Shown here: piece after piece, positions 1 to 64,000 of the stretch
Position numbering within the stretch: position 1 is the stretch's first letter
How the letters are laid out: every line of letters starts with the position of its first letter
IMG/VR virus record: IMGVR_UViG_3300003877_000001
Coordinates: 186,001 to 250,000 of that record
Reading direction: 5' to 3' (one strand)
DNA length: 64,000 nt
Position numbers and translations under genes: made by a program
The notes under the pieces: generated by a model
Seen by the model: the letters and a program-made list of their open reading frames with translations, nothing else
What the model was told of the DNA's origin: nothing
Database searches by the model: none

Positions 1-327
1 TATGAATACTTTAAAAAGGATGATGGTGTTTTTAATGAAAATTTCTTTCCAAGAAATCTAATACATAGTTTATCTGATTTTAAAAGGTATTGGAGTACAG
101 AAGCATTAGGAGAAGTTTTTGTACCGCCAATAGGGTCATTAACATTTGATTGCTATTTTGGTCGCACATCCAAACGTGCAATGCATCATATTGGTTTATA
201 CCTTGTTGATAATCACAAAGAAATTAAATCTGCATCGGGGAGTTATTCTGTATTTATTGAACGTGCAGGATTAAATGAACTTGAATTACTAATATTAGAA
301 AAAGCCAATAAACTTGATAATTTTTAA
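1..327 (+). CDS. Hypothetical protein, 5'-truncated by window edge
   Basis: Open frame from position 1 to TAA 325-327. Confidence 0.6.
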   Translation, partial: YEYFKKDDGVFNENFFPRNLIHSLSDFKRYWSTEALGEVFVPPIGSLTFDCYFGRTSKRAMHHIGLYLVDNHKEIKSASGSYSVFIERAGLNELELLILEKANKLDNF

Positions 328-419
328 ATAAAAATAATATGTTAGGACTATCAATAGATTTATTTCATACAGTTCAAGAAATACTTAATGTAGAATTTGG
401 TTTTTAAATATATTTGTTT

Positions 420-427
420 TACCTTTG
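420..427 (+). promoter_or_regulatory. Bacteroidota housekeeping-sigma -7 box (TAnnTTTG); other copies at 977, 1527, 1849, 3572, 6972 (+) and 13439, 16541, 34912, 50830 (-)
   Basis: TACCTTTG/TACATTTG/TATCTTTG/TATATTTG a short distance upstream of gene starts, often followed by the leader ACACTAAAACAAAAACA. Confidence 0.75.
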
Positions 428-655
428 AATTACACTAAAACAAAAACAATTATGGATGTTTACTTAAAAGATGTGGGAGATTTTATGACAATGGTTCTTA
501 ACTCCGATACTGCAAAAGAAGTATTAAATTCACAACCACAATCTGTAAGAAGCAAACTATATGCTGGTGGTACTAAGATGAACTTTGCATACGATTACAA
601 AGCAAAGATCAAAGGATTCCTAAAGAACAAATCACTTTCATTTCAAGAATTTTAA
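425..655 (+). CDS. Hypothetical early protein (real start probably ATG 452)
   Basis: ORF; conserved leader ends at ATG 452. Confidence 0.65.
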   Translation: MNYTKTKTIMDVYLKDVGDFMTMVLNSDTAKEVLNSQPQSVRSKLYAGGTKMNFAYDYKAKIKGFLKNKSLSFQEF

Positions 656-729
656 ATTAATAAATGAGAAATAATTAGGAATTCTTAATTATTATTTGTA
701 CCTTTACAATACACTAAAACAAAAACAAG

Positions 730-933
730 ATGGGAAAATTTAAAGTAGTATTAGAATTTCACTATGATAGTGAAGAAGATATTTCAGATTGGAATATTGA
801 TTGTGAAGTAAAAGCAGTAACAGATGCTGATAAAGCTATTGAAGTTGCACAAGCTGAACTAGAAGCTAACTCACCATACGAATTTTCATTTAATGTTTAT
901 GATGAAGATGGTGAATTTATAAAAAATTCTTAA
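730..933 (+). CDS. Hypothetical acidic early protein
   Basis: ORF with conserved leader. Confidence 0.7.
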   Translation: MGKFKVVLEFHYDSEEDISDWNIDCEVKAVTDADKAIEVAQAELEANSPYEFSFNVYDEDGEFIKNS

Positions 934-1007
934 TAAAAAATATGTACAAGTCCTTTGTTTTTAACATTGGACTTTGTACATTTGTTATACACTAAAACAA
1001 AAACACA

Positions 1008-1235
1008 ATGAAAAAAGTATTATATTATACAGTAGAAAAAGAATTACAAGACATAGACGGTTTTGAAGAAACAACGGGTAATAAAACAATTACTTGTTAT
1101 GATATAATTGATAATAAACCTAAAATCTTTTGTGAAATTGAAACACAAAATACTGAAAATTCAGAGGTTGAAATTCAAGAATATCTTGATAATAATGGGT
1201 ATGAAGATGAAGAATTTGAATTTATAATCCTTTAA
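1008..1235 (+). CDS. Hypothetical acidic early protein
   Basis: ORF with promoter and leader. Confidence 0.7.
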   Translation: MKKVLYYTVEKELQDIDGFEETTGNKTITCYDIIDNKPKIFCEIETQNTENSEVEIQEYLDNNGYEDEEFEFIIL

Positions 1236-1246
1236 TTAAAAATATT

Positions 1247-1447
1247 ATGACACGAACATTTGAAAACACATCCTTTGGAGATGTAGAAGTACGTAACGTA
1301 ATGATAGACTTAGATGGTACTAATCTTGAAGAAGGTCTTGAAATTACAGTAGATAACGTTGAGAAACCTATTGAAGTATATGGTTACTATGACGTTGAAG
1401 AAATGACAACAGATGAACTTGAAGATTTACTTGAAGATAATTATTAA
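1247..1447 (+). CDS. Hypothetical acidic protein
   Basis: ORF preceded by TTAATTAAAAATATTATG. Confidence 0.65.
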   Translation: MTRTFENTSFGDVEVRNVMIDLDGTNLEEGLEITVDNVEKPIEVYGYYDVEEMTTDELEDLLEDNY

Positions 1448-1686
1448 ATAAAAATATTAGTTGGTTGGATTAAATTCTTATTACCACTAGGTATTTTAAC
1501 GTATTTTATAATAAACAATAACTTTTTACCTTTGTATTAAGTATTTAAAAAAACAAAGAATTATGAAAAAAGTAGTAAAAATCGTAGTAGCATTCATAGT
1601 AATAGCACTAGGTTCATGTACAACTTATGCAAGGGTAGAAACACCTACAACAAATCTTTAATTAAAAATAATAACCATCTGAATTA

Positions 1687-1715
1687 AAACCTAGCAGAAA
1701 TGTTAGGTTTTTTAT
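1687..1715 (+). terminator. Intrinsic terminator-like hairpin
   Basis: AAAACCTAGC-AGAAAT-GTTAGGTTTT followed by T run; similar hairpin at 1793-1828. Confidence 0.6.
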
Positions 1716-1864
1716 TTAAAATGCTAATAGGTTTAGATTAGAATACATTAATAGAATATTAAATGATTAATCTTTAATTAAAAATATTATCTAAAAAAAA
1801 AGGTTACAGAAATGTAATCTTTTTTTTTGTATTGTCAAATATTAGTTTTATCTTTGTTGTGTAG

Positions 1865-2641
1865 ATGTTACTTATAGCCTACATATATTTCACACTAAAC
1901 AAAAACAATATGCGAATATCCTTTAAATTAGGTAATACTCTTCAAGTATTTAGATTAGGTAAAACTTCGAATGGTAAGATTAGTCAAGGTAAAGCTAAAA
2001 TACTCCAAACTTATATATTTTCAGTTGAGCAATTTAACTATGTTAAAAATTCTTTAGATAAGAAAACAAAAACTAGTTTCAAAGACTTTTTTGCATTAGA
2101 TGCTGCAAACTGTTTAGATTGTCCTTTTAGTTCGAATAGTGGTAATAGTAAATGTTATACTCATAAGTTTTTCCAGTATAGTGGTTTTGTTATGATGTTA
2201 AAATCTATTGTAAAGGAATTTGATACTATAGATAACGTCCCTGAATACTCAATTGATTTAGGTTTAAAAATCTTAAACATTGCAGAAAATGTTTATGTTA
2301 GGTTTGGCTCGTATGGTGAACCAACAATGCACCCAATTGAATTAGTCCAAGGCGTTGCAAATGTAGGTAATTCATGGACAGGGTACACTCACCAATATGT
2401 TCGTAAACCTGAATATAATAATTGGTTTATGGCTTCAACACATAACCAATTGCAAGCTAATACAGCTAGTGAAAAATTTGGTTTTAGGTCATTCATAGTA
2501 GTAAGAGATAACAACAATGTCCAAGGTGTTATATGTCCAGCATCAAACGAAAGCAAAGCAGATACCAATTGTTCTGATTGTGGGTTATGTTCAGGAGTTA
2601 TCGGTAAAGGTAAAAAAGATGTTGTTATCTTAGAACATTAG
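1865..2641 (+). CDS. Conserved Cys-rich phage protein (gp88-like/radical-SAM-related, probable Fe-S binding); real start probably 1910
   Basis: CLDCPF...CY, VRFGSYGEP, WTGYTHQ, CPAS...CSDCGLC motifs. Confidence 0.55.
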   Translation: MLLIAYIYFTLNKNNMRISFKLGNTLQVFRLGKTSNGKISQGKAKILQTYIFSVEQFNYVKNSLDKKTKTSFKDFFALDAANCLDCPFSSNSGNSKCYTHKFFQYSGFVMMLKSIVKEFDTIDNVPEYSIDLGLKILNIAENVYVRFGSYGEPTMHPIELVQGVANVGNSWTGYTHQYVRKPEYNNWFMASTHNQLQANTASEKFGFRSFIVVRDNNNVQGVICPASNESKADTNCSDCGLCSGVIGKGKKDVVILEH

Positions 2642-2761
2642 TACAATGTTCATTTAGAATATCCTAAACTTTCTAATTTAGGATATTATTTAAACTTTTA
2701 TTTATAAAATTAGGAATTGTAAATATCTTAATGTATTTTAGTAAAACAAAACAAAAACAAG

Positions 2762-3289
2762 ATGGAAAGATTTAATAAAATTTATGAAAATAACCATAGG
2801 ATAGTCTTAGGTTATGTTGCTCAAAAGCTAAATGATTATACATTAGCAGAAGAAATAACCAATGATGTATTCATTAAACTTAGCAAATGTTTAGATTCAT
2901 TCAATGAAGATAAAGCCTCTATGCGAACATGGATCATGACCTTTGCAAAAAATGCTGTTATTGACCAATATAGAAAACGTAATTTGAAAACAATATCTTT
3001 AAATAAAGATTCTGTGGATGGGGAAAACAAATCAATGACCTTGGAGAATAGGATTGTATGTGATATACCAACACCTTACGAAGCATTGAGTTCAAAAGAA
3101 ACTATGTTCAACTTAGATAATGCAATTGCAAATCTAAGTAAGACGGATTTCGATGTTGCTTATTATTTCTTTAAAGAAGAGTTATCTTACGAAGAAATAT
3201 CTAAAACAATGAATATTTCATTAGGTACTGTAAAAGGTAAAATATCGAGAGCAAGAAAATCATTACAAGCTAAATTAGTACACATATAA
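2762..3289 (+). CDS. ECF-type RNA polymerase sigma-70 factor
   Basis: Region 2 (AEEITNDVFIKL...SMRTWIMTFAKNAVIDQYRK) and region 4 HTH (LSYEEISKTMNISLGTVKGKISRARK). Confidence 0.93.
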   Translation: MERFNKIYENNHRIVLGYVAQKLNDYTLAEEITNDVFIKLSKCLDSFNEDKASMRTWIMTFAKNAVIDQYRKRNLKTISLNKDSVDGENKSMTLENRIVCDIPTPYEALSSKETMFNLDNAIANLSKTDFDVAYYFFKEELSYEEISKTMNISLGTVKGKISRARKSLQAKLVHI

Positions 3290-3306
3290 TTTAAATTAAA
3301 AATATC

Positions 3307-3531
3307 ATGACAGATTTTATGACAATAACTCAAGTAGTTGATGCAGCTAGAAATGATGTAAATAATCATATTGCCAATGGTACATTTAAGAAAGAAGGTG
3401 AAGATTGTGAAGACAATGAAGAGAACATCTATACAATTGATGCTCTTTATGCACAATGGGCAGAGAATGAAGAAGCTGCATCTAATGCAATTAGTACAAT
3501 GTTCGAAGAAGAATTTTCAGAATATATGTAA
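3307..3531 (+). CDS. Hypothetical protein
   Basis: ORF with A-rich leader. Confidence 0.65.
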   Translation: MTDFMTITQVVDAARNDVNNHIANGTFKKEGEDCEDNEENIYTIDALYAQWAENEEAASNAISTMFEEEFSEYM

Positions 3532-3554
3532 AATAAATTAAATATAATTAGGAT

Positions 3555-3830
3555 ATGTCAAATATCCTTTTTATATTTGTAGTACACAAAAACAAAAACA
3601 TTATGTCTAATAAAAGAACAATAGTAGAATCGGAAGAAGGTAAGAATCTATTACTCCATGCAGTTATCAATCAGTTAGAAACCGATTTTGATGATAATGA
3701 GTTTGATGCAATAGATGAACTCATTACTAAGCTAATGGAGAACATGGATAATCATGAGATACTTTATAATTATCTTAGTGATTCAGCACAACAAAACTGG
3801 ATGGAAGGTAAAACAACTATAAGATTTTAA
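3555..3830 (+). CDS. Hypothetical protein (real start probably 3603)
   Basis: ORF; promoter TATATTTG 3572 and leader lie inside the annotated 5' end. Confidence 0.65.
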   Translation: MSNILFIFVVHKNKNIMSNKRTIVESEEGKNLLLHAVINQLETDFDDNEFDAIDELITKLMENMDNHEILYNYLSDSAQQNWMEGKTTIRF

Positions 3831-3840
3831 TTAAAAAATT

Positions 3841-4089
3841 ATGGAATTTTATAAAACAACTGAAAAACTTTCTGATATTGTACAACCAAGTCAAGTTGTA
3901 TATGTTCCTGAAAATGCAGAAGATAATGATGATGTATTCTCAAAGCAAGATTTTCTTGATTTATGTAAAGGTGATAAATATATTGCACAAATCGTTTTAG
4001 ACCTTTGTGAATGGCAATCGCCTTATACTGTTATTGATGAATTGATAAGAGAAGAAGAGTTTGAAGAAAATCAATTTAATTTATTTTAA
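3841..4089 (+). CDS. Hypothetical protein
   Basis: ORF with A-rich leader. Confidence 0.65.
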   Translation: MEFYKTTEKLSDIVQPSQVVYVPENAEDNDDVFSKQDFLDLCKGDKYIAQIVLDLCEWQSPYTVIDELIREEEFEENQFNLF

Positions 4090-4243
4090 ATTAAAAATCA
4101 TGGATTTATTTGATAACCCCGAAGCATTATCTAACAATGTCCAAGATGTTCTTATGCATTTGAGGATGAACTTAATAATTTAGTACAAACTTAGAAGGCT
4201 TATTTGCTATATTTAGTGTTAGGCTTTCGTTAATTTTTGAAAT

Positions 4244-4465
4244 ATGGAAATAGATAAATCAAAACAAATTAAATCATTATTTGAAACTTATTTTGATGGT
4301 TGTTACGGAGTAGATGCACAACCAAACACTTCTAATACTTATGAAATGGGTATTTGTAAATTAGATTATGATGAAAAATCTAATATGTTAGATGTGCATT
4401 TACGTAGACCCGGATTGCTAATAGGTGAAGCAGGCTTTATAATAAATAAAGAATTGAATAAATAA
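4244..4465 (+). CDS. Small protein with KH-like motif
   Basis: VHLRRPGLLIG resembles the type II KH motif of ribosomal protein S3. Confidence 0.45.
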   Translation: MEIDKSKQIKSLFETYFDGCYGVDAQPNTSNTYEMGICKLDYDEKSNMLDVHLRRPGLLIGEAGFIINKELNK

Positions 4466-4519
4466 GAAAATGGATTTAATAAATAAGAAAATGGATTTAA
4501 TAAATAAGAAAATGGATTT
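4457..4519 (+). repeat. Perfect 21-bp tandem repeat x3 spanning a stop/start junction
   Basis: (AATAAATAAGAAAATGGATTT)x3. Confidence 0.95.
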
Positions 4520-4736
4520 AAATACTATTATTGAAAAATACGAAAAATCAGACCCAAAGATGGATTTTCTGTTATGGTTCACTCAAAATTACAAATCTAT
4601 CAAAGAAACACAAACTAAGGCATTAAATATAGCCGATGTTAGCAAATCGTTTACTGCGGAAGAAGTAGGAAATATGTTAGCAACAAAGTTTAGTACGATA
4701 GAAGAAGCAATACACTATTTTGATACAATAGATTAG
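4470..4736 (+). CDS. Hypothetical protein
   Basis: ORF; N-terminus MDLINKK repeated. Confidence 0.6.
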   Translation: MDLINKKMDLINKKMDLNTIIEKYEKSDPKMDFLLWFTQNYKSIKETQTKALNIADVSKSFTAEEVGNMLATKFSTIEEAIHYFDTID

Positions 4737-4795
4737 CAGTATATATTTGCTAACGTTGAGTGTAAACACAGTTTAATAACGATTAAATAAAACAG

Positions 4796-5047
4796 ATGAC
4801 AGATAAAGATATAAAAAAGCAATACATTAAAGAGTTTGGGTATAGTTCTTTTAATAAATACAATAATACGGACTATTCTAAATGGTTAGAATGCCAATTG
4901 ATTTCAGCACTAAATGAAGTTATTAAATTGGGTTTACATAGTGTTAGCCAACGAAGTGAACTGGTTTGCGAACACAATTATGTTTATAAAATATTGTATG
5001 ACCATACAGCAGCAGACGTTTGTACTAAATGTGGAAACATTAATTGA
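4796..5047 (+). CDS. Hypothetical protein with C-terminal Cys/His motif
   Basis: CEH...CTKCG. Confidence 0.6.
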   Translation: MTDKDIKKQYIKEFGYSSFNKYNNTDYSKWLECQLISALNEVIKLGLHSVSQRSELVCEHNYVYKILYDHTAADVCTKCGNIN

Positions 5048-5399
5048 TATGAAATTTGAAGTAGATTGTAAAAGTAAAATAAAATCATTTTCTATAATTA
5101 CTAAAAAAATGGAAATGATAATTAGATATTGGGGTGGATTAAATTTTGATATTGTGAGAGCATATAATACACCTAACCCTAATGCCACATAACGGATAGC
5201 AATATGAATAGTAAAATTACGATTTATTAAATTAAAACTTATATAAAATGACAAATGTAGAAAAATTAACACAGTTAGGAATAATAGGCGATGTTAGACA
5301 ATGCTTGGGTGCAGATGATGAAAATGACACATCAGTAGATGATAGAATAAATACAATGAGTAATTCAGGCTTAGTTAAGGCTTGATATAAAGAATTTAT

Positions 5400-5427
5400 G
5401 TAACCTTTAGGGTGTCCTAAACGTATA
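5400..5427 (+). promoter_or_regulatory. Phage ECF-type promoter GTAACC-N16-CGTATA with palindromic spacer; further + copies at 5957, 7806 (palindrome) and 6456, 10255, 11527 (no palindrome)
   Basis: GTAACC TTTAGGGTGTCCTAAA CGTATA upstream of a gene start; motif recurs about 19 times in correct orientation. Confidence 0.8.
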
Positions 5428-5481
5428 ACTAAAAGAATAATATTGAAACAAGTAAAAATAAATTTTTAAGGCATTAAAATT

Positions 5482-5967
5482 ATGGGATATACACATTATT
5501 GGACTTCGAAAGTAGTAAGCGAAGATAAGTTTAAAAAGTTTGCAGCTACTTGTAAGAAATTATATAAAGCATTACCAGATACTAGCGAAACTGCTAGTGG
5601 TTGTTATTCAGATGATGAAATAGTAATTTGTGGTGGTAATGGGAAAGGAAAACCATTGTTCAGAAATGATGAAGTTTGGTTTAACGGAGATGATAAAAGA
5701 GGTCTTGAAGCTTTTTGTATCGAACTAGAGGATAAAGATTATAATTCTTGTAAAACAGAAAGAAAACCCTATGACTTACTAGTTGTAGCCTGCTTAATTG
5801 CAGCACATGAAATTTTAGGGTATGAAATTACAAGTGATGGAGATTTTGAAGATTGGAAACTAGCAATAAATTATTATCTTCGTACATTATATACTAAGAT
5901 GCCAAACGATGAAGCAATTAAATTAATTTTACCAGAATTCATATATAAAGAATATTGTAACCTTTAG
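5482..5967 (+). CDS. Conserved hypothetical phage protein
   Basis: MGYTHYW start, CKTERKPYD motif. Confidence 0.75.
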   Translation: MGYTHYWTSKVVSEDKFKKFAATCKKLYKALPDTSETASGCYSDDEIVICGGNGKGKPLFRNDEVWFNGDDKRGLEAFCIELEDKDYNSCKTERKPYDLLVVACLIAAHEILGYEITSDGDFEDWKLAINYYLRTLYTKMPNDEAIKLILPEFIYKEYCNL

Positions 5968-6014
5968 GATGTCCTAAACGTATAAGTAAAAAACAAAGAC
6001 TAAAAGAAATTATT

Positions 6015-6308
6015 ATGGAACTAAAACATATTATTGATTATCGTTCTATTCACAATATTCTGATAGAGCCAATGAATCAAAAGGAATTAGCTGACAATGT
6101 ACGTAAAGATGGTAGTGTTCAAGCTAAAGTTCTAGTATCATTTGAAAGTATTCTAGCAAATAATATTGATGACTTAAATGATGACGTATCCGAAAAGATT
6201 ACTGGCTCTATCTCAGGATTAACAGATATCAGCTATTCAGTTGCAGGTAGAACAACTAATAACGAATTAATTCTGAAAGTAACAGGAGTACCTGAACTGG
6301 AAGACTAA
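6015..6308 (+). CDS. Hypothetical protein
   Basis: ORF after promoter 5957. Confidence 0.7.
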   Translation: MELKHIIDYRSIHNILIEPMNQKELADNVRKDGSVQAKVLVSFESILANNIDDLNDDVSEKITGSISGLTDISYSVAGRTTNNELILKVTGVPELED

Positions 6309-6414
6309 CAATGTCCAGCTTGACTAGCTGGTAAAATATTTAAGAATACTTTTCTAGGGGAAGGACTAATCAATGTCCATTCGTAGTACCCTAAGAATTG
6401 TTTTTGTTTAAAAT

Positions 6415-6445
6415 CGGGGGAGAGGTGTCTCCCCCATATTTTTTT
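6415..6445 (+). terminator. Intrinsic terminator-like hairpin
   Basis: GGGGAGA-GGTG-TCTCCCC followed by T-rich tract. Confidence 0.6.
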
Positions 6446-6507
6446 CACAATGTACGTAACCTTATTCATTTATATACGTATATACTATTACACAAAACAA
6501 AAACATT

Positions 6508-6921
6508 ATGAATTTTGAATTAAGAAAAATTAAGTACTTCGATGCAATGTCCAAAGAAACTCCTTGCTTTACAGCAGAGATATGGGAGAATGGTAAACAC
6601 GTAGCTGACGTTGAGAACGATGGTCATGGTGGTGGTAATATGGTACACAACATACATGGTGTTAATACCTATAAAGACGTAGCTAAGTTCGACAATATGG
6701 ACGTTGAAGCAAATATATTTGGTATGGTATGGGAAGACTTTGATGTGAAGAGATTACAAACTAAAAATTGGGTTTTGAAAAAAGATGATAAAATATATAC
6801 CGCTAAATTTCCAATGTCTGTTTCAAAAATAAAGAAACATAGTGATTTTGAAAATTGGAAACAAACTCAAATTGCTAACCATATTAGTCATGGATATCAA
6901 GTCTTAAACCGAAATCTTTAA
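6508..6921 (+). CDS. Hypothetical phage protein
   Basis: ORF with leader; ENDGHGG motif. Confidence 0.7.
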   Translation: MNFELRKIKYFDAMSKETPCFTAEIWENGKHVADVENDGHGGGNMVHNIHGVNTYKDVAKFDNMDVEANIFGMVWEDFDVKRLQTKNWVLKKDDKIYTAKFPMSVSKIKKHSDFENWKQTQIANHISHGYQVLNRNL

Positions 6922-7001
6922 TTAAAAATAAAATAAATCACATTCCATTTGGATTTGTGATTTATTCTTTTTACCTTTGAATTACACTAAACAAAAACAT
7001 T

Positions 7002-7295
7002 ATGATGAATCACATGGATGAACGAAATAGAACTGGTAGTGCATTTCGTAATGCAGAAAATCAAGCAAGAATAGACGAGTACGATCAAGGACTGTTCCTG
7101 CACTTAGGTATAGATACAGCTAACCTAACACAGAATCAGGTAGATACAATCCTGATACCTTCTCACGCACCTGAAAACTATATGTGTGATGGTGAGATAA
7201 CATCTAAGCAAGCTGAAACTCGTTGGTTTAAGCAACTGGTACAATCAGGACTTAAAACAAAAGATGTAGCAAGAGCAATGAAATTAGTACGATAA
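7002..7295 (+). CDS. Hypothetical phage protein
   Basis: ORF with promoter and leader; APENYMCDGE motif. Confidence 0.7.
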   Translation: MMNHMDERNRTGSAFRNAENQARIDEYDQGLFLHLGIDTANLTQNQVDTILIPSHAPENYMCDGEITSKQAETRWFKQLVQSGLKTKDVARAMKLVR

Positions 7296-7311
7296 TCTTT
7301 AATTAAAAATT

Positions 7312-7617
7312 ATGGAACTTGAAATAATAAAATCTAAACTTTGTTGGTACGATTTAAGAAATACAGATTCTTCTATGAATGAAGAAGATAAAAAAGAATT
7401 CAATAAAGAAAATGAAAAATGTAATTGTGATAACTGTTTTTATGGTAGACACGAATTAGCAAATGAATTACTTAAAGAACAAAAAGTAGTATTAATCAGT
7501 AAAAGTAAAATGGTGTTGATTGAAGAATTGAAACAAATAGAAGAACTATACTTACCTAACGGTGCTACTGGTGCAGTTTGGTTGGATGATGTTATTGATG
7601 TTATTATAAAACTTTAA
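7312..7617 (+). CDS. Hypothetical protein
   Basis: ORF; CNCDNCFYGR motif. Confidence 0.65.
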   Translation: MELEIIKSKLCWYDLRNTDSSMNEEDKKEFNKENEKCNCDNCFYGRHELANELLKEQKVVLISKSKMVLIEELKQIEELYLPNGATGAVWLDDVIDVIIKL

Positions 7618-7877
7618 ATTAAGAATTATGAGAGAGTATTTTATAGACTTTATTACTTCAGATGGTATTAATAGTCAACATGAAAAAATGGTAATAATTT
7701 TAGAAGAGGATGAAATTCTATCTAATGAATTATTAATTAAGAAATTTCAATCAAAAAGAAATACTACTTTAAAAGTATATATTTCTGATATAAAAAGAAT
7801 TTAATGTAACCTTTAGGATGTCCTAAACGTATAACATAATACGATACACAATTAATTATTCACTAAATCTCAATTAG

Positions 7878-10196
7878 ATGAAATTAGAAAAACAATTAAA
7901 TTCGAAAAACATTCAGTCAACTGGTACAGTTACTGCAATGAAATTAGATGAAGATGCTCACTCAACTATCTTCGAAATTTTTACTAGTGGTTTATACTCC
8001 GATCCTATTGGTAGTATCATTAGGGAAATAACATCAAACTGTTTTGACTCACATGTTGAAGCAGGTAAAGACAATCCTAAAAATCCTGTTGTTGTTAAGT
8101 TAACCAATGAGGTTTCAGGCACGTTCATATCTTTTATAGATAAAGGTGTAGGAATGTCTCCCGATAGAGTACACAACATCTATGGTACTTACTTCAAATC
8201 AACTAAGAACCAAACAAACGATCAAATTGGTGGTTTCGGTTTAGGTGGTAAAACTCCATTAGCTTATACTGATAGTTTCTTTCTTATCACACGTTTCGAA
8301 GGTGTAGAATACATCTACAATATCTTTATGGGCAATGATAGTCCAATGGTAGAATTGATGTCGCAGGAAACCACTAAGAAAGTTAATGGTAGTGAAGTAA
8401 AGATACTTATTAAACCTAACGACCTTACAGCTTTTGAAAAGAAAACATTACGTCAATTGTACTACTTCGAAAACATAGTGTTTGAAGGTTTTTCAGATTA
8501 TTATGTAACCAATGATTATACAATTGCCAAAGGTGATACATTTCTTTATAGAGGTGATACATACTCTAGAAGTATGCACGTTTGTTTAGGTAAAGTAGCC
8601 TATCCTATAAACTTTGAAGCACTGGATGTTGAAGAGTCTGATTATAACTTACCTGTTGCTATTAACATTGAAATTGGTGAGTTAGACAATGGTGGTGTAA
8701 CACGTTCAAGAGAAGAACTTAAATACACTGATAAGAATAAGAAGATCATCATAAACAAGATGAAAGCTGTTAAAGCAGAGTTGATGGAATTATTGTCTAA
8801 ACAACTTGACAATGTACAAACCATGCAAGACTATTATAAGGTTATAGATAATCTTGGTGAACTTCGTCTTGGTGATAAGGTATTGAATGTTGATAGCATA
8901 GATAAAAACGATGTTGTCTTTCCTAACTTCAAATACAATGATTTGAAGATGCCTAAGATAGGTGACTTGGTTACTACTTTCTACAACAAGAAAATGTTTG
9001 GTAAGAAAGAAAGTACTAGGTATGGTTATGGAAATTACAAAGGTACTTTTGAATCAATGAATGAAAAAGATAACGTATATTTTGTTGATGGTGAATTTAA
9101 AAGAGTTGTTTTAAAGCAATCATATTTACAATGGAAAAGTGATAGATTTTTTCTTCATACTCCAATTGAATTTACTGAAACTGGTATGGCTATCCTAAAG
9201 AAAGAACTAGGATTAACTACTTCTAAAGAAATTCCTTTTACTAAGAAGCAAATAGCAGCTAAAGAAAAAGCTAAAAAGAAAGCAGAAGATAAGGGTGAAT
9301 TTTACGTGATGGGTGATTTGTTTAATATAAGAACCATTAATGTAATTCCTAAAGCCAAAGGTGAGAAGTTAATTGCTGACTTACAAAAAGATGTTCATGC
9401 CTTAATGGTTAAACATGCTAAGAACTACGATGATTTAGTAGTACCTGATGATTACATTGCTCTTAGAAAGCAGAATAGAATGTCCGCAACTGTTCTTAAA
9501 ACTGGTATTCCTGTTAAAGATAAAGGTTACTACGGTTACAGAACCAAATTGAAGATGGAAGATTTTGTTAATCACAATGGTAAAATCTACTACGGTTTTG
9601 CAGATGATAGTTACGCACTTGAAAATGGAAGTAGTATTTTCGATGAAATTAGTGGTAGTGAAAACAAATCTAAAATAAATAGATATGGTGATAATGATAC
9701 TAAAGGTACAATGTTCATTCAAATATCTAAAGGTAATGAGAAGTACTTAAAGATGCTTGGTAAGAAAGCTGTACACATTAATTACTTCTACCAAACTTAT
9801 GTATCACGTAAAATTGATATGATTGTACAAAACAAAACCTATGCAAAAGCAGAAGAATTGTTTAATGAGAATGTACTGGGTGTTTTTAATAAAAGTATCT
9901 TTAAACAAATTGATGAAGATATTTACTCTATGGCTTGTAAAGTTAATGATAGTCTTGAAAGTCATAAGGTGTTCCACTACATTAGTACAAGTACAATACT
10001 GAACAAACTTAAAATTGATTTAGATGATGTACAGGTGGAGTTCAAACATAAAGAAGAACTTGAAAAACTAACTAAGATTAGTAATGGTTGTAGAGATAGA
10101 CTGAAATGGATTAGTTTTCCTTGGGAATTAAATCCTGAAACAGAAAATGCTGATAAAGAATTAATTGAGATGGTGAATTTGTGTATCGACAAGTAA
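7878..10196 (+). CDS. rIIA: RIIA-like protein (N-terminal GHKL/HATPase domain)
   Basis: LYSDPIGSIIREITSNCFDSH, DKGVGMS, STK..TNDQIGGFGLGGK; adjacent to an rIIB-like gene. Confidence 0.85.
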   Translation: MKLEKQLNSKNIQSTGTVTAMKLDEDAHSTIFEIFTSGLYSDPIGSIIREITSNCFDSHVEAGKDNPKNPVVVKLTNEVSGTFISFIDKGVGMSPDRVHNIYGTYFKSTKNQTNDQIGGFGLGGKTPLAYTDSFFLITRFEGVEYIYNIFMGNDSPMVELMSQETTKKVNGSEVKILIKPNDLTAFEKKTLRQLYYFENIVFEGFSDYYVTNDYTIAKGDTFLYRGDTYSRSMHVCLGKVAYPINFEALDVEESDYNLPVAINIEIGELDNGGVTRSREELKYTDKNKKIIINKMKAVKAELMELLSKQLDNVQTMQDYYKVIDNLGELRLGDKVLNVDSIDKNDVVFPNFKYNDLKMPKIGDLVTTFYNKKMFGKKESTRYGYGNYKGTFESMNEKDNVYFVDGEFKRVVLKQSYLQWKSDRFFLHTPIEFTETGMAILKKELGLTTSKEIPFTKKQIAAKEKAKKKAEDKGEFYVMGDLFNIRTINVIPKAKGEKLIADLQKDVHALMVKHAKNYDDLVVPDDYIALRKQNRMSATVLKTGIPVKDKGYYGYRTKLKMEDFVNHNGKIYYGFADDSYALENGSSIFDEISGSENKSKINRYGDNDTKGTMFIQISKGNEKYLKMLGKKAVHINYFYQTYVSRKIDMIVQNKTYAKAEELFNENVLGVFNKSIFKQIDEDIYSMACKVNDSLESHKVFHYISTSTILNKLKIDLDDVQVEFKHKEELEKLTKISNGCRDRLKWISFPWELNPETENADKELIEMVNLCIDK

Positions 10197-10199
10197 GCC

Positions 10200-10230
10200 T
10201 AAAGGGGAAGCGTGAGAAACTTCCCCTTTT
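10200..10230 (+). terminator. Intrinsic terminator-like hairpin
   Basis: AAAGGGGAAG...CTTCCCCTTTT. Confidence 0.65.
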
Positions 10231-10309
10231 ATTAGGTTTTGTCAAATACATTTTGTAACCTTGCAATAGAGAATTACGTATAATATAACATAAACAAAAA
10301 CACAAGATT

Positions 10310-11497
10310 ATGAATTTAATATTTGGAAACAAAGTTGGAACTAAAGTTAATCTGTTTATTAACGGTACACTTCATTCCAAAGAGTGTGGCACTGATGAAG
10401 GTGCTAATGTGTTCTTCAAAGAAATACTTAAAGTAAAAGCTGATCCTACTGATGAAAATGTAGATGGTCTTTATGTATTATTAAATAAGAATATTCGCAT
10501 TGCGAAAATGGCTGGTTTTGAATATGATGTTAAAACTGGTGAAACGTTCATGGATGGATTTAATACTCCTGTTCCTGAATTGCTTGTTGAAACTATTAAG
10601 GATTACCTAGATAATAACTTTCCAATTGAAAGTATTACTAACTTTTGGAAGCTGTTAATGGCTAATCCTGATCATAGAGTTAGAGAAGATTTATTTAAGT
10701 TCATTGCAACTCATGACTTCTCATTAACCGAGAAAGGTTATATGATTGTCTATAAGACTGTTGATTACATGAACATGAATACCAACGATGTTGCTTCATT
10801 CGTTTCTAATGCTTACCTGAAAGTACGTAAGGATTGGGGAACTTCTGCAAGTAAATATGTTGTGTATAAAAACTTCACAGAAGAAATTGGTGAAGATTTT
10901 GAATTAAAACTTACAAAGAAAGTTACCTTTAACAAATGGGATGTTGAAGCTAAAGGAGTAAAGTTAGTGGGCAACTTGAATGATCTACAAAAGAACCTTG
11001 ACAATTTGATAGAAGATAATAGTTCAGTCTTTACTGATCTACATACTCATAAGATGGAGATTAAACTTGGTGAACCTGTTAAGTTCGAAAGAACTGAATG
11101 TGATTCTGATCCTACAATTGATTGTTCTTATGGTTTGCATGTTGGTGCAACTAATTATGTACAGAGATTTGCTAATAGTGATTCAGTTGTACTTGTTTGC
11201 TTGGTTAATCCAATGAATGTAATGGCTGTACCACAATACGACCATAGTAAAATGAGAGTATGTGAGTACTACCCATTTGCACTTGCAACCTTTGAAGATC
11301 GTAAGATTGATATTATCGAGCAGAAATTCTTCGAGTACGATTATGTATCTCATGAAGAAGAAGAATTGAAACTGTTACTTGCTTCGAAAGAAGAAGATGT
11401 AAGAGAACGTTCTTATAATGCTCCCGAAGATGAAAGGGATTATGACGAGTACTTGACCATCCTAGAAGCTAGAGTTATTGATCTAGCAGGTGAATAG
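10310..11497 (+). CDS. rIIB: RIIB-like protein
   Basis: NFWKLLMANPD, DLFKFI...LTEKGYMIVYK, CSYGLHVG, VNPMNVMAVP..KMRVCEY. Confidence 0.88.
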   Translation: MNLIFGNKVGTKVNLFINGTLHSKECGTDEGANVFFKEILKVKADPTDENVDGLYVLLNKNIRIAKMAGFEYDVKTGETFMDGFNTPVPELLVETIKDYLDNNFPIESITNFWKLLMANPDHRVREDLFKFIATHDFSLTEKGYMIVYKTVDYMNMNTNDVASFVSNAYLKVRKDWGTSASKYVVYKNFTEEIGEDFELKLTKKVTFNKWDVEAKGVKLVGNLNDLQKNLDNLIEDNSSVFTDLHTHKMEIKLGEPVKFERTECDSDPTIDCSYGLHVGATNYVQRFANSDSVVLVCLVNPMNVMAVPQYDHSKMRVCEYYPFALATFEDRKIDIIEQKFFEYDYVSHEEEELKLLLASKEEDVRERSYNAPEDERDYDEYLTILEARVIDLAGE

Positions 11498-11580
11498 GAT
11501 AGCCTAAAATATATCATCCCCTTCTTGTAACATGGAAGGGGATTTTGTCGTATAATATAATATAAGAAAAACAATTAATT

Positions 11581-11841
11581 ATGAGTAAGATCACTGGACA
11601 GAAACTAAGTAAAGACTTAAAGGCAACCAAAATTAAATTGGATAACCTAGAAGCTAAAATTGAAAAGAAATTCCAATTAATACTTGATAATTATAGAGAG
11701 TATCTCACTGATGAAGATACTAATTACCTACATAAAATAGCTGTAAGTGATATGTCTATAAACTTTAAACTAGGTATCATCATTAGAACTGAAGATGCTT
11801 ATGTTAAAGCAACAGGTAACCAAGCTGAAATGTTTAATTAA
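11581..11841 (+). CDS. Hypothetical protein
   Basis: ORF after promoter 11527. Confidence 0.65.
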   Translation: MSKITGQKLSKDLKATKIKLDNLEAKIEKKFQLILDNYREYLTDEDTNYLHKIAVSDMSINFKLGIIIRTEDAYVKATGNQAEMFN

Positions 11842-12111
11842 AAATTATGATAGATTTAAATGAAGACAGCATATATACCGAAGATGAAATCATTATAATT
11901 GGTGATCATCTGAAGAGTCTTAAAGGAATGATCCTTCTAGATAATAATGGTGATTTCTTTGTACTAAAAACAGCATGATTAAGAAACCAGTAAGAATCTT
12001 ATATTCACTACTGGCTGTCCTACCTCTAGGAATTCCTATTATGATGTTGATTTATGGAATTAGAAATAGAATTGAGTTAATAAATAAATTAAAAAACTTT
12101 AAATTAAAATT

Positions 12112-12591
12112 ATGAATAAGATTAACTATGTAACTGGCGATGCTACTAACCCTCAAAGTGACGGCTTTAAAGTAATAGTGCACGTGTGTAATAACATTGG
12201 AGCATGGGGTGCAGGTTTCGTTATGGCACTGAGTAAGAAGTGGGATCAACCTGAACGTGAATATAGAGAGATGAACCACCGTGACTTAGGTATGATCGAT
12301 CTTGTGCAGGTTCAGGACGACATTGCTATATGTAATCTAATAGGTCAAGAAGGGACGATCAAACGTAATGTAACCCGTAACCTTCCACCAGTAAGATACG
12401 TAGCTATTGAGAAGGGTCTTCAAGAACTAGTCGCCATTAATTCTTATAGACATCCTAATGACAAACTATCTGTCCATATGCCAAGGATTGGTTCTGGACT
12501 TGCAGGTGGTAACTGGAAGATCATCGAGACTATCATAGAAGAAACTCTATGTGCAGCAGGTATTGAAGTAACAGTATACGACCTGCCATAG
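12112..12591 (+). CDS. Macro domain protein (Poa1p/DarG-like ADP-ribose processing)
   Basis: GDAT, VHVCNNIGAWGAGF, MPRIGSGLAGGNW. Confidence 0.9.
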   Translation: MNKINYVTGDATNPQSDGFKVIVHVCNNIGAWGAGFVMALSKKWDQPEREYREMNHRDLGMIDLVQVQDDIAICNLIGQEGTIKRNVTRNLPPVRYVAIEKGLQELVAINSYRHPNDKLSVHMPRIGSGLAGGNWKIIETIIEETLCAAGIEVTVYDLP

Positions 12592-12793
12592 GACATCCTA
12601 AATGAAAAACTCTCATGGGTGTGAGAGAATTATAAACTTTTAATTAATAATATTATGATAATAGGATTAATAATATTACTACTACTATCAGGTAAGATAA
12701 TTCATAACCTAATTAAGATTGAAAGAATTCATATAAACATTAAATCAATCATGGAAGAAACTCAAAAAAAAATCAATAACTTTAAATAAAAAT

Positions 12794-13177
12794 ATGACAA
12801 AACCAAATTTAAATATACCTAATCATACTGAAGAGTTAATGAACATCCTTACACTAAGTAAGAAGTCCTATGATAACTATTTATATGATAAGACCCTTGG
12901 ACATGTAACCTCAAGGAAACGTAAAACGTATAAGTATATCTTTGAGACTTATCTCTATGCAGTAGCTGATCTATCACTGAAAGTGAATGCTATCCAGAAA
13001 GACTTAGAGAACCACTACGCTAGGACGTACAAAGACTCACCAGCATTAGGTAATAAACTATACTATGAAGAGTACTTCGATCTACATAAAAAATATGATA
13101 AGGTGAAACGTTTCATCTGGAAAGCAATCTTTAAAATAGATGGAAACGAAAATATCCAACCAGATATTCTTATTTAA
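12794..13177 (+). CDS. Hypothetical protein
   Basis: ORF with A-rich leader. Confidence 0.65.
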   Translation: MTKPNLNIPNHTEELMNILTLSKKSYDNYLYDKTLGHVTSRKRKTYKYIFETYLYAVADLSLKVNAIQKDLENHYARTYKDSPALGNKLYYEEYFDLHKKYDKVKRFIWKAIFKIDGNENIQPDILI

Positions 13178-13202
13178 AAATATTATCTAGTGCGATCTAC
13201 CC

Positions 13203-13232
13203 AACCCCTTGCAGTTAATTTTGTAAGGGGTT
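13203..13232. terminator. Hairpin at end of the + strand gene block
   Basis: AACCCCTTGCA...TGTAAGGGGTT. Confidence 0.55.
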
Positions 13233-13382
13233 CTATTTGTCTACAATGTCCAACCTCATGATCACAATGTACATCATATTGTCCATGATAACATAGGATA
13301 GTCTTAACATTTCATTAACGAATCAATTCGTACCATATTGTATCATTATTAACACATTATTCTCCGCTAATGAAAAAACCCA

Positions 13383-14167
13383 TAGGACATCCTACGGGTT
13401 TAATCATTCCAAACATGCAAGTACGTTTTCGTACAATACAAACATACAAATAAAAAAAGTCATAAGCAAGAGAAGATGGGATTATTATTTTTAACTAAGA
13501 ATGTTAATACTCGTTGCTTACGACTAAGAGTGGACACCTAAAAATAAATACCCACACATTTCAAAACAATCTTAATTAAGGATATTGCTAGGGACATTGA
13601 TGTCCCGAACACCACATTGTCCAATCCATTAGACAACCCACATTGTACACTCTCATAGGATAGCCTACATAGTAATTGCAATAACTATCATAGCAACCAG
13701 TGCTATATAAATTATTGCTTTTCCATAGGATGTCCTAATTTTAGTTCATCATATATAATACATATCCCATACCAAAAACGTAACTCGTTGTTCCTATGGA
13801 ACTTAACTTTAGGATGTCCTAAGTAATTCCCATTATTGGAAGTTCTTTGTCCCATAATGGGACAAGACATGACGAATTTCATGGTCTTAAATTATTAGAG
13901 AATCGGCTTCGGGCATTTCTACCCTTTGTTGAGAAGCAAGTAAATTATTATGTTTATTTAGGTTATCCTAGCCTGACATTTTTAATTAAGAATATATAAT
14001 TTTTTATAAAATCGAGTTTGAAATTTTATAAAAGAGATTTTTAGTACATGTAGCGACCCAAAAGTGGGTGAAAGTGGTAGGATGTGTTTAATTGTGGTGT
14101 AGAATTAAAAATTTTATGTTATTTTGTTGTTTTATTTATATTTAAATACTCTTTTTAGGATGTCCTA
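13383..14167. repeat. Cluster of TAGGA-NN-(T/G)CCTA palindromes in a non-coding region
   Basis: Copies at 13383, 13656, 13726, 13810, 13959 (variant), 14156; also 11495 and 12589 overlapping TAG stop codons. Confidence 0.8.
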
Positions 14168-14270
14168 AAAGGAACAAAACAAAGGTGTTTTTAATAAAAA
14201 TGGAACATGAAAGAACCATAAAAGTACTACTTCATTTCTACATTAGTAGTTGTTAGGTCAGGGTAATTTA

Positions 14271-14693
14271 GTTGTGATCACCTTACAAAATGTGATAATA
14301 ACCAACCTTGTGCTCACGGTGATGTTTTATTTGACTTGTTGTGATCACCTTACAAAATATGATAATAACCAACAGAGTAGGTTTTATTTTGATAAGCAAG
14401 TAAGTTGTGATCACCTTACAAAATATGATAATAACCAACATATTCCTATTGTTATTATTGTTGTGATCACCTTACAAAATGTAATAATAACCAACCTATC
14501 TTATATACCAACATCTCTTGCCGAGGTTGTGACCACCTTACAAAATATAATAATAACCAACTCCAAGAGCCAACATTCGCAACCACGTACTGTTGTGATC
14601 ACCTTACAAAATATGATAATAACCAACGAGGATGTAGAGTTGGATTATTACCGCTTAGTTGTGATCACCTTACAAAATATGATAATAACCAAC
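14271..14693 (-). CRISPR. CRISPR array: 7 x 36-nt repeats, 6 spacers (31, 30, 20, 30, 30, 30 nt)
   Basis: Plus-strand consensus GTTGTGATCACCTTACAAAATATGATAATAACCAAC starting at 14271, 14338, 14404, 14460, 14526, 14592, 14658 with unique spacers; GTTG...CAAC ends; - orientation inferred from the adjacent gene and repeat-family similarity. Confidence 0.97.
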
Positions 14694-14919
14694 ATTATTA
14701 GAGATAAATCACTAATTATGAACAATTTATATTGTGAAATAATATTATAAATTTGTAAGGTTCTACCCCATTATCATATTATCAATCCATTTTCATGTTT
14801 CTAATACTAGAAGCTATATTTTACGTGGATATCACACTACCCAATCGTTAATTTATAATATTCAATAAGTTAAAGAACTTGTTATTACACTACAAATGTA
14901 GGTAAATAAATTGTAAATA
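14694..14919 (-). ncRNA. Candidate leader / tracrRNA-like (omegaRNA-derived) region
   Basis: Contains segments complementary to the repeat at 14752-14761, 14770-14780 and 14816-14836. Confidence 0.4.
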
Positions 14920-16515
14920 TCAAGAGTTTATATATTTATTTTTAATATTAATTGCAGCATTAAAATCTGCATTATCTTCATGACCACATTTAGTACATTT
15001 AAAATTTGATTGATTAGTTCTATTATTAGAATCTATATTACCACAAACAGAACAAGTTTGTGAAGTATATGCAGGATCAATAAGAATTACTTCTTTACCA
15101 AGTTCTTTAGCTTTATATTCTAATTGGGTTTTAATTGTATTCCAACCAATATCTAGTATAACTCTATTAAAGTTCTGTTTAGATTTACTACCTTTAATAG
15201 TCATATTTTTTATATTAAGGTCTTCAAGAACAAAAGTATTATTATTTTTATTTTTGGTAAGTGTTGAAGTTATATTATGTTGTTTATTATTTCTAATATT
15301 AGAAATTTTAGTATTTATTATACCTAATTTATGTTTTATTCTTTTATATGAATTAGTTAAATAAAAATCTATATCTGTTTTATTTTTTTTATAATAGTCA
15401 TATTTTTTATTAAGTATAGTAGATAGTTTTCTTTTTTCTTCAGCATATTTTAATAGAACATCAAATCTATTTGCAAATATTGGATTATTAAAATCATTAA
15501 TATTTGAAGTTGTTATAGGTCTTTCAACACCTAAATCAATTCCAATGGTTGTTTTATCATTAGTGTGTTTAATTGAATAATTTTCAATATTGGTAATTAC
15601 CTGTATAGATATGAAGTATTGATCTTGCGAATTTTTAGATATAGTATAAGAATTTAATTTAAAAACATTAACATCATTCCACATATTAATAAACAATTTA
15701 TTATGACAAACCATTTTAATTTTTTTTAATTTAGGAATATTAATAGTAACGAATTTACTACCATTACTTATTATTTTAAATGGGGAAATATTACCATTAT
15801 AATTATATAGTATTTGACCAGTAAAAGAGTATGTTGAATTTCTATTTTTAAATTTAGGATAACCTGAATGTGTTTTCCATATTTTAGTAAAAGCATTATC
15901 TAAATTTTGTAATGTATATGATCTAGTAGTAGCATCAACATTTTTTAAGAATCCATATTTAAGGATACCATTTTCATTAAGTTCATTAGAGTTAGCCAAT
16001 ACAGTTAGTTCTTTAGATGCTTTATATTTATTAAAATATAAATCATTATCTTTCATATATTTTCTTCTAGCAACACCAATATCCTTAATTAAAGATTTAT
16101 AGTAGAGCATATGATCTATATCACCAGACTCATTAATATATTTAAAGAAAGAAACAATAAGAGTATCTTCAGTATCTAATTCTATTTTATATTTTTTTAA
16201 ATAGTTGTTAAACTCTTTAGAATCATTTAAATACTTATTTGTAAATTCATCTGAAATATCTTGTTGTTGTCTTAGAAAAGTATTATAGATAAAATTAGAG
16301 GTTCTAACAGCATCATCAAAGTATTGTATTTGTTTTTTATTAGGATAAATCCTAAACTTCAAAGCCTTATTTATTTTTTTTAGTTTAAATGATTTAATAT
16401 CATCTAATATAATATTATCATTTGTTAGAGAAGTTCCAATACCCTTTTTATTTACTTTGATAATATTGTGTATTGTGTTATTTTGTAAAGTAACAATATC
16501 ATTAGGTTGTAGCAT
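14920..16515 (-). CDS. tnpB: CRISPR-associated TnpB/Cas12f-like RNA-guided nuclease (531 aa)
   Basis: KALKFRIYPN (HTH_OrfB), GYPKFK, RuvC-I IGIDLG, RuvC-II VLEDL, Zn finger CSVC...CTKC, RuvC-III NADFNAAINI. Confidence 0.9.
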   Translation of the reverse strand: MLQPNDIVTLQNNTIHNIIKVNKKGIGTSLTNDNIILDDIKSFKLKKINKALKFRIYPNKKQIQYFDDAVRTSNFIYNTFLRQQQDISDEFTNKYLNDSKEFNNYLKKYKIELDTEDTLIVSFFKYINESGDIDHMLYYKSLIKDIGVARRKYMKDNDLYFNKYKASKELTVLANSNELNENGILKYGFLKNVDATTRSYTLQNLDNAFTKIWKTHSGYPKFKNRNSTYSFTGQILYNYNGNISPFKIISNGSKFVTINIPKLKKIKMVCHNKLFINMWNDVNVFKLNSYTISKNSQDQYFISIQVITNIENYSIKHTNDKTTIGIDLGVERPITTSNINDFNNPIFANRFDVLLKYAEEKRKLSTILNKKYDYYKKNKTDIDFYLTNSYKRIKHKLGIINTKISNIRNNKQHNITSTLTKNKNNNTFVLEDLNIKNMTIKGSKSKQNFNRVILDIGWNTIKTQLEYKAKELGKEVILIDPAYTSQTCSVCGNIDSNNRTNQSNFKCTKCGHEDNADFNAAINIKNKYINS

Positions 16516-16680
16516 AAATATTTATTTAAAGATTAAAAGACAAATATAGAAATATAAATTGATTAATGCAATAATATTAAACATAATACTTTTCAATTAT
16601 AGTTTCTTAGGTATTATAAATTCTAAGGTAAACTCCAAAATATGTACTATTATATGCTCCCATATTAAAATGTAATAAAC

Positions 16681-16947
16681 TTAGGTACAATTATAATTAT
16701 ACACCAACCTATTGCTAAAGTATTTAATTTCACCCACACACCAATACTCATTCGCTCCGTTATACTCCTTTTCTAATCTTAGAGTTATACCGTTTTCAAT
16801 AGGTTCAATTAAAAAGCCTTTTACTTTTCTGTTATTATAAACAAACTCTACCGAAGAACCAACAGCACCTAACAATCTGTATAGTGCATTATTTACCTCT
16901 TCCATAGTTACTTTTTGTCTTGTGCTTTTAGGTTGGATTTTATTCAT
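16681..16947 (-). CDS. Hypothetical protein
   Basis: ORF on coding strand. Confidence 0.6.
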   Translation of the reverse strand: MNKIQPKSTRQKVTMEEVNNALYRLLGAVGSSVEFVYNNRKVKGFLIEPIENGITLRLEKEYNGANEYWCVGEIKYFSNRLVYNYNCT

Positions 16948-16993
16948 TTACGTTTAATTCAATAACAATAACTTTAGTTGTTTTCATAATTAA

Positions 16994-17254
16994 TTATTTT
17001 ATTGTATCACCAACATTAAAATTAGTATGACCACCGTACCATTCTCTAATAGTGCCTATACTATCTCTAACAAAAACACCATGTCTTTTTGAATCGAAAT
17101 TACCTAAATTATCTTCAGTACCAATAACAATAGTAGTACCTTCACAATCATTTATCATATTTGCAAAAGTATCGTATGTTATATTTTTTCGATTGCTTAC
17201 GGTGGTGCAACTAACAAATAGAAATGGAAGTATAATATATATTAATTTTTTCAT
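16994..17254 (-). CDS. Putative lipoprotein
   Basis: Signal peptide with lipobox FVSC. Confidence 0.65.
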   Translation of the reverse strand: MKKLIYIILPFLFVSCTTVSNRKNITYDTFANMINDCEGTTIVIGTEDNLGNFDSKRHGVFVRDSIGTIREWYGGHTNFNVGDTIK

Positions 17255-17261
17255 AATTTAT

Positions 17262-17501
17262 TTATTTAGTAAGTTCTTTCATTGTCATAACTGTTAAACT
17301 TCTAAACTTTTGTCTAACCATTCCTTTAATGAATACCTTTTCTTCTTCTTCATACATTCTACTAACATCAACAACCACTAATTGACCATGAGTGTTTAAT
17401 TTTAAAAATACTCCATCAATAAAGTTATCTCCTTTTACTGCTCCACCTTCCATTATAATTTCAAGTGCTTGATAAAAATTTAAATCATAATTTTTTTGCA
17501 T
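17262..17501 (-). CDS. Hypothetical protein
   Basis: ORF in operon-like run. Confidence 0.65.
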   Translation of the reverse strand: MQKNYDLNFYQALEIIMEGGAVKGDNFIDGVFLKLNTHGQLVVVDVSRMYEEEEKVFIKGMVRQKFRSLTVMTMKELTK

Positions 17502-17505
17502 AATA

Positions 17506-17706
17506 TTATTTATTTTTTAATGTTAGTAAACCAAATACAGAAGATAGATAATAGGAAGCACCTATTACATATACAATTATTTTTAACGTATCTTGATTTC
17601 TTAATACGGTAAAGATATTTATTTTAAAGAACAGATAAATCATTACAACTATAAAAGGAATAACGATTACGTTTGTGATACTAATATATGTGATTAATTT
17701 CTTCAT
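17506..17706 (-). CDS. Small 2-TM membrane protein (paralog of 19517..19717)
   Basis: Hydrophobic segments; near-identical to 19517..19717. Confidence 0.7.
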   Translation of the reverse strand: MKKLITYISITNVIVIPFIVVMIYLFFKINIFTVLRNQDTLKIIVYVIGASYYLSSVFGLLTLKNK

Positions 17707-17740
17707 ATTAAGTTATATGTAGAATAGTTAGTAAAGGTTA

Positions 17741-18049
17741 CTATTCCTTATTAAAAAGTGCTACAACTCTAAACATATCTATTTTAGTTGCCATTGCTTC
17801 TAATGATTCTTCTTCTGCAAGAAGTTCATTAGTTTTAATATCAATGAGAACTCTAGTCATGGGTGTTCTTTCACCATCCTTAACTTCCACTACATAGAAA
17901 CAAACAGCATCTAATTTAGGGTTGTCACTAATCATATCTCTAGTACACCATTGGGTAGTAGATTTATCTTCGTACCACTCATAACCATTCTCAGGATTAA
18001 CCCAATATGGTTTTATATTATTATCCCAAGGGAATAGTTTTAGTTTCAT
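17741..18049 (-). CDS. Hypothetical protein
   Basis: ORF in operon-like run. Confidence 0.7.
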   Translation of the reverse strand: MKLKLFPWDNNIKPYWVNPENGYEWYEDKSTTQWCTRDMISDNPKLDAVCFYVVEVKDGERTPMTRVLIDIKTNELLAEEESLEAMATKIDMFRVVALFNKE

Positions 18050-18342
18050 TAATTTATTCTTTTATTAAACCAATTAATTCTTGCTTGTCTATTAGAAGGT
18101 GTCCAACAAAAATCATCTCTATTATCTGTTTTTTCACCTAAATAATTAAAGAAAACATCTCTACCTCTAATAGAATTATTATATTCATTGGTAAACATTT
18201 CATATTCTTTAGTTGTAAGTATACTATCCATAAATAATTTATGCATGGCGATGCACATGCCTAAGTATTTTTGATTATCCTTAGTAGTTCTATTAACATA
18301 TTCTTCTTTACCAAGAATACAAATTTCACTTAATGTTTTCAT
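18049..18342 (-). CDS. Hypothetical protein
   Basis: Overlapping stop/start. Confidence 0.65.
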   Translation of the reverse strand: MKTLSEICILGKEEYVNRTTKDNQKYLGMCIAMHKLFMDSILTTKEYEMFTNEYNNSIRGRDVFFNYLGEKTDNRDDFCWTPSNRQARINWFNKRIN

Positions 18343-18557
18343 TATTCATTTACATTTAATTCTACAACAATAACTTCAACAGTATCTCTTTTTAAGTCGT
18401 AAAAGTTACTAGGATGTTTACTATTACAACATTTATCAACAAATGCATCAATATCATCTTGAGTAGGTTCATTTACGTAAACCTCTTTAGAATGAAATTT
18501 ACCTTTGTTTTCAAAGTTTTTATAAATTCCATGTACTACAATTTGAAATACTTTCAT
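18342..18557 (-). CDS. Hypothetical protein
   Basis: ORF after promoter 18565. Confidence 0.65.
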   Translation of the reverse strand: MKVFQIVVHGIYKNFENKGKFHSKEVYVNEPTQDDIDAFVDKCCNSKHPSNFYDLKRDTVEVIVVELNVNE

Positions 18558-18564
18558 ATTAAGT

Positions 18565-18592
18565 TATACGTATAGGATATCCTAAAGGTTAC
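18565..18592 (-). promoter_or_regulatory. Phage ECF-type promoter with palindromic spacer; further - copies at 21657, 22564, 25101, 27005, 28539, 47076 (palindrome) and 17714, 31186, 32572, 44621, 44974, 45799 (no palindrome)
   Basis: Reverse complement GTAACC TTTAGGATATCCTATA CGTATA just upstream of a start codon. Confidence 0.8.
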
Positions 18593-18925
18593 GTTAGAGG
18601 TTTAACTATTAATAGCATAAATAAAACCCAAGGTATAAGGAAGAATGTAAATATTTCAATTACATCTAAATTAGACACACCTTCTGGATTAGATTTTGTC
18701 CAGTATTTAGATGTTAAATGTTTTCTAAGTATATTCATAAAAAAAACCCATAAAGGGGTTTTGTTATTTGTGCTTGTTTATCAGAAGTTGGTTTAGTTGT
18801 ATTTTCACAACTTGAAGACATTAGTGTAAACATACCTAGTATGATTAGCACACTTAAAATTTTGTTTTTCATTTTTGTTTTAAATTAGACTACAATTATA
18901 ATATGTTATTTTTATATATGCAAGA

Positions 18926-19198
18926 TTATTTAATTCTTTTAAGGTTGCATTGTATAGAATCAGAAGAGTATAACCAATCTGAATTAGGTCTTTCTTTCCA
19001 TACTTTAGTTACTTTGAATATTTTTGTTTGATTATCTTCATTAAATTCAATAGTTAATCCTACTTCACAATCAATATAATCTTTATTTTCATCAAAGACT
19101 GTATAATTTGTATCTGACATATGAACAGCTCCATTATACCAGAAGTCTTTTTTTATTTCTGGAAAGAGTTTGAGTTTGATTTGTTTAAATAAGTTCAT
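18926..19198 (-). CDS. Hypothetical protein
   Basis: ORF on coding strand. Confidence 0.65.
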   Translation of the reverse strand: MNLFKQIKLKLFPEIKKDFWYNGAVHMSDTNYTVFDENKDYIDCEVGLTIEFNEDNQTKIFKVTKVWKERPNSDWLYSSDSIQCNLKRIK

Positions 19199-19516
19199 AA
19201 TTAATTATTTAATTCTTTTAATGCATCTAGTGATGATTGTTTCATAAACTCAATAGTTTCACTAGGGATTGTTTGATTATTTTCTCTTAGGAAGACTATT
19301 GCTTCTCTAATTTCTTTTTCTAATTGCTTTTTAGCATTTGATAAATCTTCCATTATAAACTATCTTTAACTTCTTGAATTGTTGGAAATATATCACCTCT
19401 TTGGCTACTTCTTTTAGGTAGGTATTGATAACCACCTTTAACATCCACTATACTACCAACATATTTATTGTCAAGATAGACATGTACTTGGGTTCTTTTT
19501 TTATATGTGAGCATAT

Positions 19517-19717
19517 TTATGATTTTTTGTATATAAATAAATTAAATACAGCAGATAGATAATAGGAAGCACCAATTAAATATATAATCATTTTTAATAT
19601 TTCTTGATTTCTTAATATAGTAAAGATATTTATTTTAAAGAACAGATAAATCATTACTACTATAAAAGGAATAACGATTACGTTTGTGATACTAATAATT
19701 TTAATAAATTTTTTCAT
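19517..19717 (-). CDS. Small 2-TM membrane protein (paralog of 17506..17706)
   Basis: Near-identical to 17506..17706. Confidence 0.7.
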   Translation of the reverse strand: MKKFIKIISITNVIVIPFIVVMIYLFFKINIFTILRNQEILKMIIYLIGASYYLSAVFNLFIYKKS

Positions 19718-19724
19718 AATATTT

Positions 19725-19988
19725 TTATTTAATAATTGGATAGTTCCAGAGTTTTACTAGAAATTCGGGTATACCTTTTACTATGATTAAATATAATATA
19801 CTTAAAGGAATTCCTACAATCATTATAATATAACCAAATGCAGCAGAGTAAATATATACACCACTAGGTTTTGATTCATTCCAAAAGTAGTTAAAACTAT
19901 ATTCATCTATGTACATAAAGAATACACTCACAAAATATATTGCTAATGTAATTAAAAAAATTGTTCCTAATGTTATTGGCTTTTTCAT
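19725..19988 (-). CDS. Membrane protein
   Basis: Two hydrophobic helices. Confidence 0.65.
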   Translation of the reverse strand: MKKPITLGTIFLITLAIYFVSVFFMYIDEYSFNYFWNESKPSGVYIYSAAFGYIIMIVGIPLSILYLIIVKGIPEFLVKLWNYPIIK

Positions 19989-20003
19989 ATTTTTAATTAA
20001 GAA

Positions 20004-20522
20004 TTAATATGGGTCAACCGACCAGTTTAACAAGTCATGTAGAACATCGTTTCTATCTACCATAAAATATTCCTTAAATGAATTAAAGGTATGTTCACCA
20101 GACCATCTCATGTGTTTGCTATTCATAATACAAGCGACACCTTCTTTATTTGCATTTGCGATTGAAACTAAGAATTCTGCTATTTGTTTCCAATGATCAT
20201 CAGAGAAATTATCTCTCATATAAGCATCTTTTGTTTCTTCTAGGATGTACTCAATATCATCAGAAGGTTTTTCGAAAGTGTTATTATCAAACACCACATC
20301 AAACTTTAACTCTACAATATGTTGCATACAGTTTTGTTTGATGATTGCTTGTTGATGTGTATATTCTTTAAAGTCTTTACACAACTGTTCTAATTGCATT
20401 ATATTGAGATTACCATCACCACTATAATAAGGCTGTTTAATAACAATTCCTTTATAGTGTATTGGTAGGTACATATCATCTGACATATATACCATGTGTT
20501 CTTTTTTTAGTTTATTAGCCAT
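20004..20522 (-). CDS. Hypothetical protein
   Basis: ORF on coding strand. Confidence 0.7.
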   Translation of the reverse strand: MANKLKKEHMVYMSDDMYLPIHYKGIVIKQPYYSGDGNLNIMQLEQLCKDFKEYTHQQAIIKQNCMQHIVELKFDVVFDNNTFEKPSDDIEYILEETKDAYMRDNFSDDHWKQIAEFLVSIANANKEGVACIMNSKHMRWSGEHTFNSFKEYFMVDRNDVLHDLLNWSVDPY

Positions 20523-20621
20523 AATTATTTAATTAATAATTTAAGAGTTCTTCAATAAAGTTAATTTGATGGTTAACTTTACGTATTTTTTTCTTATAAA
20601 TTTCATAATTTAGTTTTGATT

Positions 20622-21008
20622 TTAATTCACCAATTCTAATGAACGTCTTTTATAACCATCATCATAACCATCAGCATACTGTTTATCTTTTCTATACTCT
20701 TTAGTAATAGCATCAGCTAGGACTTGCTTTTGTTTTTTTAATTTAGTATTTCCCTCATGCCATTTAAATCTTTCATCATCTAATGCTTCTGCTTTCTTCC
20801 ATAGGTTTTCATTAAGAGAAAAGGTTACATTACCTGCCGAACCTAATAAGATGATTGCACCTGAAATATATACGAAATATTCAGCACGTCCTAGAATGCG
20901 TAACATTTCAGGGTCAGTAGTAGATGCAGCAATAACTGAAAATCCTACTATGAAGAATATTACTGCAAATATATTTAATATCGATACTATTTTAAAAAAC
21001 TTTCTCAT
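20622..21008 (-). CDS. Membrane protein
   Basis: Two N-terminal hydrophobic helices. Confidence 0.7.
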   Translation of the reverse strand: MRKFFKIVSILNIFAVIFFIVGFSVIAASTTDPEMLRILGRAEYFVYISGAIILLGSAGNVTFSLNENLWKKAEALDDERFKWHEGNTKLKKQKQVLADAITKEYRKDKQYADGYDDGYKRRSLELVN

Positions 21009-21010
21009 AA

Positions 21011-21649
21011 TTATTTAATTAATAGTTTATTTTGTTCTTGTAATTTTTCTAGACCTAGAACATTTACTTTATGCATGATTGCATTTTCAACTTCTTTTTT
21101 AGCATCTAGTACAACATCATCCATTGTTTCTTGAAATGTTTTCATAAAGAATGGTATATTACTTTTAACTTCTTGGCTAATTTTTTGTATAATAAATTTT
21201 AGTTCTTCTTGATCAGCTTTAGAAAGAGTTTTCTTCTTAACAAGTTCTTGTGCTCTTTTTTTACCATTAGTAAGTTCATTAGCAAACTCATTCATTCTAT
21301 CTTTCATTTTACGATGAACAAATTCTTTTTGACTTTCGGTTTTATCAATAGGTTCTACTTGTTTACCATCAACAAATTGTAAGGTACAAGGAACACCTGA
21401 ACCCATATTTATTGAGGTTATTAATTCACTAAATTGATTAGAGGTCATACGAAGTTGTAGAATCCTTTTCTTTGGAAAGTAATAATCTGAACTTAATGAT
21501 TTTTCATGTTCAGATTCACTAACTGTCATTGTGATGTAGTTACCTTGTTTAAGTTCACTACCATAAAATTCATCACCAACATTAGAAGATGTTCTAGTAA
21601 ATTCTATCTGTCCATAAGCAGGATGTTTGTATTTTTCTTTGTCTTTCAT
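21011..21649 (-). CDS. Conserved hypothetical phage protein
   Basis: HPAYGQI...FYGS...GVPCTL motifs; coiled-coil C-terminus. Confidence 0.75.
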   Translation of the reverse strand: MKDKEKYKHPAYGQIEFTRTSSNVGDEFYGSELKQGNYITMTVSESEHEKSLSSDYYFPKKRILQLRMTSNQFSELITSINMGSGVPCTLQFVDGKQVEPIDKTESQKEFVHRKMKDRMNEFANELTNGKKRAQELVKKKTLSKADQEELKFIIQKISQEVKSNIPFFMKTFQETMDDVVLDAKKEVENAIMHKVNVLGLEKLQEQNKLLIK

Positions 21650-22105
21650 AATATCTTATACGTATAGGATCTTCTAAAGGTTACGATTTATTTTTATAAT
21701 ATAATAAAATAACATTTAAATATGAAAACATTAACGCTAAATTCAAACTAGACGTTAAAGGGTTTGAATATTCAGGATTTGTTTTCAATAAATATAGAGA
21801 ATAGCATATAAATATTAAAGATATAAGTGATATTAATATTCTAAAATTTTTCATTTTTCTTCTTTTAAATTAAGATTCTGGATAATATTCTTTTATTTCT
21901 TTGCAGAAGTTGGGATATAAATCACGTTCATCTAAAAACGTCATAGTATCGTCAAAATCATATTCACCACCATAGACAGAGTAACCACTATATTTTACTT
22001 GTATGGTATGATAGTGCATCGGTTATAATATCAATATTCTTAAAGTCTTTAAGGAATTTGATAGTAAAGTGTATTATATTTTTATGAGTTACCTTCTTCA
22101 TAATT

Positions 22106-22480
22106 TTAATCTAGATTATATCTTTTTACACCATCCTCAATAACTATATTACACTGTATAAGACCACATAGTTCATTAATGGCTCTATCTATTGCTTGTC
22201 TTTGATCTCTCACTATACCCCTATTAAAAGCAGCAGAGAACACACTTTTGAGTTGGTGGTTAGAACCAGACCCATCATTCTGTATTTTCATATAGATATC
22301 AAGTAACTTATTAAACAATACGTTACGATATTCATTTCCTTTATACCACCCATAAAATTCTTTAAAGATTGGTTTTAAAGTAAGTGTCCAATTTCCAGTA
22401 TGTGGATGATCATTTCTATAATGACCTTTACACGCTAGAATGAATTTTACTTCGGCTTTAGATAGTTCTATCATAGTCAT
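22106..22480 (-). CDS. Hypothetical protein
   Basis: ORF on coding strand. Confidence 0.65.
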   Translation of the reverse strand: MTMIELSKAEVKFILACKGHYRNDHPHTGNWTLTLKPIFKEFYGWYKGNEYRNVLFNKLLDIYMKIQNDGSGSNHQLKSVFSAAFNRGIVRDQRQAIDRAINELCGLIQCNIVIEDGVKRYNLD

Positions 22481-22628
22481 TTGTTGTTATAATTTGAAAT
22501 ATTGTTTTATTATCTTTAACTGGTACTTTTTCGTATTTGTAGGTAGTGATTTTCATATTATCTTATACGTTTAGGACACCCTAAAGGTTACGATAAATAT
22601 ATTATTTTATATGATGTACTTTTATATT

Positions 22629-22877
22629 TTAGGAAACATACACCAATTCCCCACTATAAAATTCACATTCATATCTTTGGTATTTAGGTTTAACCATAAT
22701 GTAAGCACCATCTATATTTGTTACTTTACCTAATAATGGCTTAGGTTTGTCTTTTAATTGAAAAGGTATGTTTCCAACAATCGACACGGGGTCACCAACT
22801 TTTAATGGTCGTTTGTAAACATTACCTATACGTAATTTGCTTTCTATTTTATTTCTTTCGTTCATAAAGTCAATCAT
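22629..22877 (-). CDS. Hypothetical protein (SH3/KOW-like)
   Basis: LKVGDPV...GKVTNIDG pattern. Confidence 0.55.
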   Translation of the reverse strand: MIDFMNERNKIESKLRIGNVYKRPLKVGDPVSIVGNIPFQLKDKPKPLLGKVTNIDGAYIMVKPKYQRYECEFYSGELVYVS

Positions 22878-23143
22878 ATTATTTCATACATAAATTTTTC
22901 TTTAATTTGTATCATTGTATCTTCTAATATTTTCCCATGTGTTTTCATATCGTAAAGAACCATATTTAATAAATTCTTCATTTCACGAATTTTTATTGAT
23001 TGCCCATAGAAATGTGCAATTAAAACATCAACAGGTTCACTATTCTTTTCAATACCAAACCCACCAACATCTAGAAATGCTTGTCTTATTTTTTTATCCT
23101 GTTCTTCTTTGGTCATAATATTTTTAATTGAAAAGTTTACCAA
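22874..23143 (-). CDS. Hypothetical protein
   Basis: ORF in operon-like run. Confidence 0.6.
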   Translation of the reverse strand: MVNFSIKNIMTKEEQDKKIRQAFLDVGGFGIEKNSEPVDVLIAHFYGQSIKIREMKNLLNMVLYDMKTHGKILEDTMIQIKEKFMYEII

Positions 23144-23481
23144 TCGTCAGTAGGTTCGTAAGGAATTTTATTTTTTAAATCAAAAATAAGTAATTCACTT
23201 TCATCCCAACCACCATCTTCATCATGTGCCATAACAAAGAAAAGATCATTATTATTTCCACAAAATAATTCTTCTTGTTTTCTACCCAATGAGGATATTT
23301 CATATCTAGTATATTCCCACATATCACCTTGTTTATATCTATCAAAGTTAATATATTTACCATCATCTGAAATCGACCATTGCGTATCTAATTCAGGGCA
23401 AATTGGGGAATCATTACCAGTACCAATAACTTCCTTTATTTTATTTTGTAATGTTTCTAAACTTTTTATTAGTTCTCTCAT
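23137..23481 (-). CDS. Hypothetical protein
   Basis: ORF on coding strand. Confidence 0.65.
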   Translation of the reverse strand: MRELIKSLETLQNKIKEVIGTGNDSPICPELDTQWSISDDGKYINFDRYKQGDMWEYTRYEISSLGRKQEELFCGNNNDLFFVMAHDEDGGWDESELLIFDLKNKIPYEPTDDW

Positions 23482-23495
23482 AATATTTTTAATTT

Positions 23496-23754
23496 ACTTA
23501 ATTCATTTATAATATTTGGTTATCCTACACATTTTAGTAGAGCCGAAGATGAATACTTTATTATCTTTTGGTTCATAATCTGGAAGATCATCAACATGAT
23601 TAAAATCATTAGGAATAAGATTGATGTCAGTTATTTTATCTATAAATGGAAAAACCCTAACAGTAGTATGTTTGAGTCCTAATCTCTTTAAAGATTCATG
23701 AAGAAGATCATAGTGTTCTTCTCTAAATAAATTTTCCTATATAATATATTCCAC
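23496..23754 (-). pseudogene. Truncated remnant resembling the N-terminus of a phage ATP-grasp protein
   Basis: VEYII*ENLFREEHYDLL...VFIFGSTKM, with in-frame TAG and early end. Confidence 0.4.
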
Positions 23755-23912
23755 TATTTAAATAATTTACCACCAACAATATTAAAATCTTCATCGAATA
23801 TAATCTCCAAATTACAGTATTCACCATATTCGAAATTTTTTGATATTACTTCAGCATAAAATTTATCATGTAAATCATCCTCATTAAGTGTGTTGTTTTC
23901 TTTTTCATAATT

Positions 23913-24191
23913 CTATTCGTTATACCAATGTGTTATACCTTGTTCTTTTGCACCATAATACCAAGTATTATGGTCACCAACAATTGATTTACCTTCTTTA
24001 CCATTTTTAAATTTAACTTTATGGATAGTACCACCTGTTAATAAATCCATTGCATTCATCATAGGTAGATGATCTTCAATAGATAACCAACCTTTAGGTG
24101 TTTTATCTCTAAGGTCTTCAGCAATTTCTAGTTTTTCTTCATCAGTTAAACCTGCGAGATACTCTCTTAATTTTTCAATCATTTTACTCAT
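23913..24191 (-). CDS. Hypothetical protein
   Basis: GWLSIEDHLP...ITHW pattern (DUF551-like). Confidence 0.6.
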   Translation of the reverse strand: MSKMIEKLREYLAGLTDEEKLEIAEDLRDKTPKGWLSIEDHLPMMNAMDLLTGGTIHKVKFKNGKEGKSIVGDHNTWYYGAKEQGITHWYNE

Positions 24192-24215
24192 AATGTGATA
24201 TCTTTTATTAATATT

Positions 24216-24434
24216 TTATTTACAATAAAAGCAACAATCCAAATAAAAAAAAACACCAATAAATTGAATTATTCTAAAACCAATTACTTCTATTATTGTA
24301 TTACGTACATCATTATTAGACCACAATACTTCTTTAATTGGATCAAATAGTGTATCACCCAAAACAAGGGTTAATCCTAATGCTAATCCAAAAACAATAA
24401 AACCTACAATTAGTTTAACTATTAATTTTCTCAT
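24216..24434 (-). CDS. Membrane protein
   Basis: Hydrophobic helices. Confidence 0.6.
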   Translation of the reverse strand: MRKLIVKLIVGFIVFGLALGLTLVLGDTLFDPIKEVLWSNNDVRNTIIEVIGFRIIQFIGVFFYLDCCFYCK

Positions 24435-24440
24435 AATTTT

Positions 24441-24668
24441 TTAATATTTCCAATCGTTATAAATTGCTAAAACATAATAAGGATCAGCATAGTAAAACCA
24501 TCTTTCTCTATTTTTACTCCAACTACGATAGATTACTAATTTATTTTTTAATTCATTATCTTTATCAGCAGGATTATCTAAAATATAATCAATATGTATT
24601 TTAGATACACCATGATTATGAGGCGTATTTAACTGATAACTTTTAGCTGCTTTAATTTCTAATTCCAT
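24441..24668 (-). CDS. Hypothetical protein
   Basis: ORF in operon-like run. Confidence 0.65.
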   Translation of the reverse strand: MELEIKAAKSYQLNTPHNHGVSKIHIDYILDNPADKDNELKNKLVIYRSWSKNRERWFYYADPYYVLAIYNDWKY

Positions 24669-24670
24669 TA

Positions 24671-25093
24671 TTAATAGTTTTTATACTCATTCAAATCAAA
24701 GCATACAAGTTTACCTTCTTCAGTCCAACCAACTTCATCTCTACATGAAGAAGCAAACAACATTTGAGGTATTGTCATATTCCTATCATCAAATTTTATT
24801 GGATTACAGAATTCTTGTTCTATAAGCATTCCATCCAACGTTAACTTGGTTTCAGCCATTTCTTTTCTTACTTCATCAGAAGCATTTTCATATATTTCAA
24901 TTTCTTCAAGGTTATAGTCTTTAGAATCTTTTCTTATAAGTATTTTTATAACCTTAGTTTTAGAATTATTTACATATACATGACGAGTCAATCCTTCATC
25001 AAAGTAAGTATAAACCTCACCTTTATGGAAGATCGCATCATGTTTGACATCATCTCTGACCTCTTGCTGCAAAATAGTTTCTATTTTATTCAT
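24671..25093 (-). CDS. Hypothetical protein
   Basis: ORF after promoter 25101. Confidence 0.7.
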   Translation of the reverse strand: MNKIETILQQEVRDDVKHDAIFHKGEVYTYFDEGLTRHVYVNNSKTKVIKILIRKDSKDYNLEEIEIYENASDEVRKEMAETKLTLDGMLIEQEFCNPIKFDDRNMTIPQMLFASSCRDEVGWTEEGKLVCFDLNEYKNY

Positions 25094-25255
25094 ATTATCT
25101 TATACGTATAGGATATCCTAAAGGTTACAACCAAAGATATAATATAATACATAAACATCCCCAAGCAAGAATACCATATCCAATTTCCAAGCATCTAGGT
25201 ATATCTCTATGTGATGTTTGAATGGTTAATAATCTATAAAATCCAATTATTTTTT

Positions 25256-25558
25256 TTAGTTGTCTTTAAAAAAATCATGACTATCCATGTCAGTATATGT
25301 TTTTATTATTTTTTTAATATCTTCACCACATTTAATAACCATTTTCATACGTTCTTCCATTGGCATATCTTCTTCTTGTTGTAAGTTCCAAATCTTATCC
25401 ATCATAACGGATATGAATATCTTACTAGCATATTCTAAAGCAACATCATCATAATTAGGTTGTCCTAATTCATATGATTCAAATTCCCATATACCATCAG
25501 AAATTGATTCTAATACTGGTGTTAATTTCTTTCCGAATTCTGTTTTTAAATTTTCCAT
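25256..25558 (-). CDS. Hypothetical protein
   Basis: ORF on coding strand. Confidence 0.7.
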   Translation of the reverse strand: MENLKTEFGKKLTPVLESISDGIWEFESYELGQPNYDDVALEYASKIFISVMMDKIWNLQQEEDMPMEERMKMVIKCGEDIKKIIKTYTDMDSHDFFKDN

Positions 25559-25821
25559 GATTCTTCTTTTACTTCAAATCCACAATCTCTTAAAAACCCT
25601 TGTCCAACTGGTGAACCTAACCATTGAATTGTAGATATTACATTTTTTTTTTCTCTATCACTTAAATGGTCATTAGGAAAGTGATTATTATCATGTCCAA
25701 ATACTAATCTATCCATTGACTTATCACCATATTTTCGTTCAATAAAATCATTAACAAATTTCTCATGTAATTCTTTTTCTTTAGGATTATTTTTGTGTCT
25801 ATGTGTATTATATCCTTTCAT
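25546..25821 (-). CDS. Conserved hypothetical phage protein
   Basis: STIQWLGSPVGQGFL motif. Confidence 0.7.
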   Translation of the reverse strand: MKGYNTHRHKNNPKEKELHEKFVNDFIERKYGDKSMDRLVFGHDNNHFPNDHLSDREKKNVISTIQWLGSPVGQGFLRDCGFEVKEESWKI

Positions 25822-25823
25822 AA

Positions 25824-26276
25824 TTATTTATTAAACCATATAACATGAGTAGCACCTCTAGGTTCGGTTGAGAACACTTCATCATTACTTTTATATCCAT
25901 CTTTAACCCAATAACCATAACCATCATCAATAGTAATATCACAATTATTAATAGAATCTTCCCATTCTTCTATCGTATAAACATCATCTTTATTTGTAAT
26001 AATACCATTACTACCATAAACTCTTGCATTTGATTGCTGAAAAGATTCTTCATTACGTAAAATTGCAGATTTATGATAACAACTATCAATAGACATGTTA
26101 CTAATTTTACCATTGGGTGTTGCTATGATTAAACGTTGGTCTTGACTACCATTACCACCATCCATAGCACCAATTACTTCACCAAAATTTTCTTCTAGTT
26201 CATATAGAGGATTCTTATAATCATCTTCGCCAATTTTAATTTTAGGATATTTAGTTTGTTTCCAATATACTATCAT
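25824..26276 (-). CDS. Hypothetical protein
   Basis: DDGYGY...ATHVIWFNK motif. Confidence 0.7.
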   Translation of the reverse strand: MIVYWKQTKYPKIKIGEDDYKNPLYELEENFGEVIGAMDGGNGSQDQRLIIATPNGKISNMSIDSCYHKSAILRNEESFQQSNARVYGSNGIITNKDDVYTIEEWEDSINNCDITIDDGYGYWVKDGYKSNDEVFSTEPRGATHVIWFNK

Positions 26277-26278
26277 AA

Positions 26279-26476
26279 TTATTTATTTTCGTCTTTTATT
26301 CTCATATTATCTAGTCTTAAATCTAATATGATTTCTAATAATGCATCATCACTAAACTTTTCTGCACCTTCAACCTCTCTCATATCAACTAAAGAACCAC
26401 CCTTCAATCCTGCAAAACCTGATCTTGCAACTTTTAAAAGGTGGTTATTAACATTTAATTTTTCATCATCTCCCAT
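26279..26476 (-). CDS. Hypothetical protein
   Basis: Overlapping stop/start. Confidence 0.6.
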   Translation of the reverse strand: MGDDEKLNVNNHLLKVARSGFAGLKGGSLVDMREVEGAEKFSDDALLEIILDLRLDNMRIKDENK

Positions 26477-26997
26477 TATAACAATTCTATTTTTTTAATA
26501 TCGGCAACAAATTTAGCATCTTCCTTTTCACTATAAAAATACTGTTCATTATTGTTAAACGATGAATAACATCTAAGCAACTCATGTTTTACTAAATTAA
26601 AAGATTTTTTATTTGCTGTTGATTTAATTTTTTGTATCTTCTCTTCTCTTTTTTGTATCTTCTCTTCAATTGCTTCTATTTTAGAATCATACCCAACATT
26701 ACTACTAAGTCTATTAAAAGAAAGACCTAACAATGACATTTTAACATTTTCTATCATTGAAGATTGACTCAAGCTACTTCTTCTGAATAGACTAGCACCA
26801 TCTGTTTTATCATAAAGATAATTAATATGTGCATCAACCAATCCATTATCTTCCAAGAATTTTTCTATGAGTTTACCTGCACCTAACTTAGGATTAGGAA
26901 CATCATATACAAATGCATTAACTATCTCAACAATAGTAGCATCATCAATATCTTTGAAGTAATCAAATATGATTTTTTGTAATTGTTCTATTTGCAT
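26476..26997 (-). CDS. Hypothetical protein
   Basis: ORF after promoter 27005. Confidence 0.7.
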   Translation of the reverse strand: MQIEQLQKIIFDYFKDIDDATIVEIVNAFVYDVPNPKLGAGKLIEKFLEDNGLVDAHINYLYDKTDGASLFRRSSLSQSSMIENVKMSLLGLSFNRLSSNVGYDSKIEAIEEKIQKREEKIQKIKSTANKKSFNLVKHELLRCYSSFNNNEQYFYSEKEDAKFVADIKKIELL

Positions 26998-27265
26998 ATT
27001 ACCTTATACGTTTAGGATATCCTAAAGGTTACTCATATTTATATTTCTTTTTCATTTTAGCAACAAACTCTTCAATATCATCACAAATTTCTTCACGTTC
27101 ACCATGAGGAAGTTGATTTAAAATATCTTCTAACAATACCAGTTCTTGTTTGGCAACAACATAATCTACATCCATTCCCATAATTATATTTTTAATTTAA
27201 AGTGTCTAAAGGTTGTTTACTGCGATCTTATTGGTTATTTCAAGGTTTCAGACTTCCAACCACTA

Positions 27266-27460
27266 CTACAAACCCTTTTTCGTGACACTAGTATCTTTAT
27301 TTGGGCATTCTTTATAATCTTCACCATCTTCATCACTACCAATTGCACCAATGATTGATGCACCACAAAGGTATTCTATTTCCCAAATATGTAAAGAACC
27401 AGTACCTGCTTCTTCATTTATCTCTGCTCCACAATATTTACAATTATCACTATTCTCCAT
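27266..27460 (-). CDS. Small Zn-ribbon-like protein
   Basis: CKYC...C...C pattern. Confidence 0.55.
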   Translation of the reverse strand: MENSDNCKYCGAEINEEAGTGSLHIWEIEYLCGASIIGAIGSDEDGEDYKECPNKDTSVTKKGL

Positions 27461-27674
27461 TATATTTTTAATTAAAAATGTGGCTGAATGTATTTGAGTT
27501 TACCATTTAAATTAGTTTCAACGATATTTAAATCCCCTTTCGGTCATAGTTACCAAATCAACATCTAATCATGCTGTCCTCACCCAATTGCGAGTTAGAT
27601 TTATTTTGTGTCTACTAGTGTAATACTAGATTCATTTATCAACACGTTAATTAGACGTACTAATCACCACATTT

Positions 27675-27920
27675 TTATTCTTCAAATTTTACGAATTTAT
27701 ATAAATATTCCCTTCTCTCTCCTTTAGAATATTTATCTGCCCAAGCCTTAAACCAAGACTTTTTTACTATAATAACTTGCCATTTCTCATGATATTCAGC
27801 AGCTTGATCGCTATCAATAAGATTATCTGCTACCATTCTTTCAAGTACTAAATCTTTTACTTGATTAGCATTGGTTGTGTAATCTTCTATCTCCAATAAC
27901 ATTCCATCAATAGTTCCCAT
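27675..27920 (-). CDS. Hypothetical protein
   Basis: ORF on coding strand. Confidence 0.65.
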   Translation of the reverse strand: MGTIDGMLLEIEDYTTNANQVKDLVLERMVADNLIDSDQAAEYHEKWQVIIVKKSWFKAWADKYSKGERREYLYKFVKFEE

Positions 27921-27937
27921 AATTCTTAATTTAAAAT

Positions 27938-28195
27938 TTATACAAAACTTGCCATATAATCTTCATCTTCTACATGCCAACCGTACTTAGCTAACAGTAC
28001 AACCTCTTCTTCGGTTATACCACCTTCGATAAGTTCATCAATATCACAACCATATACTATGTCGTGTTCAGCAGCACCTAAAACATTATCTACATATTTA
28101 TGCATTATTTCTAATGCTAAAAATTTAAGATCACCTTCTAAACTTAACTCCATTTCAGTATTTTCGATTATTTCGAGAAATTCTTCTTTTTTCAT
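27938..28195 (-). CDS. Hypothetical acidic protein
   Basis: AAEHDIVYG motif. Confidence 0.7.
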   Translation of the reverse strand: MKKEEFLEIIENTEMELSLEGDLKFLALEIMHKYVDNVLGAAEHDIVYGCDIDELIEGGITEEEVVLLAKYGWHVEDEDYMASFV

Positions 28196-28213
28196 TTTGT
28201 AAATATAGTTAAA

Positions 28214-28531
28214 TTATTTATTATCTTCAACAAATTTGTTAACTTTATTTGTTAACTTGTTTAGTAAGTCAATACTTATATTGTTTTTAATTGAGTTGAT
28301 TGTAATAGTACAAGCAACAACATTTGAATCAATATATCCAATATTATTATCAACTCTATCTATTGACCTACGATTGGTGCTATTATTAAATTTAACACCA
28401 GTATAATAACAAGTTTTTCTTGTCATTAACTGCTTCATTTTATTAAAGCTAATTCCATACTGATATCCTCTAGTTGTAGCACTCTGTCTAGTTGCTACCA
28501 TTTTATATGCAATATCTATGTCTTTTACCAT
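28214..28531 (-). CDS. HNH/His-Me finger endonuclease-like protein
   Basis: CYYTG...SIDRVDNNIGY...NVVAC...N. Confidence 0.75.
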   Translation of the reverse strand: MVKDIDIAYKMVATRQSATTRGYQYGISFNKMKQLMTRKTCYYTGVKFNNSTNRRSIDRVDNNIGYIDSNVVACTITINSIKNNISIDLLNKLTNKVNKFVEDNK

Positions 28532-29385
28532 AATCTATTATACGTTAGGGTGTCCTAAAAGGTTACAATTCTTTATATTCAGTTAAATAATCAAGTAATT
28601 GTTTCTTTAATGTTTCAATTATAGTATTTAGAATTTCCATATTACCACCATGTCTAGTTAGAATAGTACCATCACCAGAATTATCACTATGTCTACCAAT
28701 AGTTATCGAATATAAACCATCATCATATTGATTTTCAGGGGTTCTTTTTTTATGTTCTTTTTTTATGTTCTTTTTCTGTGTTCGATTTAAATAATGTTAA
28801 ATCTTCTAAACTTTCTTTAGTTGTCTTAATTATTTTTTTTAAAACATTTGCTCTTTCTAATTTTATATCATCCATAATTTTTAATTAAATATTATCCATT
28901 CTTTTTTTCTCACCACAACTTCGAAACCCTTTTCATCATAACCTACAAACTTTTCACCATCCCATGTACCTTCTATAAGTATCTTCATAGCTTTTCCATG
29001 TGCCTTTGGATTAGGATTAGGTATTACTGTTTCGAACCATGCTTTTTCTTTTTTCATTCTATTCTATTCTTCAAATCCTAATTCAATAAAAAGCCAGATC
29101 ATCCAAATAGGAAAAAATATAAACTCTATAATTGTTTTTAAATTTATTGTAGTATGATCTATGGCTAACATCATTATGGCAATTCCATAGGATATGCCAC
29201 AATAAACCGAAATAACTACTATTAACCAAGTTGCCATTATTTTTCTGCTTTAAAGTAAAGAATAATACCTAGAACGATCGAAGGTATTGCTATAAGCCAG
29301 AACATTAGTTCATTAATCTCATAAGGCATGTTACTTCCAATAAATGAACCATATACTGCACTAAATAGGTGACTTCTTTTAATTT

Positions 29386-29640
29386 TCATAGTTCTTTTAC
29401 AAATTTATCGCACAATTCAATTACTGTTGTTCCTTCTTTAAGGTCTTCAATGGTAATCCCTATTTGATTCTGACTGAATTGAAAATTCTCACACCACTCA
29501 ACAAGATAACCCTCACCTTGCTCGTCTTTATCACTAGCAGCATAACGTTTATCCATTATATCAATGAATTGACCTAATACTTGATCACTACCATATGCAA
29601 TGTTAATGTTTTCGTTAACTTCGTATATTTTTCTGCTCAT
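29386..29640 (-). CDS. Hypothetical protein
   Basis: ORF on coding strand. Confidence 0.65.
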   Translation of the reverse strand: MSRKIYEVNENINIAYGSDQVLGQFIDIMDKRYAASDKDEQGEGYLVEWCENFQFSQNQIGITIEDLKEGTTVIELCDKFVKEL

Positions 29641-29806
29641 AATTTTTCTTTATAAAGTTATTAAAATAGTAATCAACATTAGATAAAAATACTTGTTTAT
29701 CTTCTGCTTTTACAAATTTAATTAAATTTTCTTGTAAAACAAGTTTAAGATTAAAAATTTTACGTTTATTATCTATTTTCTTCAATCCACTTGTTGGTTG
29801 CATCAT
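29615..29806 (-). CDS. Hypothetical protein
   Basis: ORF in run. Confidence 0.5.
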   Translation of the reverse strand: MMQPTSGLKKIDNKRKIFNLKLVLQENLIKFVKAEDKQVFLSNVDYYFNNFIKKNYEQKNIRS

Positions 29807-30071
29807 TAAATTTTTTCATTTTTTCAGATGTTGAAGCATATCCTAATTCGGCAGCAATTTCTGATACACAATATTAAGTATTATTAACCAAGTTGCCATA
29901 ATTATTTCTTTTTTTCTAATAATAAAATTGATATACCATTAACACTACGTAATGTCGTGATTACTTTCCAATTTTCTTTTTTTGTAAGTTCATTCAACGT
30001 ATCAATATGAAACTCTTTAGGTATTTGTGTAGATTGTGACACACCTGTCATTAATTTAAATGTTCTATATT

Positions 30072-30482
30072 TCATAATATTTTTAATTTAGATTCTAAAT
30101 TTTCATATTCTTCTTCAGTACCAATAAAAGATAGATACCAATCTTCATAATCTTTAATCACATAATCAGAAACATCAAATTCTTTCCATCCTTTCATTTC
30201 AATTATTTGACATATTGCTCTATCTTTTTTATATAATTCAATTTTAAGGGTAACTTTTTTCAATTCTTTTTCACTATTGGCTATAGCCCGATCCAAACCA
30301 ATGATTAGATTATTGGTTGTTTTATATGTATAAGCATATTTAGGATCATTACCAATTGCAATTCTTTTAAGATTATTATCAGCAAGAGATTTAGTTAAAA
30401 AATCTCTTAAATCCTTTTCAGATAATTCTTGATGTATTTCAGTGTTTTTCATCATTTTCATTTTTATTATTGACAGCTTCAA
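30072..30482 (-). CDS. Hypothetical protein
   Basis: ORF on coding strand. Confidence 0.65.
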   Translation of the reverse strand: MKLSIIKMKMMKNTEIHQELSEKDLRDFLTKSLADNNLKRIAIGNDPKYAYTYKTTNNLIIGLDRAIANSEKELKKVTLKIELYKKDRAICQIIEMKGWKEFDVSDYVIKDYEDWYLSFIGTEEEYENLESKLKIL

Positions 30483-30627
30483 AATATGCTATGTGAGTTT
30501 TAAACCCATGTGCTTTAGCTAACTTAGCTGTTTCGTATGTAATTCTAGTTTCCATTTCTATATTTTTTTTAATAAAAAAATCAATGAATTTATTATATTT
30601 CCAAGTATAAAGTAATTTGGTTTATAT

Positions 30628-30858
30628 TTAATTATATGCAAAAAATGTCATATATGCTAGAAAAAAAAGTAATCCAAATAATGCAGTTATTAATGTTTCT
30701 TTAAAACAAAATCTATCTTTATTAATATATTTATTACTGAGCATTGCAATTAAAAAATAGATTATAAAAACCAATCCACATAATTGATACATTTCTAATG
30801 TTTTTAGTAATTCTTCAATTTCTTTCATATTTTCATTTTTTACAAGAATTAAACCCAT
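30628..30858 (-). CDS. Membrane protein
   Basis: Two hydrophobic helices. Confidence 0.55.
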   Translation of the reverse strand: MGLILVKNENMKEIEELLKTLEMYQLCGLVFIIYFLIAMLSNKYINKDRFCFKETLITALFGLLFFLAYMTFFAYN

Positions 30859-31093
30859 AATTTAGGTTTAATTCTTCACAAGGTATCGATGTGTTTAAAT
30901 TATATTTTAATGTTTCATCAACAAACGAATATTTTTTTGGTTGATTCCATGTAAACATAGAAAATGTGCTACCAGTAACAATATATTCACTACTATCATT
31001 TAATAAATCTGTTTTACTGTTTACTATATATAGATTTGATTTTATTGTGCAGCTAAAACAACTTATTAAAATTAACAAAATTAAATATTTCAT
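30833..31093 (-). CDS. Putative lipoprotein
   Basis: Signal peptide with CFSC lipobox. Confidence 0.6.
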   Translation of the reverse strand: MKYLILLILISCFSCTIKSNLYIVNSKTDLLNDSSEYIVTGSTFSMFTWNQPKKYSFVDETLKYNLNTSIPCEELNLNYGFNSCKK

Positions 31094-31347
31094 ATTACCA
31101 CTTAGTTTTTAATTCACAATTTACTATTAGAAATATTACACCCAAATAAAGAATTTGAAATAATATATATGTTATCATATTAATTTATACGAAAATAATA
31201 ATAAAAGGTTACAATTACAAGTATTCATTACCAAATTTCTTTATTAATCTATGTATATATGTTGAATGTGCTTCTCTTAATGCACCATCAGCACGTTTAA
31301 TCCACCAGTGTTTATTTTTAATATTTAGTATTTATAATAAAATTAAT

Positions 31348-31983
31348 ATGAAAAAATGTATAACATGTAAGATTCCTAAAATTTTAAATGATTTTCATAA
31401 ATGGAAATTTGGTGCTGATGGTTATAAAAACCAATGTAAATCATGTGTTTTAATTAGACAAAATAAATATAGAGAAAAAAATCGAAATACATTAAATAAA
31501 AAACAAAAAAAATATTATGAATCTCATAAAGAAGAAAAAAAAGAATATGATTTAATTTATAGAAATGAAAATAAAGAAAAAATATCGGAATATCAAAAAA
31601 AATATGGTAAAAAAAATAGAAAGAAATTAAACACATATGCATATAATTATGGTAAAAAATATTCATACATTAAAGCATGGAGAGGTTTATTATATAGATC
31701 ATTAAAAAGAATGGGAAAAGAGAAAAATGGGAATACTATTAATATTTTAGGATATAGTTCTTTAGAATTTAAAAACCATATCGAATCTCAATTCACTGAA
31801 AAAATGACGTGGAATAATTATGGTGAATGGCATATTGATCATATTAAACCGTTAAGTTCTTTTAATAAGGAAACCCATCCATCTATTGTTAACGCATTAT
31901 CGAATATTCAACCATTATGGGCAACCACTAGGGAAATAAATAATATTATTTATGAAGGGAATATAAATAAAGGCACTAAATAA
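31348..31983 (+). CDS. HNH homing endonuclease
   Basis: N-terminal CxxC...CxxC, basic linker, WHIDHIKPL...NIQPLW; opposite strand to neighbours. Confidence 0.85.
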   Translation: MKKCITCKIPKILNDFHKWKFGADGYKNQCKSCVLIRQNKYREKNRNTLNKKQKKYYESHKEEKKEYDLIYRNENKEKISEYQKKYGKKNRKKLNTYAYNYGKKYSYIKAWRGLLYRSLKRMGKEKNGNTINILGYSSLEFKNHIESQFTEKMTWNNYGEWHIDHIKPLSSFNKETHPSIVNALSNIQPLWATTREINNIIYEGNINKGTK

Positions 31984-32542
31984 ATTTACCATTTTTATAT
32001 TTTAATACTCCTTTACTTATTAAAGTTTTTATATAAAATTTATTTGCAGAATTACCATCTTCATTAATTAATTTTTCAATATACTCATTGTGAATTAATT
32101 TTGATTCATTAATTCTTCCAATTGTTAGGTGAAATCCCCAATATGGTTTTGATTCTAATCCTGCTGCTAATCTAATTTTTTCAGCATCATCTGACTTCAC
32201 ACCTACCCACCAATTTTTATTTTTTATTCTAGGATCAACACTATATTCTAAATTAATAATTCTATTATTATATTTCTCTTTTGCGTATTGATATTTTTTA
32301 TTATCTGATACTTTATCATTAATAACTGTAAAGTGTACACCTCTTAATGGTCTTTGTAGTTCAAGATTGTATCTCTTCTTAATAAACCATGAGTAATATG
32401 CACAAAAATCTGGATCGTTTATTAAGACGATAGCAGACTTCTTCCATTCAGATTGTCTTACGTGTTTCTTTGTTAAATCAACAGGGTCAAAGACTATCTT
32501 ACCAGTTTGTTTGAATATATAGTTGTGATAATCATCAGTCAT
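31976..32542 (-). CDS. 2H phosphoesterase superfamily protein (possible Acb1/gp57B-like)
   Basis: Two HxT motifs: GVHFTVI and GFHLTIG. Confidence 0.65.
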   Translation of the reverse strand: MTDDYHNYIFKQTGKIVFDPVDLTKKHVRQSEWKKSAIVLINDPDFCAYYSWFIKKRYNLELQRPLRGVHFTVINDKVSDNKKYQYAKEKYNNRIINLEYSVDPRIKNKNWWVGVKSDDAEKIRLAAGLESKPYWGFHLTIGRINESKLIHNEYIEKLINEDGNSANKFYIKTLISKGVLKYKNGKFI

Positions 32543-32599
32543 TTTTACTAAATAAAGTTTATGTAATCTATTATACGGAAGATAATAGATATTGTTACA

Positions 32600-32908
32600 T
32601 TAATGAGTAACTACTTCTTTAACTCTATTAGCCTCTTGTATTGTTTGAAATTGAGTTGTTAATTCTGCAACTTCATTATATTCTGTTCTTGTTAATTGTT
32701 TTTCAATTTCTTTATTATTATCAATAAAATACATTTTAGCTTCTCCCTTTTTATCTACTTCAGGGTCAAACACATAAAGAATTCTTTTTTTTATGGTTGT
32801 AGTAGTTAAACCCATAAAACCCTTTTTTGTAGTCAAACATGTTATTAGTTTGAATTTTTGGTGTCCATTAAAATTATGTTCTAATCCGATTACTTTTTTA
32901 AAACTCAT
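32600..32908 (-). CDS. Hypothetical protein
   Basis: ORF on coding strand. Confidence 0.65.
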   Translation of the reverse strand: MSFKKVIGLEHNFNGHQKFKLITCLTTKKGFMGLTTTTIKKRILYVFDPEVDKKGEAKMYFIDNNKEIEKQLTRTEYNEVAELTTQFQTIQEANRVKEVVTH

Positions 32909-33056
32909 TCTTCTTCTTTTAAAATTTCAAATCCAAATATATTAGTCCAACAATATTTACCAAATAAACAAAATCCAATTACTGATCTATCTTTAGAATG
33001 ACCAAAAGATAAAACATAGTCTTCAAATATCAATAAATCTTCTGTTTCTGTTATAA

Positions 33057-33344
33057 TCATTTTTTCATTAATTCTTTTGCTCTCTTATATCTCATATCAC
33101 CCTTTTTCTTTGCTTCCTTTTTAGCATCCAAAGCATCTTCAACACCTTGAATTGTTTCTTCAAAAGTATCGAAAAGTTTATTATCAACAAAGATATCAGT
33201 TTTTACAGTAATCTTATTTTTTTTCATATCTGTTTTAGTGATAGTTTGAAATACACCATTTTTGTTTTTCTTTTTTCCATATGATGCAAACAATATCATT
33301 CCAAAAATGATTACAATTAATACTAATCCAATGTAATATGTCAT
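33057..33344 (-). CDS. Membrane-anchored hypothetical protein
   Basis: N-terminal TM helix. Confidence 0.65.
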   Translation of the reverse strand: MTYYIGLVLIVIIFGMILFASYGKKKNKNGVFQTITKTDMKKNKITVKTDIFVDNKLFDTFEETIQGVEDALDAKKEAKKKGDMRYKRAKELMKK

Positions 33345-33501
33345 AATTTTATTTTATACAATAATAAACATTAATTTTCAAATATGATAGTATAATCTTT
33401 ACAAACTTGCAAAAAAATACCACCCATACATAATAATTCCACCTGCAATAAGGAATATTACCATTTCTATAAATTTCTTTCTACTCATAATTATAAATAC
33501 T

Positions 33502-33545
33502 AAAAAAAAGGGGAGTGATTATGGGCAATCAAACCCTCTCCCCTT
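33502..33545 (-). terminator. Intrinsic terminator closing the large non-coding transcript
   Basis: Minus strand AAGGGGAG...CTCCCCTT followed by a U run. Confidence 0.75.
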
Positions 33546-34905
33546 ACCATTGCTGTCGTCACTTTCCCCTACAAAGAATCGTGTAAGATTCACCATCACC
33601 ATTTAATCTATAATTAAACCGCAATGTCAAAGGCGAATTTTCAGTTGGTTTTCTCGTCTTTAATATTTTAAGTGGAAACCGATAAGTACCTGACTTAGCA
33701 GTTTTCCACTAACACTTTGATTTTTCGGTAGCAGCATCACAGCGTTCCTACGTAGTCGTCTGTTTACCCCCTCAGTCTTATGTGTCCAAGTGACTGACTT
33801 CTTTAATGTCCTGCAAAGGGATTACCTTAATATCCTCATACCCACTCAGCGTGAGCAACTACTTTTCTAGCAAGGTAGTAGATTGCATACTAGATTTTTA
33901 ATATTTTAGAGAGTCAGTTCACCACCACTGACATAAAAGTGACCTAAAAGGCATTAAGCCGTATCACCTGCATATTTGTTAAGGGCATATGATCTCCGTA
34001 ACAGGTATTTTATGCTTTCTCTAATTTTTTAATATTCGCACCCTAGAAATGATAACCATGAGTTGACATTATTACTACTCATTCCTATATGGGTGACTGA
34101 CAGTTATTGTCGAGTATCATAGACCCTTCTGTTGCTAGGTGATATGGTTACACCCCATCATGCATTTAAGCAATATTTTAAAAATCTTTGTCCAAATTTC
34201 AGTGGAATATAATCTAGAGTTTGGCTTATTCCTGTTAATTCAGGGTTATACTCCACCTCTCGGAGTCCTCACATATATATCTACAATAAACCACTGCTGA
34301 TACAGTACAAACACAATCTCTTTTTTAAAGGAGTTGATTATCTAAACATTTCTCCTTGGTTATACCTTTATCGTACTTCGTTAACATTTCCACTGGCTTT
34401 CAACTATATCATCAACTTTCAAGACTATGACGGTTTATAAATAACCCATATATAGTCTAACCCTGAGTATTAATTGGTAGGTATCAGTAGAGGTTTAAGT
34501 TCGCATCTCATTTTATATCCTATTACCACTTTGTGGCTAGGCTGTCTAATGTTAATATACTAGCATGGTGCACCATATATTAGATAAGAATTCATGGCAG
34601 AATAACTAATGCTTTTTCCTGTATTGTCACGTTAACAATCATATATAGGTTTCAGTCCTACTATTATCTCGCTAAACAAATCAGTTATTCCCCTTACGTT
34701 ATCCTCTCTTAATATTTCAAAGACAGTTCCCATATCAGTTTGCCATTTATTTTAAATTTAATCGGAAAGTGTCTACCCTCAAACTTGCTTACTCTTGAGT
34801 AGTGTTACGATCATGCCTAGTACTGCAAAGTTATCCGTCTAGACTACGCTCCCACGCTAATGGCAACTTTCCTTGTTTTTTCAATATTTTTAAGAACGTT
34901 TTTCT
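33502..34905 (-). ncRNA. Candidate large structured ncRNA or ncRNA cluster (~1.4 kb)
   Basis: No ORF in track, GC-richer than flanks, many paired stems, upstream promoter at 34912 and terminator at 33502. Confidence 0.65.
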
Positions 34906-34941
34906 TATATACAAATATACGTTAAAATAAGTCTTTCATAA

Positions 34942-35211
34942 TTATTTACCTCTTGAACTTGCTCCAAGACCACCCATCCCCAACCAGAATCCGAAGTTGT
35001 ACCATCCACCAGAATTATTTACAGCGTACATAGCAATGTTATCCGAGAATAAACTACCAAAAAATGATATTGGTGCAATCATACCATACCATAATCCACC
35101 CCAAAATCCGTAAGGATCAGGCGTAAGACAAGCATCTACTACTGCTACATCAGCACATCCTGTAAATAATACGACTACCACTAATACTAATACTACTGTT
35201 GTTTTTTTCAT
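34942..35211 (-). CDS. Putative small lipoprotein / membrane protein
   Basis: Lipobox FTGC; YGFWGGLWYG...YNFGF. Confidence 0.7.
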   Translation of the reverse strand: MKKTTVVLVLVVVVLFTGCADVAVVDACLTPDPYGFWGGLWYGMIAPISFFGSLFSDNIAMYAVNNSGGWYNFGFWLGMGGLGASSRGK

Positions 35212-35271
35212 AATTCTATATATTTTACTTTTAATTTATTTTCAATTATTTCTATTTTCCTAATCATAATT

Positions 35272-35490
35272 TTATATGTTATTAATTATACTATCAACAT
35301 TTTGTTTTTCTTTTTCTAATCTTAATATTGCAACGGCTAAGTCTTTTAGGTGTTCATACCCATAGATTCCAAGACCGTTTAATCCACATAAATCATTTGG
35401 ATGTATAATATGTTCTTCACCATTACAATTAATATAGATTCTATCTCCCTTACCTTCACTAATTTTCCAAATTCCCTTTTCAGTTGTCAT
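35272..35490 (-). CDS. Hypothetical protein
   Basis: ORF in run. Confidence 0.6.
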   Translation of the reverse strand: MTTEKGIWKISEGKGDRIYINCNGEEHIIHPNDLCGLNGLGIYGYEHLKDLAVAILRLEKEKQNVDSIINNI

Positions 35491-35849
35491 AATTTTTCTA
35501 TTTTTGTTATATATTCTTCAATTACAGAGATTTGATCATCAATATGATATTTTTCATTGTGTAAATATACTTCTTTTATTTCTTTCTTTCCACCATAATC
35601 AGTATGAATTTTATATTGATTATCAGGATTAAATCTATTATAGAAATTTTGACAGTTATTATCGTTAATATCAAACTTATCTAATTTTATTATCCAACTA
35701 AACAAATTTTTTCTTTCATTATCAGTCATTTCATGATAATAAGAATTAGATACTCTTTGAAAAAACATTGCTCTTGCAATTGGTCTTGGTGGTATACACG
35801 CCTCAACCAAGAAACTAAATTCAAAAAAATCAATATTAAATTTACTCAT
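35487..35849 (-). CDS. Conserved hypothetical phage protein
   Basis: EACIPPRPIARAMF motif. Confidence 0.7.
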   Translation of the reverse strand: MSKFNIDFFEFSFLVEACIPPRPIARAMFFQRVSNSYYHEMTDNERKNLFSWIIKLDKFDINDNNCQNFYNRFNPDNQYKIHTDYGGKKEIKEVYLHNEKYHIDDQISVIEEYITKIEKL

Positions 35850-36147
35850 TATATTTTACTTCTAATTTTTTTATTTCTTCAACATAATAATTATACATTT
35901 CTTTTGCTGCTTCATCACACATTGGAAATGTATCACTACCACCATAGAAAGATACCATATCTTTATCCATTTGATGTTCATACCAAAATCCATTAATAAA
36001 AGATTTTAATCCAGAAAGTTCTTTTTTTAGTTTTCTTCTTTCTGTACCGAATATTTTAAATTGAGGATTATCATTTTCAAGAATATTTTTAATCCCTTTC
36101 ATCGATTGTTTTGACATTGCTTTTTTTAAATCTTTATCTGTTTTCAT
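35842..36147 (-). CDS. Hypothetical protein
   Basis: ORF in run. Confidence 0.65.
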   Translation of the reverse strand: MKTDKDLKKAMSKQSMKGIKNILENDNPQFKIFGTERRKLKKELSGLKSFINGFWYEHQMDKDMVSFYGGSDTFPMCDEAAKEMYNYYVEEIKKLEVKYNE

Positions 36148-36189
36148 AATTTAATATAATAGATTTTCTTTTTTTGTGGACAAATAAAT

Positions 36190-36858
36190 TTATTTCTCTT
36201 TTAATAAATACTTATTTGAAATAATTTTGAAACTAAAAGAACCATCCATAGCACGATATACAACACCTTCTCTTAGTGTATCATACAGTTCTGATCTACC
36301 ATCAGCATCTTTTAATAAGAAGTCGAAATCATCAGACAATGATACGTTCACATCTAAAACAGGAACAGTTTCTAATTCTAATTCATTAATAATTTCAATG
36401 AATTCATTATAATTAAGTCTCTTATTTTTACCATCTTGTGCAGTAAAGAACCTAATAGTCTTTTCTTTAAGATTATAGATATTACCTTGAATAGATGTTC
36501 CAATTAATTCACCTTGAAGAACTAAATCCTTATCATGTTTAGCACACCATGCTCTCATTTTCTCTTCCAACTTCATATTTCTTGCTGTTGTAACAAATTT
36601 GTTTTCAGATTGAACAAGTTTATTTGTGGTTAATGTATCTGGAACTTCTATTAATAATTTCAATTCAAGATTGCGTGAAGACACACCATAATCCCAAGTA
36701 GAATCAACATTATCCTGTTTAACACAATGTAAGGTAATTGATGAATTATGAACCAAAATATTATTTGCAAAAAAACAATTAGTATCCTCTACTTCTATAT
36801 CATATAAAAGTGAATCATTTTCAATCTCTTCAATTTTACTTATTTTTAACCGTTTCAT
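36190..36858 (-). CDS. Split-intein C-half (38 aa) fused to C-terminal part of RNA ligase
   Basis: MKRLKISKIE...YDIEVED...FFANNILVHN/S, then ligase motifs SSRN, LQGELIG, EGVV, FKIISNKYL. Confidence 0.9.
   Translation of the reverse strand: MKRLKISKIEEIENDSLLYDIEVEDTNCFFANNILVHNSSITLHCVKQDNVDSTWDYGVSSRNLELKLLIEVPDTLTTNKLVQSENKFVTTARNMKLEEKMRAWCAKHDKDLVLQGELIGTSIQGNIYNLKEKTIRFFTAQDGKNKRLNYNEFIEIINELELETVPVLDVNVSLSDDFDFLLKDADGRSELYDTLREGVVYRAMDGSFSFKIISNKYLLKEK
36745..36858 (-). mobile_element. IntC of naturally split intein
   Basis: Blocks F/G ending His-Asn, with Ser+1. Confidence 0.9.
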
Positions 36859-36947
36859 TTAATTTTTCTTTAAATAATTTATATATTGATTTATTTTTAT
36901 TATATTTAATATGATATTGTGGTATAAACTCAAAAGTTGGAAAAAAA

Positions 36948-37727
36948 CTATTCTTTTAATATGAAATCTTTTGTTGTTAATTCATCAGTTCTTCTATAAC
37001 AATTTAATTCTGGAAGCCAAACCATATGATTTCCAGTTAATTTAATTATTGTTCCATCTGATAATGTAAGTTTAAACCATTTTTTCTTTCCTCTTTTTGT
37101 TATTGAATGATTCTTTATCTTTTTATAACAAATTTCGTTTTTTACAATGTTATATGATTTAACATTTAATTCTAATTTTTTTTCACAAATATCTTTAATA
37201 GTTACGTTACCAATATCAGTATTAATTATAGTCTCTTCATCTAAACAACCTTCAAGTTTTTCAGACCTATACACTAATTTTTCTTTCCATTCTGGTAATT
37301 TATCAACCAAATTTTGGATTCTTTCCTCGCCACTTTTAGTACAGAAAGTTGGAAATCTACTTTTAGCACTCATATCTTCAGGAACGGGCGGTTCATATTT
37401 ATACACACCAATAGCTTCTGTTAAATCAGTATCTAATAACAAATTTAAAGGTAACATAAGTCCCTGACTTACAGTCCCTCTCAACTTAATTGTACGGATT
37501 CTAAGGAATCCCCTATCAATATCTTTTTGATTCTTGAATAGGTGATTAGACCAATCTTTATGTGGTATCATTGAGTCTATTTCAAAATAAATTCCCCATT
37601 CCCCTTCTTGGAATTCATCCTTTTTAACGACACATTCCCATCCATCTACTGTCGCTTTTTCGATTTTATCAGCATTAGGAATTGGCGTTAATTTACTTAC
37701 TTTTCTTAATGTTACTAATTTTCTCAT
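36948..37727 (-). CDS. N-terminal part of DRB0094-family RNA ligase fused to split-intein N-half (99 aa)
   Basis: IPNADKIE...GWECVVKK...YFEIDS, LRGTVSQGL, motif I EKLEG, then intein CLDEET...LTGNH. Confidence 0.9.
   Translation of the reverse strand: MRKLVTLRKVSKLTPIPNADKIEKATVDGWECVVKKDEFQEGEWGIYFEIDSMIPHKDWSNHLFKNQKDIDRGFLRIRTIKLRGTVSQGLMLPLNLLLDTDLTEAIGVYKYEPPVPEDMSAKSRFPTFCTKSGEERIQNLVDKLPEWKEKLVYRSEKLEGCLDEETIINTDIGNVTIKDICEKKLELNVKSYNIVKNEICYKKIKNHSITKRGKKKWFKLTLSDGTIIKLTGNHMVWLPELNCYRRTDELTTKDFILKE
36951..37247 (-). mobile_element. IntN of naturally split intein
   Basis: Block A Cys1 (codon 37247-37245) and block B TxxH (TGNH). Confidence 0.9.
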
Positions 37728-37729
37728 TA

Positions 37730-37996
37730 TTATTTTATTTTAACATAATATTCTACATTATCTTTAAGTTCACCACCCCATTCGTCTTTAAATGGAAACC
37801 ATAATCGTTCCATAGCATCCCATAAATCATTACCACTTTCCCATTCACCAAAAACCATAATAACAGTATCACCATCTTTATCATAAAATCTAGTATAATC
37901 ACTACTATGGTTGTGATCGCAATATAGTTCTACTATTTCAGTACTACCATAAGCACCTTCCACACTATATGTTGTCTTTACTCTTGTATGACTCAT
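37730..37996 (-). CDS. Hypothetical protein
   Basis: ORF in run. Confidence 0.65.
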   Translation of the reverse strand: MSHTRVKTTYSVEGAYGSTEIVELYCDHNHSSDYTRFYDKDGDTVIMVFGEWESGNDLWDAMERLWFPFKDEWGGELKDNVEYYVKIK

Positions 37997-38183
37997 TTTT
38001 TTTTATTTTAATGTCCTTTATCTATTACATTTAGTATTGTTTCTTCACCTGACACTACATTAACAACATCTTTAACAACTGCTAAAGGCGTTAGTGCTGT
38101 TTTTATTGTTGCACCCACAATACTACTAAAAAATCCCATAATTTTATTTTTTTGTAAATATACTATTATTATATTAATAATAC

Positions 38184-38283
38184 AAGCAATGGCATTGACA
38201 ACCTAACAATTGGACTTTCACCGTGTTTTTCGGGGTTATTGGTTTGTTGTCGATACTATTAACCCTTTTTCTCGCCACTGCCT
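38184..38283 (-). ncRNA. Candidate ~100-nt pseudoknotted small RNA
   Basis: 10-bp closing stem, 6-bp inner stem and 6-bp pseudoknot pairing in an intergenic region. Confidence 0.4.
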
Positions 38284-38423
38284 ATATTATTGTTTATGAT
38301 ATTGTTTATGATATTTTTATGTTTTTTTGTAAATATACTCAAATTATATTGGTAATGCTACGTAAATTTTAAAACTCAATTCTTTTTCTAACTTTTCGAG
38401 AGTTGATATGTACAACCACTACA

Positions 38424-38789
38424 TTAGTACTTCTTACCGTGTTTATGATCTCTAAGTGAGTTAAATCTTATTTTGGCTTTTATATGTTCTTCCAAGTCAA
38501 TGCCTTTAAAGGCAGCTAAGTCCATTACTCTAATCACCACATCCGCTAATTCATCCTCAAAAGAATCTTTTACGGTTTCTATAAAATGGGCTTTAAACGC
38601 TTCATCATCTTTCCAATCATTTACCTTTTTCATTTCCACTAAAGAGTATATTTCTTTTCTGTCAGCCTCTAACGCCTCACTAACTTCACTATGTATTAAG
38701 CATAGCATTTCTCCTATGTTTTTTTCACTATCAAAAAAGCCTTTATTTCGGGCGTTTTGATGTACTTCTTTTGCTAATTTGTTAATCAT
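38424..38789 (-). CDS. MazG-like nucleotide pyrophosphohydrolase
   Basis: LIHSEVSEALEA...EDELADVVIR. Confidence 0.88.
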   Translation of the reverse strand: MINKLAKEVHQNARNKGFFDSEKNIGEMLCLIHSEVSEALEADRKEIYSLVEMKKVNDWKDDEAFKAHFIETVKDSFEDELADVVIRVMDLAAFKGIDLEEHIKAKIRFNSLRDHKHGKKY

Positions 38790-39054
38790 TATTTTAGTTT
38801 TTTAATTAATAATTATTCTTAGTACATTAAACTCAAACATTACGTGTCCATTCTCAGTAAACTTGTTTTCTCGTTTCTTATATTTATATTCAATGCAATC
38901 CCCTTTATATATCTCGTTTATAATCATATTTATCATTTAATAATCAGTACTAGTGGTAACACTACCCATTACTTATATGTATTTATTTAACTATGCTTAC
39001 ATTTATTATGATTATTTTATCAATGTTTTATATTTAAACCGTTATGCACAAGCA

Positions 39055-39511
39055 CTACTCATCACTTACTAACCAACGTAAGTTCTGTACCAAATGTAAA
39101 GCAATAGTCATATATTGTTTAATTTTCTCTTCCTTTGGGTTATCATCTTCAATAATAGCAAGAAGAGTATCACAACCACTACAACACCCGTAATAATTAT
39201 CCGTAATTACATAATCACTTACACTTGGTTGGTAAGAGTCTTTTAGGTATTATATAAGTTGTTGTTCCTTGATCATCATCATCAATAACGGTCATTTTAC
39301 TTATGTCAAACTTTATAGTATATCCATCTTTATCTTTTAATTCTGTAATTACTAACTCAAATAACTTAACAACAATCGTTTGGTAATCACAATAATCTTC
39401 TTGCTTTGTGGTTGAGAAATACTCTTTTAACATATGCTTATTTTCATTCCATTGTTTTACAGCTTCTTTTATCATAATATCTATTTTAAATTTTCCTATT
39501 TCAAAGGGCAA
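39055..39511 (-). pseudogene. Frameshifted conserved phage gene
   Basis: ORF 39215..39511 continues in another frame (YQPSVSDY...CSGCDTL...LHLVQ) to about 39055. Confidence 0.55.
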
Positions 39512-39806
39512 GGATCAAAATTGAAATTAAATTCTTCGTTTATTTTATCATAAAAGTTTCGCAACGTTTCATATACAAATCTGTTATAGTGCAATTAAAA
39601 TTCAAGCACCAATCTTCTGCCCCATAAAGTTATTTCAATCACTTTGCTAAACCGTTTAAAAAATGGTGAGCCTTTATACTTAAAGATTCTAAAATACATA
39701 GGGTCATCGTCATCTCTACCCCAACTAACTACTAAAATTTTAAACTCTTTTGTTTTTAAATAATACATATCATTTGAATTTTAAAAGCACATAACATGGT
39801 ATATAA

Positions 39807-40194
39807 TTAATTTACTATCTTTCTCCCATCAAACACCACCAACATACTATCGTGCATACCTGCCTTGCCCTCTACATATTCGCCCTTTGTATTAACACCG
39901 CAAAACTTTATTCTCTTTTCTATAAAGCGGATCTCATTAGCGTTCGGCAATATATGTTTGTGGAATAATTGAGTGCTTGTACTTACAGGCAACAGCATCA
40001 CGCATAATTTACCTTTCTTGCTTTCTTCTATTGCCTTAATTACAAACGCTTCTTTAAGTTTTCTGCTGTAAGGTGGATTGATAAAGTTTCGCTCTTTCCA
40101 TTCTTCAATTTCAAGTCCGTCCCATTCTTCAATATTATGCTTATAATGGAGGTGTAGCCCAGTCATCTTTATGTGGTATGTTTCTATTTTTCAT
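39807..40194 (-). pseudogene. Phage N6-adenine DNA methyltransferase with internal deletion/frameshift
   Basis: MKNRNIPHKDDWATPP in one frame (ATG 40194) and FINPPYS in another; the FDPC segment is absent here but present at 39502-39555. Confidence 0.7.
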
Positions 40195-40240
40195 CTTTCG
40201 TTATTTTTGTCCGTAAATTAACTATTTATATACCTATTCG

Positions 40241-40606
40241 TTATACATCATTTAAAGAACCTCTTGTTTCCACCCAAAAAGTAACGTATTCATAATCACT
40301 TTTTTGTTTATCTTCTATTGGCAAATTATTATCTTCTCTATATTTGTAATAATCATATTTTTCTCTAATCATACGTTGTCTTTCAAGTTCCTTTTCTCTA
40401 TAAAACGCTTTTTGTTGAAAATCCATTAACCTTTTCATTCCATCACCATTGATGAACTCATCATATAGTTCTACCATTCTTTTTGATGATTTTCGTGTAA
40501 AAAAACGCTGTATAACACCACCAATAAATAATGGCTGTTTAATGCTTGATTCGGTAGTATGTGTGTTTTTATTTAGTTCTGTCATAATTTTAAATTTTAA
40601 TTTCAT
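40241..40606 (-). CDS. Hypothetical protein
   Basis: ORF; stop lies in TAAC motif. Confidence 0.6.
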   Translation of the reverse strand: MKLKFKIMTELNKNTHTTESSIKQPLFIGGVIQRFFTRKSSKRMVELYDEFINGDGMKRLMDFQQKAFYREKELERQRMIREKYDYYKYREDNNLPIEDKQKSDYEYVTFWVETRGSLNDV

Positions 40607-40631
40607 CTGTTGATATTTCCATTGTTATGCA

Positions 40632-40955
40632 TTACTGCAATCGCAACATTCTAAACCAATTCAATAAAACGTTTTTATCATTTAATGAATACCCCCATTT
40701 ACCTGTTATCAAAAAAGTAATTGGAAGTCCTACTAACATTATTACCATCATAATTATTGCCAATGGTAGAGTAAATCTTATTAAAACATTTACAGGTTCT
40801 TTTTCTTCTCTGTAAAAATCCATTCCAAGTTCAATAAATCTGTCTACCATTTCCTCGCTACTTAATTTTTTAAGTTCTGGAAACACTTTTTTTATTTGAT
40901 AGGTGTTATTAGCATATCCATTTGACCAAGTTCTTTTTATTTTTCTATATAACAT
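40632..40955 (-). CDS. Membrane protein
   Basis: One hydrophobic helix. Confidence 0.6.
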   Translation of the reverse strand: MLYRKIKRTWSNGYANNTYQIKKVFPELKKLSSEEMVDRFIELGMDFYREEKEPVNVLIRFTLPLAIIMMVIMLVGLPITFLITGKWGYSLNDKNVLLNWFRMLRLQ

Positions 40956-41097
40956 ATGTTTGTCCTAATTTATTTTTTACAAAAAGTTATTGTTCTTTTA
41001 TTTAACATTCTACAAAAATAGTTATTTTATCTAACATAAACAAATTTCAAGATAAAAATCTTTTCGTTCCATATACAAATTGTTACTAGCAATAGAA

Positions 41098-41463
41098 TTA
41101 GTAACTAGGCGTACATTTGGGGCAAGGGCAACTTAATCCGTGTACACACATTCCACCATCTCTCCTTATTCCAGTACCACAACAGTCTGTACATGCATCG
41201 TGCATACAAGGCTGCCAGTTAACTTCATATTGTCTTTGTATATTATCTAAATGTTCTTTTTGCTTCCTCTCCAAATCTTCCTCGTACTGTTTTCGGTTTA
41301 AGTTTAATGATATATAGGTTTTGTTATAATCAATAGCGGTATCTGTACTAGTCCTATCCGTTATTGTGTTAATTTTAATTTCTTCTTTTTTCATATTATT
41401 AATATTAGTGTTTTTACATTCTTTGTTTTTTACAAAACCATTGAGTAACAATAGCATCTGCAA
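41098..41463 (-). CDS. Cys-rich hypothetical protein
   Basis: CMHDACTDCCGTG...CVHGLSCPCPKC. Confidence 0.6.
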   Translation of the reverse strand: MQMLLLLNGFVKNKECKNTNINNMKKEEIKINTITDRTSTDTAIDYNKTYISLNLNRKQYEEDLERKQKEHLDNIQRQYEVNWQPCMHDACTDCCGTGIRRDGGMCVHGLSCPCPKCTPSY

Positions 41464-42193
41464 TTCCGGGAAATGTCTTACTTCTCAAACAGGCTCTTTC
41501 TTTTCCTGATAATTTTGCGGCATCAACATACCATTTAGCCATTCTTTTCCCACTTTTAAAGGTAACATATTCAGGCTCTACTATTTTAGTTGACTGTAAT
41601 TTAGAAAAGTTTTTAAGCCATAAACAAGTTTTTTTTGCGTGTGGGTCACCATATTCATACGGTTGTATTATTTGATTTGGTTTTCTTATTCTTGTGCTAA
41701 TAATACCAACAGGATTTTCTATAGCTATCTGTCGTATTGGAGCATTTAATAAGTCAGCAAAAAATTTTACTCCATCTTCTCTATCCTGTCGCCTATTAGG
41801 GAACTTTGGATGTGGTCGCCTTTCATTTGTAGGTAAATGTTTGTCGTCTGGATGAAAAAACCATTTATTTCCTGTTACTGTTAGGTAAGTGCAAGGTGGA
41901 TGAGCAATCATAGCAGTATATTTACCGCTGTATGCTTCCTTTATCGCATCGCCTTGTAGATGCCATTCTGGGTGTCCACCACTTGGTGGTAATATATCAC
42001 AAGAGTATGCCTCAAATCCTGCTCTTCTCAATGCTATTGTAATTGTTTGGCTTTCCTCACAAGCGACAAGGATTTTACCACCGCTAAAACAATAATCATT
42101 CATTTCAATTCTTTTTTTTTCTTGAACCATTTTTCTACGTGCATTTAGTATTTCACTCAATTTTCCATCTCCATCTAACCTACCACTATTCAT
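41414..42193 (-). CDS. Phage DNA cytosine methyltransferase-like protein (real start probably at MNDYCF)
   Basis: ILVACEES...AYSCDI, IAHPPCTYL (catalytic PC), IENP, KKTCLWL, RSKTFPGIA. Confidence 0.75.
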   Translation of the reverse strand: MNSGRLDGDGKLSEILNARRKMVQEKKRIEMNDYCFSGGKILVACEESQTITIALRRAGFEAYSCDILPPSGGHPEWHLQGDAIKEAYSGKYTAMIAHPPCTYLTVTGNKWFFHPDDKHLPTNERRPHPKFPNRRQDREDGVKFFADLLNAPIRQIAIENPVGIISTRIRKPNQIIQPYEYGDPHAKKTCLWLKNFSKLQSTKIVEPEYVTFKSGKRMAKWYVDAAKLSGKERACLRSKTFPGIADAIVTQWFCKKQRM

Positions 42194-42578
42194 AAAATTA
42201 CAAATAACAATCCTTAACTCAAAACCAATTATCTTTTGTTTCCTTTATGGTCTGTTGGTTCACCACCACACATTATTGTCATGCTGTCGTCAAGATCTAT
42301 TATTTTATATCCTTGTTGTCTCATAATTCAATTTTTAGATTCGTCAAAAGAACTACAGCTAACTGTGGGGGCTAAATCCAATGCTTGGAGTTTTTTACGT
42401 GCGATAGTTATTCTATCGCTTATCTCACCATGAATAATATCCTCTAATTCACGGAGAACATCATCAATAAATTCAATACTTTGATCTTTATTATTTTTCA
42501 TAATTTATTTTATTTTCAATTTCGTAATCTTACAATCGTTTTTTATTAACTTTATTATAATCAATCTTACTTCTAAAT

Positions 42579-43295
42579 TTATAATTTTTCATTTCTTTTA
42601 AATAACGGCAATATGTCTACATCATTATCAAGATAAAAGTAATGTGTATCTTCAAATTTTTTAAAGTTTAGTTTTTGCATTCGTGCAAATAGTTTATAAT
42701 CGATTTCTTCATCATATATTTTAGGTAATTCTTTTAATTTAAAATAATCACCAATTAATACTTTCGATTTATTATTATGACCATCAACAATTTCAATAGT
42801 ATAGTCATCATAAAAATATTCTAATTCATCTTCTATATGTTGCGCAGGAAATGAATTTAACAAAAATAATGAATTTTTTGTATAATGTGTTAAATAAATA
42901 TTTTTTATTAATTCATCTAACACATCTTTACCACGATTATCTGGATGAATTATTACGTTTTTTAAAAAAATTACTCTATCAGCATCCTTAAATTCTAGAT
43001 AATGATTATTAATTAGTTTATTGAAATTTGTAAATCTAGAATTATGCTCATGTGATAATTCACTAATCATTTCAATCATAGAATCAAATTGATTAAATTT
43101 CTTTGCTTTATCAAATTCATAAATCATTAATTCAAACATTCCAATTGTTTTTGGATAATCAGGAGAAAATAATGTAGTTATTTGACCTTCATAAAATAAT
43201 TCAAATGGTTCATCAGAATCAATAAATCCCCAATTTTTATGATTTATTGCATATTCAAAACTTAATCGACCTTCATACATATACATATTTTTCAT
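42579..43295 (-). CDS. Hypothetical protein, possible GNAT-like fold
   Basis: IIHPDNRGKD resembles acetyl-CoA binding motif A. Confidence 0.45.
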   Translation of the reverse strand: MKNMYMYEGRLSFEYAINHKNWGFIDSDEPFELFYEGQITTLFSPDYPKTIGMFELMIYEFDKAKKFNQFDSMIEMISELSHEHNSRFTNFNKLINNHYLEFKDADRVIFLKNVIIHPDNRGKDVLDELIKNIYLTHYTKNSLFLLNSFPAQHIEDELEYFYDDYTIEIVDGHNNKSKVLIGDYFKLKELPKIYDEEIDYKLFARMQKLNFKKFEDTHYFYLDNDVDILPLFKRNEKL

Positions 43296-43516
43296 TCTCT
43301 TATTTTTTCATCAAAACTTTCACCACCAATTCCTAAGATAATAACAGATAATAATTCATCCGTTTTCCCAACTAATTTATCTTTCCAATCATCACCAATA
43401 TCATAATTATTTAATACTGCATCATTCTTTTTTCCAAATAAAAAAAATGCACTTCCTGCAACTGGTGTAAAACCAACAGCTATTTTCATTAATAATTCTT
43501 TTGTTTTCTTTTTCAT
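43292..43516 (-). CDS. Hypothetical protein
   Basis: ORF in run. Confidence 0.6.
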   Translation of the reverse strand: MKKKTKELLMKIAVGFTPVAGSAFFLFGKKNDAVLNNYDIGDDWKDKLVGKTDELLSVIILGIGGESFDEKIRE

Positions 43517-43517
43517 A

Positions 43518-43958
43518 TTAAAATAATTCTAAAAATTTAATGTGTAAATGAAAGGTATTAATTATCAGAAATAAGTAAAAAGATATATTAAAAAATATCC
43601 AAAAAGTTGTCAAATATACAACTCCTTTACTATACTTTGGTTTCTTTGGTGATATTTTAGTTACAATCATCATTAATATAAAATAACTTAAAACAAATCC
43701 CCAATTAAAAGTAAGTAGTCCAATACCCATCCATATAAGTGTTAATATAAAATAAATCAATATTATTAACATATATGATTTTAACTCTTCAGGGGTATCT
43801 TCCCAATCAGTACTTTCACCTTTCTTTTTACGCATTTTTGTCCAACTAGAATAGTCTGTTATTTTTCTAACATATGATTCAACTTTTGATAACTTAGCCA
43901 ATTCAATGAATACAAAAATTAATCCTATGAAATAATATACTACTTTAAAAAACATCAT
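43518..43958 (-). CDS. Multi-pass membrane protein
   Basis: Four hydrophobic segments. Confidence 0.7.
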   Translation of the reverse strand: MMFFKVVYYFIGLIFVFIELAKLSKVESYVRKITDYSSWTKMRKKKGESTDWEDTPEELKSYMLIILIYFILTLIWMGIGLLTFNWGFVLSYFILMMIVTKISPKKPKYSKGVVYLTTFWIFFNISFYLFLIINTFHLHIKFLELF

Positions 43959-44359
43959 GTTTTATCTATTTTAATTAATAATTCTTTGTTATAATTTTCA
44001 ATTTCTAATTGATCCATGAATATAATTCTATTCATTTCTTCAACAATATCTTCTCGCCACTGTAAATCTACGAAACATCTATGACAATCGCAAATAAATT
44101 GATCAAGATTCTTAGGATATGGTAATGTAAAACTCTTATCACCAATCAGTTTTGGGTTTTTTATTTTATATGGATTACCCTTACCATAAAATTCAAATAT
44201 TACTTTATCTTCATGATTGAAGAACTTAGTCCATCCTATCATATCTTTTTCATTCCAATTTTGAAACTTTAATAAAATGTCTTCTTGAGTGAATTCTTTT
44301 AAAACAAAAACACGATACTCATAATCAAGCATCGTGTTTATAAATGACACTACTTTCAT
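43955..44359 (-). CDS. Hypothetical protein
   Basis: ORF in run. Confidence 0.65.
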   Translation of the reverse strand: MKVVSFINTMLDYEYRVFVLKEFTQEDILLKFQNWNEKDMIGWTKFFNHEDKVIFEFYGKGNPYKIKNPKLIGDKSFTLPYPKNLDQFICDCHRCFVDLQWREDIVEEMNRIIFMDQLEIENYNKELLIKIDKT

Positions 44360-44360
44360 G

Positions 44361-44594
44361 TTATGCTTTTAAAAATTTAACTAATTGTGCAACAGTCATC
44401 TCTTTCTCTTCAAAATAGTAAGCTAAAAGTCTTATTGCATCCAATTTTCCATTTTCAACATTTTGTACGTCTTTACGTGAAAGTATTGAATTTATTTTTT
44501 GAAGTGTCTTGTCAGTCTCGACACCAATACTATTGTCATTAACAATTCTATTAATTTGAGCATTGGACATTTTACTATTTTTTAGCTTAAACAT
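44361..44594 (-). CDS. Hypothetical protein
   Basis: ORF after promoter 44621. Confidence 0.65.
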   Translation of the reverse strand: MFKLKNSKMSNAQINRIVNDNSIGVETDKTLQKINSILSRKDVQNVENGKLDAIRLLAYYFEEKEMTVAQLVKFLKA

Positions 44595-44663
44595 AATGTT
44601 TTTCGTTTGATTTACTATATTATACGTAAAAATTAATCTAAGGTTACAGTATCTACACTGTTT

Positions 44664-44942
44664 TTACTTTTTCTTTACACTATCAGCATCACTTACAGCA
44701 TCACTTACAGCATCATTTACTTTTGCAATACCATCTTTAGCTTCTTTGGCTACTACTTCAACATTTTCTTTACCAAATGCATTGTAAAGAAGTTTAGGTT
44801 TTATTAAATATGTGCCTGTACCGATAACAATCACAACAATAAGTAATTTGATTAGATTACCGACCATATTCCAGAGGAATTTCAAAAGTAAGTACCCTAC
44901 TATTACCACACTGATTAACATTAAAATTTCATTAGTTTCCAT
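44664..44942 (-). CDS. Membrane protein
   Basis: Two TM helices; 12-bp tandem repeat encoding DAVS. Confidence 0.7.
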   Translation of the reverse strand: METNEILMLISVVIVGYLLLKFLWNMVGNLIKLLIVVIVIGTGTYLIKPKLLYNAFGKENVEVVAKEAKDGIAKVNDAVSDAVSDADSVKKK

Positions 44943-45254
44943 ACTTTTTATTTTATAGTTTGATTTGTTATACTATACGTGAATTACCAATTAAAGGTTA
45001 CGATTTTATTAATATTATTTGAAGTAATTTTATTGGGCTAATGATTATAAATACAAATCTACTGAAAGTAGACGATTTTTCTTTTGATGATTCCTTTGTT
45101 AGGAAAAAATAACATCCCATTCCAATAATTAAATATGTTGCGATTAATATCATATATATATTCATAATTTTTTTTGTTTAAAGAAAAGTAGTTTATTACC
45201 ATAACACCTCAAACACACACACAAAAATCTTTGTATTATGTTGAAAAGTTATAT

Positions 45255-45791
45255 TTAATTCAATTTTATTTTATAAATATGATTATAGTTTTTATCAATT
45301 GGATTACCACCTTTCCCTTTTCTCTTCTTATCTAGAATAATTTCGGTTTCTTTAAAAAACTCTTTCATCTTAAAAGTATAGATTACATCAATTGGGTCAT
45401 TTTTTTTTGGTAATATCTTCACTATTTGCTTTGATTCAATATCATATTCATAAACAGCAACATAATTACCAAAATAAATTTTATTGTTAAATCCTTCTTG
45501 GCGTGGTAGCATATATTGGGTAAACCATCTAGTTCCTCTCCAATATACATTCTTATCATTTAATGTATATGGTAAAAGATCAATAGTATTATATAAATTT
45601 TTTGTACCACCATAATATATATATATTGTGGTATGGTAAGCATTTGCTTTCAGAGTATCAGTTTCAGTATAGATATCTTTTTGATTTCTTATCATCACTA
45701 AATCAAAATTACCTACTTCTCTCTTTACTTGAGAAAAACCTAAAATGTTTAGTGTTAATAATACGATTAATATTGTTAATATACGTTTCAT
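45255..45791 (-). CDS. Secreted hypothetical protein
   Basis: N-terminal signal peptide. Confidence 0.65.
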   Translation of the reverse strand: MKRILTILIVLLTLNILGFSQVKREVGNFDLVMIRNQKDIYTETDTLKANAYHTTIYIYYGGTKNLYNTIDLLPYTLNDKNVYWRGTRWFTQYMLPRQEGFNNKIYFGNYVAVYEYDIESKQIVKILPKKNDPIDVIYTFKMKEFFKETEIILDKKRKGKGGNPIDKNYNHIYKIKLN

Positions 45792-45822
45792 AATTCTATA
45801 TACGTATATTGTTTAGAATAGG

Positions 45823-46089
45823 TTACAAATTTCTAAAATATGATCTTACTTCTTTATCGATGTCTTTATCGCAGAAACATATATAATATCCAGAATCTTC
45901 AATTATTTGGGCAATCCTATCTAATTCGGTTTTATGCTTCTTTAGATAATCACCACTAAGTATTATCTTTTTTCTCCATTTAGCCATTTTAAGGATTTCA
46001 TCATATTCTTGTATGATTTCATTAACAGCCTCAATGGGGTGTGAAGTTGTCATAGCATTTTTTAGTTTCTTAATTAAAGCATTATCCAT
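45823..46089 (-). CDS. Hypothetical protein
   Basis: ORF on coding strand. Confidence 0.6.
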   Translation of the reverse strand: MDNALIKKLKNAMTTSHPIEAVNEIIQEYDEILKMAKWRKKIILSGDYLKKHKTELDRIAQIIEDSGYYICFCDKDIDKEVRSYFRNL

Positions 46090-46144
46090 AACGATAAATA
46101 CTTTTTTTAAAACATAAGAAAGCCACTTTTCAGTGGCTTTCTTT

Positions 46145-46969
46145 TTAAAATAAATCTATATTTTTTCTTAAATCTAGATATATTTTAAGATGATCCTTTT
46201 TTTTATTAAAGTCAGCAGCATTACGGATTTTCCACCCATCGACTTTCATAAGATATCTTCCTTGTTTCATAAAGACTCTTTCATCACCCTTTTCTATTAG
46301 TGATTTACCCACATCATTATTAAGACGTTTATCAATTGGTTCTTTAACAACCATTCGACCTCTTTTCTTTCCAGCATCTAAATCATTCCAATTAATACCT
46401 TTCTTCCAAGACATTTCCTGCATTTCATTAGCAGACTTCTTATATAATTCTTTATGTGAATAAAGAGATTGTGCAACCATTGAAATTGAATTTCTTACAG
46501 CATCTTGTTGTCTCGCAATGAAATAATTAATTACTTCAGTTCGTTCTGGTATTGTAAATACTCTTGAATCAAAAAATGCTAGATTATCATTTTTTAGATT
46601 AGGTTTTTTTGCAACAATTCTATTAAAATATCCAGTTGCTATTGATGCTGATATTGAACTCATTTTTTGAATATTACCATCAAACCATGCATCAGTAGAT
46701 AATTTATCATAATCTTGTAAAACTAAACTAATTTCATCTGATTGAACATATGCCATAACCGCACCTTGAATATTTTTACATAGTTCAAGTGCTGTTTCGT
46801 CCATAACTTCCATTAAATTACTATCAAACGGTTTTTCAAAGTTTTTAGTATAAGTATGAAAACTTTTCCCATCACAACGTATGATAGTATTAGTTCTTCT
46901 TGGAAGATAGTATCTTGTTCTATCTTCATAATTAACTTTCATTCTATTATTTATACTATCTTTTTTCAT
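46145..46969 (-). CDS. thg1: tRNA(His) guanylyltransferase Thg1-like protein (3'-5' polymerase)
   Basis: IIRCDGKSFH, PFD, YVQSDEISL, FDGNIQK, FDSRVF, RQQDAVRNSI. Confidence 0.93.
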   Translation of the reverse strand: MKKDSINNRMKVNYEDRTRYYLPRRTNTIIRCDGKSFHTYTKNFEKPFDSNLMEVMDETALELCKNIQGAVMAYVQSDEISLVLQDYDKLSTDAWFDGNIQKMSSISASIATGYFNRIVAKKPNLKNDNLAFFDSRVFTIPERTEVINYFIARQQDAVRNSISMVAQSLYSHKELYKKSANEMQEMSWKKGINWNDLDAGKKRGRMVVKEPIDKRLNNDVGKSLIEKGDERVFMKQGRYLMKVDGWKIRNAADFNKKKDHLKIYLDLRKNIDLF

Positions 46970-47256
46970 ATTTTCTATTTAAATAAATTTTACTTTCAAA
47001 ATATATGTGATCCAATACTTTATTGGCATTTTTACCTTGAAGGAACTACCATTATATAAATGTATCATACTACAATATACGTTTAGGATATCCTAAAGGT
47101 TACAAAACAACTTTTAATATTTTACTTCCATTAGAATTTAGACTTAAATCAAATTCTTTATAAATTCCATTCATTAAGATAAGCCAACAAAGGATCATTA
47201 ATATTTAAAATATCATCACAATTTTTTATTGGTTTAATGTATAAAGGAGATTCCAT

Positions 47257-47481
47257 TTATACAATTCTTTGAAATTCACCAGTAACTAGTACTAATATAT
47301 TGTCTGGTAAGTTTTGTTCTTTAATTGATTGATTGATTAATGCACTTACATATGTATCGGAAAACATTTCACCTACATTCATATGATCTCTGTCATTAAC
47401 TTCAAATAATACTTTAGATGTATCATTACCATCTAAAAATTTCACATTTAATCTTGGTAGTGCTTTTTTATATTTACCCAT
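47257..47481 (-). CDS. Hypothetical protein
   Basis: ORF in run. Confidence 0.65.
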   Translation of the reverse strand: MGKYKKALPRLNVKFLDGNDTSKVLFEVNDRDHMNVGEMFSDTYVSALINQSIKEQNLPDNILVLVTGEFQRIV

Positions 47482-47758
47482 TTTCTTGTTCGTTTAATTG
47501 TTCTTTATAATTATCAAAAGATTCTTGTACATTAACAGATTTCCATAGGACTGCCGTAATTTTAATTAAAAGTACTAAACCTGTAATATCTATGTAATTT
47601 AATACAGGTGCACCAAATTTAGTTACAAATGTAAAATTATAAATTAATAATACAGGTAATCCAAATATTATTGAATCAAACAGTATTGATACTAATATTG
47701 TTACATATGTAATTGCCATTGTTAATGCTTGTGTAATCATTCCGAATACATGTCTCAT
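47474..47758 (-). CDS. Membrane protein
   Basis: Hydrophobic helices. Confidence 0.65.
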   Translation of the reverse strand: MRHVFGMITQALTMAITYVTILVSILFDSIIFGLPVLLIYNFTFVTKFGAPVLNYIDITGLVLLIKITAVLWKSVNVQESFDNYKEQLNEQENG

Positions 47759-48300
47759 AATTTTCTTTTATTTAATACTTTTAATATTTTTTCCTTTATT
47801 CCTGTTTGTTTAATTCCTTCAAAATCACCTCTAGAACAATGAACAAAATTATCATAGTCAATTACGCCAGTATCATTCCAATCTTTATATGATCTTATAT
47901 CTAAATCATCAATAATAACATAATGTTCAAATTCATTAGGATGGTATGCAATATATTCATCAATTGAATATCCTCTATTGGTTGAATTATGTGTTGACAT
48001 CTTCAATGCTAATTGTTTAACCATATCGTATGGTGATTTAATCAAACCATTATGTTTGAAAATATCATCCATTTGTTCTAATGTATAATATAGTGACCAA
48101 TCAGATGAAAGTATAATTTCAGCATCTGTTTCTTCAATAATTTCATTTAAGATTTTTACACATTTTTCATCATAAGGATAAACATTATATTCACTTAAAT
48201 AATAGAGTGAAGATTTTTTAGTTCTATATTGTTTATGGGTTGCTAGAACACCATCAATATCTAAAAAGATCACTTTTTCTTTCATAATACAATGATACAA
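47755..48300 (-). CDS. HAD-superfamily phosphatase (Swiss Army Knife RNA repair-like)
   Basis: IFLDIDGVL, IILSSDW, YVIIDD. Confidence 0.82.
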   Translation of the reverse strand: MYHCIMKEKVIFLDIDGVLATHKQYRTKKSSLYYLSEYNVYPYDEKCVKILNEIIEETDAEIILSSDWSLYYTLEQMDDIFKHNGLIKSPYDMVKQLALKMSTHNSTNRGYSIDEYIAYHPNEFEHYVIIDDLDIRSYKDWNDTGVIDYDNFVHCSRGDFEGIKQTGIKEKILKVLNKRKL

Positions 48301-48324
48301 AAAAAGGATTTAAATGTCAATAAA

Positions 48325-48652
48325 TTAAAAATTAAATAAATATATTTTCTCAACCCAATTTAAAAATTCCTTCTTATTCATCATGTGTTTTGCATAATTA
48401 CATTTTGAACAACACGATACTACATTATTAATTTCATAACCAATATTAGAGTTTATTCTATCCACACCATTAACTTTTAATGGTTCAATAATTTTTACCA
48501 TATAATTTTTATTTGGTTTTTCAATTGGTTCACCACCACAATACTCACAATTTGAAATAATTAATTTATTAAATAGTTCAAATTCAATATTAAAACTTAA
48601 ACCCCTATTTTTTGCACCCTTTTTATATTCTTTAAATAATCTATTTTTCCAT
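48325..48652 (-). pseudogene. HNH-like endonuclease with a 1-nt frameshift after ATG (not in ORF track)
   Basis: CEYCG...GVDRINSNIGYEINNVVSCCSKCNYAK; ATG 48652 is out of frame by one A in an A5 run. Confidence 0.65.
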
Positions 48653-48748
48653 AACTTTGCTTTATCTTATATTTAATATATACTATGATAAAGCAAAAAA
48701 AAACCAGAAATCTAATTTCTGGTTTTATATATTATTTATAATAAATTT

Positions 48749-50146
48749 TTATTTATTAGGTAAATGACCAACATCATCTAAAGATTTTTGTGCCATCATC
48801 ATCATGAGAATTTGAGACATCATATCAGTGCTATTACCACTTTTACCGCTTTCACCAGACATATACATTTGAGGAAGAGTTAGACCGTTAGGACCTGCCA
48901 TTGCTTTAGCAACACCAATTTGAGTTTCTTTCCAAATTTTAGCGGATTCTTGAGGTGTTAAACCTGCTGTTACTAATTTCTTATTAGCATATGCTTCAGC
49001 ATCTTTCTTAACTTTCAATGCTTGAGAATTAAGTTTCTGTGTTTCAAGTGCAATTGCTGCAAGTTCTTTCTTAGTGATTTCCTCTTTTCTTTTAGTTTCG
49101 ATAGCAATAAGAGTTTTCACTTGAGCAAGTTCTTGTGTAACCTTTTCTTTAGCTTTATCTCTTTCACCTTCAGCAACAACACGTTGTTGAGTTGATTTTG
49201 CTGTCTCAATCTTTTGTTGCTCAAGTTGACGTTTTGCCGATTCATCTCTTTGTGCTTCAAGACGTTGCTTAAAGGTTGCTTCTAAATTGATATTATCAAC
49301 AATTACTTGTGAAACAATGATATTGTTTTTAGTTATTTCATGAGGAATTCTTTTTGGAATACCGTTAACCAATACTTTTTCAACTAAGTAACTTGTTTGA
49401 ATTTCTTTAACCATTCTTTGACCTTTAATTTGAATTTCACTAAATATAGTGTCTTTAATTTCAGTCTTTTTCACTACATAAGTTCCACTTTTAAGAGTTT
49501 CTTCAAATGTTTGTCTAAATGATTGTGCAGAACCTGAAATATAATCTTGTGCAGCAAACATATATCCTGTTTGTTTCAACTGTTCCGATATTGTAGGAAT
49601 AAGAGTATTATATACTAAGTTTTCCATTGAACGAAATTCAATTGCCATATCAATAAACGATTGTTTATCGTTAGGTAATTGAAAACGTATTGAAACAATA
49701 CCATTTGCAGTTACTTGATCAATAAAACGAATACCAATTGGAGACATAAGACCTTCAATTTCATCGTATTCTGCATCTTGACCTTCTTCAACTGCCTTAA
49801 CATCAATAAATTGTTGCCAAGGGTCAACACGTGCAAACCATTTAACTTTAATTCCCGGTGACATAATTGCATCAACAGTACCATTAGGATAAACTAACAG
49901 ATATTGATGACCTCTTTCACCATACATAAACAGTCCATCACTTAACATAAGTACTAAACCTAATACCATAACTGCAATAGATTTTAAAGGACTAAACCAT
50001 AACAACATAGGATGTGCAGCACTTTGTACTTCTTTGTCACCCCATCTATTTTCTTCGACTACAACCTCTTCAGTATTTAAAGTAGGTCGGATGATTAACA
50101 TAGCAATCCCTGTTATGATGATCAATATTCCAAATATAATAAACAT
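48749..50146 (-). CDS. SPFH/Band 7 domain membrane protein
   Basis: Two N-terminal TM helices, SPFH-like core, Ala/Glu/Lys-rich coiled coil. Confidence 0.8.
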   Translation of the reverse strand: MFIIFGILIIITGIAMLIIRPTLNTEEVVVEENRWGDKEVQSAAHPMLLWFSPLKSIAVMVLGLVLMLSDGLFMYGERGHQYLLVYPNGTVDAIMSPGIKVKWFARVDPWQQFIDVKAVEEGQDAEYDEIEGLMSPIGIRFIDQVTANGIVSIRFQLPNDKQSFIDMAIEFRSMENLVYNTLIPTISEQLKQTGYMFAAQDYISGSAQSFRQTFEETLKSGTYVVKKTEIKDTIFSEIQIKGQRMVKEIQTSYLVEKVLVNGIPKRIPHEITKNNIIVSQVIVDNINLEATFKQRLEAQRDESAKRQLEQQKIETAKSTQQRVVAEGERDKAKEKVTQELAQVKTLIAIETKRKEEITKKELAAIALETQKLNSQALKVKKDAEAYANKKLVTAGLTPQESAKIWKETQIGVAKAMAGPNGLTLPQMYMSGESGKSGNSTDMMSQILMMMMAQKSLDDVGHLPNK

Positions 50147-50175
50147 AATCTTTAATATTTTTAGTTAAACAAAAT

Positions 50176-50790
50176 TTAATATTTTTTTCTCATTACTCTT
50201 ACAACATCCCATGCATCTAGCAATGCATTATGAGTTACTTCATCAGTGATTTGTGCTCTTTCTAAGCAAGTATTTAATGATGGTATTTCCATATCGTGTT
50301 CAAAATCTATATATAAATTAGCTGGATCAATAGTTCTATGTCCAAAATCTATATATTTTTTTAAGTTAGGTAATTTTTCTAAAAATTGTTTATCAAATGC
50401 ACCGAAGTTTTTACCTGCTACAATAATTTTAATTTGACCATTATCTGCTTTATATCCGTTTGATTCTAAAAAACAATAAAATGATAATGCAAAATCTTGA
50501 GGTAATATGATATTATGTTTTTTTAAATAATTACTTTTTTGTTGAAAAGTATCACCATCAATATGTTTTGGGATTTTTGCTAAAATTTCTAAAATTCTTG
50601 TATTTAGACTTAATGCATATGCACTACCCGATATTCTATTATAATTAAGAATTGCTTTGTATTTTGGTATTTCATCAAAATCTAGTTGTTTATCAGTATC
50701 TTCGATAACTGCCGCAATTTCTAATATTCGATCATTTTCACTATCTAAACCACTTGTTTCGATATCAATACTTAAATATTTAAGTCCCAT
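50176..50790 (-). CDS. DEDD-family 3'-5' exonuclease (DnaQ-like)
   Basis: SIDIETSG, AGKNFGAFD, HNALLDA. Confidence 0.88.
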   Translation of the reverse strand: MGLKYLSIDIETSGLDSENDRILEIAAVIEDTDKQLDFDEIPKYKAILNYNRISGSAYALSLNTRILEILAKIPKHIDGDTFQQKSNYLKKHNIILPQDFALSFYCFLESNGYKADNGQIKIIVAGKNFGAFDKQFLEKLPNLKKYIDFGHRTIDPANLYIDFEHDMEIPSLNTCLERAQITDEVTHNALLDAWDVVRVMRKKY

Positions 50791-50889
50791 TTTTTATTTT
50801 TATTAAAGTTAATATATTAATTTTTGATGCAAATATAATAAATCAATTCTAAAGTTACAAGTTATTTAAAATTTTATTTTTAGCAATTT

Positions 50890-50921
<32 letters not shown>

Positions 50922-50968
50922 GGTATGAAATAATTTAAAAATCAATAGAATAATATTTCATTACTAGT

Positions 50969-51652
50969 TTAGAGCTTATCATATTCAAATTTTTTTAGTT
51001 CTAAATTCAATTTCTGTATTTTGTCTAATCTATCTAGTCGATATCTAGAAATTATATATTTTAATTTATATGAGTATCTTGGATCAGTAGCGTATCCATG
51101 TGAAACAATCGTATCTATCCAATCAAGGTAGTTATCACCTTTAACACCATAGTTCTTTATAATTGCAAAATGCCTTTCAAAGGCATGTTTTTGTGATTTA
51201 ATAAATTGAAATTCGGACTTTATGACGACATATTTACCGTTAATATATTCTTTAGTCTTCGATCTTATTCCCTTACCTTTTATACCAAAAATATTATGTT
51301 TTAATTTATTAGACGTGCCATATCCTGTTTCAATTGCAGCTTGTGAAATTGATATTGATGGTAATGATTTAGCATCTAATGCACCACACATTAAATTCTC
51401 CATAAATTTTTTAGTGAAAGAGGGTCTTGTTATAGTATCTAAATTTAAGTAGAATAATTTATATTCTTCTTCAATTGATTTATTTAAGGTATTTAACTTT
51501 TTTCTATATTCTAAATTTTTAGTCATTTCAGAAAATCTATTATATATTTCAATTGAAATTTCACCTGATACATCTACACCTGATGTCGTAACATGATGTG
51601 GATCTATCATTAAAAATAATATAAGAAATATTATATATATGTTTTTTTTCAT
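50969..51652 (-). CDS. Glucosaminidase/muramidase (GH73, FlgJ-like) with N-terminal TM anchor
   Basis: SQAAIETGYG, HNIFGIKG, GYATDPRY. Confidence 0.88.
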   Translation of the reverse strand: MKKNIYIIFLILFLMIDPHHVTTSGVDVSGEISIEIYNRFSEMTKNLEYRKKLNTLNKSIEEEYKLFYLNLDTITRPSFTKKFMENLMCGALDAKSLPSISISQAAIETGYGTSNKLKHNIFGIKGKGIRSKTKEYINGKYVVIKSEFQFIKSQKHAFERHFAIIKNYGVKGDNYLDWIDTIVSHGYATDPRYSYKLKYIISRYRLDRLDKIQKLNLELKKFEYDKL

Positions 51653-51775
51653 ACACTATGTGTTTACGTAAAATTAAATAAAATTATTACAAAGTTAAGA
51701 CAATTTAATTAGATTCACCATCTTTTTTATAAATTCTTTAATTTCATGTGAATCAACAAATATTGTGTAAGGTGA

Positions 51776-51797
51776 ATATATATATATATATATATAT
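51776..51797. repeat. (AT)11 microsatellite
   Basis: Direct reading. Confidence 0.9.
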
Positions 51798-51916
51798 TGA
51801 ACCCAATACACTGAAAAATATTAATGTTGTTGTTACTGAGAGAAGTAAACTAGCATAGGGCATTAGTAAATTTTTATTTACTAATTCACCGTCATTGTTT
51901 TCTACACCATCATAAT

Positions 51917-52855
51917 TTATTTTTTAGCTTCAAATCTTAATATTCTATTTTCATCGAATGCTGTATTATATCCTTCTTCCCACCATTCTTTCATTTGTTT
52001 TTTATTAAATATCATTGCATTGTTAGATAATTTTCTTGGTAAAAAATATATATTAGTTGTTGTATTTCTTCTATGTGCAAAATATTTTGCTTTCTCAATT
52101 AAATACTCGAATTCAATATCATATCTCATTGCATCAATACTTCTATTTAAATTATCTATTAACGTATATGCATCTCCAACATCATAATTTGGTGTTGGCT
52201 TTATTTTATGTACAATCACATCAATCTCCTTTGCTCCCATTTTAAATACTTCATCCATTGCAACTAATTCGGTTAATCCACCATCAGTCCATTGACCCAT
52301 ATGTGTATTTCCATTTTCATCTGTCCATTCTTTATTACCTAAAGAAGTGTAAAAAGGTGCAGAAGCAGATGCCCACATCCAATCTTTAAAGTCTTCAAAT
52401 GTACTTTTTTGAACATCAAAATAATGTATTTTAGATGGTTTTTCTCTTAAATTTTGAGCACCAACAATAACAATTTTACCTTCATCAATTAATCTATCAT
52501 AATGTTCTTGTTTTACAAAAGCATCAATTGTTTTTCTCATTGCATTAGTTGTAGCTAATGAATTTTTTTTAAACATTAATGAATATATAACTGCAAAAAT
52601 ATTTACCTTACCCTTTTTTGTAATAGGTTTTGGTCTATACCATTTGTGATCAAATATATTTTTATCATTAACAGATGTATAGGCTTCTCTTAAAGCATCA
52701 TGTTCACCTAATGCAGCTAATGGTGACATCATAGCACCAGTAGATATACCTGCAACAATGTCATATTTTTTATCTAATCGTGCAAGTGTACCTACACCAA
52801 ATGCTCCCCATGCACCACCAGTGCTAAGAACTAAACCCTTTTTCACATCAGTCAT
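51917..52855 (-). CDS. Patatin-like phospholipase
   Basis: GGAWGAF glycine-rich loop, GISTG nucleophile elbow, DGG motif. Confidence 0.9.
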   Translation of the reverse strand: MTDVKKGLVLSTGGAWGAFGVGTLARLDKKYDIVAGISTGAMMSPLAALGEHDALREAYTSVNDKNIFDHKWYRPKPITKKGKVNIFAVIYSLMFKKNSLATTNAMRKTIDAFVKQEHYDRLIDEGKIVIVGAQNLREKPSKIHYFDVQKSTFEDFKDWMWASASAPFYTSLGNKEWTDENGNTHMGQWTDGGLTELVAMDEVFKMGAKEIDVIVHKIKPTPNYDVGDAYTLIDNLNRSIDAMRYDIEFEYLIEKAKYFAHRRNTTTNIYFLPRKLSNNAMIFNKKQMKEWWEEGYNTAFDENRILRFEAKK

Positions 52856-52857
52856 AT

Positions 52858-55215
52858 TTATTTATTTTCAAGTATTTTTATTCTTCCTTCTAATTCCTTA
52901 ATAGCTTCAACCAATACTGGAACTAATTCTCTATATTCAACAGTTTTATATAAACCATCATCAAATTGTAAGTTATTATTTACAACTAATGGGAATCTCT
53001 CTTCTACTTCTTGTGCTAATAAACCATATCTTTTCTTACCAACCATAGCTTTTGGTTGCATCTTTTCATTGAATTCATATTCATAACCATTTAATGCAAT
53101 AATACCTTCTAATGGATTTTGAATAGGTTGAATAATTGTCTTCAATCTTCTATCTGAAACTGATGCTTGAGTTACTTTTTTAACTGTTCCAATTCCTGTT
53201 GAACCCGTTTCCCATGTTAATAAATCATTTGCACCACCAGCAGAAGGTGTATTCATTATTGCTAAATTACTTACTGCTGTTGTATTAACATATGTAGCAC
53301 CAGTAAGTTTAATATTATTACCACCAATAATCGTTGCACCACTATTACCAATTTCTATGTTATGATTTCTACCACCTAAGATTGCTGACCAGTTTGCTAA
53401 AGCACCATGACCAGATGTTTGAGAATTTGTATTATATGAGTGATTAAATGCACCATTACCACAAGCATAAATATAATAATTACCATCATAACCAAATCCA
53501 CCAACATGTACACCATCATTTCCTGCACAAGTATATCTACCTTCAGCATGTGATGAAGGTGCAGCAGGAGTTGTTCTTGTTTTATATCCTTCTGTATGTG
53601 AATGACTACCAAATGCATATGTTTGATTACCTTCAGCATGTGATGATGTTGATTGTGCAAAAGTTGATTCACCTTCGGTATGTGATGAAGCACCTAATGC
53701 ACATGTTTGATTACCTTCAGCATGTGAATAATTACCAACTGCTATACTAAAAAATCCTTCAGAATGTGAAGCAGTACCACATGCTTCAGATTGTCTACCT
53801 ATTGCATGTGAACCATGACCACATGCTTTAGTTAAACATCCAAATGCTTGTGAAAAATTACCTAAAGCACAAGTATCTAAACCCATGCCAACAGAATAAT
53901 CACCTTCTACAACACCCAATCTTTTACCTAATGTAAAACTTTGACTTGCTGTTATAAATGTAAATCCAGTATTTGCACCAAATAAACCAGCATTATTAAA
54001 TTGAATTTCTGTATTTGCACCTGCTGGATTCGTTGTACCACCAGTTCCACCTGATAAAGCACTTAAATCTATATTTACATCTCCAAGTCCTTCTGTTCTA
54101 GCTAATGCTAATTGAGCAGAACCGTCTAATGTACCACCAGATACAACTCCATCATTTGTATTAATTGATGCTAAATCAACCGTTACATCTGGTTGACCTT
54201 CTGATCTAGCTAACTCTAATGTGGTTACATTTAAAGTTGCACCAGATACATAAATATCTGTTGTTCCACCTGATAAAGCACTTAAATCTATATTTACATC
54301 TGGTTGACCTTCTGATCTTGCTAATGCTAATTGAGCAGAACCATCTAATGTACCACCAGATACATATATGTCTGTTGCACCTATTGATGCTTTACTAATA
54401 TATTCTATAATACCAGTTGATGTATTTCTTACTAATACTTGATCTGTTGTTGTATTATTAGTTGGTGATGTAATTAATGCTAATTTACCAACACCTGTTG
54501 TATCTATATATGATGTACCAGTTAAATCAATATTACTTCCACCAATGATTGCTGCATTAGTATTACCAACTGCTATATTATTTTGATATCCACCTACAAT
54601 AGCTGAATTATCACTTAAAGCAGTGTTGTTTTTACCTTGTGAGAATGATGCATAACCACAAGCAATTGAACTTTGACCACCAGCATGAGAATAATCACCT
54701 ATTGCAACATTTGAATTTCCTTGAGTTGATGAATATTTACCTTCAACACTAGCACTTCTATTTCCTAATGTAAAACTTTGAGTTGCTTCTACGAATGTAA
54801 AACCACTATTAGCACCTAATGTATTTCCACTACTATTATTATATTGAATTTCGGTAATATTACCAGCAGCATTTGCTTCTGTACCTGCACTAATAATAAT
54901 ATCATCACCAGATGTTGTAATACCAACACTACCTGATGGTAATAAGCGTTTAAATCTTAAAACAGTACCTAAATTATCTTTATAAATTCCAATACCAGTA
55001 CCCACATTAGTACCCGTATTTGCCTCACCACTAGCAGTAGAAGCAGATATTATAAGTTCACTTGTACCGCTTACAACTTCTATTGCACCAGCACCAACTA
55101 ATGATTTGAAATTTAATGTATTAAAGGGATTTACTGAATCGTAAATTGTAGTTCCACTACCTAAATTATTCCCTTTAAATTGTGTTGTTTGTATGTTTAT
55201 TGAAGAATTACTCAT
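52858..55215 (-). CDS. Tail fibre/spike with autotransporter-like head repeats and C-terminal intramolecular chaperone (peptidase S74)
   Basis: Repeated SHAEG-type motifs, internal duplications, SDRRLKT...YGLLAQEVEE...LVPVLVEAIKEL. Confidence 0.85.
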   Translation of the reverse strand: MSNSSINIQTTQFKGNNLGSGTTIYDSVNPFNTLNFKSLVGAGAIEVVSGTSELIISASTASGEANTGTNVGTGIGIYKDNLGTVLRFKRLLPSGSVGITTSGDDIIISAGTEANAAGNITEIQYNNSSGNTLGANSGFTFVEATQSFTLGNRSASVEGKYSSTQGNSNVAIGDYSHAGGQSSIACGYASFSQGKNNTALSDNSAIVGGYQNNIAVGNTNAAIIGGSNIDLTGTSYIDTTGVGKLALITSPTNNTTTDQVLVRNTSTGIIEYISKASIGATDIYVSGGTLDGSAQLALARSEGQPDVNIDLSALSGGTTDIYVSGATLNVTTLELARSEGQPDVTVDLASINTNDGVVSGGTLDGSAQLALARTEGLGDVNIDLSALSGGTGGTTNPAGANTEIQFNNAGLFGANTGFTFITASQSFTLGKRLGVVEGDYSVGMGLDTCALGNFSQAFGCLTKACGHGSHAIGRQSEACGTASHSEGFFSIAVGNYSHAEGNQTCALGASSHTEGESTFAQSTSSHAEGNQTYAFGSHSHTEGYKTRTTPAAPSSHAEGRYTCAGNDGVHVGGFGYDGNYYIYACGNGAFNHSYNTNSQTSGHGALANWSAILGGRNHNIEIGNSGATIIGGNNIKLTGATYVNTTAVSNLAIMNTPSAGGANDLLTWETGSTGIGTVKKVTQASVSDRRLKTIIQPIQNPLEGIIALNGYEYEFNEKMQPKAMVGKKRYGLLAQEVEERFPLVVNNNLQFDDGLYKTVEYRELVPVLVEAIKELEGRIKILENK

Positions 55216-55269
55216 TTCTCTTTGTTTTTCTTTATATATAAATACAAGAAAAGAAAAGAGAATTTAATT

Positions 55270-55803
55270 TTATTTGATTCTTCTTAAATTAATTATCATA
55301 TCGTGAGTTGCAGTTCTATTACCACCAAAGTAAGGATAAAGTAAATAGTGAAACAAAAACCAATCTTTTCGTTTTTTATCTTTAGCTACAATATGGCTAT
55401 TGGGATCATTAAGTTTTTCAAATGTATAAGTGTATGCATCCTCTTCATCTGTAATTGAACAAACAAATTCTTCATTTGGATATACTTCACCCAATACATC
55501 AATATCATCTAATGATCTAACACCATCATTATATGAATATGTCACTATTTGTATTTTTTTACTATCAATACATCTCCAACCTACCCTTCCTGATTGAATA
55601 TGATGAAACCACGTAGTAGAAAATCCATAAAGTTTATTTACATCATAATTATCATTATCACCTAAATCATATAAACATGATTCATCAAATGAACATATAA
55701 ATTTTATTGATTTTTTAAATGTAATATCTAGATGTAAACCTTTGGGGTTGTGTTTATTTTTCTTTATTAAATATTTTTTCATTAAAATAATTGTCGCAAC
55801 CAA
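55270..55803 (-). CDS. Hypothetical protein
   Basis: YDVNKLYGF, LYPYFGGN motifs. Confidence 0.7.
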   Translation of the reverse strand: MVATIILMKKYLIKKNKHNPKGLHLDITFKKSIKFICSFDESCLYDLGDNDNYDVNKLYGFSTTWFHHIQSGRVGWRCIDSKKIQIVTYSYNDGVRSLDDIDVLGEVYPNEEFVCSITDEEDAYTYTFEKLNDPNSHIVAKDKKRKDWFLFHYLLYPYFGGNRTATHDMIINLRRIK

Positions 55804-55997
55804 CTAATAACTGGTGATAAAACTAATGCAATGAAAATAATGAAAAATAAATATATACTTGTTTGACCCCACCAAGTCATTTCTGTAATTGATCTAGCAT
55901 CAGTAAAACCAATTACATCAACAAAACCAATTAGTAAAAAAAAAATACCAATTCCCAATAATACATTTAAATCTAATAATTTTTTTAACCATTTCAT
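55782..55997 (-). CDS. Small membrane protein
   Basis: Two TM helices. Confidence 0.65.
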   Translation of the reverse strand: MKWLKKLLDLNVLLGIGIFFLLIGFVDVIGFTDARSITEMTWWGQTSIYLFFIIFIALVLSPVISWLRQLF

Positions 55998-56020
55998 AAT
56001 AAATTTCTTTATTATAAATA

Positions 56021-56776
56021 CTACATATTTTTTAATTTATTATAAAGTTCAATTAAAGTATAAATATGTGCTTCTGATTTTACTTTAATCCAAGGCATAA
56101 TTTCATTATCAGTTGCATTCCAATACATATGACTAATACTTTCATTATCAGGAAGTTCATCATATTTTAAATTAAGAAATTCAGCAATTAATTTAAGTGG
56201 CATGTATTCATTACCTGTAAATTTCCATAAATCAAGACTATCAAATATACCATTCTCCCAAGGTTTAGCCATAAGATTGCTTTTAAGAATCTTAGGTATT
56301 TTTATTTCATATTTTAAACCTCTTTTAATTAAAAAGGGTATATCAAATTTTGTGATATTATGACCAAAAATATATCCATCAAGTTTTTTTTGTTGAAAAC
56401 TATTTAAGATATTAAAAAATTTTTTAAGAATTTCACTTTCATCATTATCATTAATGGTAAGAGTATATGTATTTTTTTTATCTGGTTTATAACCACCTAA
56501 TGTTATTGATATTATTTTTGTGAATTCAGCCATGTTACCTGCTCTAGTTAAATATGTATTATCATCTAATACACCAAATCTTTTTTGTGATATATTACTC
56601 CAAATATAAAAAAGTGTTTCATTTTTTTTTTCAAATTGATTAATGTTACTATATTCTGTTGCTGTTTTTACTGTAAAAAACATAGTATCATATATTGATA
56701 TACTATTAAAAATGTGCTTAAATTGATCCATATATTTTTTCTTTTCACAAAGATACAAAGTATTTATATAAAACAC
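56021..56776 (-). CDS. PolB-like 3'-5' exonuclease homolog, apparently catalytically degenerate
   Basis: GHNITKFDIPFL, DSLDLWKF; ExoI DxE position reads TVK. Confidence 0.7.
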   Translation of the reverse strand: MFYINTLYLCEKKKYMDQFKHIFNSISIYDTMFFTVKTATEYSNINQFEKKNETLFYIWSNISQKRFGVLDDNTYLTRAGNMAEFTKIISITLGGYKPDKKNTYTLTINDNDESEILKKFFNILNSFQQKKLDGYIFGHNITKFDIPFLIKRGLKYEIKIPKILKSNLMAKPWENGIFDSLDLWKFTGNEYMPLKLIAEFLNLKYDELPDNESISHMYWNATDNEIMPWIKVKSEAHIYTLIELYNKLKNM

Positions 56777-56783
56777 AACTACG

Positions 56784-57080
56784 ATGAAAAGATTTTTTTA
56801 CGATATTTTAAGGGATAAAGGATCGGTTAAGTTTAGCATAACTAAAGTTTTAGCATTAACATGTTTTATATTCTTTACAGGATATTTAGCATATTATTTA
56901 TTATGGTTAAATAAAGATGTTGATCATACATTAATTGTTGAACTTATTGGTTTTATGTTAACACTACTTGGGTTTAAGAATGGTTGGGGTGTTAATAAAG
57001 AAAAGAAAGGAATCGATACATCAACTACTTTTGAGGCACAAGCTATGGATTCTAAAACCGAGGATGAAGCAGATTTTTAA
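56784..57080 (+). CDS. Putative holin-like membrane protein
   Basis: Two TM helices, charged C-terminus, near lysis genes. Confidence 0.5.
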   Translation: MKRFFYDILRDKGSVKFSITKVLALTCFIFFTGYLAYYLLWLNKDVDHTLIVELIGFMLTLLGFKNGWGVNKEKKGIDTSTTFEAQAMDSKTEDEADF

Positions 57081-57466
57081 TTAAGACTAGTTAATGCTAA
57101 TGGCTGCATATTATTTTCTCTAGTTTTACAAAATAAATAACTTTTACCCCAATCATCAATAAGTAAATGTGTTTCTCCTACAATATTAAACTTTTTAATA
57201 TAAAATTCTATTGGATTTAATGCTTTGGTAAAGCTGATATCATAATCATATATATCTAAACTATCTAATCTATATACATAAGCTAAATTTACAGGTACAA
57301 TCAGATCATCAATTAAAACATTAACAATATATGTAACATAATGTTGACTTGAGGTGAACATTATTTTTTTTATAATACCAATTTTATTATTGATTTCTAC
57401 GAAATCTTTACCACATAAACCACTAATTAAAACTTTATCCCCAATTTCAATATTTGTATCTACCAT
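57077..57466 (-). CDS. Hypothetical protein
   Basis: ORF on coding strand. Confidence 0.6.
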   Translation of the reverse strand: MVDTNIEIGDKVLISGLCGKDFVEINNKIGIIKKIMFTSSQHYVTYIVNVLIDDLIVPVNLAYVYRLDSLDIYDYDISFTKALNPIEFYIKKFNIVGETHLLIDDWGKSYLFCKTRENNMQPLALTSLN

Positions 57467-57849
57467 CCCATTAAAAACTCAAAAAATATTCTAATCCAAG
57501 ATTTATTATAATCTTGTGCTTTTATATAATAACTATTAACTTCTTCAATGGACATGTCATATAGGTATTTTGATCTAACAAGCTTTTCTTTTGTTTTATC
57601 TATGATGAAATCAATCATATTTAATCTTTCTTGTTCTTTTAACTTATTTTTATTGTCGATTTCTTCTAGATATTGCACACCCATTCTTTCAATCTCTCTT
57701 GCAATTCTATTTTTTTTTTGTTCAGTTTGTTCTCTTTCTTGTCTTTCATAATCAGACAATTGACGATATAAATCACTAGTTGTTGCTAGTGACTCTGTTT
57801 CATTTTGTGAATCGGGATCTATTTTAATTTTTTTTGTTGTAACAGTCAT
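57460..57849 (-). CDS. Hypothetical coiled-coil protein
   Basis: ORF in run. Confidence 0.7.
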   Translation of the reverse strand: MTVTTKKIKIDPDSQNETESLATTSDLYRQLSDYERQEREQTEQKKNRIAREIERMGVQYLEEIDNKNKLKEQERLNMIDFIIDKTKEKLVRSKYLYDMSIEEVNSYYIKAQDYNKSWIRIFFEFLMGW

Positions 57850-58328
57850 TATGATAGTTTTTGGGCTAATTCATCATCATCTATAAATTCATTACTATCA
57901 TTTAATAAATTAACTTTTTTTTTTGAAATCTTTTCTTCTTGGATTTCACAATCAAGTGAAGAATTTTTATATTTTTCTATTTTTTCATCAAACTCTAAAA
58001 TTTGATTTTCTATTTCTTTCTTTTTATCTTCAAGCTGTTTATCAAACTCTGCTTGCATATCTGTTATTCTTTGATTTGTTTCAATAACTTTATTCACATA
58101 AACCACTAAATCATCAACACTAACTTCATCATGTTTCCCAGAAATAATTACCATCAATCCCGAATCACCTTCAATACTAATATCGCAATTAATGTCCTCT
58201 GTTGATTTAAAAACCCAATTTTTTCTAAAACCAACTTCTAATTCGTATTTACCTGTTTCAATATTTCTACTGATTGACATCAAGTATCCGTCTAATTTTC
58301 CTAATATTCTTTCTAAAGTATTTTCCAT
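57849..58328 (-). CDS. Hypothetical coiled-coil protein
   Basis: ORF in run. Confidence 0.7.
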   Translation of the reverse strand: MENTLERILGKLDGYLMSISRNIETGKYELEVGFRKNWVFKSTEDINCDISIEGDSGLMVIISGKHDEVSVDDLVVYVNKVIETNQRITDMQAEFDKQLEDKKKEIENQILEFDEKIEKYKNSSLDCEIQEEKISKKKVNLLNDSNEFIDDDELAQKLS

Positions 58329-58331
58329 AAT

Positions 58332-58526
58332 TTAAAATATGTTTGTCAATATATAACTAATCGCTATAAGTAATATAGATTTTTCCACATTACTTATTGC
58401 GAATTTAGTTTCATTACCGAATTTAAATCGACCAACTAATTTAGTTAAAAAATTTATTACAACAAATATAATATAAATTATTGATAATAAAAATCCAAAT
58501 TGTGATAATTCATTAAGTATTTCCAT
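58332..58526 (-). CDS. Small membrane protein
   Basis: Two TM helices. Confidence 0.65.
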   Translation of the reverse strand: MEILNELSQFGFLLSIIYIIFVVINFLTKLVGRFKFGNETKFAISNVEKSILLIAISYILTNIF

Positions 58527-58528
58527 TT

Positions 58529-58894
58529 TTATTCTGAATGTGTTTGTCCTTGTTGATTTAATTTACCTAATGGTGCTTCATCATTTGAAGCATCTTCTAC
58601 AATATTTGTAGGTATTGATTCTTTTTGTGTGGGTTCTTCATTACCAATTATTGGTTCACTAGGTGCAGGTACTTGAACTTGTGGTGTTGTATCTACAAAT
58701 ATTGCATCAACTAAACTAATTTTATTTTCAATTTCAACCATTTCACCTGCTAATTCAATAATTGCCTCAACCTTTTCTCTTTGACTTAATGAGACATCAT
58801 CAACTCTTTGTTTTAATTCATCTTGTGCGTAATACTTTTGATTTCTAAGTTCATTAAGAACATCAGTTTTTAACCTTAATACATCATTTGCCAT
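58529..58894 (-). CDS. Hypothetical protein
   Basis: ORF in run. Confidence 0.7.
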   Translation of the reverse strand: MANDVLRLKTDVLNELRNQKYYAQDELKQRVDDVSLSQREKVEAIIELAGEMVEIENKISLVDAIFVDTTPQVQVPAPSEPIIGNEEPTQKESIPTNIVEDASNDEAPLGKLNQQGQTHSE

Positions 58895-59003
58895 AATTTC
58901 TTTTCTTTTTAAATTTAATTATAATTTTTTATATTTTTTTATAAGTTATTTATAAATACTACACTTTTATAAAAAACATAAAAAAATAATAATTAAATTT
59001 AAA

Positions 59004-59495
59004 TTAAAACACTTCTTCTTCAATATGCTTTTTATGAAGTGATTTATCAAAGATTTGATATAATTCTATTAAGACATCTAATTTGTTTTTGGATTTATTT
59101 GATTTATTATGACTAAATATATCATTCCACAATTTTTTATAATGATTAATTGTTTGTGGTTTATTTAATCTATAAAATTGGTCATAATAATATCCTAAAA
59201 AATAATTATAAAGTTCATCGTTACCATAAAAATCAATTTCTTGATCGTAAAATTCTTCTAATACTTTACCAAAACACCAATTATAATGTCCAATTATATC
59301 ATATTTTGTATTAATATAATCCTTACCTAAATAAGTGTCAAAAATATGGTGCAATAGGTTAATTGAAAAGTCTCCATATAAATCTACACGTTCTTTTAAT
59401 ATGTTTTGTGATTTAATTTTTTTCACTATTTCAAATTCTTTTATTAGATTTTCCTCATTAAGGTTTTCTTCTAATTCTGTTCTTCCCATATTCAT
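59004..59495 (-). CDS. Hypothetical protein
   Basis: ORF on coding strand. Confidence 0.7.
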   Translation of the reverse strand: MNMGRTELEENLNEENLIKEFEIVKKIKSQNILKERVDLYGDFSINLLHHIFDTYLGKDYINTKYDIIGHYNWCFGKVLEEFYDQEIDFYGNDELYNYFLGYYYDQFYRLNKPQTINHYKKLWNDIFSHNKSNKSKNKLDVLIELYQIFDKSLHKKHIEEEVF

Positions 59496-59520
59496 AATAT
59501 TAAAGATATGAAAATTTATT

Positions 59521-60414
59521 TTAAATTGTAAGCTTATTTTTAAAATCTTTTAGGTTAAATGCTGGACTTAAATCCCATTTGTTTTTTCTTGCTGGATATA
59601 CTCTCACGTTAGCATGATTGTATATACCTTCAAAAGTACCACTAATAATTTCTTCATGATAATCATGGTCAGCAATTATTTCTTTCTTAATATTATATTT
59701 ATTACATAGGTAATTTACCAACCATAAGGTTGAATCTACTTGCTCTGTTGGGTATGGTGCAAAGTAATAATATCCTCTCCATCCTTTTTTTATATGTACA
59801 GGTTCATATTGTAATCTATTATAAGGTATAAGTCCATCAGCATCATCACCTAACACCCAATAAAATTTATCGTTCTTTTTAACCATATGACCTTCATTTA
59901 CTAATTCAATCCCTATTGATTGTTTATCTAAATATTTTCTTCTACTCCCAATACCTAAATGATATGCCCACATTTGAGGGTCAAAGTGTTGATATATATT
60001 TCCTTTATGATCTATTGAAAATGCTGTTGATACGTGTCCATTGGTTGATTTCCACCAATTAAAGTGATTCATTGAGGGTCTGTCCTTAGTACCTTTTCTT
60101 ACTGTCCATCCGTTTGTATGGTGTAAAACAATATTCTTTTTAGCTATTGGTTCTGCAAAATATTTTTTAGTTGTAAGTACATATTTATCATCAATAATCC
60201 TTTTTTCGTTTTTATTATTTAATAATAATCCCCATGTAGATTTACCTACAATACCATCAGTACTAAGATTGTTTTTCTTTTGAAATTCAATAACTAAATC
60301 TTCAGTACCATTACCAAATATCCCATCAACACCCGTATGAAATCCATGATTATTTAATAAGATTTGTAATGATCTTACTCCATAGCCTCTACTTCCTATT
60401 CTTAACATTTCCAT
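59521..60414 (-). CDS. Endolysin: PG-binding domain plus N-acetylmuramoyl-L-alanine amidase (Amidase_2)
   Basis: LQILLN...VDGIFG...DGIVGKSTW; IVLHHT, WAYHLG, SIGIELVN, HANV. Confidence 0.88.
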   Translation of the reverse strand: MEMLRIGSRGYGVRSLQILLNNHGFHTGVDGIFGNGTEDLVIEFQKKNNLSTDGIVGKSTWGLLLNNKNEKRIIDDKYVLTTKKYFAEPIAKKNIVLHHTNGWTVRKGTKDRPSMNHFNWWKSTNGHVSTAFSIDHKGNIYQHFDPQMWAYHLGIGSRRKYLDKQSIGIELVNEGHMVKKNDKFYWVLGDDADGLIPYNRLQYEPVHIKKGWRGYYYFAPYPTEQVDSTLWLVNYLCNKYNIKKEIIADHDYHEEIISGTFEGIYNHANVRVYPARKNKWDLSPAFNLKDFKNKLTI

Positions 60415-60440
60415 ATTAAAATTCTTTTATATAAAATACT

Positions 60441-63400
60441 TTATAAATTACCAGTAAATTTAAATTTTGCATTTTTTCTAGTTGCAGAAGTATCTACATA
60501 ATCAGAAGGTTTATAACCAGCAAGTTTTATCATTTTCTGAACATGTTCATTAATTTGTGGTTTTTTATTACCTTCACATATTGTTTGTTTTCCTTTAGCA
60601 ACTTTACTTACTTTACCACCATTAATGTAAAAATCAAACGAATTCATCATATTTCTCATTTCAACATTTTCATTAACTTTTTGAGTATATAAATTACCCA
60701 TACCTTCAACAATTAATTTAGTTCCTTCTGGTTTTAATTTAATTGGTGTTTCGTTAACGTTAAAACTTATAAATTCTGTTTTATTCATAACATTAATAAA
60801 TTTACCAGCAACAATATGATTTTCTTTTATACCTTTAGGATTGTTAAATTTACTGATGTTTTTATCAAATTGAGTTTTTTGAACAGTATCTTCTTCAACA
60901 GGCATAGTATCTTTATTATACATTGGTGCATTTGCTCTGAATTTCATTTTTTCTTGACGTTGATCGTAGATGGTTTCACCCATATCTTTCTTCATTCTTT
61001 CTTCAAATCTTTCATCTGGTTTATTATCATAAACAATATCTTGCATACCTAGACCACGATTTAACATGATATCATCAGCTTCTTCATCTGTAGAATTTCT
61101 CTTAGGAATATCTTTGTTGGTATCATTGGTTGAATTACCATCATTTTTTAATGCATTGAATCCATGTTGTTTCATTTTATCCTTTTCAATTTTTTCAGCT
61201 AGTTCATAAGGATTTTCAGAAACTTCTTCAATTTGCTCTTTAGCAGTTAATTCATCTTGCTCTGTTGCTAATTCAGCACTATTACTATTTTTTACATCTG
61301 CTTTGAAGTTCTTAGAATTATCTTTATGGAGTCTATCCATTTGTACAAGTGCTGATGGTCTTTTATCTTCTTTCAATGTTTCAATACCACCAACCATTTC
61401 TTTTAATTTTTTCATATGCTTTTTATTTTGCTCTAATTCCTTTTTATAATCGGTATGTTTCTTTTCGATTTTATTTTCTCTTTCTTTTTCTTTTTTATTT
61501 CTAAACTCAACATTAAATTTATTATCACTTGCTTTAGAATTTTTAGATTTTTTATTTTTCTTTTCACAAGCACCCTTTTCACCTGCTAATTTACCTGCAA
61601 CAGGTTTTTCATCTCTTCTACATTGTCCTTCTTCATCTAATTGTGAACCACAATTTTCACATACTTGTTCTTTAACTGTTATACTATTATATTTACCCAA
61701 ATCTTTGTTTTTAGGTGCACCAGTTTTTTCTGGTTTCTTATATTCTGGATAATACCCATCACTTCTATTATTAAACCCAGTTAAACCACCATGAGACGTA
61801 CCAACTTCAGCAAAATCATTATTATTATCAAAACTCACATCATCCTTTCTACCATGATTATTTAAATCAAATTCAGGACCGTTCTCATTCATTCCCATAT
61901 TAATATCACCACTCGAACCTTGCACATCTTTCATCGTGTTAACCATAGTTGTTGGATTATCACCAATAATACTATCTTCAGTACCTGATACAATACCCTC
62001 ATCAACTCTTTTCACTGGAAGTCCTTTATGTTTGGTTGATGCAAAATCTTCAACATCATCTGGTTTCATTTCTTTTGCAACCTTTTCAACCGATGCACTA
62101 GGGTTTTCTAATTCACCCTTTTGTGCAGCATGAACCATACCCATAAATTGTTGTTGTTTTTTAGATTTTGCTTTTTCATTTAAATCATCAGCTTCACCCA
62201 TTGGATTAATTGCTGTTTGATTTCTCATTACTTGTTGAAAAATTCTATCAATATCTATATTAGGTAAATGACTTAACATTTGTACATCACCAAATTTATT
62301 TTTACCCTTTTGTATAATTTTCTTAATTTTTTCTTCTTTAGAATTAATTCCACCTAATAAATTATCCATTGAACCTCTAACATCCCCAATACCATCTTCA
62401 CGTAATTCACCCTCACCGATTCCAAAACCACGTTTTAATTTACTAAACATACCTCTTTTTTCAGGATCATTAAATTTCTGACCTAATTGTTTGCTAATAT
62501 TTTGTGCAACATTTTTAATATTATCATATGCTTTTTTTGCATTAGGATCGGTTGGTATTCTTTTTAGTAGAGTATCCATTTGTTGATATGCATTTTTCAA
62601 TTGGTGTTGCTGCATTTGTTTATTATCTGTCATATCAAATTCAGCCATAGGAACACGACTCATATCATTTGGAGAATCCATACCCTCATTTAAACTATTA
62701 TAAATATCTTTGAACATATTGGTGTTAACTATATAATTTTCACCAATAATTTCACCACCTTTCCAAGCTGGTTTATTTGTTACATTGTCTTTACTCTTTT
62801 TACGGAAAGGACCTTCATAAGCACCTGAACTTGCACTAGTTGTGGTTTCATCTAATTGTTCTTCACAATCCTCACAATTATCGCAACCACAATCTTCATC
62901 AACGATGTTTTTTGGTTTATTGTCTTTAGATGATGTAAATGCACCTAATGATTTATTTTCATATACATTATTTTTTGCACCTAATGCTGTTGAAAATGCA
63001 CCTGATGATGCTGCACCAGTAGTTTCTTTTATTTCATATTCATATTGATTTTCTACATATTCATCATCAACATTAATACTAACAGTATTATACTTTTTAT
63101 TTTTTTTGTCATAATCACCAACTTTAAGAGGATCAGTATCATTCATAGCCATTTTATTTGCTTGAGTAATTGATGCATCACTATTTGAAAAGTTATCATG
63201 TTGTTTAGTGATACCACCCTTTATATCTTCATTAGTATTATTCATTGTATCATATTTTTTATTTATTCTATGAGTTAAGTATTCTCTATCATCAAAAGTA
63301 CCACTACCATCTGTATTAAGATTATTATCCATTATACCATCTTCTTCAATCACACCAGTAAGTGAATTATTATGTGTTGGAGCATCACCTTCAGTTCTAG

Positions 63401-63833
63401 CTTTAGGTGCTGCTGAATTTTTTTGCATTTTTTCTTTACCCTTTTGTTGTAATTGGTTAATACCTGATTTGTCTCTACGTTCTTTTTCAGCAGGAATTGC
63501 ATTTAAATATTTTTGTCTATAACCAGCATCATTAGTAACATATTCATTAAACAACATATTCATAATTGTTTCATTATAATGATACCCATATTTTTCCTGC
63601 CCATCTTCAGACATCTCATTATATTTCGCATTTAGTTTTGGATCACTAAATACTAAACTTTCCATTTTACTTAAATCCCAAACCTTTTTCTTAAATGATT
63701 GTTCTTTTTCTGTTAAAACAGAATTTATTTCTGTGAGATTTACATTACCTTTACCTAATTGAGATGTAAAATCTTTTTCAATTGCTTTACCTGCCTTACC
63801 CAATGGTTTTTCATTTGTTGATTTAAAGTCCAT
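60441..63833 (-). CDS. Large hydrophilic low-complexity protein (1130 aa), function unknown
   Basis: Long ORF rich in D/E/K/N; no catalytic motif recognised. Confidence 0.8.
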   Translation of the reverse strand: MDFKSTNEKPLGKAGKAIEKDFTSQLGKGNVNLTEINSVLTEKEQSFKKKVWDLSKMESLVFSDPKLNAKYNEMSEDGQEKYGYHYNETIMNMLFNEYVTNDAGYRQKYLNAIPAEKERRDKSGINQLQQKGKEKMQKNSAAPKARTEGDAPTHNNSLTGVIEEDGIMDNNLNTDGSGTFDDREYLTHRINKKYDTMNNTNEDIKGGITKQHDNFSNSDASITQANKMAMNDTDPLKVGDYDKKNKKYNTVSINVDDEYVENQYEYEIKETTGAASSGAFSTALGAKNNVYENKSLGAFTSSKDNKPKNIVDEDCGCDNCEDCEEQLDETTTSASSGAYEGPFRKKSKDNVTNKPAWKGGEIIGENYIVNTNMFKDIYNSLNEGMDSPNDMSRVPMAEFDMTDNKQMQQHQLKNAYQQMDTLLKRIPTDPNAKKAYDNIKNVAQNISKQLGQKFNDPEKRGMFSKLKRGFGIGEGELREDGIGDVRGSMDNLLGGINSKEEKIKKIIQKGKNKFGDVQMLSHLPNIDIDRIFQQVMRNQTAINPMGEADDLNEKAKSKKQQQFMGMVHAAQKGELENPSASVEKVAKEMKPDDVEDFASTKHKGLPVKRVDEGIVSGTEDSIIGDNPTTMVNTMKDVQGSSGDINMGMNENGPEFDLNNHGRKDDVSFDNNNDFAEVGTSHGGLTGFNNRSDGYYPEYKKPEKTGAPKNKDLGKYNSITVKEQVCENCGSQLDEEGQCRRDEKPVAGKLAGEKGACEKKNKKSKNSKASDNKFNVEFRNKKEKERENKIEKKHTDYKKELEQNKKHMKKLKEMVGGIETLKEDKRPSALVQMDRLHKDNSKNFKADVKNSNSAELATEQDELTAKEQIEEVSENPYELAEKIEKDKMKQHGFNALKNDGNSTNDTNKDIPKRNSTDEEADDIMLNRGLGMQDIVYDNKPDERFEERMKKDMGETIYDQRQEKMKFRANAPMYNKDTMPVEEDTVQKTQFDKNISKFNNPKGIKENHIVAGKFINVMNKTEFISFNVNETPIKLKPEGTKLIVEGMGNLYTQKVNENVEMRNMMNSFDFYINGGKVSKVAKGKQTICEGNKKPQINEHVQKMIKLAGYKPSDYVDTSATRKNAKFKFTGNL

Positions 63834-63837
63834 ATTC

Positions 63838-64000
63838 TTATTTTATATCACTTTGCCAAACTCCTTTTCTCACCCATAAAAATTCTGCTAGTTTGCTTAA
63901 ACCATTTTTTACTATGTTATTAACTTCTTTTCTAGCATCACTCCCTTGTTTAGAAAGCATCTTCTTTACTTCTCTTTCTAATTCGTTTTTTACGAATGAT
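63838..64000 (-). CDS. Hypothetical protein, truncated by window edge
   Basis: Open frame ending ...WQSDIK* at 63838. Confidence 0.6.
   Translation of the reverse strand, partial: SFVKNELEREVKKMLSKQGSDARKEVNNIVKNGLSKLAEFLWVRKGVWQSDIK

What the first reader, a model, noticed from the sequence alone, without database searches (positions are those of the whole stretch)
33502..34919. ~1.4-kb ORF-free, highly structured transcription unit: candidate giant ncRNA
Seen: the ORF track has nothing here, in an otherwise densely coding genome. The region is visibly GC-richer and is bounded by a host-type promoter (34912-34919, minus) and an intrinsic terminator (33502-33545). Paired stems: AGTGGAAAC/GTTTTCCACT (33671/33701), TCAGTC/GACTGA (33772/33792), GTCAGT/ACTGAC (33913/33927), GTGGA/TCCAC (34202/34252). 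GGAAAGT/ACTTTCC (34764/34866) crosses TTGCCATT/AATGGCAA (34740/34859) in pseudoknot order. Known: phages carry large ornate RNAs (GOLLD, ROOL) of about 0.6-0.8 kb. I could not match this to those, to tRNA, tmRNA, RNase P or self-splicing introns by eye. Inference: an unclassified large RNA or a polycistron of several RNAs.
Basis: partly seen in the sequence, partly recalled or inferred. Interest (0 to 1): 0.82.

Follow-up and report, generated by a model that had tools for sequence, protein, structure and literature searches.

The report
Phage operon of novel structured RNAs
The 1.4-kb gene-free stretch is a real, conserved non-coding RNA locus of a jumbo phage of Bacteroidota: a host-type promoter and a ribosomal-RNA-style anti-termination box drive a string of about nine separately folding RNAs that match no described family and whose function is unknown.

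Summary
The ORF-free region (window 33502-34941, minus strand) is real and is not a decayed or recoded gene. All six frames carry all three stop codons, and no Pfam, Rfam or tRNA match was found. Ten related phage contigs carry a 1.1-2.7 kb ORF-free array at the same place, between a lipoprotein-like gene and a 95-aa gene, near an RNA ligase and a 2H phosphoesterase.

The array is a collinear string of modules (M1-M7) that are present, absent or duplicated as whole units. The modules are 79-95% identical between phages whose flanking proteins are about 75% identical. Base pairs covary strongly in M2 (17 of 39 pairs) and M3 (11 of 40), and more modestly in M1, M4, M5, M5b and M6.

The unit starts with a Bacteroidota -7 promoter box followed by a leader that matches boxA. 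The same element sits upstream of 16S and 23S rRNA in Bacteroidota, and ahead of tRNA islands and GOLLD RNAs in their phages. It ends in a conserved intrinsic terminator.

The best reading is a phage stable-RNA operon of several new RNA families, not one giant RNA. Function is unknown and expression is untested.

The parts
34912..34919 (-). Bacteroidota-type -7 promoter box TATATTTG (TAnnTTTG)
   Evidence: Read directly. Conserved in L038, L057, L059, L061 and L062. The same box lies 15-25 nt ahead of the same leader in other Bacteroidota phage and host loci.
34880..34900 (-). boxA-like leader (AACGTTCTTAAAAATATTGAA); its core GTTCTTAAAAA matches the boxA consensus at 10 of 11 positions
   Evidence: Conserved in all full arrays. 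The element sits in the Bacteroidota rrn leader and the 16S-23S spacer, and in phage tRNA/GOLLD islands. Consensus GYTCTTTAANA is from PMC5725501.
34760..34877 (-). Module M1, about 115 nt, a four-way junction closed by GGAAAGU/ACUUUCC
   Evidence: 94% identical in L061 and L052. Consensus fold has 35 pairs, 100% paired, with one compensatory pair from only 3 sequences.
34592..34748 (-). Module M2, a 157-nt structured RNA and the best-supported family
   Evidence: Ten copies in nine contigs, including the non-syntenic jumbo phage L064. 39 pairs, 96% paired, 17 with changes on both sides; 0 of 500 shuffles reach this, and slid controls give 2-5.
34342..34591 (-). Module M3, about 250 nt, a structured RNA ending in a hairpin
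   Evidence: Seven copies. 40 pairs, 97.5% paired, 11 with changes on both sides against 0-3 in slid controls.
34177..34341 (-). Segment U, unique to this phage (no homolog in the relatives)
   Evidence: No homolog covers positions 590-733 of the minus-strand region, window 34209-34352. Only a single-sequence fold is available.
34035..34176 (-). Module M4, about 140 nt
   Evidence: Six copies, 79-94% identical. 22 pairs, 95% paired, 3 compensatory.
33902..34034 (-). Module M5, about 125 nt, cloverleaf-like (a 7-bp closing helix and three arms)
   Evidence: Five copies, 87-100% identical. 34 pairs, 97% paired, 2 compensatory. Single-sequence fold.
33807..33901 (-). Module M5b, about 90 nt
   Evidence: Four full-length copies aligned, 76-78% identical to the window. 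23 pairs, 97% paired, 2 compensatory.
33670..33806 (-). Module M6, a 137-nt sRNA-like unit: two hairpins, an invariant 17-nt loop and its own terminal hairpin
   Evidence: Nine copies, including the tandem paralog M6b in L061 and a copy in L059. 5 of 19 pairs are compensatory. The terminal hairpin comes in three variants; a U tract follows it in the relatives, but only UU in the window.
33557..33669 (-). Segment M7; only its first ~35 nt are conserved
33502..33556 (-). Conserved 3' block with the intrinsic terminator (hairpin 33510-33543, U8 at 33502-33509)
   Evidence: The inner stem GAUU/AAUC changes to GACU/AGUC in L039.

Best explanation
This is a phage stable-RNA operon. Host RNA polymerase starts at a Bacteroidota-type promoter (TATATTTG). 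About 12 nt later the transcript carries a boxA-like leader, the element that in ribosomal RNA operons recruits NusB/NusE and the other Nus factors. That makes the polymerase resistant to Rho and lets it run through roughly 1.4 kb of untranslated, folded RNA to a strong intrinsic terminator. The transcript is a string of about nine modules of 90-250 nt. Each folds on its own and most are closed by their own terminal helix. AU-rich linkers of the form AAUAUUNAAR separate many of them. I infer that the precursor is cut at or near these linkers into separate stable small RNAs, as tRNA and rRNA precursors are. Shown here: there is no coding potential; the locus is conserved and syntenic in ten relatives; the modules are gained, lost and duplicated as units; base pairs covary on the minus strand; and the leader is identical to the Bacteroidota rrn and tRNA-island element. 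Inferred: transcription, Nus-dependent anti-termination and cleavage at the linkers. Function is unknown. My best guess is that the RNAs are infection-stage accessory RNAs that fill the place tRNAs and GOLLD occupy in other Bacteroidota phages.
For: Not coding. No known RNA family or tRNA. Syntenic ORF-free arrays of 1.1-2.7 kb occur in L038, L039, L052, L056, L057, L059, L060, L061 and L062. Module order is collinear, with whole-module presence or absence and a 1,034-nt tandem duplication in L057. Modules are 79-95% identical in DNA, while the flanking proteins are 56-85% identical and the flanking genes about 75% identical in DNA. Covariation: M2, M3, M4 and M5, M5b and M1, M6. Many G-U pairs fix the strand. 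M6 has its own terminal hairpin and tandem paralogs. The boxA leader is shared with rrn leaders, 16S-23S spacers, and phage tRNA and GOLLD islands; the consensus is. Linker motifs fall at module borders, 4 in 1.45 kb against 30 in 128 kb of both strands. A leader ending in the same linker motif precedes even the first module, which argues that the linker is not itself a promoter.
Against: There are no expression data of any kind. Folding-energy z-scores are ordinary. The alignments hold only 3-10 related sequences, so support for M1, M4, M5 and M5b is thin, and segments U and M7 have none. The window's boxA departs from the consensus at position 7 (T to A). The window itself has only one promoter-like site, and its M6 hairpin is followed by only UU, so in this particular phage the product could stay one long RNA. 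Cleavage at the linkers rests on position alone. Not every border carries the motif (M2/M3, for example, does not).
Confidence: 0.6

Rival explanations
1. It is one giant multi-domain RNA of about 1.4 kb that works as a single molecule, like GOLLD or ROOL, with optional peripheral domains. The modules are domains, not separate RNAs.
For: The window has one promoter plus boxA and one strong terminator. Module order is fixed across relatives. GOLLD also has a variable 5' part and a linker, and sits behind the same leader in other Bacteroidota phages.
Against: No helix linking different modules was found. Each module closes on itself. Any module can be missing. M6 carries its own terminator hairpin plus U tract in relatives and is duplicated in tandem. 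Four relatives have a second promoter-like motif plus boxA inside the array.
Confidence: 0.22
2. It is a descendant of a tRNA island. The modules are tRNA-derived or tRNA-mimicking RNAs that act as decoys or substrates for host RNA-cutting defences, and the neighbouring RNA ligase and 2H phosphoesterase serve them.
For: The same promoter-plus-boxA leader drives tRNA clusters in other Bacteroidota phages. M1 and M5 fold as four-way junctions; M5's connector lengths (2, 1, 5 and 0 nt) are those of a tRNA cloverleaf. In L064, M2 follows elements that carry a tRNA-type T-loop and acceptor stem. An RNA ligase and a 2H phosphoesterase flank the array in the relatives.
Against: ARAGORN and the Rfam tRNA model find nothing, even at E up to 10. 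The window's modules have no T-loop or D-loop signatures. M2, M3 and M6 are not cloverleaves.
Confidence: 0.1
3. It is a DNA-level or cis-regulatory element: an origin, a packaging site, or a long untranslated region of a neighbouring gene.
For: It lies between genes on the same strand. It contains short palindromes (for example ATGGTGCACCAT in M3; CTACGTAG in the M6 loop).
Against: Covariation keeps pairing through G-U wobble pairs, which only work in RNA of one strand. A terminator separates it from the downstream genes. The upstream gene is complete. There are no iterons or tandem repeats.
Confidence: 0.04
4. It is a decayed or stop-codon-recoded protein gene.
For: None beyond the absence of an ORF.
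Against: All three stop codons occur in all six frames. The ten longest stop-free pieces (36-75 aa) have no significant Pfam match. The apparent ORF in M6 has 1-nt indels, and an in-frame stop in L038. The DNA is more conserved than the neighbouring genes.
Confidence: 0.02

Closest known systems
GOLLD RNA (Rfam RF02032) and ROOL RNA
   Same: Both are large, ornate, phage-borne non-coding RNAs of unknown function, often near tRNA islands; GOLLD has a less conserved 5' part and a linker. In Bacteroidota phages L185 and L201, GOLLD sits downstream of a leader element matching the one used here (in L203 the element lies after the GOLLD copy).
   Different: There is no Rfam match to either family, even at E up to 10, although the same tool finds GOLLD at 160-277 bits in the other loci. 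No sequence is shared beyond the leader. Here there are many short self-closed modules that vary as units, not one 400-800-nt fold.
Ribosomal RNA operon leader and spacer with boxA (NusB/NusE anti-termination)
   Same: The leader core GTTCTT(T/A)AAAA matches the consensus GYTCTTTAANA. It lies just after the promoter of an untranslated operon. A matching element (same search pattern) lies upstream of 16S and of 23S in Bacteroidota genomes.
   Different: It drives neither rRNA nor tRNA here. The window's copy has A instead of T at position 7. Binding and anti-termination are untested.
Phage tRNA islands, and the T4 tRNA cluster with its two small stable RNAs (from my own knowledge of T4)
   Same: A polycistronic, untranslated cluster of small stable RNAs in a large T4-like phage (rIIA/rIIB genes). 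Related phages use the same leader for tRNAs.
   Different: No tRNA is detectable here. The modules are new folds and the array is 1.1-2.7 kb.

Membership tests
rrn-type boxA anti-termination element | Sequence match to the consensus GYTCTTTAANA | tested here: met
   The window has GTTCTTAAAAA, 10 of 11 (T7 to A). L057 has GTTCTTTAAAA, 11 of 11. Consensus from PMC5725501.
rrn-type boxA anti-termination element | Position in the promoter-proximal leader of an untranslated stable-RNA operon, and the same element in the rrn leader and the 16S-23S spacer of the host phylum | tested here: met
   About 12 nt after TATATTTG in the window. Upstream of 16S in L065; between the spacer tRNAs and 23S in L069 and L103 (L117: after the spacer tRNAs); ahead of tRNAs in L121, L185, L186 and L206.
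rrn-type boxA anti-termination element | Binds NusB-NusE and confers Rho-resistant elongation | not testable with these tools
   Needs biochemistry or genetics.
GOLLD RNA (RF02032) | Match to the covariance model at or above 150 bits | tested here: not met
   No hit at the gathering score or at E up to 10. Positive controls L185, L201 and L203 score 160-277 bits.
ROOL RNA | Match to the Rfam covariance model | tested here: not met
   No hit.
tRNA / tmRNA | Cloverleaf with T-loop and D-loop signatures, detected by ARAGORN or Rfam RF00005 | tested here: not met
   relatives.
Bacteroidota primary-sigma promoter | -7 box TAnnTTTG | tested here: met
   TATATTTG at 34919-34912.
Bacteroidota primary-sigma promoter | -33 box TTTG about 20 nt upstream, and a mapped start site | tested here: inconclusive
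   No TTTG at the expected distance. The start site cannot be mapped here.
Intrinsic terminator | G+C-rich hairpin followed by a U tract | tested here: met
   Hairpin 33510-33543 plus U8, conserved with a compensatory change. It was not called by the simple scan, which allows loops of 3-8 nt only.
Conserved structured RNA (general) | Base pairs kept through compensatory changes beyond controls | tested here: met
   M2: 17 pairs against 5.1 +/- 1.5 in shuffles and 2-5 in slid controls. M3: 11 against 0-3.
Protein-coding gene, standard or recoded | An open frame under some stop-codon reassignment, or homology of fragments to a protein family | tested here: not met

The most novel reading that the evidence does not exclude
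The array is a new kind of phage RNA toolkit that has replaced tRNAs in a tRNA-island-type operon. The precursor is cut at the conserved AAUAUUNAAR linkers. The pieces are healed, sealed or circularised by the RNA ligase and 2H phosphoesterase that flank the array in the relatives where those flanks were recovered. The products act as decoys or sponges for host RNA-targeting defences, or assemble into RNA-only complexes through self-complementary loops (CUACGUAG in M6, ACAUGU in M6b). A sharper variant concerns M6: its invariant loop UAGGAACG is complementary to the boxA core CGUUCUUA, so M6 might titrate or mask boxA and so tune Nus-dependent transcription.
Probability: 0.08. Interest if true: 0.9.

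Novelty: new variant of a known kind. Interest (0 to 1): 0.68.

Why it matters
Large structured RNAs of phages, such as GOLLD and ROOL, are among the least understood RNAs in biology. This locus adds at least two, and probably six or seven, RNA folds that have comparative support and are absent from Rfam 15. They are packed into one operon of a 326-kb phage.

It also shows how such RNAs are expressed in Bacteroidota phages: a host promoter plus a ribosomal-type boxA leader. The same leader was found ahead of tRNA islands and GOLLD. That gives a simple sequence handle (TAnnTTTG, then boxA, then no ORF) for finding more such RNAs.

It also makes a testable prediction: that phages borrow the host's rRNA anti-termination machinery for their own non-coding RNAs.

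Tried and rejected
- **Stop-codon recoding:** rejected. All three stop codons occur in every frame.
- **Decayed gene:** the ten longest stop-free pieces give nothing significant in Pfam.
- **Known RNA families:** Rfam at gathering and at E up to 10, ARAGORN, and the promoter/terminator scan give nothing useful.
- **Tandem or CRISPR-like repeats:** none. The CRISPR-DR35 hit at E = 0.11 is a single copy and looks like chance.
- **Folding-energy z-scores:** uninformative.
- **GenBank phages:** no match.
- **33 IMG/VR loci with the lipoprotein-like gene:** none has a homologous array.
- **Exact-word scans:** a 17-mer from M6 gave only a chance hit in IMG/VR, and one true homolog (L052) among 14 metagenome hits. 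The M2 pattern found nothing in 185,579 bacterial and archaeal genomes.
- **M6 as a 46-codon ORF:** rejected because of 1-nt indels and a stop in relatives.
- **AATATTNAAR linker as a general phage promoter:** rejected. It is not placed upstream of genes elsewhere in the window.
- **GGCAAU/AUUGCC pairing as a pseudoknot in the terminator block:** not kept in L039.
- **Shared sequence with GOLLD-bearing loci:** only the leader is shared.

Full report
**What the window is.** It is part of IMG/VR contig 3300003877_000001, a 325,854-bp phage genome. It carries rIIA/rIIB, baseplate and tail-fibre genes and has 27.9% G+C. Genes around the finding run on the minus strand.

**The observation.** Positions 33545-34941 form the only long stretch of the window without an ORF of at least 45 aa. 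JGI's own gene calls leave it empty. All six frames contain TAA, TAG and TGA many times, so no stop-codon reassignment opens a frame. The ten longest stop-free pieces have no significant Pfam match. G+C is 35.5%. Rfam 15 gives no hit at gathering scores in the whole window and nothing credible at E up to 10 in the region. ARAGORN finds no tRNA or tmRNA. Folding-energy z-scores of 200-nt windows are ordinary on both strands, so thermodynamics alone would not have flagged this region.

**Relatives.**
- GenBank phages have nothing similar.
- The upstream 89-aa gene is common in large phages, but 33 IMG/VR loci that carry it have no homologous non-coding stretch.
- The downstream 95-aa gene has only two homologs in the 5.8-billion-protein set. 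Their contigs (L038, L039) have an ORF-free stretch in the same place.
- An exact word from the most conserved block found L052.
- Close homologs of the 89-aa protein led to L056, L057, L059, L060, L061 and L062.
- All of these carry 1.1-2.7 kb without ORFs between the lipoprotein-like gene and the 95-aa or 51-aa genes. Depending on how far each contig reaches, an RNA ligase lies a few genes upstream and a 2H phosphoesterase a few genes downstream.

**Anatomy.** Coordinates p count along the minus strand; the window coordinate is 34942 - p. The array divides into these parts:

| Part | p |
|---|---|
| P (promoter and leader) | 20-64 |
| M1 | 65-182 |
| M2 | 183-349 |
| M3 | 350-600 |
| U (unique segment) | to 765 |
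| M4 | 766-907 |
| M5 | 908-1040 |
| M5b | 1041-1135 |
| M6 | 1136-1272 |
| M7 | 1273-1385 |
| Terminator block | 1386-1441 |

- The order is the same in every relative, but whole modules are missing or added. L057 has a 1,034-nt tandem duplication that contains M2 and M3.
- Modules are 79-95% identical in DNA between contigs whose flanking proteins are 56-85% identical and whose flanking genes are about 75% identical in DNA.
- Many borders carry an AU-rich motif, (A)ATATTNAAR. There are four copies in this 1.45 kb against 30 in the 128 kb of both strands of the window.

**Structure.**
- **M2** is the clearest case. Nine sequences give 39 consensus pairs, 96% of cells paired, and 17 pairs with changes on both sides. 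Shuffles give 5.1 +/- 1.5 and slid controls give 2-5. The distant copy in L064 replaces both the closing helix and the 12-bp long-range helix with different, still complementary sequences.
- The pairing uses many G-U pairs. On the other strand these would be A-C mismatches, so the RNA is the minus strand.
- A covariance model of M2 (R1) finds only these copies in 408 kb of fetched loci.
- **M3:** 40 pairs, 97.5% paired, 11 compensatory against 0-3 in slid controls.
- **M4, M5, M5b and M1:** 22-35 pairs, 95-100% paired, 1-3 compensatory pairs each, from only 3-6 sequences.
- **M6:** two hairpins, 5 of 19 pairs compensatory, and an invariant 17-nt loop. It ends in a hairpin that exists in three different versions; a U tract follows it in the relatives. 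It occurs as a paralog (M6b) in L059 and in tandem with M6 in L061.
- M6 is not a small gene, despite a 46-codon frame in the window. Relatives have 1-nt indels, and L038 has an in-frame stop.

Four of the six listed stems coincide with these supported helices. The proposed pseudoknot does not hold, because its 3' arm is the 5' strand of the M2 closing helix.

About 12 nt later lies a 21-nt leader that is conserved in all the full arrays. Most are in Bacteroidota, several per genome, and often at contig ends. It also gave 25 hits in IMG/VR.

Reading the contexts and running Rfam on eleven of them shows the following:
- The element lies upstream of 16S rRNA (L065).
- It lies between the spacer tRNAs and 23S rRNA (L069, L103); in L117 it follows the spacer tRNAs, but the locus ends before 23S.
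- It lies ahead of tRNA genes (L121).
- In phage contigs it lies between tRNAs and ahead of GOLLD RNAs (L185, L186, L201, L206).

Its core, GTTCTT(T/A)AAAA, fits the boxA consensus GYTCTTTAANA (PMC5725501). Leader and spacer are the two classical positions of boxA in rrn operons. I therefore read the leader as a boxA anti-termination site. The window's copy differs from the consensus at one position.

Four relatives have a second boxA inside the array, preceded by a motif (GTAACC, about 17 nt, ACGTATAAG). In the window this motif stands directly before the start codon of at least seven genes.

The 3' end is a conserved hairpin plus U8, with one compensatory change.

**Interpretation.** The simplest account of all this is a stable-RNA operon. 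It has a host promoter, a boxA-dependent processive polymerase, a polycistronic precursor of independently folding RNAs and a terminator.

I infer that the linkers are processing sites, for two reasons. They mark the module borders. Even the first module is preceded by a leader ending in the same motif, which a promoter element would not need. This step is not shown.

The one-giant-RNA reading remains possible for this particular phage, which has a single promoter and a weak internal M6 terminator. Several points argue against it: the self-closure of the modules, their independent loss, the internal terminators and second boxA in relatives, and the lack of any inter-module helix.

**Comparison with known families.** This is not GOLLD, ROOL, tRNA or any other Rfam family. 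The same Rfam search does find GOLLD at 160-277 bits in other loci that share the leader, and nothing but the leader is shared with those loci.

In genomic role it resembles GOLLD and ROOL, which are phage RNAs of unknown function near tRNA islands. From my own knowledge, it also resembles the T4 tRNA cluster with its two small stable RNAs.

In L064, a 353-kb phage that is not syntenic with the window, M2 directly follows elements with tRNA-type T-loops and acceptor stems. This strengthens the link with tRNA islands.

**Limits.** There are no expression data. The sequence sets are small and related. Segments U and M7 have no comparative support. The host is only inferred to be Bacteroidota, from the promoter type, the leader, and protein relatives in Cellulophaga and Tenacibaculum phages. 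Function is unknown.

Noticed in passing
window 36190-37727 (minus): The RNA ligase gene is in two ORFs. ORF 36948-37727 is the ligase N part plus an intein-N-like tail. ORF 36190-36858 is a ~35-aa intein C-end plus the ligase C part. They are 89 nt apart and the second has its own ATG. Relatives have one intact 343-354-aa ligase. This looks like a naturally split intein, or a broken one.
   Followed up: partly
window, upstream of minus-strand genes starting at 21649, 25093, 26997, 28531, 32542, 44942 and 45791; also near 47121: A recurrent motif stands directly before the start codon: GTAACC(T)TT, a short palindrome such as TAGGATATCCTA, then ACGTATAAG. It is probably a phage promoter or operator with almost no leader. 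The same motif precedes the second boxA inside the arrays of L038, L056, L059 and L061.
   Followed up: partly
window 33400-33489 (minus): A conserved 29-aa hydrophobic mini-ORF (MSRKKFIEMV...) lies right after the array terminator. It is not in the ORF list at 30 aa and is conserved in L038 and L039.
   Followed up: partly
window 14920-16515 (minus), with 13178-14249: A 531-aa IS605/TnpB-type transposase-like ORF (phrog_506), with an ORF-poor stretch nearby. Rfam finds no guide-RNA family there.
   Followed up: no
L064:3214-3393 and L064:4384-5480: Rfam finds a tRNA match (40 bits) with a ~105-nt insertion in the variable region. Three further elements of 110-225 nt have canonical T-loops and acceptor stems, one of them with encoded CCA; neither ARAGORN nor Rfam calls them. 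An M2 copy follows directly.
   Followed up: partly
L185:769-1185, L201:879-1294, L203:333-747: GOLLD RNAs in Bacteroidota-type phage contigs sit close to the same boxA leader: downstream of it in L185 (between tRNAs) and in L201 (behind a TAnnTTTG box), and upstream of it in L203. So boxA-led expression may be general for large phage RNAs in this phylum.
   Followed up: partly
window 33742-33758 (M6 loop) and 34880-34900 (boxA): The invariant M6 loop contains UAGGAACG, complementary over 8 bp (one G-U) to the window's boxA core CGUUCUUA. It also contains the palindrome CUACGUAG. The paralog M6b has a different palindrome (ACAUGU) and no boxA complementarity. This was noticed post hoc; I estimate the chance of such a match at about 0.02.
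   Followed up: no
L038:3407-3988, L057:732-1313, L062:321-902, L063:431-1015: Several relatives have an extra 193-194-aa gene between the lipoprotein-like gene and the array. The window lacks it.
   Followed up: no

What the first reader, a model, noticed from the sequence alone, without database searches (positions are those of the whole stretch)
39583..41223. Integron-cassette-like architecture (paired GTTA...TAAC boxes) in an accessory region
Seen on the - strand: segments start with a GTTA box and end with a complementary TAAC box. Examples: GTTATACA (40516) / TGTATAAC (40247-40240; 8/8, containing the ORF stop); GTTATGTGCTTTTAAAA (39795) / TTTTAATTGCACTATAAC (39600-39583); GTTAACTGGCA (41223) / TGCTAGTAAC (41091-41082). 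Between cassettes, TAAC-GAATAG-GTATATA (40243) pairs with TATATAC-CAT-GTTA (39805-39792) like attC L/R boxes but encloses about 450 bp including the MTase gene. Known: integron cassettes show this R'/R'' complementarity with stops in RYYYAAC, but attC sites are short (about 57-141 bp). Inference: a phage gene-shuffling platform with oversized attC-like sites that carry gene starts and create chimeric ORFs. No integrase is in the window.
Basis: partly seen in the sequence, partly recalled or inferred. Interest (0 to 1): 0.7.

Follow-up and report, generated by a model that had tools for sequence, protein, structure and literature searches.

The report
Relic phage gene cassettes, scrambled methylase
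The GTTA/TAAC boxes are the visible tips of a real cassette-like layout: small imported phage genes, each closed by a stem between its own two ends and separated by a conserved junction element. Here they are worn relics in a 326-kb phage with no recombinase, and one of them, a DNA methylase gene, has had 53 bases cut out and pasted 590 bases downstream.

Summary
All the boxes are at the stated coordinates. As bare GTTA..TAAC pairs they are close to chance: 11% of genome tiles hold an exact 8/8 pair. Comparison with relatives shows they belong to a longer element: ATATAC, 3-6 nt, GTTA plus 5-10 gene-specific bases before a gene, and the complementary bases plus TAAC, 5-6 nt, GTATAT after its stop. 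All four non-coding copies in the 326-kb genome lie in this 1.6 kb. The ORF57, Dam and probably ORF121 modules are closed by such stems. Relatives keep the stems through double changes, and similarity between phages ends exactly at the boxes. The same layout occurs in marine phage contigs and in Polaribacter phage P12002L, where such sites were published as attC-like. It is not an integron: the genome has no tyrosine or serine recombinase, the junction elements here have collapsed to about 25-30 nt, and stem mismatches are G.T on the sense strand (24 against 2 A.C), which points to RNA pairing. My reading is promoter/stem-loop modules shuffled as PeSLs are, carried here as relics. Separately, the Dam gene lacks 53 nt that now sit 590 nt downstream, identically in three assemblies.

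The parts
41098..41394 (-). ORF98, a small Cys-rich (zinc-ribbon-like) protein of phrog_17149. No 5' box of the module type.
41044..41092 (-). Copy A of the 3' element, directly after the ORF98 stop: box ending TAAC, 5 nt, GTATATGGAACG, then TTTTTAT-CTTGAAAT.
40632..40955 (-). ORF107, a membrane-type small protein (phrog_36118). Homologues in L144 and L148 are bracketed by GTTAGG../..CCTAAC. Here only a TGCATAAC relic after the stop (40624-40631) remains.
40241..40606 (-). ORF121. It holds an internal GTTATACA (40509-40516) and TGTATAAC at the stop (40240-40247). An in-frame ATG lies 39 nt after the left box.
40213..40243 (-). Collapsed junction element between ORF121 and Dam: TAAC, 6 nt, GTATATA, 4 nt, then GTTAATTTAC, which is the Dam left box.
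40146..40194 (-). Dam piece 1: start codon to ..DWATPP. It ends at the deletion joint between 40146 and 40145.
39807..40145 (-). Dam piece 3: YKHN..NPPY.. to the stop, PF05869 positions 55-144, in a shifted frame relative to piece 1. The right box GTAAATTAAT lies at 39806-39815.
39774..39806 (-). 5' element of the ORF57 module: TATATAC, CAT, then the left box GTTATGTGC followed by TTTTAAAATTCAA.
39595..39768 (-). ORF57, a 57-aa protein of unknown function. It has 11 homologue clusters, found in unrelated phage contexts.
39558..39605 (-). ORF57 right box (..TTTTAATTGCACTATAAC) followed by copy B of the 3' element (AGATTT, GTATATGAAACGTTGCGAA).
39505..39557 (-). Dam piece 2, the displaced 53 nt that encode FYDKINEEFNFNFDPCP. 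It is inserted into copy B of the 3' element. The core insert is 39507-39549, flanked by short matches TTTTAT and CT.
39215..39475 (-). ORF86, the next gene downstream. It is not part of the array.

Best explanation
Window 39.5-41.1 kb (- strand) is a short array of small accessory-gene modules: ORF121, Dam and ORF57, plus relic ends after ORF98 and ORF107. They were imported into a 326-kb phage from the gene pool of Polaribacter-phage-like marine phages.

In that pool a module reads, in order: the right arm of an inter-gene stem-loop ending in TATAC, 3-4 nt, GTTR plus 5-10 module-specific bases, a short leader, the ORF, the complementary specific bases plus YAAC at or just after the stop, 5-6 nt, then the left arm (GTATA..) of the next stem-loop.

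Shown: the two specific boxes of each gene are kept complementary by selection acting on the sense strand. Inferred: they pair in the transcript as a 5'-3' panhandle that also covers the translation start region and the stop codon, while the conserved junction element acts as a composite terminator/promoter-like signal. Inferred: modules move between phages by recombination within these conserved junction elements, as PeSL cassettes do in T4-like phages, so homology breaks exactly at GTTR and YAAC.

In this genome the elements are relics, with the hairpins collapsed and no recombinase present. The Dam module is broken by a three-breakpoint event. 53 nt (codons about 17-34, including the FDPCP motif) were removed, which shifts the frame, and the same 53 nt were inserted 590 nt downstream into the 3' element behind ORF57, at a site sharing TTTTAT and CT.
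For: Composite motif: 15 hits in 326 kb (12.4 expected), but all 4 non-coding hits lie in this 1.6 kb.

ORF57 module: near-identical to L083 and L087 from TATAC-N3-GTTA to TAAC and unrelated outside. L082 keeps the stem through a double change and a G-C to G-T change.

Dam relatives: 14 of the closest loci carry brackets, with at least 5 different stem sequences around the same gene. Own-box pairing is 5.4 of 6 positions against 2.9 of 6 for foreign boxes.

Own 5' flank against own 3' flank, compared with shuffled partners: complementary runs of 8 or more in 37 genes against 21.6 +/- 4.6, and runs of 10 or more in 8 against 2.3 +/- 1.5, in 12 related loci. In cultured phage P12002L, 4 genes score 10 or more against 0.6 +/- 0.8.

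Mismatch asymmetry in 20-22 distinct stems: G.T 24 against A.C 2 (p = 1e-5), or 14 against 0 under strict scoring.

The predicted RNA folds of the window and L082 modules close with the bracket stem; z is -1.7 for the window and -4.6 for L082.

Inter-gene elements of 44-125 nt with the layout YAAC, spacer, hairpin, spacer, GTTR occur in L149, L082, L083, L087, L091, L148 and the Dam loci.

PeSL precedent: PMC2839356 and PMC4122927.

No recombinase in the window's genome or in P12002L.

Dam: a clean 53-nt gap against 8 intact relatives, and the missing 53 nt found at 39505-39557. Removing the 43-nt core restores the match between copies A and B of the 3' element (score 21 to 26; 0 of 2000 shuffles reach it). 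The arrangement is identical over 3360 nt in three assemblies from two samples and two assemblers.
Against: There are no transcript data, so RNA pairing is inferred only from the G.T bias. Folding of top-strand single-stranded DNA would give the same bias.

Some stems in that count are related by descent, so there are fewer independent events than counted pairs.

The strict conservation of GTT/AAC at the stem base and of the inverted TATAC/GTATA next to it is not needed for a plain RNA helix. It would fit protein recognition of DNA ends.

If the TATAC..TTG part is the promoter, transcription would start inside the left box and the outer half of the stem would be missing from that transcript.

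The sigma-70 promoter and terminator scans gave nothing above chance in the window.

The window's genome as a whole shows no excess of bracketed genes, so function in this phage is doubtful.

The left box of ORF121 lies in coding sequence.
Confidence: 0.5

Rival explanations
1. These are true attC-type cassettes. The junction element (box'-YAAC, spacer, hairpin, spacer, GTTR-box) is a folded single-strand recombination site cut at G|TT by a host or phage tyrosine recombinase. The bracket complementarity is then the split R-box stem of each cassette's own site. The window holds decayed cassettes, that is, a CALIN relic.
For: The topology and size (44-125 nt) match the R''..L''..L'..R' layout. 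Several boxes are canonical GTTAGGC/GCCTAAC. Homology breaks exactly at TAAC|. An ORF-less bracket exists at L082 3882-3960. L082 has a Xer-like recombinase 66 nt after its array. Qi et al. predicted attC sites and CALINs in P12002L, and one of the two tested sites recombined with IntI1 (PMC9892861).
Against: No recombinase in the window's genome or in P12002L. The L082 enzyme is below the IntI cut-offs and matches the IntI model only in two split stretches. The P12002L site of exactly this hairpin type (attC1) was the one that did not recombine. The G.T bias is on the sense strand, not the antisense strand used by attC (attC strand use is from memory). The window's junction elements lack the hairpin. 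No attC covariance model was available to me.
Confidence: 0.22
2. Ordinary phage mosaicism plus chance. The boxes are accidental AT-rich inverted repeats around morons and have no function.
For: Bare pairs are near chance in this genome. The genome-wide bracket test is null. One of the three example pairs is probably chance.
Against: All non-coding copies of the composite motif cluster here. Stems are conserved with compensatory changes across phages. Own-partner pairing exceeds shuffled-partner pairing in relatives and in P12002L. The mismatch bias is strand-specific.
Confidence: 0.08
3. The modules are small non-autonomous transposons (MITE-like), whose terminal inverted repeats (TATAC-N3-GTTR..) are bound by a transposase encoded elsewhere.
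For: Inverted copies of a conserved about 15-25-nt motif sit at both ends of several modules. Module borders are sharp.
Against: The inner parts of the repeats differ from module to module while staying complementary, which a shared transposase would not require. No target-site duplications were seen. No transposase lies nearby. The sense-strand G.T bias also argues against it.
Confidence: 0.07
4. The scrambled Dam gene is an assembly or amplification artefact.
For: The genome is assembled from a metagenome. I could not lay raw reads on it; only contigs were served, and the window's own contig was filtered out.
Against: The same 3360 nt, with both the deletion joint and the displaced piece, occur in JGI 3300003877, JGI 3300003876 and Logan's assembly of ERR2639421. 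The three joints share no long repeats that could mislead an assembler.
Confidence: 0.04

Closest known systems
PeSL regulatory cassettes of T4-like phages (Arbiol et al. 2010, PMC2839356; Comeau et al. 2014, PMC4122927)
   Same: A repeated inter-gene element combines a stem-loop with a promoter-like part. It sits upstream of small ORFans in plastic regions, and indels and replacements among relatives break at the element. G-T pairs are noted in the stems. Circles form by recombination between neighbouring copies.
   Different: The motif has a different sequence and is not sigma-70-like. Each gene has, in addition, a gene-specific 5'/3' bracket stem ending in GTTR/YAAC, which PeSLs are not described to have. 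No circles have been shown here. In the window the hairpins have collapsed.
Integron gene cassettes and attC sites, including CALINs reported in phages (Qi et al. 2023, PMC9892861)
   Same: GTTRRRY before the ORF and RYYYAAC after it are complementary. An imperfect palindromic site lies between co-oriented small ORFs. DNA methyltransferases are among the cargo. Polaribacter phage P12002L carries the same elements.
   Different: No IntI or attI. Complementarity runs 8-18 nt rather than 7. The conserved hairpin sequence is unlike attC L boxes. The wobble bias is on the sense strand. The window's sites are truncated. The hairpin-type P12002L site failed the IntI1 assay.
Morons (autonomous promoter-gene-terminator units in phage genomes; from memory, Juhala/Hendrix 2000)
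   Same: Single small genes with their own flanking signals, inserted between unrelated genes and found in many unrelated phage backgrounds.
   Different: Morons have no defined conserved ends and no 5'-3' complementarity.
Long-range processing stems that enclose a whole RNA, such as the rRNA precursor stems cut by RNase III (from memory)
   Same: Sequences before and after a gene-sized RNA pair to form a stem that brackets it.
   Different: Here the bracketed unit is a protein-coding ORF of 150-450 nt. No nuclease or cleavage has been shown.
lox/rox-type and Xer (dif, pdif-module) sites (from memory)
   Same: The half-site TATAC-N3-GTTAT resembles a loxP arm. pdif modules are genes flanked by inverted recombinase sites.
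   Different: There is no 6-8-bp spacer between inverted arms and no 11-6-11 Xer layout. The inner arm sequence varies from module to module. I considered this comparison and rejected it.

Membership tests
Integron | An IntI-type tyrosine recombinase gene next to the array | tested here: not met
   PF00589 has no match in the 325,854-bp genome (CheckV 100% complete), and there is no serine recombinase. In relative L082 the adjacent recombinase scores 135 bits against the 265-bit cut-off of TIGR02249, in two split stretches, and its best match is a Xer-type model.
Integron | attC sites: 57-141-nt imperfect palindromes with the layout R''(RYYYAAC)-L''..L'-R'(GTTRRRY) | tested here: inconclusive
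   In the window the junction elements are about 25-30 nt with no hairpin, so the feature is not met here. Relatives have elements of 44-125 nt with this layout. No attC covariance model was available. Rfam gave no hit.
Integron | The recombining structure folds from the bottom (antisense) strand | tested here: not met
   Wobble-compatible mismatches are G.T on the sense strand, 24 against 2 A.C.
Integron | Cassette borders coincide with the G|TT core, and relatives differ by whole cassettes | tested here: met
   Similarity ends at TATAC-N3-GTTA and at TAAC for the ORF57 module, at TAAC for ORF121, and at TAAC for L148 against L091.
Integron | Excised circular cassettes | not testable with these tools
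   Only assembled contigs of the source runs were served.
PeSL-type regulatory cassette | A repeated inter-gene motif made of a promoter plus a stem-loop | tested here: inconclusive
   A conserved hairpin plus the TATAC..TTG part is present in relatives. Promoter activity is unknown. The sigma-70 scan of the window was at chance level.
PeSL-type regulatory cassette | Sits in plastic regions next to ORFans and marks indel or replacement breakpoints | tested here: met
PeSL-type regulatory cassette | Many copies spread through the phage's own plastic regions | tested here: not met
   In the window's genome the non-coding copies are confined to this 1.6 kb. The feature is met in P12002L.
Dam methyltransferase (PF05869) | An intact reading frame covering the N-terminal DWxTP..FDPCP part and the NPPY core | tested here: not met
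   The match covers profile positions 55-144 only. A 53-nt deletion with frameshift is seen against 8 intact relatives. The missing piece lies at 39505-39557.

The most novel reading that the evidence does not exclude
Marine Flavobacteriia-type phages share a cassette-exchange system of their own. Every mobile gene carries a private GTTR..YAAC stem that closes on itself, flanked by a conserved hairpin site. Cassettes are cut out and re-inserted at G|TT, by a host Xer-like enzyme or by an RNA-guided or RNA-level step, using the sense strand. This would be a phage counterpart of the integron that needs no IntI. The window would then show what happens to such cassettes after capture by a jumbo phage, and the displaced 53-nt Dam piece would be a misfired cut-and-paste.
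Probability: 0.2. Interest if true: 0.85.

Novelty: new variant of a known kind. Interest (0 to 1): 0.55.

Why it matters
How phages swap single small genes is mostly put down to illegitimate recombination. Here the module borders are defined to the base. The gene-specific stems co-vary, and they are shared by uncultured marine phages and a cultured Polaribacter phage. That makes the mechanism testable at the bench, as either RNA panhandle and processing or site-specific DNA exchange. It also bears on the published reading of such phage sites as integron attC sites, because the strand bias found here argues for RNA. The scrambled Dam gene is a clean natural example of a three-breakpoint cut-and-paste of 53 nt.

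Tried and rejected
- Bare-pair statistics and simple words (GCA..TAAC and similar) gave no enrichment.
- The 16-mer ATTTGTATATGRAACG in IMG/VR gave 51 hits, by my own rough estimate about what chance would give. None showed extended similarity.
- Read laying on the source runs returned only contigs, with the window's own contig filtered out, so it was uninformative.
- Rfam gave no family for the window or for 7 related loci.
- The sigma-70 promoter and terminator scan was at or below the shuffle level.
- Syntenic relatives of the jumbo phage were not found through ORF107, ORF121, ORF238, Dam or MazG. Gain or loss in a close relative could therefore not be checked.
- The adjacency of an ORF57 homologue to a tyrosine recombinase in L082 did not recur in 9 other contexts.
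- Xer/dif and lox readings of the element were rejected because of wrong spacing and variable arms.
- A circular-RNA or permuted-gene rescue of Dam was rejected: the order 1-3-2 is not a circular permutation of the gene itself.
- A 10/10 GTTAGCAAAT pair at window 4753/4638 looks like chance, since its right arm lies antisense to a coding region.
- An unoriented G.T against A.C count on the junction hairpins (25 against 19) is uninformative, because each palindrome is counted on both strands.
Full report
**Setting.** The window is bases 186001-250000 of a single 325,854-bp virus record with 27.5% G+C, rated complete by CheckV. It was assembled from a hydrothermal-vent metagenome. All genes of the finding lie on the - strand. 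In order they are:
- a phrog_757 DNA methyltransferase (41414-42193);
- ORF98, zinc-ribbon-like (41098-41394);
- ORF107 (40632-40955);
- ORF121 (40241-40606);
- a Dam-family methyltransferase fragment (39807-40166 as an ORF; PF05869 positions 55-144 only);
- ORF57 (39595-39768);
- ORF86;
- a MazG-like gene further on.

**The observation as written.** As bare GTTA..TAAC inverted pairs they are not convincing. An exact 8/8 pair occurs in 11% of equal-sized tiles of the genome and in 20% of Markov shuffles. With one gap allowed the region has 4 pairs against a tile mean of 1.37, and 5.7% of tiles reach 4. Only the 18-nt pair around ORF57 is unusual, matched in 1.6% of tiles. Related words are not enriched genome-wide. 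A test of every gene's own 5' flank against its own 3' flank shows no excess over shuffled partners in this genome.

**What relatives show.** None of the genes has a syntenic relative. Each one turns up in different, unrelated phage contigs, so the region is a mosaic of separately mobile small genes.
- The ORF57 module is near-identical to L083 and L087, and 73% identical to L082, from TATAC-N3-GTTATGTGC to ..GCAYnATAAC. It is unrelated outside those points.
- L082 keeps the stem through a two-sided change (GTTAT/ATAAC to GTTGT/ACAAC) and a G-C to G-T change.
- ORF107 homologues are bracketed by GTTAGGCAAC/GTTGCCTAAC in L144 and by GTTAGGGTGC/GCACCCTAAC in L148.
- The closest Dam relatives (14 loci) carry at least five different stems around the same gene, always starting GTTR 17-58 nt before the ATG and ending YAAC 1-16 nt after the stop.
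- Own boxes pair at 5.4 of 6 inner positions, foreign boxes at 2.9 of 6.
- In 12 related loci, own-partner complementary runs of 8 or more occur in 37 genes against 21.6 +/- 4.6 for shuffled partners, and runs of 10 or more in 8 against 2.3 +/- 1.5.

**The longer element.** The GTTA box is the end of a conserved motif: [A/T]TATAC, 3-6 nt, GTT[A/G]. Its reverse complement (YAAC, 5-6 nt, GTATA..) follows the stop of the preceding gene. Between two genes the full element therefore reads box'-YAAC, spacer, hairpin, spacer, GTTR-box. It is 44-125 nt long and often carries the loop CGTTTTAATG or the arms GTATAT/ATATAC. L148 and L091 share one whole element and its downstream gene but differ upstream, with the break at TAAC|.

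In the window's genome the pattern ATATAC-N2-6-GTTA has 15 hits against 12.4 expected. All four non-coding hits are at 39571, 40228 and 41071 (reverse copies after the ORF57, ORF121 and ORF98 stops) and at 39792 (forward copy before ORF57). The Dam gene between them is itself bracketed, by GTTAATTTAC at 40213-40222 and GTAAATTAAT at 39806-39815. The window's junction elements have collapsed to about 25-30 nt and hold no hairpin.

**The three example pairs.**
- The ORF57 pair is real.
- The ORF121 pair is 8/8 and invariant in two homologues whose similarity ends right after TAAC. Its left box, however, lies in conserved coding sequence, 39 nt before an in-frame ATG. I rate it probable.
- For the ORF98 pair, the right box is real (copy A of the 3' element). 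The left box lies in the conserved Cys-rich domain and needs a gap to pair, so this pairing is probably chance.

**RNA or DNA.** With symmetric scoring, 20-22 distinct stems hold 24 G.T mismatches and 2 A.C (p = 1e-5). Strict scoring gives 14 against 0. Pairing is therefore selected on the sense strand, which means RNA or top-strand single-stranded DNA. Predicted folds of the window and L082 ORF57 modules close with the bracket stem, and that stem also covers the leader just before the start codon and the last codons with the stop. Read by eye in the sense orientation, the junction hairpins likewise show more G.T than A.C mismatches (sequences).

**Recombinases.** The window's genome has no tyrosine or serine recombinase. 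L082 has a Xer-like enzyme right after its array, but it fails the IntI models. No other ORF57 context has a recombinase.

**Literature.** PeSLs of T4-like phages are composite promoter/stem-loop cassettes next to ORFans. They mediate modular shuffling by recombination and form mini-circles (PMC2839356, PMC4122927). Qi et al. 2023 (PMC9892861) reported attC clusters without an integrase in phages, including Polaribacter phage P12002L, with methyltransferases as cargo. Their P12002L_attC1 has exactly the layout found here (TAAC, 6 nt, hairpin with loop CGTTTTAATG, ATT, GTTAGGC), and it was the one site that did not recombine with IntI1. I fetched P12002L (L149). It carries many copies of the motif on both strands at 30.9-39.7 kb. 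It shows own-gene brackets above the shuffled level: 4 genes scoring 10 or more against 0.6 +/- 0.8. It has no tyrosine recombinase.

**The Dam gene.** Eight intact relatives read MKNRNIPHKDDWATPPYFYD..FDPCPYKH... The window's gene has a clean 53-nt gap at CCTCCAT|TATAAGC, which shifts the frame. Exactly those 53 nt lie at 39505-39557, behind ORF57 and copy B of the 3' element. Copies A (after ORF98) and B are two copies of a 65-75-nt element. Deleting the 43-nt core of the Dam piece from B raises their alignment score from 21 to 26, and none of 2000 shuffles reaches that score. The insertion point shares TTTTAT and CT with the donor site. This is a three-breakpoint swap of adjacent blocks. 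It is recent, since all three pieces are otherwise intact and piece 3 is up to 90% identical in protein to the closest relatives. Without the FDPCP part the enzyme is probably inactive. The same 3360 nt occur in three assemblies from two samples and two assemblers, so this is not an assembler artefact. The mechanism is unknown; capture of an excised fragment at a second break, or template switching, are my inferences.

**Verdict.** The region holds cassette-like modules whose borders are the GTTA/TAAC boxes, of a kind shared with Polaribacter-phage-like marine phages. It works more like PeSL-type regulatory cassettes with an added, co-varying 5'-3' RNA stem than like an integron, and it fails the integron membership tests that could be run. 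In this jumbo phage the elements are relics. The attC-like reading is not excluded for the donor phages and deserves a bench test.

Noticed in passing
window 36948-37727 (-): A 259-aa ORF joins a PHA02142-type RNA-ligase OB-fold domain (1-94; 3.5e-32) to an intein splicing domain (172-257; 5e-07, below the Pfam cut-off). PHROGs sees an RNA ligase followed by a helicase-type piece. It may be an intein-interrupted or split RNA ligase.
   Followed up: no
window 14268-14695 (genome 200268-200695): A cluster of at least six 36-39-nt direct repeats (97-100% identical), spaced about 66-250 nt apart.
   Followed up: no
window 17533-17686 and 19544-19697; window 54044-54145 and 54263-54364: Direct repeats of 154 nt (93%) set 2 kb apart, and of 102 nt (92%) set 219 nt apart.
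   Followed up: no
G000:C1:266462-267387 (outside the window): A tandem array with a 153-nt period, about 6 copies, 89-98% identical.
   Followed up: no
window 4638-4647 and 4744-4753 (-): A perfect 10/10 pair GTTAGCAAAT..ATTTGCTAAC, 107 nt apart, preceded by TTACAC-N5. The right arm lies antisense to a + strand ORF, so it may be chance or another relic.
   Followed up: partly
L082 4954-5784 and L082 1-4900: A 47.8-kb viral contig carries a Xer-like tyrosine recombinase directly after an array of at least 7 bracketed small ORFs, one ORF-less bracket (3882-3960) and a Mom-like gene.
   Followed up: partly
L158 about 5990-6420; L157: MazG homologues in other viral contigs are also bracketed (GTGCTGTTATCGG/CCGATAACGGCAC), so the layout extends to further cargo genes.
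   Followed up: no
window 38142-38181 and 38317-38356: A 40-nt direct repeat (83%) containing TTTTTTTGTAAATATAC, 175 nt apart in the small-ORF stretch downstream of MazG.
   Followed up: no
window 1-64000: ARAGORN finds no tRNA gene in the 64-kb window of this jumbo phage.
   Followed up: no
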